Shown here piece by piece: positions 1 through 5,371 of a stretch of DNA of 5,371 nucleotides; the stretch's first letter is position 1, and the number at the start of each line of letters is the position of its first letter. The translations under genes and the position numbers were made by a program. The stretch is taken from the IMG/VR virus record IMGVR_UViG_3300029738_000110, one strand, 5' to 3'. Below the pieces are notes generated by a model. The model did no database searches and was not told where the DNA came from. It was given only the letters and a program-made list of their open reading frames with translations. The stretch comes from a virus. Lineage: Duplodnaviria > Heunggongvirae > Uroviricota > Caudoviricetes.

Positions 1-935
1 GGGTTGACGCCGGAAGAATCAGAGAACAGATACCGTTTTTACTGTAAAACCGTGGCCAATATTACTTGACCACTACAAAGGATGCCAACGATAAATGGAA
101 TGCCATGTGGGCTGTCAAAATTGAGCAGACCAAAGACGGCAAACATTATGTCGCGGGTATTGGCCTCAGCATGGAGGACACGGAAGAAGGCAAGCTGAGC
201 CAGTTTCTGGTTGCCGCTAACCGTATCGCGTTTATTGACCCGGCAAACGGGAATGAAACGCCGATGTTTGTGGCGCAGGGCAACCAGATATTCATGAACG
301 ACGTGTTCCTGAAGCGCCTGACGGCCCCCACCATTACCAGTGGTGGAAATCCACCGGCATTTTCCCTGACATCAGACGGAAAGCTGACCGCTAAAAATGC
401 GGATATCAGTGGCAGAGTGAATGCGAACGCCGGGACGCTCAACAATGTCACGGTAAATGAAAACTGTACGATTAAGGGCATGCTGGAGGCGACTCAGGTC
501 AGAGGTGACTTCGTTAAAGCTGTATCCAAATCATTCCCGAAACAGGCTGGTACGTGGGGTAACACGGAAACACCAAACGGGACGGTTACAGTCACCATCA
601 GCGATGATCATAACTTTGACCGTCAAATCATTATTCCGCCCATTATCTTTAACGGAATAGCGTATAGCGATCCGGGAAGTGGTAATAACCCGGGAGGTAC
701 AAGATACACGGGTTATGGTTTTGAAGTTCGCAAAAACGGTGTATTAATCGCATCCAGAGAAACTAAAGGGGCCATTCCCGGTAGCTACAGTGCGGTTATT
801 GATATGCCGAGTGGCAGGGGAAGCGTCACTCTGGAGTTTAAGGTTTTCCATAAAGGCAATCAGTGGGCAGGTAATATCACCGACTGTACGGTGATTGTGA
901 CCAAAAAAGCCGCTTCCGGCATCAGTATTCGTTGA
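1..935 (+). CDS. J: 3' portion of host-specificity protein J (central tail fibre / tail tip), partial at the window edge. The frame is discontinuous: frame 1 is open from 1 to 66 and stops at TGA 67-69, while the long frame-3 ORF (66-935) has an in-frame TAA at 45-47. Possible frameshifted pseudogene.
   Basis: The 289-aa translation ([91 protein letters not shown]...GISIR) matches, from memory, the C-terminal region of lambda J-family proteins. There is no ATG or Shine-Dalgarno at the ORF start (TTG at 66 only), consistent with a gene that begins upstream. It sits directly upstream of lom and stf, as in lambda. Confidence 0.8.
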
Positions 936-956
936 AATTGTTATAACCCATATAAG

Positions 957-980
957 GGCACCAGAAATGGTGCCTTTTTT
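957..980 (+). terminator. Rho-independent terminator downstream of J
   Basis: A 7-bp perfect stem (GGCACCA 957-963 pairing with TGGTGCC 968-974) closes a GAAA tetraloop and is followed by TTTTTT at 975-980. Confidence 0.7.
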
Positions 981-993
981 ATTGCAGAAAAGC

Positions 994-999
994 GAGAGG
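994..999 (+). promoter_or_regulatory. Shine-Dalgarno for lom
   Basis: GAGAGG lies 5 nt upstream of the ATG at 1005. Confidence 0.55.
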
Positions 1000-1004
1000 T
1001 AATT

Positions 1005-1076
1005 ATGCGTAAACTTTATGCCGCCATTTTGTCCGCAGCCATTTGTCTGGCCGTATCCGGTGCGCCTGCATGGGCA
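1005..1076 (+). other. Sec signal peptide of Lom (predicted signal peptidase I cleavage after AWA)
   Basis: A basic N-terminus (MRK), a hydrophobic core (LYAAILSAAICLAV) and an A-W-A motif precede the mature N-terminus SEHQ. Confidence 0.7.
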
Positions 1077-1604
1077 TCTGAACATCAGTCCACGCTGAGC
1101 GCGGGGTATCTTCATGCCCGGACCAACGTTCCCGGCAGTGATGATCTGAACGGGATTAACGTGAAATACCGTTATGAGTTTACGGATACGCTGGGGCTGG
1201 TGACGTCATTCAGCTATGCAGGAGACAAGAATCGCCAGCTGACCCGTTACAGCGATACCAGCTGGCATGAAGATTCCGTGCGTAACCGCTGGTTCAGCGT
1301 GATGGCGGGGCCGTCTGTGCGCGTGAATGAATGGTTCAGCGCGTATGCGATGGCGGGTATGGCTTACAGCCGTGTTTCGACTTTTTCCGGGGATTACCTT
1401 CGCGTAACTGACAACAAGGGGAAAACGCACGATGTGCTGACCGGAAGTGATGACGGTCGCCACAGCAACACGTCTCTGGCGTGGGGGGCTGGCGTGCAGT
1501 TTAACCCGACCGAATCCGTGGCCATTGATATTGCTTATGAAGGCTCCGGTAGTGGTGACTGGCGCACTGACGGTTTCATCGTGGGTGTCGGTTATAAATT
1601 CTGA
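1005..1604 (+). CDS. lom: Lom, an Ail/Lom/PagC/OmpX-family outer-membrane beta-barrel protein (lambdoid moron)
   Basis: The 199-aa ORF has an N-terminal signal peptide (MRKLYAAILSAAICLAVSGAPAWA, then SEHQ) with an AXA cleavage site. It has alternating amphipathic beta-strand character and ends in the OMP-typical aromatic ...GVGYKF. Its position between J and stf is the same as lambda lom. Confidence 0.9.
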   Translation: MRKLYAAILSAAICLAVSGAPAWASEHQSTLSAGYLHARTNVPGSDDLNGINVKYRYEFTDTLGLVTSFSYAGDKNRQLTRYSDTSWHEDSVRNRWFSVMAGPSVRVNEWFSAYAMAGMAYSRVSTFSGDYLRVTDNKGKTHDVLTGSDDGRHSNTSLAWGAGVQFNPTESVAIDIAYEGSGSGDWRTDGFIVGVGYKF

Positions 1605-1630
1605 TTAGCCAGGTAACACAGTGTTATGAC

Positions 1631-1657
1631 AGCCCGCCGGTTCAGGTGGGCTTTTTT
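1631..1657 (+). terminator. Rho-independent terminator downstream of lom
   Basis: An 8-bp stem (AGCCCGCC 1631-1638 pairing with GGTGGGCT 1645-1652, one G-U pair) closes a 6-nt loop and is followed by TTTTT at 1653-1657. Confidence 0.7.
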
Positions 1658-1668
1658 GTGGGGGGAAT

Positions 1669-4065
1669 ATGGCAGTAAAGATTTCAGGTGTACTGAAAGA
1701 CGGCACAGGAAAACCGGTACAGAACTGCTCAATCCAGCTGAAAGCAAAACGTAACAGCACCACGGTGGTAGTGAACACGCTGGCCTCAGAAAATCCGGAT
1801 GAAGCCGGGCGTTACAGTATGGATGTTGAGTATGGCCAGTACAGCGTTATCCTGCTGGTTGAAGGTTTTTCGCCTTCACATGCCGGGACCATCACCGTGT
1901 ATGAAGATTCTAAGCCGGGGACGCTGAATGATTTTCTCGGTGCCATGACGGAAGATGATGTCATGCCGGAGGCATTGCGTCGTTTTGAGGAAATGGTGGA
2001 AGAAGCGGCACGCAACGCTGAAGCCGCCTCTCAGAGCGCAGCGGCGGCAAAGAAATCCGAAACTGCAGCGGCATCATCGAAGAACGCGGCGAAAACCTCA
2101 GAAACGAATGCAGCTAATAGTGCACAGGCGGCAGCGACCTCAAAGACTGCATCGGCAAACTCCGCGACAGCAGCCAAAAAATCAGAAACCAACGCGAAAA
2201 ATAGCGAGACAGCCGCAAAGACGAGCGAAACCAACGCAAAGTCCAGCCAGACGGCAGCGAAAACCAGCGAAACGAATGCCAAAGCCAGTGAAACTGCGGC
2301 AAAAAACAGCCAGGTTGCAGCAGCCCAAAGCGAGAGCGCGGCAGCCGGTTCTGCGACTTCAGCAGCTGGATCAGCAACTGCTGCGGCTAACAGCCAGAAA
2401 GCTGCGAAGACGAGTGAAACTAACGCAAAGTCCAGCCAGACGGCAGCGAAGACCAGCGAAACGAATGCCAAAGCCAGCGAAACTGCGGCGAAAAACAGTC
2501 AGGATGCAGCAGCCCAAAGCGAGAGTGCTGCAGCTGGTTCTGCAAGCGCGGCGGCTGCTTCTGCCACTGCATCAGCCAACAGTCAAAAAGCAGCAAAAAC
2601 CAGTGAAACCAATGCAAAGACAAGCGAGACTGCAGCGGCGAACTCGGCGAAAGCATCGGCAGCAAGCCAGACAGCAGCTAAAGCAAGTGAAGACGCAGCC
2701 AGAGAGTATGCAAGTCAGGCAGCAGAGCCGTATAAATATGTCTTACAGCCACTGCCTGATGTGTGGATACCGTTTAACGATTCACTGGATATGATTACGG
2801 GCTTTTCGCCGTCATATAAAAAAATTGTTATTGGTGATGATGAAATAACGATGCCTGGCGACAAGGTTGTTAAGTTTAAACGCGCATCAACTGCCACATA
2901 TATCAATAAATCAGGCGTATTTAGTGTTGCTAAAATTGATGAGCCACGATTTGAAAAAGAAGGTTTATTGATTGAAGGACAGCGCACTAACTATTTTGTT
3001 AAATCCAATACTCCCGCTGAATGGACGAGTACCAGCAATATCGATAAAACTAATAATGGTGTTGATGAATTTGGTTTTTCATATGCCAAAATGCGAACAA
3101 AAGATAATATGACAGGACAATCATCTGCACTTAGTCTGCATACATGCAGTGCATCCCGGGGGATTGATGTTAGTGGCGATAATAAGTATTGCACTGTTTC
3201 ATGCAGGGTTAAAGCTCCTGATGGTCTTCGTTGTCGTTTGCGTTTTGAAAAATACGATGGGTCGGTTTATACATTTTTAGGAGATGCTTATTTAACTTTC
3301 GGAACTCTGATAATAGAAAAAACTGGCGGAGCAGCCAATAGAATAGCAGCTACTGCAACTAAAGATCCGGTTACAGGGTGGATTTTCTATGAGGCAACTA
3401 TAGAAGCTGTTGAAGGTGAAACCTTAATTGGCGCAATGATTCAGTATGCGCCGAAAAAAGGTGGTATAACTGAAGCGGGAGATTATATTTACCTTGCAAC
3501 ACCACAATTTGAAAACGGCGGATGTGCTTCATCTTTTGTTATTACGACAACTGCACCCGCAACCCGCTCCAGTGATATGGTGACGATCCCAACTGAAAAT
3601 AATATCTATAATAGACCGCTTACGTGTCTTGTCGAGGTTAATAGAAATTGGGGCGATATTCCTCCTAATGTAGCACCGCGTATTTTTGATTTTTCTGGTG
3701 TGCCACCTATTGAGTCAATTACATACGCTTTTAACACAACTGAGAAATATTACGGTCAGCTTTATATGCAAACTTATAAAGCGTCGACAAGTACTTACGT
3801 TTCTAGTGTGTTTGCTGGTCGAGCTGATGTTCGAAAATTCATTGGTGGTTTTAATATTTATTCTGATGGTACTAAACGAGTAGTTTCTAACGGTGAGGCT
3901 ACTAAAACTATGAAAACGGAGTGGACGGGCGTAAAAACACGGACCTTTATTCGAATTGGAGGTCAAGCCACATCGGGAACTCGTCATCTATTCGGCCATT
4001 TGAGAAATCTTCGTCTCTGGCATAAAGAATTAACTGATGCGCAAATGGGGGAGAGTATTAAATGA
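1669..4065 (+). CDS. stf: Side tail fibre protein (Stf family). It has a lambda-like N-terminal attachment domain, an Ala/Ser/Thr-rich repetitive shaft, and a divergent AT-rich distal (receptor-binding) domain.
   Basis: The 798-aa ORF starts MAVKISGVLKDGTGKPVQNCSIQLKAKRNSTTVVVNTLASENPDEAGRYSMDVEYGQYSVIL..., which matches the N-terminus of lambda Stf as I recall it. A G-rich Shine-Dalgarno (GGGGGGAA, 1660-1667) lies just upstream of the ATG. The central part is an SETNAK/TAAKTS repeat shaft. The C-terminus ends ...FGHLRNLRLWHKELTDAQMGESIK. Confidence 0.9.
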   Translation: MAVKISGVLKDGTGKPVQNCSIQLKAKRNSTTVVVNTLASENPDEAGRYSMDVEYGQYSVILLVEGFSPSHAGTITVYEDSKPGTLNDFLGAMTEDDVMPEALRRFEEMVEEAARNAEAASQSAAAAKKSETAAASSKNAAKTSETNAANSAQAAATSKTASANSATAAKKSETNAKNSETAAKTSETNAKSSQTAAKTSETNAKASETAAKNSQVAAAQSESAAAGSATSAAGSATAAANSQKAAKTSETNAKSSQTAAKTSETNAKASETAAKNSQDAAAQSESAAAGSASAAAASATASANSQKAAKTSETNAKTSETAAANSAKASAASQTAAKASEDAAREYASQAAEPYKYVLQPLPDVWIPFNDSLDMITGFSPSYKKIVIGDDEITMPGDKVVKFKRASTATYINKSGVFSVAKIDEPRFEKEGLLIEGQRTNYFVKSNTPAEWTSTSNIDKTNNGVDEFGFSYAKMRTKDNMTGQSSALSLHTCSASRGIDVSGDNKYCTVSCRVKAPDGLRCRLRFEKYDGSVYTFLGDAYLTFGTLIIEKTGGAANRIAATATKDPVTGWIFYEATIEAVEGETLIGAMIQYAPKKGGITEAGDYIYLATPQFENGGCASSFVITTTAPATRSSDMVTIPTENNIYNRPLTCLVEVNRNWGDIPPNVAPRIFDFSGVPPIESITYAFNTTEKYYGQLYMQTYKASTSTYVSSVFAGRADVRKFIGGFNIYSDGTKRVVSNGEATKTMKTEWTGVKTRTFIRIGGQATSGTRHLFGHLRNLRLWHKELTDAQMGESIK
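2215..2592 (+). repeat. In-frame tandem direct repeat of two 189-bp units (63 aa each) in the stf shaft, followed by a partial third unit to about 2645. It contains nested 27-33 bp sub-repeats encoding (A)AKTSETNAK-like motifs.
   Basis: Copy 1 begins gcaaagacgagcgaaaccaacgcaaagtccagccagacggcagcg at 2215. Copy 2 begins gcgaagacgagtgaaactaacgcaaagtccagccagacggcagcg at 2404, exactly 189 bp later. The copies are near-identical and differ mainly at synonymous positions plus a few substitutions. Confidence 0.85.
4047..4055 (+). promoter_or_regulatory. Shine-Dalgarno for the 93-aa ORF, embedded in the 3' end of stf
   Basis: GGGGGAGAG lies 6-7 nt upstream of the ATG at 4062. The ATG overlaps the stf stop (ATGA at 4062-4065). 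Confidence 0.55.
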
Positions 4066-4343
4066 AAGATTTAACACTCAAATTTGCAGACAGGGCCGAC
4101 TTTTCGGCCTTTATGGAGAGCATTGGCTATTATGATGACGAGTCGATGCAGGATGATATTCTTATTGACGTGATAGGTAATGTGTACAAAGAAACCGGAG
4201 AACTTACTGAAGATGGCGAGCCGGTATGTGTTAAGGAGGACGGATATTTTGTAAATGTGCGCATCATTAATGATTCGCAAATATCGTCATTATTCGATGA
4301 ATACGTGGTTGCTGTTGAGCATCAACTCCGTAGCTGGATGTGA
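4062..4343 (+). CDS. Small acidic hypothetical protein (93 aa), translationally coupled to stf. Candidate tail-fibre accessory or chaperone protein, unrelated to Tfa.
   Basis: The ORF has an ATG start with an upstream Shine-Dalgarno and a 4-bp ATGA overlap with the stf stop. It is Asp/Glu-rich (MKDLTLKFADRADFSAFMESIGYYDDESMQDDILIDVIGNVYKETGELTEDGEPVCVKEDGYF...). It shares the AT-rich composition of the stf distal domain. I recognise no family. Confidence 0.6.
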   Translation: MKDLTLKFADRADFSAFMESIGYYDDESMQDDILIDVIGNVYKETGELTEDGEPVCVKEDGYFVNVRIINDSQISSLFDEYVVAVEHQLRSWM

Positions 4344-4346
4344 GGA
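4342..4346 (+). promoter_or_regulatory. Shine-Dalgarno for the 234-aa ORF
   Basis: GAGGA overlaps the stop of the 93-aa ORF and lies 6 nt upstream of the ATG at 4353. Confidence 0.5.
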
Positions 4347-4352
4347 AGAAAA

Positions 4353-5057
4353 ATGGCTACATCGACAGTAATTCCTGATGACATCAAAACGCTAAAGGGA
4401 GATGTCAGTAAGGCAAAGGAAGATATTTCCTCAATTAACGTAAAAGTATCAACGCTTCAGACTGATATGGACAGTGCAAAGCAGGATATCAGTACCAGAT
4501 ACACAAAAACAGAAGTGGATAATAAGCTGAAAAACAAAGTGGAAGTGAACGATCTGGAAAGTGGTCGTTATGGCGGAGATTTTTACCCGCTGACTGGCCG
4601 TGAAGCGTTTTATTTATGGGGATTGGGCACAACTACAGCGGCGGCAAATCTTTATCTTAATCCTGACCCTGCAATTTCGTCTGTGCTGCGGTCAACATCG
4701 TCTATCCGCTATAAACATTCAGTAGAGACGATAGATTCAGAGCACGCCGATCTCATTTTCAGGATGCGCCCTGTGTGGTACAGGTCGCAATGCGAAAATG
4801 ACAGGCGTGACTGGGGATTCTATGGATTGATTGCCGAGGAAGTTGGAGAAATTGCCCCTCAGTTTGTTCACTGGCGACCAGCCAACGAAGATGATGCACC
4901 GGAAACCATTTCCAGCAATGGCCTTGTTGCCGAAGGTGTAATGTACGAACGTCTGGTTGTTCCACTGATTCACCATATCCAGAAGCTGACTGAAAGAGTT
5001 GATGAACTTGAGTCAGAATTAAAGTTGTTATCCGTTTCCCGAAGCGATATCGGATAA
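4353..5057 (+). CDS. Tail-fibre-like protein with an N-terminal coiled coil and a C-terminal intramolecular chaperone domain (peptidase S74 / endosialidase-chaperone type), 234 aa
   Basis: The N-terminal 70 aa or so are heptad-like and charged (DIKTLKGDVSKAKEDISSINVKVSTLQTDMDSAKQDISTRYTKTEVDNKLKNKVEV). The C-terminal half carries the characteristic chaperone-domain pattern: SSIRYK (aa 116-121, nt 4698-4715; compare the S-D-x-R-x-K autocleavage motif), then VETID..ADLIFRMRPVWYR, then GFYGLIAEEVGEIAPQFV (compare GxIAQEVxxVxPExV), then GVMYERLVVPLIHHIQKLTERVDELESEL (compare the conserved Y..L..LI.AIQEL coiled-coil tail). Confidence 0.75.
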   Translation: MATSTVIPDDIKTLKGDVSKAKEDISSINVKVSTLQTDMDSAKQDISTRYTKTEVDNKLKNKVEVNDLESGRYGGDFYPLTGREAFYLWGLGTTTAAANLYLNPDPAISSVLRSTSSIRYKHSVETIDSEHADLIFRMRPVWYRSQCENDRRDWGFYGLIAEEVGEIAPQFVHWRPANEDDAPETISSNGLVAEGVMYERLVVPLIHHIQKLTERVDELESELKLLSVSRSDIG

Positions 5058-5062
5058 AGGAG
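5056..5062 (+). promoter_or_regulatory. Strong Shine-Dalgarno (AAGGAGG) for the 97-aa ORF
   Basis: The consensus AAGGAGG lies 5 nt upstream of the ATG at 5068. Confidence 0.65.
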
Positions 5063-5067
5063 GCGTA

Positions 5068-5361
5068 ATGGATATAACACCTTTCCTTCATGCACTTTGT
5101 GCTGTGGCTGCGCAGGTACTGGTTGGTCTTTTTACCGGAAACTGGGCTTACGGGGCGATAGCTGGTTGTACGTTCTTCATTGCGCGTGAACATACCCAGG
5201 CAGAATATCGCTGGATTGAAATGTTCGGGCATGGCAAGCGTATGAATATGCCGTGGTGGGGCGGTTTTGATCCGCGTGCGTGGGATGTGGCAAGCCTGAT
5301 GGATTTTGCTGTGCCGGTGGTGGCGTGTCTGCTGGTCTGGCTGTTGGTTAATCGTGGGTGA
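5068..5361 (+). CDS. Small predicted inner-membrane protein (97 aa, two hydrophobic helices), function unknown. Candidate prophage moron.
   Basis: It has an ATG start with a consensus Shine-Dalgarno. Hydrophobic segments lie at about aa 6-36 (FLHALCAVAAQVLVGLFTGNWAYGAIAGCTFFIA) and aa 76-95 (LMDFAVPVVACLLVWLLV). They are separated by a polar, Trp-rich loop (EYRWIEMFGHGKRMNMPWWGGFDPRAWD). Confidence 0.65.
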   Translation: MDITPFLHALCAVAAQVLVGLFTGNWAYGAIAGCTFFIAREHTQAEYRWIEMFGHGKRMNMPWWGGFDPRAWDVASLMDFAVPVVACLLVWLLVNRG

Positions 5362-5371
5362 AAAAAGGTGA

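What the first reader, a model, noticed from the sequence alone, without database searches (positions are those of the whole stretch)
4062..4343. Canonical tfa is missing; a translationally coupled 93-aa acidic ORF sits in its place
In lambda and in lambdoid prophages generally, stf is followed directly by tfa, the tail-fibre assembly chaperone of about 190 aa. Here the gene after stf is an unrelated 93-aa Asp/Glu-rich protein whose ATG overlaps the stf stop codon (ATGA). That arrangement implies coupled, stoichiometric expression, which is typical of fibre and chaperone or fibre and adhesin pairs. It shares the low-GC composition of the stf distal domain, so it appears to have been imported with the receptor-binding module. 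It may be a new, dedicated chaperone or adaptor for that module. Less probably it is an acidic decoy or DNA-mimic-type moron.
Basis: partly seen in the sequence, partly recalled or inferred. Interest (0 to 1): 0.6.

Follow-up and report, generated by a model that had tools for sequence, protein, structure and literature searches.

The report
Small accessory gene of lectin-head fibres
This 93-residue acidic protein gene is real and sits directly behind one particular kind of phage tail-fibre gene (fibres ending in lectin-like heads) in hundreds of phages and about a fifth of E. coli genomes, so it is an unstudied helper of that fibre rather than something special to this prophage.

Summary
ORF 4062-4343 encodes a 93-aa protein of pI 4.05. 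Its ATG overlaps the stf stop codon (ATGA). No Tfa is encoded in the window.

It is not an orphan. It matches phrog_1361 (function unknown) over its full length. The window-type allele occurs in 988 of 5,426 complete E. coli genomes.

In 174 loci (173 fetched plus this window), and in lambdoid, T1-like, T5-like, Queuovirinae, rV5-like, P2-like and Aeromonas phages, a family member directly follows a fibre gene with the same distal architecture. That architecture is a conserved 'mid' segment followed by two lectin-like beta-sandwich domains. The start codon overlaps the fibre stop codon in 168 of 173 parsed copies.

A natural swap ties the gene to that head. rV5 gp41 and the EmilHeitz fibre are 90% identical for 1,049 residues. 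rV5 then ends in a self-cleaving S74 chaperone domain and has no small ORF. EmilHeitz ends in the lectin head and has the small ORF.

The protein does not co-diversify with the head (one allele pairs with 12 head types). It is kept under purifying selection even where no second fibre follows.

Best reading: it is the constant, trans-acting assembly factor or cap of lectin-head fibres, and may also serve as the docking platform for a second, distal fibre. The decoy or DNA-mimic reading is rejected. No experimental data on it were found.

The parts
1669..4065 (+). stf, 798-aa side tail fibre. It has a lambdoid N-terminal anchor (aa 1-131), an Ala/Ser-rich repeat shaft, and then the imported distal cassette.
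   Evidence: Pfam phage_tail_N 1.2e-68; phrog_1419 full length; NCBIfam GTA_spike_fiber at aa 434-634. A 189-bp tandem repeat lies in the shaft.
2719..2970 (+). Conserved 'mid' segment of Stf (aa 351-434). It is the left constant arm of the head cassette.
   Evidence: 70-100% identical across lambdoid, T1-like, T5-like and Queuovirinae fibres while the following domains fall to 31-58%. Nucleotide homology to many lambdoid phages stops at about nt 2955. It is low-confidence in the monomer model, as expected for an intertwined trimer segment.
2971..4065 (+). Variable receptor-binding head of Stf: a GTA-spike-fibre beta-sandwich followed by a basic C-terminal LamG/lectin-like domain.
   Evidence: NCBIfam NF048003. 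The confident part of the AF2 model matches tandem LamG, CBM40 and BoNT-Hc folds and a Pa193 tail-fibre chain. Homologous heads are called 'galectin-like' (PMC11990801) and 'lectin-like head D69' (PMC12143355). The last 164 aa have pI 9.5. There are 25 head clusters among 174 loci.
4047..4055 (+). Shine-Dalgarno-like GGGGGAGAG inside the end of stf, 6 nt upstream of the small ORF's ATG.
   Evidence: Read directly from the sequence.
4062..4343 (+). The finding: a 93-aa acidic alpha/beta protein, member of phrog_1361, and the constant accessory gene of the lectin-head fibre cassette.
4353..5057 (+). 234-aa mini distal fibre: N-terminal docking motif (MATSTVIPDDIKTLK, nt 4353-4397), a coiled coil, then a self-cleaving Peptidase_S74 intramolecular chaperone (aa 116-172, nt 4698-4868).
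   Evidence: Pfam PF13884. phrog_3299/454 C-terminal matches. The motif M.T.T.IP.DI..LK is shared by the downstream fibres of four phage families. The motif-bearing first 26 residues occur only behind head fibre plus small ORF. This gene alternates with a 346-aa allele in the same slot.
5068..5361 (+). 97-aa two-TM membrane protein. It is context only and probably not part of the fibre.
   Evidence: phrog_1443, unknown function. Annotated as a putative membrane protein in phage 21. It follows the module with or without a distal fibre.

Best explanation
The 93-aa protein is the constant, trans-acting accessory subunit of a mobile 'lectin-head' lateral tail-fibre cassette.

Proposed mechanism. 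It is translated in step with the fibre, because its start codon overlaps the fibre stop codon. It binds the conserved, basic C-terminal end of the fibre rather than the variable sugar-binding surfaces. It is needed to fold, trimerise or cap that end. That is the job done in other fibres by a C-terminal S74 intramolecular chaperone or by Tfa. In phages that carry a second, distal fibre it probably stays on the particle and contributes to the platform that receives the distal fibre's conserved N-terminal docking peptide.

Shown here: the strict gene linkage to the head-type fibre, the coupling geometry, purifying selection, independence from head sequence variation, and persistence without a distal fibre.

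Inferred: physical binding to the fibre end, the chaperone or cap activity, and retention in the virion.
For: (1) Linkage. All 174 loci that carry a family member (173 fetched loci plus this window) have it directly after a fibre gene with the mid + GTA-spike + C-terminal-domain architecture. In the phage collection the head module is found in 206-222 records. The small ORF is found in about 213 once divergent clades are counted. In 4 of 4 sampled records that seemed to lack it, a divergent member was present.
(2) Natural swap. rV5 gp41 and EmilHeitz bas49_0026 are 90.5% identical over residues 1-1049. rV5 then has an RBD plus Peptidase_S74 and no family member in 16 kb. EmilHeitz has the lectin head plus the small ORF.
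(3) Every other fibre in these loci has a recognised chaperone: S74 in 7 of 8 distal fibres and Caudo_TAP after the eighth. The head-type fibre has none apart from this gene.
(4) The gene is retained intact under purifying selection where no distal fibre exists. In the phage-21 lineage 47 of 47 evaluable loci lack a distal fibre and dN/dS is 0.31. The same holds in rV5-like and Aeromonas phages.
(5) The start overlaps the fibre stop in 168 of 173 copies, and no terminator or promoter lies between the genes.
(6) Charge complementarity. The small protein has net charge -8 to -14 and the fibre's last 164 aa have pI 8.9-9.7 in 21 of 25 allele combinations, although that domain is only about 40% identical between variants. 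The least acidic small protein is paired with the only acidic head C-terminus.
(7) The fibre's last ~35 residues are nearly invariant and rich in Arg, His and Lys.
Against: No experiment or co-fold shows binding. Globular lectin domains usually fold without help. The small protein does not co-vary with the head, so any contact must involve conserved elements. The conserved flanks could instead be kept mainly as recombination arms. The fold has no similarity to any known chaperone. The charge pattern is only a correlation, and the sequences compared are not independent. The poor AF2 confidence for the fibre's C-terminal domain may simply reflect a shallow alignment. The IMG/VR loci are dominated by closely related E. 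coli prophages, so the number of independent lineages is about 10, not 174.
Confidence: 0.5

Rival explanations
1. Its primary role is structural. It is a small 'knee' or adaptor protein retained in the virion that joins the distal fibre (through that fibre's N-terminal docking peptide) to the end of the proximal lectin-head fibre, producing a branched or two-segment lateral fibre.
For: In most siphovirus loci the small ORF lies between a proximal and a distal fibre gene. The distal fibres of four families share the motif M.T.T.IP.DI..LK while their bodies are unrelated. The first 26 residues occur only in phages with head fibre plus small ORF; the same fibre bodies in other contexts start matching at residue 27-49. 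The mid segment, small protein and docking peptide form a conserved triad flanking two variable modules. The BASEL authors annotate the T5-like copies as 'tail fiber protein' and infer that the distal fibre attaches to the proximal one (PMC11990801).
Against: The gene is kept intact and under purifying selection in lineages with no distal fibre and no docking motif anywhere in the locus. These are 47 of 47 phage-21-type prophages, rV5-like phages and two Aeromonas phages. In the rV5/EmilHeitz swap the gene comes with the head and not with any distal fibre. Known branched fibres (DT57C LtfA/LtfB, G7C, CBA120) join fibre to fibre directly, without a small adaptor (PMC4728585 and my own knowledge).
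Confidence: 0.3
2. It is a regulator or mask of the lectin head. As an acidic partner it would occupy or shield the basic sugar-binding domain inside the producing cell, for example to prevent binding to cytoplasmic glycan intermediates or aggregation, and it would be released on assembly or lysis.
For: Strict linkage to the lectin head. A conserved acidic/basic charge pairing. Stoichiometric coupled expression.
Against: It shows no co-variation with the variable, presumably sugar-binding, surfaces. I know of no precedent for such a mask in phage fibres. In practice this is hard to distinguish from a holdase-type chaperone.
Confidence: 0.07
3. It is a moron unrelated to the fibre (an acidic decoy, DNA mimic or anti-defence protein) that happens to sit behind stf.
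For: It is small, very acidic (pI 4.05), lies in low-GC DNA and is of unknown function.
Against: It sits inside the fibre operon of virulent T1-like, T5-like, rV5-like and Queuovirinae phages, with its start overlapping the fibre stop. It is exchanged together with the head cassette. It gives no Pfam, NCBIfam or PADLOC hit and no structural match to Ocr- or ArdA-type mimics. It has no promoter of its own.
Confidence: 0.03

Closest known systems
Lambda Tfa / Caudo_TAP (PF02413) tail-fibre assembly proteins (lambda Tfa, P2 G, Mu U)
   Same: Both are encoded immediately 3' of the fibre gene. Lambda tfa also overlaps the stf stop by 1 nt (from memory). Both are inferred to be needed for assembly of the fibre's distal end. 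Mu's Tfa stays bound to the fibre tip (from memory).
   Different: There is no sequence or profile similarity (Pfam no hit; hhalign probability 0.2%). It is half the size. It serves a lectin-type head rather than a gp37/H-type tip. It coexists with a true Tfa in L175, where the Tfa follows the distal fibre.
Peptidase_S74 intramolecular chaperone domains (K1F endosialidase, T5 pb1, DT57C LtfA/LtfB)
   Same: It occupies the equivalent place in the rV5/EmilHeitz comparison: one fibre ends in S74, and the other ends in the lectin head plus this separate gene. Both are attached to the 3' end of the fibre coding region.
   Different: It is a separate polypeptide, not a self-cleaving C-terminal domain. 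It has no S74 motif or Pfam hit and a different fold.
T4 gp57A and gp38 (small trans-acting fibre chaperones) and T4 gp35 (the monomeric 'knee' between half-fibres)
   Same: gp57A is also a small acidic protein needed for fibre trimerisation. gp35 is a precedent for a non-fibrous protein joining two fibre segments. Both statements are from my own knowledge.
   Different: No Pfam hit to any T4 family. gp57A is all-helical, whereas this protein is alpha/beta. gp35 is four times larger. None of these is linked to lectin-type heads.
Branched lateral tail fibres of T5-like phages DT57C and DT571/2 (LtfA + LtfB)
   Same: Both have two fibre genes in tandem, with a distal fibre thought to hang on the proximal one (PMC4728585, PMC10713586). 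The distal fibre bodies are homologous to IrisVonRoten Gp24 from residue 27 onward.
   Different: DT57C LtfA ends in its own S74 domain. Neither paper mentions a small ORF (one search finds no 'small ORF' or 'hypothetical protein', and the only third Ltf protein is LtfC), and the gene numbering (gp107 LtfB, gp108 LtfA) leaves no gene between them. The docking peptide is absent: the match starts at residue 27.
phrog_1361 (PHROGs v4, 'unknown function')
   Same: Full-length match, residues 1-93 on profile 1-92, E 2.7e-46. This gene is a member.
   Different: The family carries no functional annotation. The linkage to lectin-head fibres described here is not recorded there.

Membership tests
phrog_1361 (uncharacterised phage protein family) | Significant full-length match to the family HMM | tested here: met
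   E 2.7e-46, 156.6 bits, residues 1-93 on profile positions 1-92 of 92.
Caudo_TAP / lambda Tfa tail-fibre assembly proteins | Match to PF02413, or profile similarity to a bona fide Tfa | tested here: not met
   No Pfam family at E<=0.1. hhalign of the 23-sequence family profile against the L175 Tfa gives probability 0.2%.
Caudo_TAP / lambda Tfa tail-fibre assembly proteins | Gene immediately downstream of, and co-expressed with, the fibre gene it serves | tested here: met
   The start overlaps the fibre stop in 168 of 173 copies. No terminator lies between the genes. This feature is positional and functional, not evidence of homology.
Caudo_TAP / lambda Tfa tail-fibre assembly proteins | Required for fibre trimerisation and assembly | not testable with these tools
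   This needs deletion/complementation or co-expression experiments.
Peptidase_S74 intramolecular chaperone | S74 domain with the Ser-Lys autocleavage motif at the C-terminus of the fibre polypeptide | tested here: not met
   No PF13884 hit in Stf or in the 93-aa protein. The domain is present only in the downstream 234-aa ORF, at aa 116-172.
Acidic DNA mimics / anti-restriction proteins (Ocr, ArdA and similar) | Sequence or fold similarity to a known mimic, with early or moron-type expression | tested here: not met
Branched two-protein lateral tail fibre (DT57C LtfA/LtfB type) | Proximal fibre with its own S74 domain directly followed by a second S74 fibre, with no intervening gene | tested here: not met
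   The proximal fibre here ends in a lectin-like head without S74. A small ORF intervenes. The distal fibre carries an extra N-terminal docking peptide that is absent from DT57C.
Lectin-head fibre cassette (head fibre + small ORF, with or without a docking-motif distal fibre), as defined here | Fibre with conserved mid segment + GTA-spike-fibre domain + basic C-terminal beta-sandwich, followed by an overlapping small ORF of the family | tested here: met
   The window shows all elements. The same arrangement is seen in 174 loci from about 10 lineages.

The most novel reading that the evidence does not exclude
The small protein is a previously unrecognised class of fibre assembly factor that also forms a universal joint. 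Together with the conserved mid segment of the proximal fibre and the 15-26-residue docking peptide of the distal fibre, it would make a constant junction on which both the lectin heads and the distal fibres can be exchanged freely. That would explain how lambdoid, T1-like, T5-like, Queuovirinae and P2-like phages swap O-antigen specificities so easily. It would also define the accessory gene that must be carried along when such fibres are engineered.
Probability: 0.3. Interest if true: 0.6.

Novelty: new variant of a known kind. Interest (0 to 1): 0.45.

Why it matters
Lateral tail fibres decide which O-antigen types a phage can penetrate. Lectin-head fibres of this type are common in the model phage collections (BASEL) and in E. 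coli prophages: 18% of complete genomes carry this allele alone.

If the small protein is required to assemble or cap these fibres, or to hang a second fibre on them, two things follow:
- It is a missing part in current structural models. The published AlphaFold models of the IrisVonRoten fibre complex do not mention it.
- It is a component that must be co-transferred when host range is re-engineered with chimeric Stf proteins.

It would also add a third, unrelated solution to fibre assembly, next to Tfa-type chaperones and S74 intramolecular chaperones. The gene itself is ordinary in the sense that it is widespread and already catalogued as a family of unknown function.

Tried and rejected
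(1) Co-fold of the small protein with the distal fibre N-terminus by read-through translation. The two ORFs share a frame, but the tool refuses sequences containing a stop codon. A hand-made fusion is not a window sequence, so I did not attempt one. A fusion with Stf is impossible because the frames differ.

(3) An alignment-based locus search failed because no conserved 7-10-column stretch existed. The VogelGryff-type query found nothing in IMG/VR. The exact-sequence look-up of P0295 failed.

(4) Literature. No paper I could search discusses the small protein: DT57C, BASEL 2021 and 2025, RBPseg, BF23 and the Eligo Stf-engineering preprint. One search was wasted on the term 'BASEL'. The AKFV33 virion proteome used only four bands from a 10% gel and could not have detected a 10-kDa protein.

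(5) The idea that the small protein is the distal fibre's chaperone was rejected. Those fibres carry S74 or are followed by Tfa.

(6) The idea that it co-evolves with the receptor-binding head was rejected.

(7) The monomer model of the Stf distal region was confident only for the central beta-sandwich, so I draw no conclusion from the poorly predicted C-terminal domain.
Full report
WHAT IS IN THE WINDOW. The window is the right end of a lambdoid tail-gene cluster. It contains the C-terminal part of J (66-935), lom (1005-1604), a 798-aa stf (1669-4065), the 93-aa ORF of the finding (4062-4343), a 234-aa ORF (4353-5057) and a 97-aa membrane protein ORF (5068-5361). The closest phage is Escherichia phage PhiR49_1, at 98.7% identity over 99% of the window. 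There the small ORF is annotated as a hypothetical protein. Terminator-like hairpins follow J and lom, as in lambda. None lies between stf and the end of the window, and there is no plus-strand promoter-like site there. This is consistent with stf, the small ORF, the 234-aa ORF and the membrane protein being read from one transcript.

CHECK OF THE OBSERVATION. The ATG at 4062 overlaps the stf TGA (ATGA), and GGGGGAGAG lies 6 nt upstream. The protein has 21 acidic and 7 basic residues and a pI of 4.05. GC drops from about 0.55 to about 0.40 at about nt 2700 and stays low through the ORF. No Tfa/Caudo_TAP domain is encoded in the window. It is incomplete in one respect: the small ORF is followed by a second fibre-like gene.

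THE NEIGHBOURHOOD IS INVARIANT ON THE UPSTREAM SIDE. I fetched 175 loci besides the window. These came from annotated phages (lambdoid, phage 21, Drexlerviridae, Queuovirinae, T5-like, rV5-like, two Aeromonas phages), from IMG/VR prophage contigs in three lambdoid allele classes, and from a P2-like phage-plasmid. In the first 89 of them, every small ORF follows a fibre gene whose last ~450 residues align with Stf 351-798. That region has a strongly conserved 'mid' segment (70-100% identity across families, though only 37% in the rV5-like fibre), a GTA-spike-fibre beta-sandwich, and a C-terminal domain. Among the 174 loci held, a profile search found a family member in 173 of them and also in the window, 174 in all. 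The single exception was rV5. One copy could not be parsed for its start. Among the other 173, the start codon overlaps the fibre stop in 168: 82 as ATGA and 86 with a 1-nt overlap.

In the phage collection the head module occurs in 222 records, 206 of them with at least 80% coverage. The 40 or so records that lacked a tblastn hit for the small protein turned out to carry divergent members. All four that I sampled scored 39-67 bits against the family profile. Searches with two of those members recover about 25 further records. The correspondence between head and small ORF is therefore close to one-to-one.

A NATURAL SWAP LINKS THE GENE TO THE HEAD. rV5 gp41 and the EmilHeitz fibre bas49_0026 are 90.5% identical over residues 1-1049. 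Beyond that point rV5 has a receptor-binding region ending in a Peptidase_S74 intramolecular chaperone, and no family member occurs anywhere in the 16 kb examined. EmilHeitz has the lectin-type head followed by the small ORF. The RBPseg study noted the same replacement between the orthologous fibres of MaxBurger (S74) and EmilHeitz ('lectin-like head D69') and saw it by cryo-EM. It does not mention the small ORF (PMC12143355). My monomer model of Stf 351-798 is confident only for the central beta-sandwich. Its matches are tandem LamG domains, CBM40, BoNT Hc and a Pa193 fibre chain. These agree with the 'galectin-like' and 'lectin-like' descriptions in the literature (PMC11990801).

THE DOWNSTREAM SIDE IS VARIABLE BUT INFORMATIVE. 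In most siphovirus loci a second fibre gene follows, of 221 to 586 aa. These proteins are unrelated in their bodies. They share an N-terminal motif (M-x-T-x-T-x-I-P-x-D-I-x-x-L-K) and end in Peptidase_S74. The window's 234-aa ORF is the shortest version, with only about 115 residues expected to remain after self-cleavage. In the same slot other prophages carry a 346-aa allele. A search with the first 100 residues of IrisVonRoten Gp24 gave a clear split. Matches including residues 1-26 occur only in phages that have the head fibre plus small ORF. Where the same fibre body appears elsewhere (DT57C LtfA, Wifcevirus, Dhillonvirus, phiEco32-like phages), the match starts at residue 27-49. The N-terminal peptide is therefore a context-specific attachment element.

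In the P2-like phage-plasmid (L175) the distal fibre has the docking motif but ends in a gp37/H-type tip, and it is followed by an intact Caudo_TAP Tfa. So each distal fibre brings its own chaperone. The small ORF is not that chaperone, and it is not an alternative to Tfa in the strict sense.

THE SMALL PROTEIN IS A CONSTANT PART, NOT A SPECIFICITY PARTNER. The window-type allele cluster (at least 85% identity, n=83) is paired with 12 different head clusters, some only 32-58% identical to one another. It is paired with either distal-fibre allele. Conversely, the L175 head is 74% identical to the window's head while its small protein is only 48% identical. Nucleotide homology between the window and many lambdoid phages stops at about nt 2955, the end of the mid segment, and resumes at the small ORF. 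The head is thus a cassette exchanged between two conserved arms, and the small ORF is the right-hand arm.

IT IS MAINTAINED WITHOUT A DISTAL FIBRE. The phage-21-type allele (n=50) is followed directly by the membrane protein gene in all 47 evaluable loci. It is nevertheless intact and under purifying selection. The rV5-like phages and two Aeromonas phages, one of them a myovirus, also lack a docking-motif fibre in the locus. The core function therefore concerns the upstream fibre.

A HINT AT THE CONTACT. In 21 of 25 allele combinations the small protein carries a net charge of -8 to -14, and the fibre's last 164 residues have pI 8.9-9.7. This holds although that domain is only about 40% identical between variants. 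The least acidic small protein (SelmaRatti, net -3) is paired with the only acidic C-terminal domain. The fibre's last ~35 residues are almost invariant and rich in Arg, His and Lys. This is suggestive only.

INTERPRETATION. The best-supported reading is that the protein is a trans-acting assembly factor or cap for lectin-head fibres, made stoichiometrically with the fibre by translational coupling. It would fill the role that an S74 domain or Tfa fills for other fibres. Because it is conserved together with the mid segment and the distal fibres' docking peptide, it may additionally stay on the particle and form part of the junction for the distal fibre. The main rival makes that structural 'knee' role primary. 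Against this, the gene persists where there is no distal fibre. A mask or regulator of the lectin domain cannot be excluded. An unrelated moron or DNA mimic is effectively excluded by the gene's position in the late fibre operons of virulent phages and by the cassette swap.

LIMITS. Nothing here demonstrates binding, and I found no experimental data. The BASEL papers, the DT57C papers, RBPseg and the BF23 paper do not discuss the protein. The one mention of 'Gp23' in PMC11990801 is evidently a slip for the proximal fibre Gp22. The AKFV33 virion proteome confirmed the head-type fibre ORF137 but could not have detected the 10-kDa ORF136. Multimer prediction was not possible with the tools allowed. 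Most loci are closely related E. coli prophages, so the counts overstate the number of independent observations, which is about ten lineages.

VERDICT. It is partly wrong: the gene is not new, is not dedicated to this head variant, and is not simply a substitute for Tfa. The gene is a member of a widespread, catalogued, functionally unstudied family. As a kind it is a new variant of fibre accessory protein. Interest is moderate.

Noticed in passing
window 5068-5361: A 97-aa membrane protein with two TM segments (phrog_1443, unknown function). It follows the fibre module in lambdoid prophages whether or not a distal fibre is present, and it often marks the end of the predicted prophage contig. 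The position is typical of lysogenic-conversion or superinfection-exclusion genes. It has no PADLOC hit.
   Followed up: partly
window 4353-5057: The 234-aa ORF is a minimal distal fibre: docking motif, coiled coil, then Peptidase_S74 from residue 116. After self-cleavage only about 115 residues would remain. It alternates with an unrelated 346-aa S74 fibre in the same slot in other prophages. In KarlJaspers the homologue is annotated 'putative lateral tail fiber chaperone', probably only because of the S74 Pfam name.
   Followed up: partly
L001 (PhiR49_1) 7383-7517, about 2 kb beyond the window's right end: A 44-aa 'tail fiber assembly protein Tfa' fragment survives downstream of the module in the near-identical phage. 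This suggests the lectin-head cassette displaced an ancestral stf-C/tfa pair. In that phage lom is annotated as two CDS, whereas it is intact in the window.
   Followed up: no
window 2166-2637: The stf shaft contains a 189-bp tandem repeat (2.3 copies, 83% match) built from 21/42-bp subrepeats. These encode the Ala/Ser/Thr-rich SETNAK-type heptads. The region has extreme AT skew (0.5-0.6) and produces many spurious antisense ORFs.
   Followed up: partly
L175 (E. coli contig SSPJ01000031.1) 4001-8920: A P2-like tail module sits next to an IncFII RepA gene, so this is probably a phage-plasmid. It carries the same head + small ORF + docking-motif distal fibre cassette grafted onto a Phage_fiber_2 N-terminus, followed by an intact Caudo_TAP.
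   Followed up: partly
L005 (EmilHeitz) 6001-6333 and other rV5-like phages: In rV5-like phages the small protein is 110 aa. It shares only residues 1-71 with the family, and the conserved C-terminal P-x-R-x-W tail is replaced by an unrelated tail. These phages also have the most divergent mid segment (37%) and no docking-motif fibre. This could mean the C-terminal tail is the part that serves the distal fibre.
   Followed up: no
phage-collection hits: Several records labelled Campylobacter or Listeria phage (e.g. MG065666, OR847733) carry T5-like or rV5-like coliphage fibre modules that are near-identical to those of E. coli phages. These are probably contaminant or mislabelled assemblies.
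   Followed up: no

Follow-up and report, generated by a model that had tools for sequence, protein, structure and literature searches.

The window analysed here, that is, the whole stretch of 5,371 nt from IMG/VR record IMGVR_UViG_3300029738_000110, is the tail-tip end of a lambdoid Escherichia coli prophage, with all six genes on the + strand (Table 1). This arrangement is present as a whole in complete E. coli genomes, 137 of which carry it at an identity of at least 99% and 165 at a coverage of at least 80%. Region 2704-4065, which begins at codon 346 of stf, is 99.8% identical at the nucleotide level to phage PhiR49_1 (host ECOR13), where it is annotated as side tail fibre; a literature search on PhiR49_1 yielded nothing relevant. 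The product of orf97, the last gene of the window, shares 94 of its 97 residues with CPT_21_24 of phage 21, which is annotated as a membrane protein with two TMDs. The minus-strand ORFs within 2704-4065 are all of 90 aa or less and were taken as chance ORFs.

Table 1. Genes of the window and features of stf, in nucleotide positions of the window; aa numbers are those of the encoded protein.
Feature	Position	Strand	Basis
J, C-terminal part	66-935	+	ORF list, family search
lom	1005-1604	+	ORF list, family search
stf, side tail fibre gene, 798 aa	1669..4065	+	ORF list; PHROG 1419; PhiR49_1 annotation
Lambda-type N-terminal anchor domain, aa 1-131	1669..2061	+	Pfam PF08400 phage_tail_N; lambda Stf identity
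Ala/Ser-rich shaft, about aa 112-345	2002..2703	+	Repeat-rich alignment to lambda Stf shaft
Conserved junction/adaptor, about aa 346-402, motif PLPDVWIPFNDSL	2704..2874	+	Model, family conservation; D1 boundary approximate
D1, predicted first concanavalin-like jelly roll, about aa 403-642, GTA head-spike-fibre domain	2875..3594	+	
Cys run C493, C508, C512, C522 inside predicted D1 beta-strands	3145..3234	+	Sequence positions; model
D2, predicted C-terminal LamG_3-type jelly roll, aa 643-798	3595..4065	+	Pfam Laminin_G_3; family profile
orf93, small acidic partner gene, 4-nt overlap with stf	4062..4343	+	PHROG 1361
orf234, minimal second fibre subunit	4353..5057	+	Pfam PF13884; shared N-terminal peptide
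orf97, small predicted membrane protein after the fibre cassette	5068..5361	+	PHROG 1443

The mosaic stf gene

Over its whole length, Stf matches PHROG 1419 'tail protein' (1426.5 bits, aa 1-797 on profile positions 1-793 of 793). A first-pass annotation of this DNA had proposed that the protein starts like the lambda attachment domain, and our comparisons bear this out: 96 of the 110 residues at aa 1-110 (87%) are identical to lambda orf-401, the N-terminus of lambda Stf, and aa 1-131 match Pfam PF08400 phage_tail_N with 229.8 bits, above the gathering score of 26.6. Identity to lambda then falls to 39% over aa 118-200, in Ala/Ser-rich repeats. Inside the shaft, TRF detected a 189-nt tandem repeat (2203-2637, 2.3 copies), and database alleles of 735/736 aa differ in length from the present one by 63 aa, which is exactly one shaft repeat unit.

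Stf thus resembles the side tail fibre of lambda (Ur-lambda) in its anchor domain, in its repeat-rich shaft and in its position after J and lom. The two differ at the tip. The tip of lambda, orf-314, is of the gp37 type, depends on the chaperone Tfa and binds to OmpC, whereas the distal module of Stf, orf93 and orf234 stand where lambda has this gp37-like tip and Tfa. Similarity between distal Stf and orf-314 was not detectable (best BLASTP E = 2), in line with the earlier remark that the last 450 residues or so are unlike the gp37-type end of lambda. Neither orf93, orf234 nor orf97 gave a Tfa-type family match in Pfam, PHROG and NCBIfam searches. As for other phages, the Stf of Gifsy-1 is of the lambda type and Sf11 carries tailspikes.

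The shaft and the distal module meet at a conserved junction. In the structural model of the distal segment (aa 346-798), the shaft helix ends in residues 2-10 of the segment and is followed by short strands (20-51 of the segment). Aa 361-375 of the junction are conserved across the family, and this 5' part of the distal region shares 79-89% nucleotide identity with many other phages. The G+C content of stf is 0.54 over aa 1-345 and 0.40 over aa 346-798, the step down lying exactly at the mosaic junction; values stay low in orf93 and in the 5' half of orf234, and orf97 is back at 0.53. This course of the G+C content suggests an imported cassette.

Fold and domains of the distal module

The distal segment was aligned with 45 diverse relatives (24-90% identity). 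They come from a search against 1.84 billion representative proteins, which yielded 1,941 clusters at E ≤ 0.001. Its AlphaFold2 model (pLDDT 90.7, pTM 0.88) is nearly all beta, and according to this model the segment consists of two tandem concanavalin-A-like jelly rolls, D1 and D2. The concanavalin-like fold expected for this region was therefore found twice in the prediction. The single lectin domain that had been recognised at the C-terminus stands, whereas the second jelly roll and the conserved partner genes downstream had been missed. No solved structure exists for the distal-module family. The closest fold matches of the model are lectin-type jelly rolls that bind carbohydrates or gangliosides. 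With the fold in view, one may also think of an enzyme of the concanavalin-like glucanase or lyase type, in which D1 or D2 would degrade or modify a glycan and so cut O-antigen or capsule; we rate this possibility as very low.

D1 belongs to a family that was defined on a gene transfer agent. Aa 434-634 of Stf match NCBIfam NF048003 GTA_spike_fiber with 62.6 bits (cut-off 36) at full length of the model (positions 1-181 of 182). This model was built around the head spike fibre of the Rhodobacter capsulatus GTA (RcGTA), Rcc01080/GhsB (PDB 6tb9), and Rcc01080 was also the sole match, a weak one (E = 0.057), in a PDB sequence search with the distal module. Residues 45-282 of the 325 residues of Rcc01080 correspond to D1, without a match to D2. 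The RcGTA protein is a 325-aa monomer on capsid pentons, whereas Stf is a tail fibre. Only residues 2-10 of Rcc01080 are resolved in its structure, the globular part being unsolved (PDB 6tb9). Within this family, binding to capsular polysaccharide is known for the RcGTA fibre only.

For D2, the LamG_3/concanavalin signature noticed at the first pass proved real. The 39 residues quoted for the C-terminus (...FIRIGGQATSGTRHLFGHLRNLRLWHKELTDAQMGESIK) are indeed those of the protein. Stf itself matches Pfam Laminin_G_3 (PF13385) over the last 63 profile positions only and under the gathering cut-off of 27.6 (18.9-21 bits, E = 0.0018-0.00039). At the level of the family, Laminin_G_3 matches 26 of 31 relatives of D2 (best E = 9e-13), and the D2 family profile matches solved chains, namely LamG (PDB 4qvs), CBM40 of NanA, BoNT Hcn and pentraxin. 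Judged from these profiles and from the predicted jelly-roll fold, D2 is LamG_3-like at family level. The LamG/concanavalin call was right; profile and model add a second domain of this fold, D1, which is a homologue of the GTA head spike fibre.

The module family combines conserved frames (aa 361-375, 406-450, 601-645 and 766-795) with hypervariable cores that lie inside these frames, at aa 451-600 in D1 and aa 676-765 in D2.

D1 contains a run of four cysteines which had been put forward as a disulfide or metal site. Its position (nt 3145-3234) and spacing (C-x14-C-x3-C-x9-C) were given correctly, and the clustering is mildly non-random, as the distal 453 aa have six Cys in all, of which four fall within 30 residues (P ~0.011 by shuffling). 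In addition, C512 is retained down to about 44% identity, in all 12 closest representatives, about half of which also have C522. A functional site nevertheless appears highly improbable. In the family alignment C493 and C508 are present only in the query and in a 92%-identical relative, and all four columns are otherwise occupied by V, I, L, A, F or Y in homologues. The four residues lie within beta-strands of the D1 sandwich in the model (143-148, 162-170 and 176-184, segment numbering), and inspection of the sequence gave no His or Asp partners. A disulfide is further disfavoured by virion assembly in the cytoplasm, a reducing compartment. Since the Cys positions are not conserved, they are probably hydrophobic positions of the buried core, filled with Cys by chance in this allele, rather than a functional site.

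Distribution and synteny of the fibre cassette

The distal module had been presented in a way that implied rarity, and a common occurrence in lambdoid Stf proteins had been named at the time as speaking against that reading. A common occurrence is what we found. Besides the match to PHROG 1419, tblastn detected the module in 218 phage records, with a coverage of at least 80% in 206. The carriers are Drexlerviridae (tunus, swan01, tonn; T1-like), Dhillonvirus, Queuovirinae (KurtStettler), T5-like phages (IrisVonRoten, AKFV33, SP15), rV5-like myoviruses (EdH4) and many lambdoid phages, phage 21 among them. The same module also occurs behind other N-terminal anchors, e.g. PF03406. It is thus one of the common endings of coliphage side or lateral fibres, and it is neither rare nor undescribed. 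Public annotation already covers fold, family and cassette, as does a 2025 paper (Humolli et al., 2025; PMC11990801), so that their presence here opens no new question: the finding is correct yet ordinary, of a known kind, with an allele already in public records.

Among 5,426 complete E. coli genomes, this allele of the module is present in 227 (about 4%), and some nucleotide match to the module region is found in 1,728 (about a third), mostly at partial coverage. These partial matches probably represent the conserved 5' frame of the module. The matches to phages suggest that the shared stretch is mostly the first 290 nt of the region, part of the conserved frame.

The module travels with a small partner gene, and often also with a second fibre gene (orf234 in the window). 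Homologues of orf93 were detected by tblastn in 183 phage records, and a gene of this type lies directly 3' of the module in all five loci that we read, from lambdoid, T5-like, Queuovirinae and rV5-like phages; the overlap between the two genes is 4 nt in four of them and 1 nt in EdH4. The model of orf93 is only moderately confident (pLDDT 72.5) and gave no significant fold match, and no family annotation was found for the protein beyond PHROG 1361. When its homologues were used in a profile search for diverse sequences, only near-identical E. coli proteins appeared among the matches listed. The following gene, orf234, encodes a conserved N-terminal peptide, a coiled coil and a Peptidase_S74 chaperone domain, the latter at aa 116-172 (27.3 bits against Pfam PF13884, above the gathering score of 22).

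The same gene order is known from the T5-like phage IrisVonRoten (Bas32), whose Gp22 was described as a proximal lateral tail fibre with a 'galectin-like domain' (Humolli et al., 2025; PMC11990801). Gp22 is 50.2% identical to Stf over 99% of the distal 453 aa, in a local alignment that runs from the shaft onward (Stf aa 112-797). Both fibre genes are followed by a gene of 92-93 aa with a 4-nt overlap and then by a second fibre gene with S74 domain; IrisVonRoten Gp23 is 39% identical to orf93 and occupies the same overlapping position. However, the anchor of Gp22 is of the T5 type and that of Stf of the lambda type. The second fibre of IrisVonRoten, Gp24, has 574 aa, is T-shaped and carries two receptor-binding domains, whereas orf234 has 234 aa. 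Furthermore, one galectin-like domain was reported for Gp22 (PMC11990801), as against two jelly rolls in the model of Stf.

Closer relatives are found among the lambdoid phages. The fibre of PhiR49_1 has a lambda-type anchor and a distal module 99.6% identical to that of Stf, and further lambdoid alleles of the module are present in PhiR46_1, PhiR63_2, ev017 and 1H12. In these lambdoid phages, too, orf93 and the gene of the orf97 membrane protein come after the fibre gene. Phage 21 shares with our locus a fibre with lambda-type anchor and a module of the same family (CPT_21_22, 54% identity), an orf93 gene and the orf97 membrane protein, but it has no second fibre of the orf234 type and its variable cores differ. 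Another two-gene fibre, LtfA/LtfB of the T5-like phages DT57C and DT571/2, resembles the arrangement predicted for the present one in that the second protein is attached via the first, and it targets O-antigen (PMC4728585). In contrast to Stf, LtfA and LtfB each terminate in an S74 chaperone domain, and neither a concanavalin-like terminal module nor an orf93-like gene was described for them (PMC4728585). No placement of the U136B fibre mutations on the distal module was obtained, and the RBPseg fibre atlas makes no mention of IrisVonRoten, KurtStettler, VogelGryff and KarlBarth, the BASEL phages checked.

As part of the explanation that we favour for the locus as a whole, the module is probably one allele of a cassette that is widespread and exchanged horizontally, and that consists of the module, orf93 and, optionally, a second fibre gene.

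Proposed role of the fibre tip

From the fold, family membership, distribution and synteny described above, we infer glycan binding, a trimeric state and contacts with the partner proteins for the module. The explanation which accounts best for the locus, and to which we give good credence, is that the distal module of Stf forms a two-lobed, lectin-type tip binding a variable surface glycan. The lambda-type anchor and the Ala/Ser-rich trimeric shaft would carry the junction, D1 and D2 on each chain, and the shaft would end in three two-lobed heads. These heads would take a strain-variable glycan, such as O-antigen or capsule, as primary receptor and bind it reversibly, which would speed up adsorption ahead of the contact between J and its own receptor. 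Specificity would reside in the two hypervariable cores, one in D1 and one in D2. The conserved frame would maintain the fold and provide the contacts to orf93 and, in phages that have a second fibre, to the N-terminal peptide of that fibre. In such a particle the cassette would replace both the gp37-like tip of lambda and its Tfa chaperone.

A glycan-binding head is plausible and agrees with the suggestion published for the homologue Gp22, whose lectin-like domain was predicted to protrude C-terminally and to be a possible additional receptor-binding domain (PMC11990801). However, the O16 specificity of IrisVonRoten was assigned mainly to the distal fibre Gp24 and not to the lectin-like module, which weighs against this reading. 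So do R82, E91, N96, Q268 and E270 (segment numbering), which are invariant among the relatives (from public genomes and metagenomes, hosts not determined) and for this reason cannot encode specificity.

The target might instead be a protein. Ur-lambda Stf binds an outer-membrane protein, OmpC (cited in PMC11338833), and LamG and neurexin-type domains often bind proteins, so that a head of this kind could do the same. We consider this improbable: the homologous GTA fibre binds capsule, the nearest fold matches are the carbohydrate and ganglioside binders mentioned above, and the phage groups whose lateral fibres carry this module are considered to target O-antigen, which the BASEL papers describe as the facultative primary receptor for the lateral fibres of these siphoviruses.

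Alternatively, the module and orf93 could serve mainly as a structural branch point, without host recognition, on which the real receptor-binding fibre (orf234) is docked. The second fibres begin with similar peptides (MATSTVIPDDIKTLK in orf234, MVTKTVIPTDITKLK in IrisVonRoten Gp24 and MVTKTIIPTDITKLK in KurtStettler bas22_0024), which share the pattern M-x-T-x-T-[VI]-I-P-x-D-I-x-x-L-K, and the remainder of the three proteins differs. Published AlphaFold-Multimer models predict that Gp24 forms a T-shaped distal fibre on the proximal fibre Gp22 (PMC11990801), T5-like phages are known to have branched fibres of LtfA and LtfB (PMC4728585), and strong conservation marks the frame regions of the module. 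On the other hand, phage 21 and the rV5-like EdH4 retain the module and orf93 without an adjacent second fibre gene, D1 and D2 have the hypervariable cores that one would expect of a surface facing a variable receptor, and mature orf234 would be only about 115 aa long. We regard a purely structural branch point as rather unlikely. Docking and glycan binding are in any case compatible and do not exclude each other, and the likeliest role of the module is reversible binding of a surface glycan, possibly combined with docking of the second fibre.

It is tempting to go one step further, although we offer this only tentatively and would not expect it to hold. D1-D2 together with orf93 could constitute a universal 'socket', not described before, at the ends of proximal fibres, which would both bind glycan and accept interchangeable distal fibres through the MxTxT[VI]IPxDIxxLK peptide. 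Such a socket may be shared by lambdoid, T1-like and T5-like phages and Queuovirinae, with rV5-like phages having the module and orf93 only. If this were true, orf93 would represent a novel type of fibre adaptor or chaperone without detectable fold relative.

For the prediction of host range, it would be useful to know that the head is two-lobed and of lectin type, that its frame is fixed while its cores are hypervariable, and that it is exchanged along with orf93. The same knowledge could help in building chimeric lambda-based delivery particles, a field in which work on chimeric lambda STF has drawn tips from P2, K1F, K5 and KL106.

Composition of the fibre cassette and its second subunit

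Across positions 2704-4650, a tract that comprises the distal part of the side tail fibre gene stf, the small acidic gene orf93 directly after it and the 5' half of orf234, the G+C content is 0.40-0.43, against 0.53-0.55 in the flanks. This composition is consistent with acquisition of the tract from virulent siphophages of lower G+C. The peptide with which the orf234 product begins, MATSTVIPDDIKTLK, is common to the distal fibres of the T5-like phage IrisVonRoten (574 aa) and of KurtStettler, a member of the Queuovirinae (510 aa). Given the autoproteolytic nature of its Peptidase_S74 domain, the mature part of orf234 would be only about 115 aa long.

Features of the fibre region, with positions in the window
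Feature	Position	Description
189-nt tandem repeat	2203-2637	In the Ala/Ser-rich shaft of stf; 2.3 copies, 83% matches
orf234	4353-5057	Minimal second fibre subunit: N-terminal peptide, coiled coil, Peptidase_S74 autoproteolytic chaperone domain
orf97	5068-5361	Predicted membrane protein with two TMDs, 97 aa; PHROG 1443

Shaft length and invariant residues of Stf

Databases contain stf alleles that encode 735 or 736 aa, as compared with 798 aa in the window, and the gap of 63 aa corresponds to exactly one unit of the shaft repeat. The length of the shaft therefore appears to vary by gain or loss of repeat units. Further along the protein, five residues of the first concanavalin-like jelly roll, D1, show no variation in any of the 46 aligned relatives, at identities down to 24%. 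These residues, Stf aa 427, 436, 441, 613 and 615 (R82, E91, N96, Q268 and E270 when numbered within the segment aa 346-798), are located in the conserved frame strands that flank the hypervariable core of the domain. They may serve as a metal site, a sugar site or a structural site.

Genes downstream of the fibre module

At orf97, G+C is back up to 0.53. Its product is identical to CPT_21_24 of the lambdoid phage 21 at 94 of 97 positions, whereas between the fibre modules next to these two genes the identity is only about 54%. orf97 may be a moron or an exclusion-type gene.

In the deposited phage PhiR49_1 (L001), a 135-nt ORF (9741-9875) annotated as a fragment of the tail fibre assembly protein Tfa lies downstream of the window's equivalent. 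This fragment looks like a relic of an earlier stf-tfa pair of the lambda type, which the imported cassette would have displaced. An omptin gene is located beyond it.

Follow-up and report, generated by a model that had tools for sequence, protein, structure and literature searches.

A GC step in the side tail fibre region of an Escherichia coli lambdoid prophage probably marks a swappable distal fibre module

Introduction

It has been known since the early 1990s that segments of stf/tfa-type fibre genes pass horizontally between unrelated phages, temperate and virulent alike. A later study refers to this exchange as well documented and shows Red-mediated recombination between lambda stf and defective prophages; recombinases of the phage Red/Rad52 type act on stf regions with 12% divergence (PMC3945230). 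The locus that we analyzed lies in a 5,371-nt window (the whole stretch of DNA studied) and resembles the mosaic side-tail-fibre genes of lambda and other coliphages. In both, phages retain the N-terminal attachment part and exchange the distal receptor part, homologous recombination would take place in diverged conserved stretches, and temperate and virulent phages share segments. It differs in lacking the classical Stf C-terminus and Tfa chaperone, of which relatives keep only a 3' tfa remnant downstream. In its distal unit, a domain like that of the GTA spike fibre is instead followed by a 93-aa protein and, optionally, by a second fibre bearing S74, and there is no invertase-driven switching within the window.

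The BASEL survey covered the lateral tail fibre loci of Drexlerviridae, Dhillonvirus, Queuovirinae and Markadamsvirinae, which are highly related only at the far N-terminus/5' end and variable beyond it, with fibres of one, two or more proteins (PMC8594841). Phages KurtStettler, VogelGryff, KarlBarth and IrisVonRoten from that survey carry the same proteins, matching the distal domain in the window at 46-57%. Here, however, it is a prophage that carries the module, attached to a lambdoid Stf N-terminus and shaft, and the module coincides with a 10-12-point GC trough; neither lambdoid prophages nor composition are covered in that paper (PMC8594841).

The branched, L-shaped LtfA/LtfB fibres of the T5-like phages DT57C and DT571/2 are likewise encoded by two consecutive fibre genes; the N-terminus of the second fibre has been proposed as the part that docks onto the first, and an S74 self-cleaving chaperone domain is present (PMC4728585, PMC10713586). 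In contrast, stf in the window itself lacks an S74 domain, the two fibre genes are separated by a 93-aa gene, and orf234 is very short, with about 115 residues left after predicted cleavage. No homology was found between the N-termini of orf234 and DT57C LtfB.

The Rhodobacter capsulatus GTA head spike fibre Rcc01080 (PDB 6TB9) binds extracellular polysaccharide (PMC7296036, PMC10218006); an NCBIfam domain was built from this protein, and stf aa 434-634 match it. On the other hand, similarity to the solved chain is marginal (E = 0.057), the context of stf is a tail fibre rather than a head spike, and the rest of the protein differs.

Results

The window covers the tail-tip region (J-lom-stf end) of a lambdoid prophage of E. 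coli, with the gene order J C-terminus, lom, stf, orf93, orf234, orf97 (Table 1). It is 98.7% identical (~99%) to phage PhiR49_1 and 99.4% identical to an annotated E. coli prophage. The stf N-terminal domain has a GC content of 0.52 (third-position GC, GC3, 0.53). The shaft carries a tandem repeat at 2203-2637 (189-nt unit, 2.3 copies, 83% matches); its GC (0.555, with GC2 0.70 and G+A+R+P at 38% of residues) is raised because of Ala codons. The start of orf93 overlaps the stf stop codon. orf97 lies outside the low-GC tract (GC 0.53) and keeps ~92-100% amino-acid identity whichever cassette allele is upstream; in relatives a tail fibre assembly gene survives behind it as a 3' remnant.

Table 1. 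Features of the window in the stf region, with the evidence for each
Feature	Coordinates	Strand	Evidence
stf N-terminal virion-attachment domain (aa 1-131)	1669..2061	+	Pfam PF08400 phage_tail_N, E = 1.2e-68
stf shaft, rich in Ala/Ser/Thr/Lys	2062..2733	+	tandem repeat, self-matches, composition
Left handle, conserved first ~87 codons of distal module (KYVLQPLPDVWIPFNDSLDMITGF...)	2734..2994	+	cross-family nt identity
Hypervariable core of stf distal domain, putative glycan-binding receptor domain	2995..3948	+	homology breaks, GTA_spike_fiber match, GC3
Conserved stf C-terminal tail, start of right handle	3949..4065	+	homology resumes in different-allele loci
orf93, small acidic protein	4062..4343	+	PHROG phrog_1361, E = 2.7e-46
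orf234 first 15 codons (MATSTVIPDDIKTLK), putative docking peptide, end of right handle	4353..4396	+	conserved motif
orf234 body: coiled coil to ~4560, short head, Peptidase_S74 chaperone from 4698	4397..5057	+	Pfam PF13884
orf97, small hydrophobic protein	5068..5361	+	PHROG phrog_1443
Low-GC tract by total GC	2730..4585	.	two-breakpoint likelihood fit

The first-pass annotation had described a GC drop at about 2760-4560 with recovery after it, and the raw values agree: GC is 0.521 in 1-2759, 0.399 in 2760-4560 and 0.496 in 4561-5371. Windows of 200 nt ranged from 0.345 to 0.435 within 2801-4600 as compared to 0.445-0.59 upstream. A two-breakpoint likelihood fit placed the best breakpoints at 2730 and 4585 (log-likelihood ratio 34.8). 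The fit on a coarser grid gave 33.7, a value never reached by 200 base shuffles (maximum 11.9) or 200 shuffles of 100-nt blocks (maximum 21.6). The left edge is sharp (2700-2820 within 2 log units) and the right edge diffuse (4450-4750). With the whole PhiR49_1 genome as reference, the tract has z = -1.8 and falls in the lowest 0.7% of 1.8-kb windows; that genome has two further islands equally low in GC, at a porin gene and the right end. The GC step is confirmed as real.

The change points of GC3 were at 2812 (support 2524-2884) and 3910 (support 3874-4098), with values of 0.49, 0.25 and 0.44 in the three resulting segments and a fit ratio of 27.3 as compared to a shuffle maximum of 10.7. 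Since the second change point is at ~3910, the strong synonymous signal (GC3 ~0.25-0.28) ends with stf, and it is restricted to the stf distal domain, ~2812-3910. The core (2995-3948) has the lowest GC3 (0.26) and bears the synonymous-codon anomaly; the left handle is already low in GC (about 0.38-0.40, with GC3 0.32 over 2761-2994). Codon usage of the distal domain was fitted best by T5-like genes (-1.102 per codon) and worst by lambdoid structural genes (-1.382). This T5-like signature was not seen in orf93 or orf234.

Protein composition explains about half of the GC drop in 2760-4560: the GC predicted from its amino acids and the codon usage of the flanks is 0.464, compared to 0.52 for the flanks themselves. 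The low GC of orf93 (0.416 observed, 0.436 expected from amino-acid composition) and of orf234 aa 1-70 (0.386 and 0.420) is mostly a matter of amino-acid composition. In orf93, GC3 is 0.44 and the low GC stems from a GC2 of 0.28; G+A+R+P make up 9-14% of residues across these two segments (only 9% in orf234 aa 1-70), far from the value in the shaft. The stf distal domain, in contrast, has a GC of 0.40 where 0.46-0.52 is expected, with GC3 0.26-0.32. Its composition is not imposed by the protein, as the Dhillonvirus homologue is GC-rich (GC 0.54, GC3 0.59, phage background GC3 0.67) and the T5-like homologue (GC3 0.285) is like its own background (0.293). The module of T1-like tuinn (GC3 0.32) lies below its background (0.47), and a match to the background of the carrying phage was found only in T5-like phages and, for a sister allele, in Nonagvirus.

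Both edges of the tract had been proposed to fall at domain junctions inside genes; only the left one is a real module junction. Judged from alignments, the left edge (2722-2748) is a true junction at a domain boundary inside stf. At the nucleotide level, homology to the fibres of T1-like, T5-like and Queuovirinae (Seuratvirus, Nonagvirus) phages starts at 2704-2748, and protein-level homology to Dhillonvirus and rV5-like fibres also starts no later than residue 17 of the distal domain. Protein comparison matched this domain to 218 phage records, and among the matches listed the start falls within its first 17 residues. In lambdoid loci with a different shaft, homology resumes at 2722-2748, where GC steps from 0.61 to 0.40; homologues on other shafts and in other families join at this point. 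At loci L100-L102 the shaft is replaced by an unrelated, shorter one and orf234 is absent. Of 31 same-allele loci, 11 have the start of their near-identical tract at 2695-2785. The left handle is 71-81% identical at the nucleotide level to T1-like, T5-like, Seuratvirus, Nonagvirus and Dhillonvirus fibres, for which no alignment was possible upstream of ~2734, and about 74-100% identical among lambdoid alleles.

At the right edge, none of 93 related lambdoid loci had a homology edge within 4460-4660. Relatives are collinear across 4560, which is not a junction, and the boundary proposed there could not be upheld. Other-allele prophages also cross 2760 collinearly. Homology breaks in related lambdoid loci lie near 2880-3025, 3950-4020, 4396 and 5020-5067. 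It was lost at the first of these in 58 different-allele loci; 59 regained it, 54 of them at about 3950-4020. A further break at ~4396 was seen in 44 loci, and 35 resumed at 5056-5067. The stretch with the stf tail and orf93 (3947-4411) is 87% identical to Nonagvirus ESCO3. A conserved left handle of ~250 nt (2734-2994) and a right handle (3949-4396) thus flank a hypervariable core (~2995-3950). This core and the orf234 body (4396-5056) exchange independently, and some loci are without orf234; the low-GC tract is not a single imported unit spanning three genes, as had been suggested. Of the recombination handles named in that suggestion, the shaft repeats give way, as the main left handle, to 2734-2994, inside the tract, and a crossover in the chaperone region was found for a sister allele.

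Sequence comparison indicates that the distal locus is an exchangeable module common to at least six coliphage groups (lambdoid, T1-like, T5-like, Queuovirinae, Dhillonvirus and rV5-like). Alleles do not group by phage family. T1-like tuinn and T5-like BUCT632 share at least 90% protein identity and 88.8% DNA identity over 1438 nt, and two lambdoid alleles reach 74-77% identity to alleles of T5-like phages and Seuratvirus as compared to 45-66% (one pair 78%) to most other lambdoid alleles. For the sister allele, virulent Nonagvirus ESCO3 and lambdoid prophage L073 differ at 3 of 2336 nt (99.87% identity). The shared stretch spans the distal domain, the orf93 homologue and the second fibre, with crossovers at the equivalent of about 2833 and in the chaperone region, and so these three do move as a unit, as first proposed. 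This allele is carried by 394 E. coli genomes and only one Nonagvirus, and the transfer looks like one from prophage to virulent phage.

The window's own allele was not found in any virulent phage or non-lambdoid context: all 31 same-allele loci (IMG/VR, E. coli and phage records) and the metagenome contigs that carry it were lambdoid, and therefore no donor was identified. The closest virulent-phage matches to its distal allele have 57-59% protein identity. All 10 lambdoid alleles found are low in GC (0.40-0.44), deeply diverged and diversified within lambdoid prophages; low GC is old at this locus and not special to the window. The proposal of a receptor-binding cassette from a lower-GC donor stands insofar as the module is exchangeable and probably receptor-binding and its codon usage is compatible with a low-GC origin; a GC peculiar to this allele drops out of it.

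The low-GC tract marks the outer, probably receptor-binding end of the side tail fibre. The match of stf aa 434-634 to GTA_spike_fiber (E = 1.6e-15), a domain belonging to a known polysaccharide-binding protein (PMC10218006), suggests that the core at ~2995-3950 probably binds glycans. O-antigen is the known or proposed target of lateral fibres in such siphoviruses (PMC8594841, PMC4728585). A homologue of orf93 follows the distal domain in every locus examined, and alignment placed it directly after this domain in lambdoid, T1-like, T5-like, Seuratvirus, Dhillonvirus and rV5-like phages; it may be an assembly factor or adaptor. orf234 begins with the motif M-[AV]-T-x-T-x-I-P-x-D-I-x-x-L-K, ten positions of which are invariant among eight second-fibre proteins from five phage groups. 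It matches PF13884 at aa 116-172 (27.3 bits, cut-off 22), and its C-terminus aligns with DT57C LtfA (PDB 8hqz_d, E = 5e-7). In CFT073 and 2G7b its body is replaced by a different one of ~345 aa. orf234 is an optional second fibre protein with a predicted self-cleaving S74 chaperone domain, possibly forming a branch fibre.

Discussion

The explanation that we consider probable is a swappable distal stf module with a GC step of two causes. The low-GC tract takes in the stf distal domain, the small protein invariably found after it, and the N-terminal part of an optional second fibre. This module is connected to attachment and shaft parts specific to each family at a single fixed point, 2722-2748, where GC steps down; its alleles would be replaced by homologous recombination in the two handles, and the body of the second fibre gene swapped or lost separately. 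One cause of the step would be the synonymous-codon shift of the distal domain, which resembles T5-like phages and Queuovirinae and is unlike lambdoid structural genes. The other would be an amino-acid contrast between the Ala-rich shaft upstream and the Lys/Asp/Glu/Asn/Ile-rich orf93 and coiled coil downstream, carrying low total GC on to ~4560 without any junction there. An origin of the module in low-GC virulent phages is plausible.

Another possibility, which we regard as a serious but lesser contender, is that the module is a long-term resident of lambdoid prophages whose AT-richness is kept locally (for example by accessory-region AT bias, by selection that favours silencing or weak expression, or because codon selection is relaxed in a gene that evolves fast) and that virulent phages mainly borrow from prophages. 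The low GC of 10 of 10 deeply diverged lambdoid alleles, the equally AT-rich islands of PhiR49_1, the apparent direction of the sole recent transfer seen and the position of the tuinn module under its background are all consistent with this. However, T5-like phages and, for the sister allele, Nonagvirus are the only ones whose background the module matches, and T5-like genes give the best codon-usage fit. The Dhillonvirus module has moved close to its GC-rich background, and therefore composition follows residence.

A recent import of a single 2760-4560 cassette from a donor of lower GC, with crossovers in the shaft repeats and chaperone domain, is unlikely. The total-GC change points do fit, near-identity among same-allele loci has edges in the N-terminal domain or shaft (1921 in 12 loci; 2020, 2341, 2437), and the sister-allele transfer has its right crossover in the chaperone region. 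However, the right edge is contradicted by all 93 loci, GC3 recovers at ~3910-4065 rather than 4560, other-allele relatives run collinearly across both positions, and the core and the orf234 body swap independently, orf234 being optional. Low GC in every lambdoid allele found therefore marks no recent event in this prophage.

Equally doubtful is that nothing foreign is involved and that the low GC simply follows from the proteins encoded, with an Ala-rich shaft succeeded by a binding domain rich in beta structure and in Asn/Lys/Ile/Tyr, by a small acidic protein and by a coiled coil: composition accounts for roughly half of the drop and is the main explanation for 4065-4560, but as a full explanation for 2734-4062 it is refuted by the GC deficit of the distal domain, its GC-rich Dhillonvirus homologue and synonymous choices that fit T5-like genes far better than lambdoid structural genes.

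With a swappable distal stf module as the probable explanation, the GC trough here would be an instance of an ordinary, well-known kind of tail-fibre mosaicism.

Gene content and relatives of the region

The window shares 99.4% identity with an E. coli SCU-172 prophage and 98.7% with PhiR49_1, a deposited lambdoid phage. Of 5426 complete E. coli genomes, 165 contain at least 80% of it and 224 contain at least 80% of nucleotides 2760-4560. As listed in the table, stf lies where a lambdoid side tail fibre gene is expected: J and lom are upstream, relatives at 99% identity carry the full lambda-like tail operon, and its N-terminus is the PF08400 “prophage tail fibre N-terminal” domain. We found no distal end of the classical type assembled by Tfa, and no tfa inside the window. 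In relatives, a 3′ fragment of tfa follows orf97 beyond the point corresponding to the window end (L004:11303-11422, L001:7122-7232, L011:6364-6474), and in copies at the Qin site the pin invertase gene comes next. This remnant suggests that a classical Stf-Tfa end was once replaced by the present distal unit.

Features of the window, with GC3 for each coding segment
Feature	Coordinates	Strand	Domain or family evidence	GC3
J C-terminus (tail-tip protein)	66-935	+	Pfam Phage_Tail_Tip and Ig_GpJ_C	
lom (Ail/Lom)	1005-1604	+	domain match	
stf, side tail fibre gene (798 aa)	1669-4065	+	Pfam PF08400 at aa 1-131, E = 1.2e-68	
stf N-terminal domain				0.53
stf shaft				0.47
stf segment	2761-2994			0.32
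stf segment	2995-3948			0.26
stf segment	3949-4062			0.29
orf93 (93 aa)	4062-4343	+	phrog_1361	0.44
orf234 (234 aa)	4353-5057	+	Peptidase_S74 domain, 27.3 bits against a cut-off of 22	
orf234 aa 1-70				0.40
orf234 aa 71-115				0.36
orf234 aa 116-234				0.46
orf97 (97 aa)	5068-5361	+	phrog_1443	0.51

The stf shaft varies in length and sequence among relatives, and in the window it contains (at 2203-2637) 2.3 copies of a 189-nt (63-aa) tandem repeat with 83% matches and sub-repeats of 21 and 42 nt. In many genomes stf is a pseudogene (L001:3407-5806; L002:2828-5806, from CFT073; L102:4237-8798), the lesions being a shaft frameshift, an adjoining IS200 in CFT073 and an IS66 element that splits the copy of strain 2/0. 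Proteins annotated as “Phage head spike fiber domain-containing protein” were at first taken for the cassette on a different N-terminus. We rejected this, as they are 3′ pieces of frameshifted or IS-disrupted stf of the lambdoid type; the label is easily mistaken for another fibre type.

Upstream lie further modules that are swapped or optional. Over the receptor-binding C-terminal region of J (~100-900), most relatives that otherwise match the window either could not be aligned with it or were 55-77% identical, and some loci, such as L011 and L028, lack lom. Between 600 and 1100 the GC falls to 0.445-0.475.

The GC trough is only partly a matter of codon usage

The first-pass annotation had described an imported low-GC cassette at 2760-4560, covering the stf distal domain, orf93 and the N-terminus of orf234. 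Its GC values and the step itself were correct: GC is 0.521 at 1-2759, 0.399 at 2760-4560 and 0.496 at 4561-5371. A two-breakpoint likelihood fit placed the best edges at 2730 and 4585, with a log-likelihood ratio (33.7-34.8) far above the maxima from 200 base shuffles (11.9) and 200 shuffles of 100-nt blocks (21.6). Compared to the complete PhiR49_1 genome, whose structural genes have GC of 0.55-0.59 and GC3 of 0.62-0.69, the tract ranks among the lowest 0.7% of all 1.8-kb windows (z = -1.8), and two other islands, at a porin gene and at the right end of the genome, are equally low.

The fall in GC3 is narrower in extent than that in total GC, with change points at 2812 (support 2524-2884) and 3910 (support 3874-4098) and a likelihood gain of 27.3 against a shuffle maximum of 10.7. 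The amino-acid sequence of 2760-4560 combined with the codon usage of the flanks predicts a GC of 0.464, and about half of the GC drop is therefore protein composition. The shaft upstream is Ala-rich (G+A+R+P 38%, GC2 0.70), which sharpens the contrast, whereas orf93 is rich in Lys, Asp, Glu, Asn and Ile and is followed by a coiled coil (G+A+R+P 9-14%). The synonymous GC deficit is 6-9 points in the stf distal domain, 2 in orf93 and ~3 along the whole of orf234. Given the amino-acid contrast and the small deficits in orf93 and orf234, the recovery at ~4560 is the end of the coiled coil and not a change in codon usage.

A fixed left junction and two conserved handles

The lateral fibre genes of T1-like phage tuinn, T5-like BUCT632, Seuratvirus KurtStettler and Nonagvirus ESCO3 show nucleotide homology to the window from 2704-2748 onward, and upstream of this the sequences are unalignable. 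Similarly, homology resumes at 2722-2748 in lambdoid prophages whose shaft is shorter and unrelated (Nissle, FORC_082 and strain 2/0), and in FORC_082 the GC changes from 0.61 to 0.40 at the same point. At the protein level the distal domain (aa 346-798) matched 218 phage records from lambdoid phages, Drexlerviridae, Dhillonvirus, Queuovirinae, Markadamsvirinae and rV5-like myoviruses, and among the matches listed the similarity begins within the first 17 residues. Similarity to the fibres of unrelated families is thus confined to the distal part and has a fixed start. The left GC edge, which had been proposed as a module junction, is borne out by the six phage groups: it is a fixed junction, with the lambdoid attachment and shaft part on one side and, on the other, an exchangeable distal module that is widely shared among fibres.

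The first ~250 nt of this module, from KYVLQPLPDVWIPFND on, are unusually conserved. Over this left handle (2734-2994), nucleotide identity is 77-81% with four virulent families and 71% with Dhillonvirus, and lambdoid alleles (an allele being one version of the distal fibre module) are about 74-100% identical to one another. A right handle (3949-4396) consists of the stf C-terminal tail, orf93 and the first 15 codons of orf234, and is 87% identical to ESCO3 and 69% to tuinn. Between them, the hypervariable core overlaps the NCBIfam GTA head-spike-fibre domain (aa 434-634, E = 1.6e-15), whose founding member binds extracellular polysaccharide (PMC10218006); among solved structures the distal domain gave a marginal match to the RcGTA head spike fibre and no other. 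Exchange would proceed by homologous recombination in the diverged handles, driven by phage recombinases, and experiments with lambda stf are in line with recombinase-driven exchange between diverged sequences (PMC3945230). That lateral-fibre loci vary beyond their 5′ end has already been described (PMC8594841).

Homology boundaries in related lambdoid loci

We compared the window with 93 related lambdoid loci, each a J/lom/stf context or a fragment of one, from complete E. coli genomes, phage records, IMG/VR and species-representative genomes. Loci with a different allele were collinear with the window across 2760. Homology was lost at ~2880-3025 in 58 of them and regained in 59 (at ~3950-4020 in 54), after which they were collinear across 4560. 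In 44 loci homology broke a second time, at ~4396, and in 35 it returned at 5056-5067. An edge within 100 nt of 4560 was sought in all 93 loci, and none had one (4460-4660). The proposed right boundary was therefore rejected: relatives run collinear through it, and it reflects protein composition.

The 31 loci that share the window's allele differ in where near-identity starts: at 1921 in 12 loci, within 2695-2785 in 11, and otherwise at 114, 972, 2020, 2341 or 2437. Its end lies at 5020 in 12 loci, within 4180-4204 in 9, and otherwise at 4239, 4327, 4396 or beyond 5330. The same pattern was observed in 37 further metagenome contigs, at least some of them labelled human gut, all of which are lambdoid. 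Rather than a one-unit cassette, the tract holds at least two independently exchanged units together with the conserved handles.

The same fibre allele (at least 99% identity) occurred in prophages at two or more chromosomal sites, where J and lom are only 55-89% identical. These data indicate that the cassette has spread among distinct lambdoid prophages. The copies in L001 and L003 lie next to pinQ-ydfK-ydfJ, and that in L004 next to ompT-envY.

The second fibre gene is separately replaceable

A homologue of orf93 (phrog_1361) directly follows the distal domain in alignments of all six phage groups. The second fibre protein after it ranges from 167 aa in tuinn through 234 in the window, ~345 in CFT073 and 510 in KurtStettler to 580 in BUCT632, and all versions align at a shared start, M-[AV]-T-x-T-x-I-P-x-D-I-x-x-L-K. 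A different second fibre gene of ~345 aa replaces orf234 in CFT073 and phage 2G7b. In prophages of the Nissle, FORC_082 and strain 2/0 types it is wholly missing (L100:6294-6878, L101:6291-6866, L102:8795-9379); there orf97 comes directly after the orf93 homologue, with homology to the window back at 5056. The gene with the S74 domain is thus optional, inserted between two small genes that are conserved, and its absence from these loci makes it unlikely that orf234 is a chaperone required by stf. The small hydrophobic protein encoded by orf97 keeps ~92-100% identity whatever the upstream fibre allele, and may be a membrane-located prophage accessory protein.

At its C-terminus orf234 carries an S74 intramolecular chaperone domain, which can be aligned with the C-terminal end of LtfA from DT57C (PDB 8hqz_d). 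Alignment of its TSSIRYK with TSGIEYK of LtfA suggests a predicted cleavage near Ser115/116. Together, stf and orf234 would work in a way similar to the branched LtfA/LtfB fibres of DT57C (PMC4728585, PMC10713586). In DT57C, however, S74 is on both fibre proteins, while here only orf234 has it. A tblastn search of 50,697 phage records with orf234 aa 1-65 revealed no homology to the docking segment of DT57C LtfB or phiEco32 gp15, and DT57C was matched in ltfA only (E = 0.6); in place of an LtfB-type segment, orf234 has a different conserved 15-residue N-terminal motif. With an stf that lacks S74 and an orf234 N-terminus unlike that of LtfB, the pair falls outside the DT57C type of branched fibre.

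Low GC as a possible donor signature

The Dhillonvirus homologue of the distal domain has a GC of 0.54 and a GC3 of 0.59 in a phage with a GC3 of 0.67; the composition of the module is not dictated by its protein. The T5-like homologue (GC 0.39, GC3 0.285) matches its own genome (GC3 0.293). Module GC3 is below background in tuinn (0.32 versus 0.47) and Seuratvirus (0.32 versus 0.40), and far below it in lambdoid phages (0.28-0.38 versus 0.50-0.66). The codon usage of 2704-4062 fits T5-like non-fibre genes best (-1.102 per codon; Seuratvirus, -1.111) and lambdoid structural genes worst (-1.382). For orf93, orf234 and orf97 the better fit is instead to lambdoid early or T1-like genes. The codon match to a candidate low-GC donor thus holds for the distal domain but does not extend to orf93 and orf234.

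Relationships among 15 allele clusters, taken from an identity matrix, were incongruent with phage family. Two lambdoid alleles share 74-77% identity with the T5-like and Seuratvirus alleles, more than the 45-66% that they share with most of the other lambdoid ones (one pair reaches 78%). The distal domains of tuinn and BUCT632 (L007:5986-7420, L008:5987-7421) share 88.8% DNA identity over 1438 nt and at least 90% protein identity, a likeness that points to a fairly recent exchange between two virulent families, Drexlerviridae and Demerecviridae, of differing genome GC.

Low GC was found in all 10 lambdoid alleles recovered (GC 0.40-0.44). It is a standing property of the allelic series and not the scar of a recent import into the present prophage. 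The suggested check for the cassette on other fibre N-termini was negative for the window's own allele: a search of E. coli genomes, 50,697 phage records, IMG/VR, a single genome for each species and metagenome contigs detected it on lambdoid backbones only. A low-GC bacterial genus as donor found no support, as the species-representative scan returned only Escherichia, one Buttiauxella (43% identity) and one “Collinsella” contig.

The “Collinsella sp.” MAG contig (L098, 2836 nt) carries E. coli-type fibre genes and is probably mis-binned. Four “Campylobacter phage” records (MG065653, MG065676, MG065652 and MG065692) and “Listeria” phage records have rV5-like or lambdoid E. coli-type fibres, and are probably mislabelled, contaminated or mis-binned.

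A fibre tract shared by a virulent phage and a prophage

The virulent Nonagvirus vB_EcoS_ESCO3 and the lambdoid prophage L073 differ by 3 mismatches in 2336 nt (fibre-gene nt 889-3224; L103:5075-7409 versus L073:3666-6001). The tract takes in the distal domain and the orf93 homologue and runs on through the second fibre gene as far as its chaperone region, with crossovers in the left handle (window equivalent ~2833) and the S74 region. This event shows the three genes of the cassette passing between families together, as a unit. Such a near-identical tract in unrelated phages was seen for this sister allele, not for the window's own. The suggestion that the cassette moves as a unit with a crossover in the chaperone region therefore applies to ESCO3 and L073, while the tract in the window holds at least two independently exchanged units. 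At least 80% of the ESCO3/L073 allele is present in 394 E. coli genomes; over all matching records, 2 were at 99.8% and 353 at 95-99%, and among other Queuovirinae phages none exceeded 81%. Judged from these sequences, transfer was likely from prophage to virulent phage. As the single recent exchange of this kind that we detected, it speaks against a simple recent import into lambdoid prophages.

Significance

That tail-fibre genes are mosaic and that their receptor-binding ends can be exchanged is textbook phage biology, and what we describe is a well-resolved yet ordinary case of a kind already known. It carries little weight as a discovery, the allele being already present in 224 complete genomes and a deposited phage. 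We give roughly even odds to a broader reading, in which the GC trough marks a cross-family lateral-fibre cassette made up of the distal domain, the 93-aa protein, the docking peptide and, in some cases, a second fibre. In composition it would be at home in T5-like and Queuovirinae virulent phages, and it would be traded in both directions between lambdoid prophages and virulent coliphages through two short handles, recently enough to leave 99.9%-identical tracts. If so, virulent phages, including therapeutic ones, would have a ready-made library of receptor modules in resident prophages, which would be at odds with a 2014 survey that reported E. coli to lack recent temperate/virulent mosaics (PMC3945230).

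For composition-based island calling these data are a caution, as one of the two total-GC edges arises from amino-acid composition and not from recombination. The practical value lies in a precise map: a junction just before the PLPDVWIPFND motif (~2734-2748), the two handles, the core at ~2995-3950 and a separately replaceable second fibre gene. These points are natural cut sites for host-range engineering of lambda-, T1-, T5- and 9g-type phages. The tract shared by ESCO3 and a prophage indicates that virulent phages are able to acquire prophage fibre modules, which bears on the safety and evolution of therapeutic phages.

Follow-up and report, generated by a model that had tools for sequence, protein, structure and literature searches.

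The window, a 5,371-nt stretch of DNA from a tailed virus, carries downstream of its side tail fibre gene (stf) a gene for a short fibre protein that ends in an S74/intramolecular chaperone (ICA) domain. This prophage gene is intact and widespread, and its product belongs to a known kind of fibre protein; the domain is put to no new use here. The explanation that we favour, with moderate confidence, is that its product is a short distal piece of the side tail fibre encoded by a separate gene, which would trimerise, cleave itself, and attach to Stf through its N-terminus, where it would make an unvarying tip or branch. The features on which the analysis is based are given in Table 1.

Table 1. 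Position of the short fibre gene, its parts and its neighbours in the window.
Feature	Position (nt)	Strand	Basis
Stf N-terminal attachment domain (phage_tail_N, aa 1–131) and Ala/Ser/Thr-rich repeat shaft	1669–2727	+	Pfam PF08400, E 1.2e-68
Stf C-terminal domain, aa 354–798	2728–4065	+	NCBIfam match, allele comparison
93-aa acidic protein, pI 4.05, phrog_1361; candidate Stf helper or adaptor	4062–4343	+	ORF list, PHROGs
GAGGA, Shine-Dalgarno-like, six bases 5' of the ATG	4342–4346	+	read from the sequence
Gene for the 234-aa short fibre protein, C-terminal S74/ICA domain	4353–5057	+	ORF list; 26.3-kDa precursor
N-terminal conserved segment, aa 1–20, MATSTVIPDDIKTLKGDVSK, proposed docking anchor	4353–4412	+	identity comparison
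Coiled-coil stalk, aa 9–49, about six heptads	4377–4499	+	heptad pattern, AlphaFold2 helix
Tip segment, aa 50–115: YTKTEVDNKL junction motif and Gly/Tyr-rich stretch up to the cleavage site	4500–4697	+	homology
S74/intramolecular chaperone auto-processing domain, aa 116–234, 13.8 kDa	4698–5054	+	Pfam, PDB sequence match, AlphaFold2, Foldseek, BFVD
Catalytic motif S116-S-I-R-Y-K121; predicted self-cleavage Thr115/Ser116	4698–4715	+	Pfam alignment, conservation

The reading frame of the short fibre gene starts with ATG, and the Shine-Dalgarno-like GAGGA overlaps the stop codon of the preceding 93-aa gene. PGAP names the product "tail fiber domain-containing protein". Between stf and the short fibre gene, the + strand shows no site resembling a promoter or a terminator, and a search of the region for RNA families, promoters and terminators found none. 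Two antisense ORFs (4737–4976 and 4759–5232) were taken as chance, because the selection pattern matches the + strand frame. Computed masses are 26.3 kDa for the precursor and 12.6 and 13.8 kDa for the two predicted cleavage products.

The C-terminal half of the protein was identified as an S74/ICA domain by several searches. Pfam PF13884 (Peptidase_S74) matched it with 27.3 bits, for a curated cut-off of 22 (E 4.6e-06), and positions 1–57 of the 58 in the profile aligned to aa 116–172, with position 1 on Ser116. This is well beyond chance: 3,450 relatives at E<=0.001 came out of a whole-library phmmer search with the short fibre protein. The closest solved structure by sequence is the C-terminus of LtfA of phage DT57C (8hqz_d, E 5.3e-07), and the best Foldseek match is the ICA domain of MyRF (7dc3, E 4e-05, probability 1.00), with GA-1 3gud and endoNF 3gw6 as further matches. 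BFVD returned 99 matches at E<=0.001, and those bearing a name are S74/ICA fibre proteins. In the AlphaFold2 monomer the domain has a pLDDT of about 70–89 and is predicted to end in a helix, at aa 198–231 (nt 4944–5045); in solved ICA domains the terminal helix forms a trimeric zipper.

The catalytic residues are conserved. Ser116 (codon at nt 4698–4700) and Lys121 (nt 4713–4715), which follows it by five residues at the domain start, are invariant in a 23-sequence alignment, and the Ser/Lys pair is kept in 140/140 alignable representatives. The role of the pair and the position of the cut are those of the MYRF/endosialidase mechanism (PMC3742443), by analogy with which self-cleavage between Thr115 and Ser116 is predicted. 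The original prediction had read the C-terminal half as an S74/chaperone domain with a Ser/Lys dyad and had proposed the PF13884 search, and on both points it is borne out, by a significant profile match, a conserved dyad and a matching fold. The SSIRYK motif and the GLIAEEVGEIAPQFV block that it had pointed to lie at aa 116–121 and aa 158–172, and the terminal coiled coil that it had expected coincides with the predicted C-terminal helix.

Upstream of the S74 domain there are only 115 aa, where close relatives have a median of 368, made of a six-heptad coiled coil and a Gly/Tyr-rich segment of roughly 65 aa. The unusually short body had been noticed from the beginning, together with its two parts, and the measurement agrees. 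The coiled coil has I11, L14, V18, A21, I25, I28, V32, L35, M39, A42 and I46 at the heptad a and d positions, and AlphaFold2 models a helix at aa 9–47. Related proteins vary in this part: a 227-aa form is one heptad shorter (it is devoid of DVSKAKE), and others have extra repeats, up to a total of 268 aa. With such changes, by whole heptads or in repeat number, the stalk varies as a structural spacer would.

The N-terminal 20 aa follow a different course from the rest of the protein. Among the compared proteins that occupy the same gene slot, they are 65–95% identical, versus 12–46% for the body. In Tritos and ESCO3 the segment is 95% identical, whereas the remainder of the protein is only 12–24% identical; in PhiR11_1, KarlJaspers and PeterMerian the segment is 65–85% identical. 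Within the phage collection, it is confined to the N-termini of proteins encoded in the S74-gene slot. The conserved N-terminus is our proposed docking anchor, and it could also merely mark a recombination joint.

The tip segment resembles the end of a fibre. Together with the chaperone domain, it is homologous to the C-terminal ends of fibres of 539–1243 aa that carry phage_tail_N, Phage_fiber_2 or Gp34_trimer domains, and its YTKTEVD motif recurs in DT57C LtfA. In the AlphaFold2 monomer aa 62–123 have a pLDDT below 50, and the N-terminal helix is modelled well. In the short fibre protein, the 50–65 aa directly before the S74 domain show conservation and homology to fibre ends, with monomer pLDDT below 50. 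For MYRF it is described that about 42 aa directly before the ICA domain are conserved, are expected to form a triple beta-helix, and are associated with trimer formation and Ser/Lys cleavage (PMC3742443). MYRF differs in being a eukaryotic membrane-bound transcription factor, with another N-terminal cargo and another biology. The tip segment is probably a short trimeric beta stub.

Conservation of the gene was inspected across related viruses. An intact ORF starting with ATG is present in 80/80 related viral loci, where the short form is 92–100% identical and aa 66–115 are free of any variable hotspot. Relative to the BAP1 copy, dN/dS is 0.19 (0.25 for the N-terminal half and 0.12 for the S74 half), which points to purifying selection on both halves. 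The family is carried by 740 of 5,426 complete E. coli genomes, full-length relatives of 221–268 aa occur in lambdoid prophages and in Drexlerviridae, and about 8% of the sampled S74 relatives are comparably short.

These data bear on the view that the gene is what recombination left of a longer fibre gene, devoid of function. Such a view might draw on the match of aa 50–234 to the 3' ends of longer fibre genes, and on the Tfa fragments that lie downstream in related prophages. It is contradicted by the intactness of the ORF, with its ATG and ribosome-binding site, in all 80 loci, by the selection acting on both halves, and by the full-length orthologues (54–60% identity) of virulent Drexlerviridae, and we give it almost no credence. 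A truncated 3' remnant, which would have spoken against the original prediction, is thus ruled out.

The short fibre gene belongs to a three-gene set. The Stf C-domain is encoded upstream of it in all 80 loci, and the 93-aa gene lies directly 5' of it in 77 of them, the other three having an equal-sized gap. Synteny with the neighbouring proximal fibre gene was present in every locus examined, in three lineages (lambdoids, Nonagvirus and Drexlerviridae). The start of the 93-aa gene overlaps the stf stop codon (ATGA), an arrangement of translational coupling to stf, and the gene is also found in the Drexlerviridae and Nonagvirus modules. Its product gave no match in Pfam, NCBIfam or PDB, and its listed homologues are highly alike. 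It is a more natural candidate for a Stf helper than the S74 protein. Neither this coupled gene nor the fact that the polymorphic part is the Stf C-domain, and not the S74 protein, had been noticed in the first reading of the sequence.

Within the Stf C-domain, conserved flanks (aa 354–443 and 759–798) enclose a hypervariable all-beta core (aa 444–758). NCBIfam NF048003 (GTA_spike_fiber) matches aa 434–634, and a weak match was seen with the RcGTA head spike fibre 6tb9. The domain has 17 alleles below 90% identity, which are 41–100% identical to the copy in the window, and this hypervariable domain adjoins the near-invariant S74 gene (92–100%). AlphaFold2 gave a mean pLDDT of 41 for Stf aa 339–798, from a shallow alignment of sequences 78–100% identical. 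We propose that the C-domain is both the polymorphic receptor-binding part and the docking partner of the short fibre. The N-terminal part of Stf, with tandem repeats of 189, 42 and 21 bp in the shaft (2166–2637), varies between phage families, whereas the distal module is common to them: Stf aa 1–130 are 7–29% identical across the three lineages. From these comparisons, the Stf C-domain, the 93-aa protein and the S74 protein form a mobile module; in lambdoids, Nonagvirus and Drexlerviridae it is carried on the Stf N-terminus particular to each lineage.

The slot of the S74 gene has a second form. In Nonagvirus and some lambdoids it is occupied by proteins of 346–351 aa with the same N-terminus; they share only the first 24 or so residues with the short form and have a different body and a distantly related S74 domain. 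Between modules with the short and the 346–351-aa forms, Stf 354–443, Stf 759–798 and the 93-aa protein stay 72–97% identical. The S74 domain therefore co-varies with its own body and not with Stf. In Tritos, for instance, it is 24% identical, in contrast to 45–90% for Stf. Since the anchor and the Stf flanks stay while body and S74 domain are swapped, the chaperone domain travels with its own upstream tip, as expected of a cis-acting chaperone.

A direct link to the end of a true Stf was also observed. Residues 50–223 match the C-terminal 182 aa of P0065 at 59% identity; P0065 is a full-length lambdoid Stf of 735 aa, and its N-terminal 200 aa share 74% identity with the Stf of the window. The tip and chaperone are therefore a genuine fibre end, here separately encoded. 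In P0065, and in the 958-aa lambdoid Stf P0067 that ends in the same unit, tip and S74 domain are fused in cis to the shaft, whereas in the window they are encoded apart from stf, behind an anchor and a coiled coil of their own, and Stf itself ends in a different, lectin-like domain.

The closest counterparts are found in Drexlerviridae: KarlJaspers bas06_0035, PeterMerian bas05_0029, the "chaperone of endosialidase" of Jahat_MG145, and the proteins of SECphi27 and swan01 (SWAN_00004). They are orthologues of 221–231 aa, 54–60% identical to the protein of the window from end to end. All its parts recur in them, from the N-terminal motif through the coiled coil, tip and Ser/Lys motif to the S74 domain, and they occupy the same slot, after the lateral fibre gene and a gene of 92–93 aa. 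These phages differ in being virulent and T1-like, in having a large fibre with another N-terminal attachment part, and in having no downstream 97-aa gene.

Two-piece or branched lateral fibres provide a second comparison. In T5 pb1, DT57C LtfA/LtfB and IrisVonRoten Gp24, a C-terminal intramolecular chaperone is removed after trimerisation, and a distal protein docks on a proximal one, as is known from T5-like phages. IrisVonRoten Gp24 sits on a proximal fibre with a galectin-like domain, so a proximal fibre can bear an extra lectin-like domain. As in such systems, the short fibre protein is encoded by a separate gene beside the proximal fibre gene, with an N-terminus conserved among alleles and a variable remainder. 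However, the distal proteins of T5, DT57C and IrisVonRoten have several hundred to about 1,000 aa and large variable receptor-binding domains, whereas here there are about 115 mature residues, nearly invariant; the variable domain is the Stf C-domain, and within the slot a different body is added only by the alternative 346–351-aa allele. The original prediction considered that either of its readings would be an unusual use of the S74 domain. This was overstated, given the spread of the family among E. coli genomes, the proportion of short relatives and the precedent of DT57C LtfA/LtfB and IrisVonRoten Gp24.

Assembly could proceed as follows. The C-terminal S74/ICA domain would set three chains in register and fold the upstream segment of roughly 65 aa into a small trimeric beta stub, and it would also close the six-heptad coiled coil like a zipper. 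After correct trimer formation, Ser116/Lys121 would cut the chain between Thr115 and Ser116, releasing the 13.8-kDa chaperone domain. The mature mini-fibre (3 x 12.6 kDa) would then dock by its first 20 or so residues on a conserved part of the Stf C-domain, possibly with participation of the 93-aa protein. There it would stand, unvarying, as a tip or branch next to the hypervariable lectin-like Stf domain, which would give strain specificity. We infer trimerisation, cleavage, presence in the virion and any receptor contact from the comparisons above; the docking site on Stf is a guess. Virion proteomics of swan01 reports five abundant proteins only, with neither the large fibre nor the S74 protein among them, and a literature search for experiments on this fibre family or on the ECOR prophage PhiR49_1 found nothing specific. 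Among the points against the distal fibre piece, a tip devoid of variability is unusual for a receptor-binding tip, and the BASEL label of the Drexlerviridae orthologue reads "chaperone".

That label ("putative lateral tail fiber chaperone", given by annotation) leads to the other reading offered by the original prediction, an assembly factor acting in trans. Its N-terminus would bind Stf, its S74 domain would register or fold the three Stf chains, or load them on the tail, and it would then leave, so as to be missing from the mature virion. The Stf of the window has neither an adjoining Tfa nor an S74 domain of its own (Pfam, NCBIfam), and an invariant protein beside a varying C-domain is what would be seen of a helper that reads the conserved flanks. 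Lambda Stf-Tfa and the Mu/P2-type assembly proteins set an example, in which fibres mature only with the help of a small gene 3' of the side tail fibre gene; this is the functional place that the original prediction had in view. However, the short fibre protein has no sequence or domain relation to them: no ORF of the window, including those of the 234-aa and 93-aa proteins, matched a Tfa family in Pfam, NCBIfam or PHROGs, and Tfa fragments were present only further downstream, in related prophages. Moreover, the S74 domain is swapped with its own body and not with Stf, as in Tritos, and the same tip and chaperone stand in cis at the ends of other Stf proteins. A pure helper would need no heptad-register stalk of variable length, and the translationally coupled 93-aa gene would fill the role more naturally. 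ICA domains are described as acting on the N-terminal sequence of the same chain (PMC3742443), and a literature search found no report of S74/ICA action in trans. We therefore regard a trans factor as unlikely. The other half of the original proposal, a short trimeric piece on Stf, fits better: the N-terminal 20 or so residues share the conservation of the Stf flanks and of the 93-aa gene, whereas body and chaperone are swapped as a unit.

The mature trimer might instead sit on the tail tip or baseplate region, as a second set of short fibres independent of Stf. Its own conserved N-terminus and fibre end would suit this, as would the many phages that have long and short fibres together, but a tail-tip anchor is expected to follow the lineage, and the gene keeps its linkage to the Stf C-domain and 93-aa gene throughout (the former upstream in 80/80 loci), in three lineages with differing tail tips and Stf N-termini. 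We find such a location rather improbable. Still less probable is a transient cap, in which the protein, cleaved or uncleaved, would mask the receptor-binding end of Stf until released, and so limit re-adsorption of progeny to lysed cells. A chaperone "cap" has been cited for Alteromonas phage fibres, and an invariant protein next to a variable receptor-binding domain could play that part; the Alteromonas caps, however, are separate chaperones, unlike an S74 protein that brings its own stalk and fibre end.

A more speculative thought, to which we give little weight, goes further than the distal fibre piece itself. The mini-fibre might be a conserved second adhesin or trigger on a polymorphic side fibre, the Stf domain recognising strain-specific glycans and the 3 x 115-aa tip a conserved surface feature; or the S74 domain might work on a hetero-complex with Stf and the 93-aa protein, which would make it the first ICA domain to assemble a partner in trans. 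If true, either would amount to a portable "variable lectin plus invariant tip" cassette for host recognition, used by temperate lambdoids and by virulent T1-like and 9g-like phages.

The short fibre protein is among the smallest natural ICA contexts in the sampled relatives, which makes it a handy minimal system for studying how a chaperone drives trimerisation and self-cleavage; it opens no new category. Its wider interest lies in the three genes together. Side tail fibres set which E. coli strains are adsorbed to by lambdoid prophages and by many therapeutic siphophages, and here a portable three-gene distal module is common to temperate lambdoids and to virulent Drexlerviridae and Nonagvirus. 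Swaps of the Stf end that aim at retargeting lambda-based particles or BASEL-type phages would probably need all three genes together.

The window comes from a lambdoid (pro)phage, of which it covers the distal tail region. Its nt 4000-5371 share 98.5% identity with Escherichia phage PhiR49_1, whose source is an ECOR strain and whose S74 gene is annotated as hypothetical. Lom, a single ORF in the window, is annotated as two CDS in PhiR49_1, reflecting either a disrupted gene or mis-sequencing. On the plus strand, neither promoter-like nor terminator-like sites were found between the stf-module genes, and each of them is preceded by a Shine-Dalgarno sequence, so that these genes are probably co-transcribed.

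Features of the window and of the loci compared with it (nt; window coordinates unless a phage or locus is named)
Feature	Coordinates	Strand	Remarks
Tail-tip protein J, C-terminus	66-935		
Lom	1005-1604		single intact 199-aa ORF
Side tail fibre Stf	1669-4065		798 aa
Stf shaft repeats	2166-2637		nested tandem repeats, 21, 42 and 189 bp (2.3 copies, 83% match)
Stf C-domain	2728-4065		Stf aa 354-798
93-aa ORF	4062-4343		start overlaps stf stop codon (ATGA)
S74 protein (mini-fibre) ORF	4353-5057	plus	234 aa
Motif S116-S-I-R-Y-K121	4698-4715		
Antisense ORFs, 79 and 157 aa	4737-5232	minus	overlap S74 gene
97-aa ORF	5068-5361		two hydrophobic segments (aa 3-24 and 71-97; phrog_1443)
Lom, PhiR49_1 (L001)	2997-3610		two annotated CDS
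tfa fragment, PhiR49_1 (L001)	8445-8703		N-terminus missing
tfa fragment, BAP1 (L005)	9029-9139		N-terminus missing
S74 gene, locus L026	5001-5723		in-frame 7-aa duplication (AEEVGEI), 241-aa protein

The S74 domain proposed for the C-terminal half of the mini-fibre was recovered by PF13884 (Peptidase_S74; aa 116-172, 27.3 bits versus a cut-off of 22), with a match beginning exactly at Ser116. Of 1.8 billion cluster representatives searched, 3,450 were relatives at E<=0.001. The predicted Ser/Lys pair, Ser116 and Lys121, was invariant in a 23-sequence alignment including relatives down to 19-30% identity, and was retained in all 140 alignable representatives. The solved structure closest in sequence was that of the DT57C lateral fibre LtfA, matched at its C-terminus (8hqz_d, E 5.3e-07). 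The AlphaFold2 monomer model was reasonably confident for aa 124-231 and placed a long helix at aa 198-231, where a terminal coiled coil had been anticipated. Foldseek ranked MyRF's ICA domain (ICA, intramolecular chaperone auto-processing; 7dc3, E 4e-05) and the chaperones of GA-1 (3gud) and endoNF (3gw6) at the top, and 99 BFVD viral models matched at E<=0.001, the named ones being S74/ICA fibre proteins. Both elements ascribed to the short body are present within the 115 upstream residues: a predicted helix (aa 9-47) with a clean heptad pattern (I11, L14, V18, A21, I25, I28, V32, L35, M39, A42, I46), followed by a Gly/Tyr-rich segment. By sequence, catalytic residues and predicted fold, the mini-fibre is thus a member of the S74/ICA family. 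It is short for that family: among 120 Met-started representatives, the part upstream of the Ser has a median length of 368 aa, with the 5th percentile at 121 aa; about 8% of representatives have 140 aa or less, some of them possibly partial gene calls. The mini-fibre family is common and already annotated, and its architecture has precedent.

The original prediction had allowed that the gene might be the 3' remnant of a longer fibre gene. In all 80 related loci of a viral-contig collection the ORF is intact and ATG-started, so the gene is not decayed; it encodes 234 aa in 66 of them and 227-241 aa in the remainder. Relative to the BAP1 copy (93% identical; BL21-derived strain), dN/dS was 0.19 (0.25 for aa 1-115, 0.12 for aa 116-234). 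At least 80% of the gene is present in 740 of 5,426 complete E. coli genomes, under the PGAP name "tail fiber domain-containing protein". Full-length relatives (221-268 aa, 54-72% identity) occur also in virulent Drexlerviridae of about 50 kb (KarlJaspers, PeterMerian, Jahat_MG145, SECphi27, swan01). On these sequence comparisons, the S74 gene is a real gene. The 227-aa variant is shorter by exactly one heptad (DVSKAKE) and longer relatives carry additional copies of a DVSTLKQ-like repeat, as would be expected for a structural coiled-coil spacer. The duplication in L026 lies in the most conserved S74 block. The antisense ORFs were taken as chance because the substitution pattern fits the plus-strand frame.

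A match to columns 1147-1384 of the 1385-column profile phrog_3299 again raised the possibility of a remnant, which the exhaustive relatives search did not bear out. Residues ~45-234 align with the C-terminal ends of 539-1243-aa fibres (52-61% identity), whose N-terminal parts are phage_tail_N plus Phage_fiber_2, Gp34_trimer/gp37_C, or Phage_tail_fib. One of the long fibres, the 735-aa lambdoid Stf P0065, is 74% identical to the window Stf over its first 200 aa and, over its last 182 aa, 59% identical to mini-fibre aa 50-223, with a common YTKTEV motif at the junction. Because P0065 and other long fibres end in it, the unit of chaperone and preceding tip is a genuine side-fibre end. It is fused in cis in P0065, whereas in the window it is a separate gene, encoded behind its own proposed ~20-aa anchor and its own coiled coil. 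The mini-fibre is a split, not a decayed, version of a fibre end.

In all annotated relatives, a large fibre gene is followed by a 92-93-aa gene and then the S74 gene. This module was found in lambdoids (PhiR49_1, Tritos, PhiR11_1), Nonagvirus (ESCO3, JenP1) and Drexlerviridae (KarlJaspers, PeterMerian, swan01). The N-terminal attachment part of Stf varies by lineage (7-29% identity outside lambdoids); the lineages have in common the C-terminal ~430 aa of Stf, the 93-aa protein and the beginning of the S74 protein. The last gene comes in two forms, the short one and one of 346-351 aa. Between Tritos and the window, identity is 90% for Stf aa 354-443, 72% for Stf aa 759-798, 97% for the 93-aa protein and 95% for S74 protein aa 1-20, versus 12% for aa 21-115 and 24% for aa 116-234. 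Therefore, the chaperone domain swaps with its own body and the first 20 residues remain with their neighbours, as expected if a docking anchor were combined with a distal part that is exchangeable and chaperoned in cis.

The 93-aa protein, a candidate Stf helper or adaptor, is very acidic (pI 4.05), has no relative in Pfam, NCBIfam or PDB, and shows a dN/dS of 0.45 versus BAP1. Its gene, translationally coupled to stf, always lies between the fibre and S74 genes in the three groups. The 97-aa protein is encoded after the S74 gene in 76 of the 80 loci. Lambda-like phages that have no other part of the module (Lambda_ev, 4A7 and others) encode it too, and Drexlerviridae modules lack it; it probably represents a separate membrane moron outside the fibre module. 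Fragments of tfa, the gene for the canonical tail fibre assembly protein, lie just downstream of the module in BAP1 and PhiR49_1, which suggests that recombination put the module in place of the original tfa and stf 3' end. A Pin-type invertase adjoins the tfa fragment in BAP1 and Tritos.

If it works as in endosialidase, T5 pb1 and MYRF, the S74 domain would trimerise and template the short beta segment and coiled coil upstream, and the Ser116/Lys121 pair would cut N-terminal to Ser116 only after trimer formation, following the trimer-dependent mechanism summarised in PMC3742443. The products of the 26.3-kDa precursor would be 12.6 and 13.8 kDa. For MYRF, PMC3742443 reports that ~42 conserved aa, expected to form a triple beta-helix, immediately precede the ICA domain, which makes a 50-65-aa stub a plausible substrate. 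We infer that the mature trimer is structural; its aa 1-20 would dock on the conserved parts of the Stf C-domain, perhaps together with the 93-aa protein, making the trimer an invariant tip or branch. The one virion proteome located for an orthologue-bearing phage (swan01) was shallow: it contained five abundant proteins, among them neither the large fibre nor the mini-fibre. The S74 gene accompanies the Stf C-domain in lineages whose tail tips are unrelated, which makes direct tail-tip attachment unlikely. A masking cap is conceivable, but nothing in this analysis supported it.

That the mini-fibre serves instead as an assembly factor in trans would fit a window Stf with neither an adjacent Tfa nor an S74 domain of its own, the invariance of the mini-fibre, and the annotation of an orthologue as putative chaperone. 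We consider this less likely, however: the chaperone domain co-varies with its own body in the Tritos comparison, tip and chaperone form a unit in cis in P0065, the stalk is spacer-like, and the coupled 93-aa gene is a better candidate helper. A structural part docked on Stf has precedent in two-piece lateral fibres, in which a distal part docks on a proximal one (DT57C LtfA/LtfB); likewise IrisVonRoten Gp24 docks on a proximal fibre bearing a galectin-like domain, and the BASEL authors describe similarly diverse, one-piece or multi-piece fibres in small siphoviruses. The mini-fibre resembles this scheme in synteny and anchor conservation, but differs in having no variable receptor-binding part.

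Stf length ranges from 735 to 812 aa among relatives, probably through changes in the number of the shaft repeats, which encode an Ala/Ser/Thr-rich, KTSETNAK-type shaft. Among the 80 loci, identity was 92-100% for the S74 protein and 78-100% for the 93-aa protein, versus 41-100% for the Stf C-domain, with 17 alleles below 90% (L009-L088). Stf variation is concentrated in aa 444-758, between a conserved flank (aa 339-443, majority fraction 0.84-0.93) and a conserved C-terminal stretch (0.71 for aa 759-773, 0.87 for aa 774-788; the profile did not cover aa 789-798). The variable, all-beta core matches NCBIfam "GTA_spike_fiber" (aa 434-634) and, weakly, the Rhodobacter GTA head spike fibre Rcc01080 (6tb9); the predicted model of the C-domain had a pLDDT of 41. 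In the short form of the mini-fibre no segment was a variation hotspot, the tip (aa 66-115) included. Because variation sits in the Stf C-domain and the mini-fibre is near-invariant, this domain, which presumably binds glycans, appears to be the true determinant of specificity in these side fibres, and the mini-fibre would be their conserved accessory.

Follow-up and report, generated by a model that had tools for sequence, protein, structure and literature searches.

A small three-helix membrane protein (predicted) encoded at the 3' border of phage receptor-binding cassettes: gene context, conservation and candidate functions

Several phages encode small envelope proteins, in or beside their tail and receptor-binding genes, that block phage entry; Cor, Llp, gp15 of HK97 and SieA of P22 are examples. 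Cor (phi80, N15, HK022 and T1) and Llp (T5) are outer-membrane lipoproteins specific for FhuA and are thought to protect both the cell and the progeny. HK97 gp15, P22 SieA and T4 Imm, likewise small and phage-encoded, reside in the inner membrane and act at the stage of DNA entry; the gp15 gene is embedded in the tail region, and gp15 and SieA are morons expressed from the prophage. Serotype-conversion proteins such as P22 GtrA and the small polymerase inhibitors of epsilon15 and D3, whose genes lie at the tailspike end, alter the glycan receptor. Of these, the GtrA-like bactoprenol-sugar flippases are approximately 120 aa in length with four transmembrane domains (TMDs), belong to PF04138 and are accompanied by adjacent gtrB and gtrC genes. 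Membrane proteins of lysis can also adjoin fibre genes: T4 t, a holin of 218 aa that has one TM segment and an established role in lysis, is encoded beside g37-g38. Class I holins possess three TMDs, short loops and a highly charged C-terminal tail.

The gene described here encodes a 97-aa protein and was found in a viral DNA stretch of 5,371 nucleotides, referred to below as the window. The sequence itself is not new, the family having been catalogued as an anonymous PHROG. Its three-helix architecture, linkage to receptor-binding cassettes across phage lineages, mosaic boundary and selected chromosomal orphan copies appear to be undescribed, as does the lack of a family assignment despite a prevalence of approximately 35% in E. 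coli.

Gene order in the window and constraint on the 97-aa ORF

The window represents the distal part of a lambdoid late operon in which all genes lie on the + strand (Table 1). The side tail fibre gene, stf, heads a co-oriented string of genes that terminates in the gene for the 97-aa protein. The first-pass annotation of this DNA had placed an ORF with a consensus Shine-Dalgarno (SD) sequence at the 3' end of the fibre module, and each of these points was confirmed: the frame is initiated by ATG, and the SD sequence, read directly from the DNA, shares a base with the TAA stop (5055-5057) of the upstream ORF and ends 4 nt before the start codon.

The ORF is a real gene under selection and an artefact is excluded. 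That it is beyond chance follows from a match to the PHROG 1443 profile (E 3.5e-59; residues 1-96 aligned to profile positions 1-96 of 97), from 583 homologues of constant length (approximately 95-102 aa), from 344 clusters at 50% identity, and from a median dN/dS of approximately 0.11 with no internal stops in 40 distinct E. coli alleles. The gene was found in 1924 of 5426 complete E. coli genomes (approximately 35%), with a median of two and a maximum of seven copies per carrier. E. coli CFSAN061763 has an identical copy of the ORF, which belongs to a prophage at Qin/ydfJ and has a tfa remnant and pinQ downstream. The region past the window in this prophage (9314-10112 of the retrieved locus) comprises a truncated tail-fibre-assembly fragment, the pinQ invertase, ydfK and a truncated ydfJ, such that the prophage occupies the Qin locus and retains the debris of an invertible fibre segment.

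Table 1. Features of the window and of the 97-aa protein encoded at its 3' end.
Feature	Position	Strand	Description	Basis or remark
J, C-terminus	66-935	+		
lom	1005-1604	+		
stf	1669-4065	+	Side tail fibre Stf, 798 aa	Conserved prophage tail-fibre N-terminal domain
p93	4062-4343	+	93-aa acidic ORF, annotated as of unknown function	PHROG 1361/18574; overlaps the stf stop by 4 nt
S74 ORF	4353-5057	+	234-aa ORF, Peptidase_S74 intramolecular-chaperone domain	10-nt gap to the 97-aa ORF
Mosaic block	5056-5371	+	Gene-sized block	Approximately 95-96% nucleotide identity to phage 21 and wild lambda relatives
Shine-Dalgarno	5057-5063	+	AAGGAGG	Read directly from the sequence
97-aa CDS	5068-5361	+	Predicted three-helix integral membrane protein	PHROG 1443; no Pfam family
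Helix 1	5077-5136	+	Residues 4-23, hydrophobic; near-invariant H8 and Q16	AlphaFold2 model, alignments
Helix 2	5143-5226	+	Residues 26-53	AlphaFold2 model, alignments
Interfacial loop	5227-5286	+	Residues 54-73 (20 residues), Trp/Gly/Arg-rich, highly conserved	Alignments, AlphaFold2 model
Helix 3	5287-5355	+	Residues 74-96, most hydrophobic segment; conserved S76, D79, P83 and C87	Hydropathy, alignments, AlphaFold2 model

The genes between stf and the 97-aa ORF bear signs of a composite history. The 93-aa product, p93, is a recurrent partner of the 97-aa protein in E. coli, Leclercia P1-like and Comamonas phages. Homologues of p93 follow Laminin_G_3-type fibres on a Leclercia P1-like plasmid (29% identity, E 8e-14) and in a Comamonas prophage, in both cases directly upstream of the 97-aa gene, and p93 is probably a fibre-specific partner or chaperone. 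The 234-aa S74 ORF matches only positions 1147-1384 of the 1385-aa fibre family PHROG 3299 and is without the N-terminal attachment region. It resembles a leftover of an older cassette made up of an S74 fibre and the 97-aa gene, or a distal portion of that cassette encoded on its own, ahead of which p93 and the current C-terminus of stf would have been inserted. The C-terminal half of stf (2869-4065) has a GC content of 0.40 and a GC3 of 0.26, as against 0.53 and 0.48 for the N-terminal half, a difference indicative of recent import of the receptor-binding domain. Within its N-terminal third, stf contains long near-repeats rich in Ala, Ser, Thr and Lys (AAKTSETNAK...).

Nucleotide identity to phage 21 and Lambda_ev087 begins exactly at position 5056, at the SD sequence, and the fibre genes upstream of this point differ. 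In the source genome the identity extends approximately 76 nt beyond the stop codon of the 97-aa ORF. GC3 is 0.51 in the 97-aa ORF, up from 0.26-0.44 across the fibre C-terminus and the ORFs for p93 and the S74 domain. The boundary at the SD sequence and the jump in GC3 together argue that the gene is a discrete mosaic unit, fixed while the cassette upstream is swapped. A constant gene beside a hypervariable cassette is likely to serve as a recombination anchor for fibre exchange.

A crude consensus scan, which is indicative only, found nothing resembling a promoter on the + strand between lom and the 97-aa gene, and a similarly crude and indicative scan found no terminator-like site between stf and the gene or after it. 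GC-rich hairpins with T-runs flank lom at approximately 956-980 and 1631-1658; a gene bracketed by terminators in this way has the classical layout of a moron. The absence of signals of its own, the 10-nt gap to the preceding ORF, the overlap or abutment with upstream genes elsewhere and the embedding among tail genes in P2-like prophages point to late co-expression with the tail genes, and the structure of the operon would thus predict late expression rather than expression in the lysogen. The first-pass annotation had proposed a lysogenic-conversion or superinfection-exclusion factor, with transcription in the lysogen as a check, and had itself named strictly late, lytic transcription with a virion-associated product among the outcomes that would speak against this. 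A classical moron is argued against here, the 97-aa gene being translationally coupled and having neither a promoter nor a terminator of its own, as compared with the terminator-bracketed lom.

Predicted fold, conserved residues and family relations

Kyte-Doolittle hydropathy exceeded 1.6 in 19-residue windows at residues 3-24 and 71-97, and the N-terminal hydrophobic stretch is 36 residues long. Modelling with AlphaFold2 from an alignment of 87 sequences (pLDDT 95.2, pTM 0.81) yielded helices at residues 4-23, 26-53 and 74-96, the first two of which form a tight hairpin with a two-residue turn, G24-N25. The hydropathy profile and the model agree with the small integral membrane protein proposed in the first-pass annotation; the two hydrophobic helices that it described become three. 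The first 14 residues of helix 2 are hydrophobic and pair with helix 1, and the distal part continues beyond the hydrophobic zone as an invariant amphipathic motif, A-R40-E41-H-T-Q44-A-E46-Y-R-W-I. The loop that follows has the pattern G-x-G-K-R58-x-N-M-P-W-W-G-G-F-D68-P-R-x-W72. The polar loop rich in Trp, Gly and Arg that had been noted on first reading is present: four of the six Trp among the 97 residues fall within residues 40-73, together with G54, G56, G65 and G66 and with R40, R48, R58 and R70.

Among 66 homologues of 32-55% identity, R40, E41, W72 and P83 were invariant and H8, Q44, A45, E46 and R58 were conserved in at least 90%. D68, D79, C34 and C87 were additionally near-invariant in the closer set of homologues, D68 and D79 only there. 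The three-helix membrane fold is a confident prediction of the model. By helix register, the polar residues H8, R40-E41, Q44, E46, R58 and W72 probably cluster at one face of the membrane, and D68 and D79 probably lie at the same face in those closer relatives.

The segment spanning residues 40-73 has a K/R count of 5.4 compared with 0.1 for the hairpin turn, and under the positive-inside rule these counts would place residues 40-73 inside, in the cytoplasm, and the turn outside, an N-in/C-out topology; the C-terminal tail has a mean K/R count of 0.65. A GenBank note in the phage 21 record gives a TMHMM result of '2 TMDs, N-in, C-in', and two homologues with N-terminal extensions give hints that conflict with each other. 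A cleavable signal peptide or lipoprotein signal, suggested by a SignalP note in the phage 21 record and by the sequence IAGC at residues 31-34, was rejected, as C34 is not conserved across the family; cleavage is also contradicted by the packing of helix 1 within the confident three-helix model.

No match to the 97-aa query was obtained in Pfam, NCBIfam or PADLOC, and relaxing the Pfam threshold to E<=0.1 added only a sub-threshold match to PhoR. A Pfam scan of the 66 diverse homologues likewise assigned no family and gave scattered sub-threshold matches only. No sequence relative was found in the PDB and no fold match was obtained, and full-text literature searches found no paper on PHROG 1443 or the 97-aa protein. 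The first-pass annotation had suggested a search for remote homologues; the 583 proteins described above have PHROG 1443, annotated as "unknown function", as the only family label. Individual homologues are named 'hypothetical protein', 'putative membrane protein' or, in one case, 'Ybl63'.

Phage and chromosomal contexts

The gene follows a receptor-binding gene on the same strand near-universally, whatever the fold of that gene's product, and is often translationally coupled to it. Lineages in which it occurs include lambdoid, P22-like, P2-like, P1-like, Kuttervirus-like and jumbo phages as well as phages of Comamonas and Desulfovibrio. A jackhmmer search with the S74 domain of the window missed divergent S74 domains elsewhere, and neighbouring genes were typed by Pfam scans. 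Among 80 E. coli IMG/VR loci, 34 carry p93, the 234-aa S74 ORF and the 97-aa gene, approximately 22 carry a 346-aa S74 ORF (PF13884, E 6e-14) before the gene, and in approximately 22 p93 directly precedes it. In phage 21 and wild relatives of lambda the order is stf, a 92-aa ORF and the 97-aa gene, followed on the opposite strand by unrelated cargo. This cargo is the sitABCD iron/manganese transporter operon, complete in phage 21 (6386-9835) and Lambda_ev087 (5386-8835 of the retrieved loci), and represents metabolic or virulence cargo in the position of the lambda b region.

Outside this group, the P22-like JEP4 has a tailspike gene overlapping the 97-aa gene by 4 nt and followed by int. In P2/HP1-like prophages of Leclercia and Aeromonas an S74 fibre gene abuts the gene, with further tail genes beyond. 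The Leclercia P1-like plasmid encodes two Laminin_G_3 fibres, each with a p93-like ORF, leading to the 97-aa gene and then to the LydA holin and LydB. An intact copy lies between two tailspike genes on a Salmonella contig of 160 kb; this contig also has baseplate-wedge and Tail_spike_N genes and is Kuttervirus-like on our reading. The gene is preceded by J and a pectate-lyase spike in Citrobacter, by a spike combining pectate-lyase and S74 domains in Desulfovibrio, by a lectin fibre with a 4-nt overlap in Chelativorans, and by J or a tail protein and then a small ORF in Comamonas. In an Aeromonas podovirus and a virulent jumbo phage of the same genus it lies among or near tail genes, the jumbo phage copy being intact. 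Across such contexts the 97-aa protein remains 60-97% identical while the adjoining receptor-binding proteins differ in fold.

Decayed copies were found in two virulent phages. Dhillonvirus HC6 contains an unannotated remnant (3965-4159 of the retrieved locus) behind an intact S74 fibre gene, and Kuttervirus KFSST3 contains a remnant (4980-5105 of the retrieved locus) behind a probable tailspike gene annotated as 'hypothetical protein'; both remnants are unannotated and are interrupted by stop codons or truncated, and the fibres of the two phages presumably work. The remnants are evidence that the gene is dragged with fibre and spike cassettes into virulent phages, where it then decays.

Orphan copies are present at syntenic non-phage chromosomal loci in Aeromonas, Leclercia, Silvania and sphingomonads. 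In Aeromonas rivipollensis the gene (8001-8309 of the retrieved locus) lies between genes for a pirin and a RIO1 kinase and near two lipid A acyltransferase genes, and A. aquatica, A. media and A. taiwanensis share this locus. Downstream of one Leclercia orphan are a Meth_synt_2-like gene and an ABC transporter, and orphans in Silvania and Leclercia adjoin a porin and PFOR. In sphingomonads ligA precedes the gene, or cfa or ftsZ follows it, and pnp is a further neighbour; a Comamonas orphan is located between TerB and GGDEF genes. Clustering of the neighbours revealed no conserved partner gene, with ligA and cfa recurring in three loci each, and in high-GC alphaproteobacterial loci this clustering was contaminated by spurious antisense ORFs. 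The orphans are under purifying selection (ω approximately 0.1-0.2 at dS 0.3-0.9). Those of gamma-proteobacteria nest among phage copies in a neighbour-joining tree, which at 95 residues is weak evidence. The nesting suggests that the gene may have been domesticated repeatedly by bacteria.

Candidate functions and comparison with known systems

We tentatively favour, as the most likely class and at somewhat less than an even chance, an autonomous envelope-directed factor of exclusion or protection, exclusion being meant in the broad sense. The 97-aa protein would be an autonomous accessory of the inner membrane in which the TM1/TM2 hairpin, the Trp-rich interfacial loop and TM3 form a compact bundle, and its gene a self-contained mosaic unit parked 3' of receptor-binding-protein cassettes. 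It would be co-produced with the receptor-binding proteins from the late tail operon, by means of its own strong ribosome binding site or by translational coupling, and would not serve the fibre. Instead it may bind some conserved constituent of the host envelope and so shield the cell during infection or lysogeny, perhaps together with the progeny, from further phage entry or adsorption. The inner-membrane location, the side of the loop, the envelope target and the protective phenotype are all parts of this scheme that we infer.

Exclusion or protection is favoured by analogy with Cor, Llp, gp15, SieA and Imm. Independence from the fibre is argued for by the mosaic boundary at the SD sequence, the selected orphans and the remnants behind intact fibre and spike genes, and a host-protective accessory role fits both the selected orphans that lack a fibre gene and the decay in two virulent phages. 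Against this stand the lack of a PADLOC match, the operon layout for late expression and the intact copies in the virulent jumbo Aeromonas phage and the Kuttervirus-like contig. Known exclusion proteins are usually phage-specific and poorly conserved, whereas here catalytic-looking invariant His, Arg, Glu and Gln residues are kept from sphingomonads to E. coli, and this deep conservation and invariant polar cluster fit an enzyme or a binder of a conserved ligand at least equally well. Receptor-specific masking is unlikely, the same protein lying beside receptor-binding proteins of unrelated folds in up to seven copies per genome. Carriage is evidently no bar to acquiring further phages with the same gene, given a median of two and up to seven prophage copies. 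Of the exclusion or conversion factor suggested in the first-pass annotation, the general class remains the most likely, with the orphans and the decay in its favour; expression in the lysogen as a moron is not supported by the sequence.

Alternatively, the protein may modulate the glycan and lipid-carrier pathways of the envelope by binding or acting on a universally conserved lipid-linked intermediate, such as undecaprenyl-phosphate-linked glycans, or on initiating transferases. The display of surface polysaccharide would be altered as a result, or nascent glycans at the membrane would be kept from trapping new fibres and spikes, which would explain why the gene travels with glycan-targeting receptor-binding proteins of any fold. 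The identifiable neighbours all bind or cleave glycans (S74-chaperoned fibre, pectate-lyase spikes, P22-type tailspike, ConA-like lectin), and P22-like phages carry the gene between tailspike and int, an interval described in the literature as the O-antigen conversion locus. An invariant polar cluster with a Trp-rich interfacial loop would suit the binding of lipid head groups, conservation across genera regardless of receptor fits a conserved ligand, and there are selected cellular copies, that of Aeromonas being close to the two lipid A acyltransferase genes. We nonetheless consider this explanation unlikely: no homology was found to GtrA, Oac, Wzy-inhibitor or any lipid-carrier enzyme families, 97 aa is below the size of any known glycan-modifying enzyme, there is no conserved partner gene, and classical LPS is absent from sphingomonads. 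A bolder proposal, to which we give a quite low probability, is that of an ancient, hitherto unrecognised family of miniature three-helix membrane proteins whose conserved polar cluster is catalytic or ligand-binding. Captured behind glycan-targeting cassettes by phages of many morphotypes and repeatedly domesticated by bacteria, its members would target a universal lipid-linked intermediate of the envelope, or the associated machinery, governing the display of receptor glycans or keeping nascent fibres and spikes off membrane glycans.

A role in the maturation of the fibre or tailspike, as a membrane-anchored helper for folding, trimerisation or attachment of the adjoining receptor-binding protein, is in our judgement very doubtful. 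The gene occupies a position typical of tail-fibre chaperones, is translationally coupled to or abuts the preceding gene in several lineages, lies among tail genes in P2-like prophages and recurs with p93 and S74 chaperone domains. However, the 97-aa protein is nearly constant while its neighbours have unrelated folds, S74 fibres bring their own chaperone, orphans remote from phage genes are under purifying selection, and in two virulent phages a pseudogene lies behind intact fibre or spike genes. To our knowledge no fibre chaperone is an integral membrane protein, and the 97-aa protein differs from the known ones in this respect. The selected orphans and the remnants in virulent phages equally disfavour the fibre-associated factor that the first-pass annotation had offered as its alternative. 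Finally, a late-expressed holin, antiholin or lysis-timing factor is highly improbable: a length of approximately 100 aa and three helices resemble class I holins, the gene lies directly upstream of the LydA holin and LydB on the P1-like plasmid, one of the 66 homologues has a weak match to Phage_holin_8 (E 0.0036) and T4 offers the precedent of a holin gene beside fibre genes, but the query matches no holin family in Pfam or PHROG, a complete S/R/Rz lysis cassette is to be expected elsewhere in lambdoid genomes with the gene, neither the long structured loop, with its invariant polar residues, nor the short C-terminal tail of low charge is holin-like, and selected chromosomal orphans are hard to square with a lethal pore former.

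Roughly one in three complete E. coli genomes contains this gene, typically within several prophages, and it has no name, Pfam family or literature. Its position behind receptor-binding genes, a linkage that spans siphoviruses, myoviruses, podoviruses, phage-plasmids and large virulent phages, makes it a candidate for a general accessory of phage host recognition. If it does block entry or remodel the envelope, it would affect prophage-mediated phage resistance and hence phage therapy, and would be relevant to engineered particles with swapped fibres, into which whatever sits 3' of the fibre cassette is often transferred as well.

The autonomous envelope-directed factor that we favour resembles Cor and Llp in being a small envelope protein, by prediction, whose gene lies beside tail or receptor-binding genes. 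It differs from them as a three-helix integral membrane protein that remains constant beside many different receptor-binding proteins and also has homologues in cellular genomes. Neither similarity in sequence or fold to Cor or Llp nor a corresponding Pfam or PHROG match was found, and a lipobox with a mature Cys is lacking, there being no positively charged n-region and no conservation of the IAGC sequence in distant homologues. With gp15, SieA and Imm it shares the character of a small phage membrane protein, probably of the inner membrane, and with gp15 a location in the tail region. Unlike gp15 and SieA the gene is without its own promoter or terminator, and its invariant polar residues and conservation across proteobacterial classes are atypical of gp15, SieA and Imm. 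The query has no Pfam or PHROG match to the families of Imm, SieA or gp15, and none was obtained at E<=1 among the 66 diverse homologues.

Like the serotype-conversion proteins, the 97-aa protein is small, hydrophobic and encoded at the tailspike end of the genome, the JEP4 copy lying between tailspike and int. Unlike them, the same protein accompanies spikes of different specificity, and unlike GtrA systems its gene is co-oriented with and overlaps the tailspike gene instead of forming a separate unit. Its three helices, the absence of a Pfam match and the absence of gtrB/gtrC-like neighbours in the contexts examined place it outside the GtrA family. Membership of the Tfa/Caudo_TAP or DUF4376 chaperones is not indicated for a predicted integral membrane protein with no Pfam match and with selected orphans that have no fibre gene. 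It has three helices as do class I holins, but residues 40-73 form a conserved 34-residue segment, the C-terminal tail carries few K/R residues and no holin match was found. Compared with T4 t, the 97-aa protein shows no homology and belongs to a family that also occurs outside phages; like t, it is encoded by a conserved membrane-protein gene at the 3' border of a highly exchangeable receptor-binding cassette, where it may provide homology for swapping.
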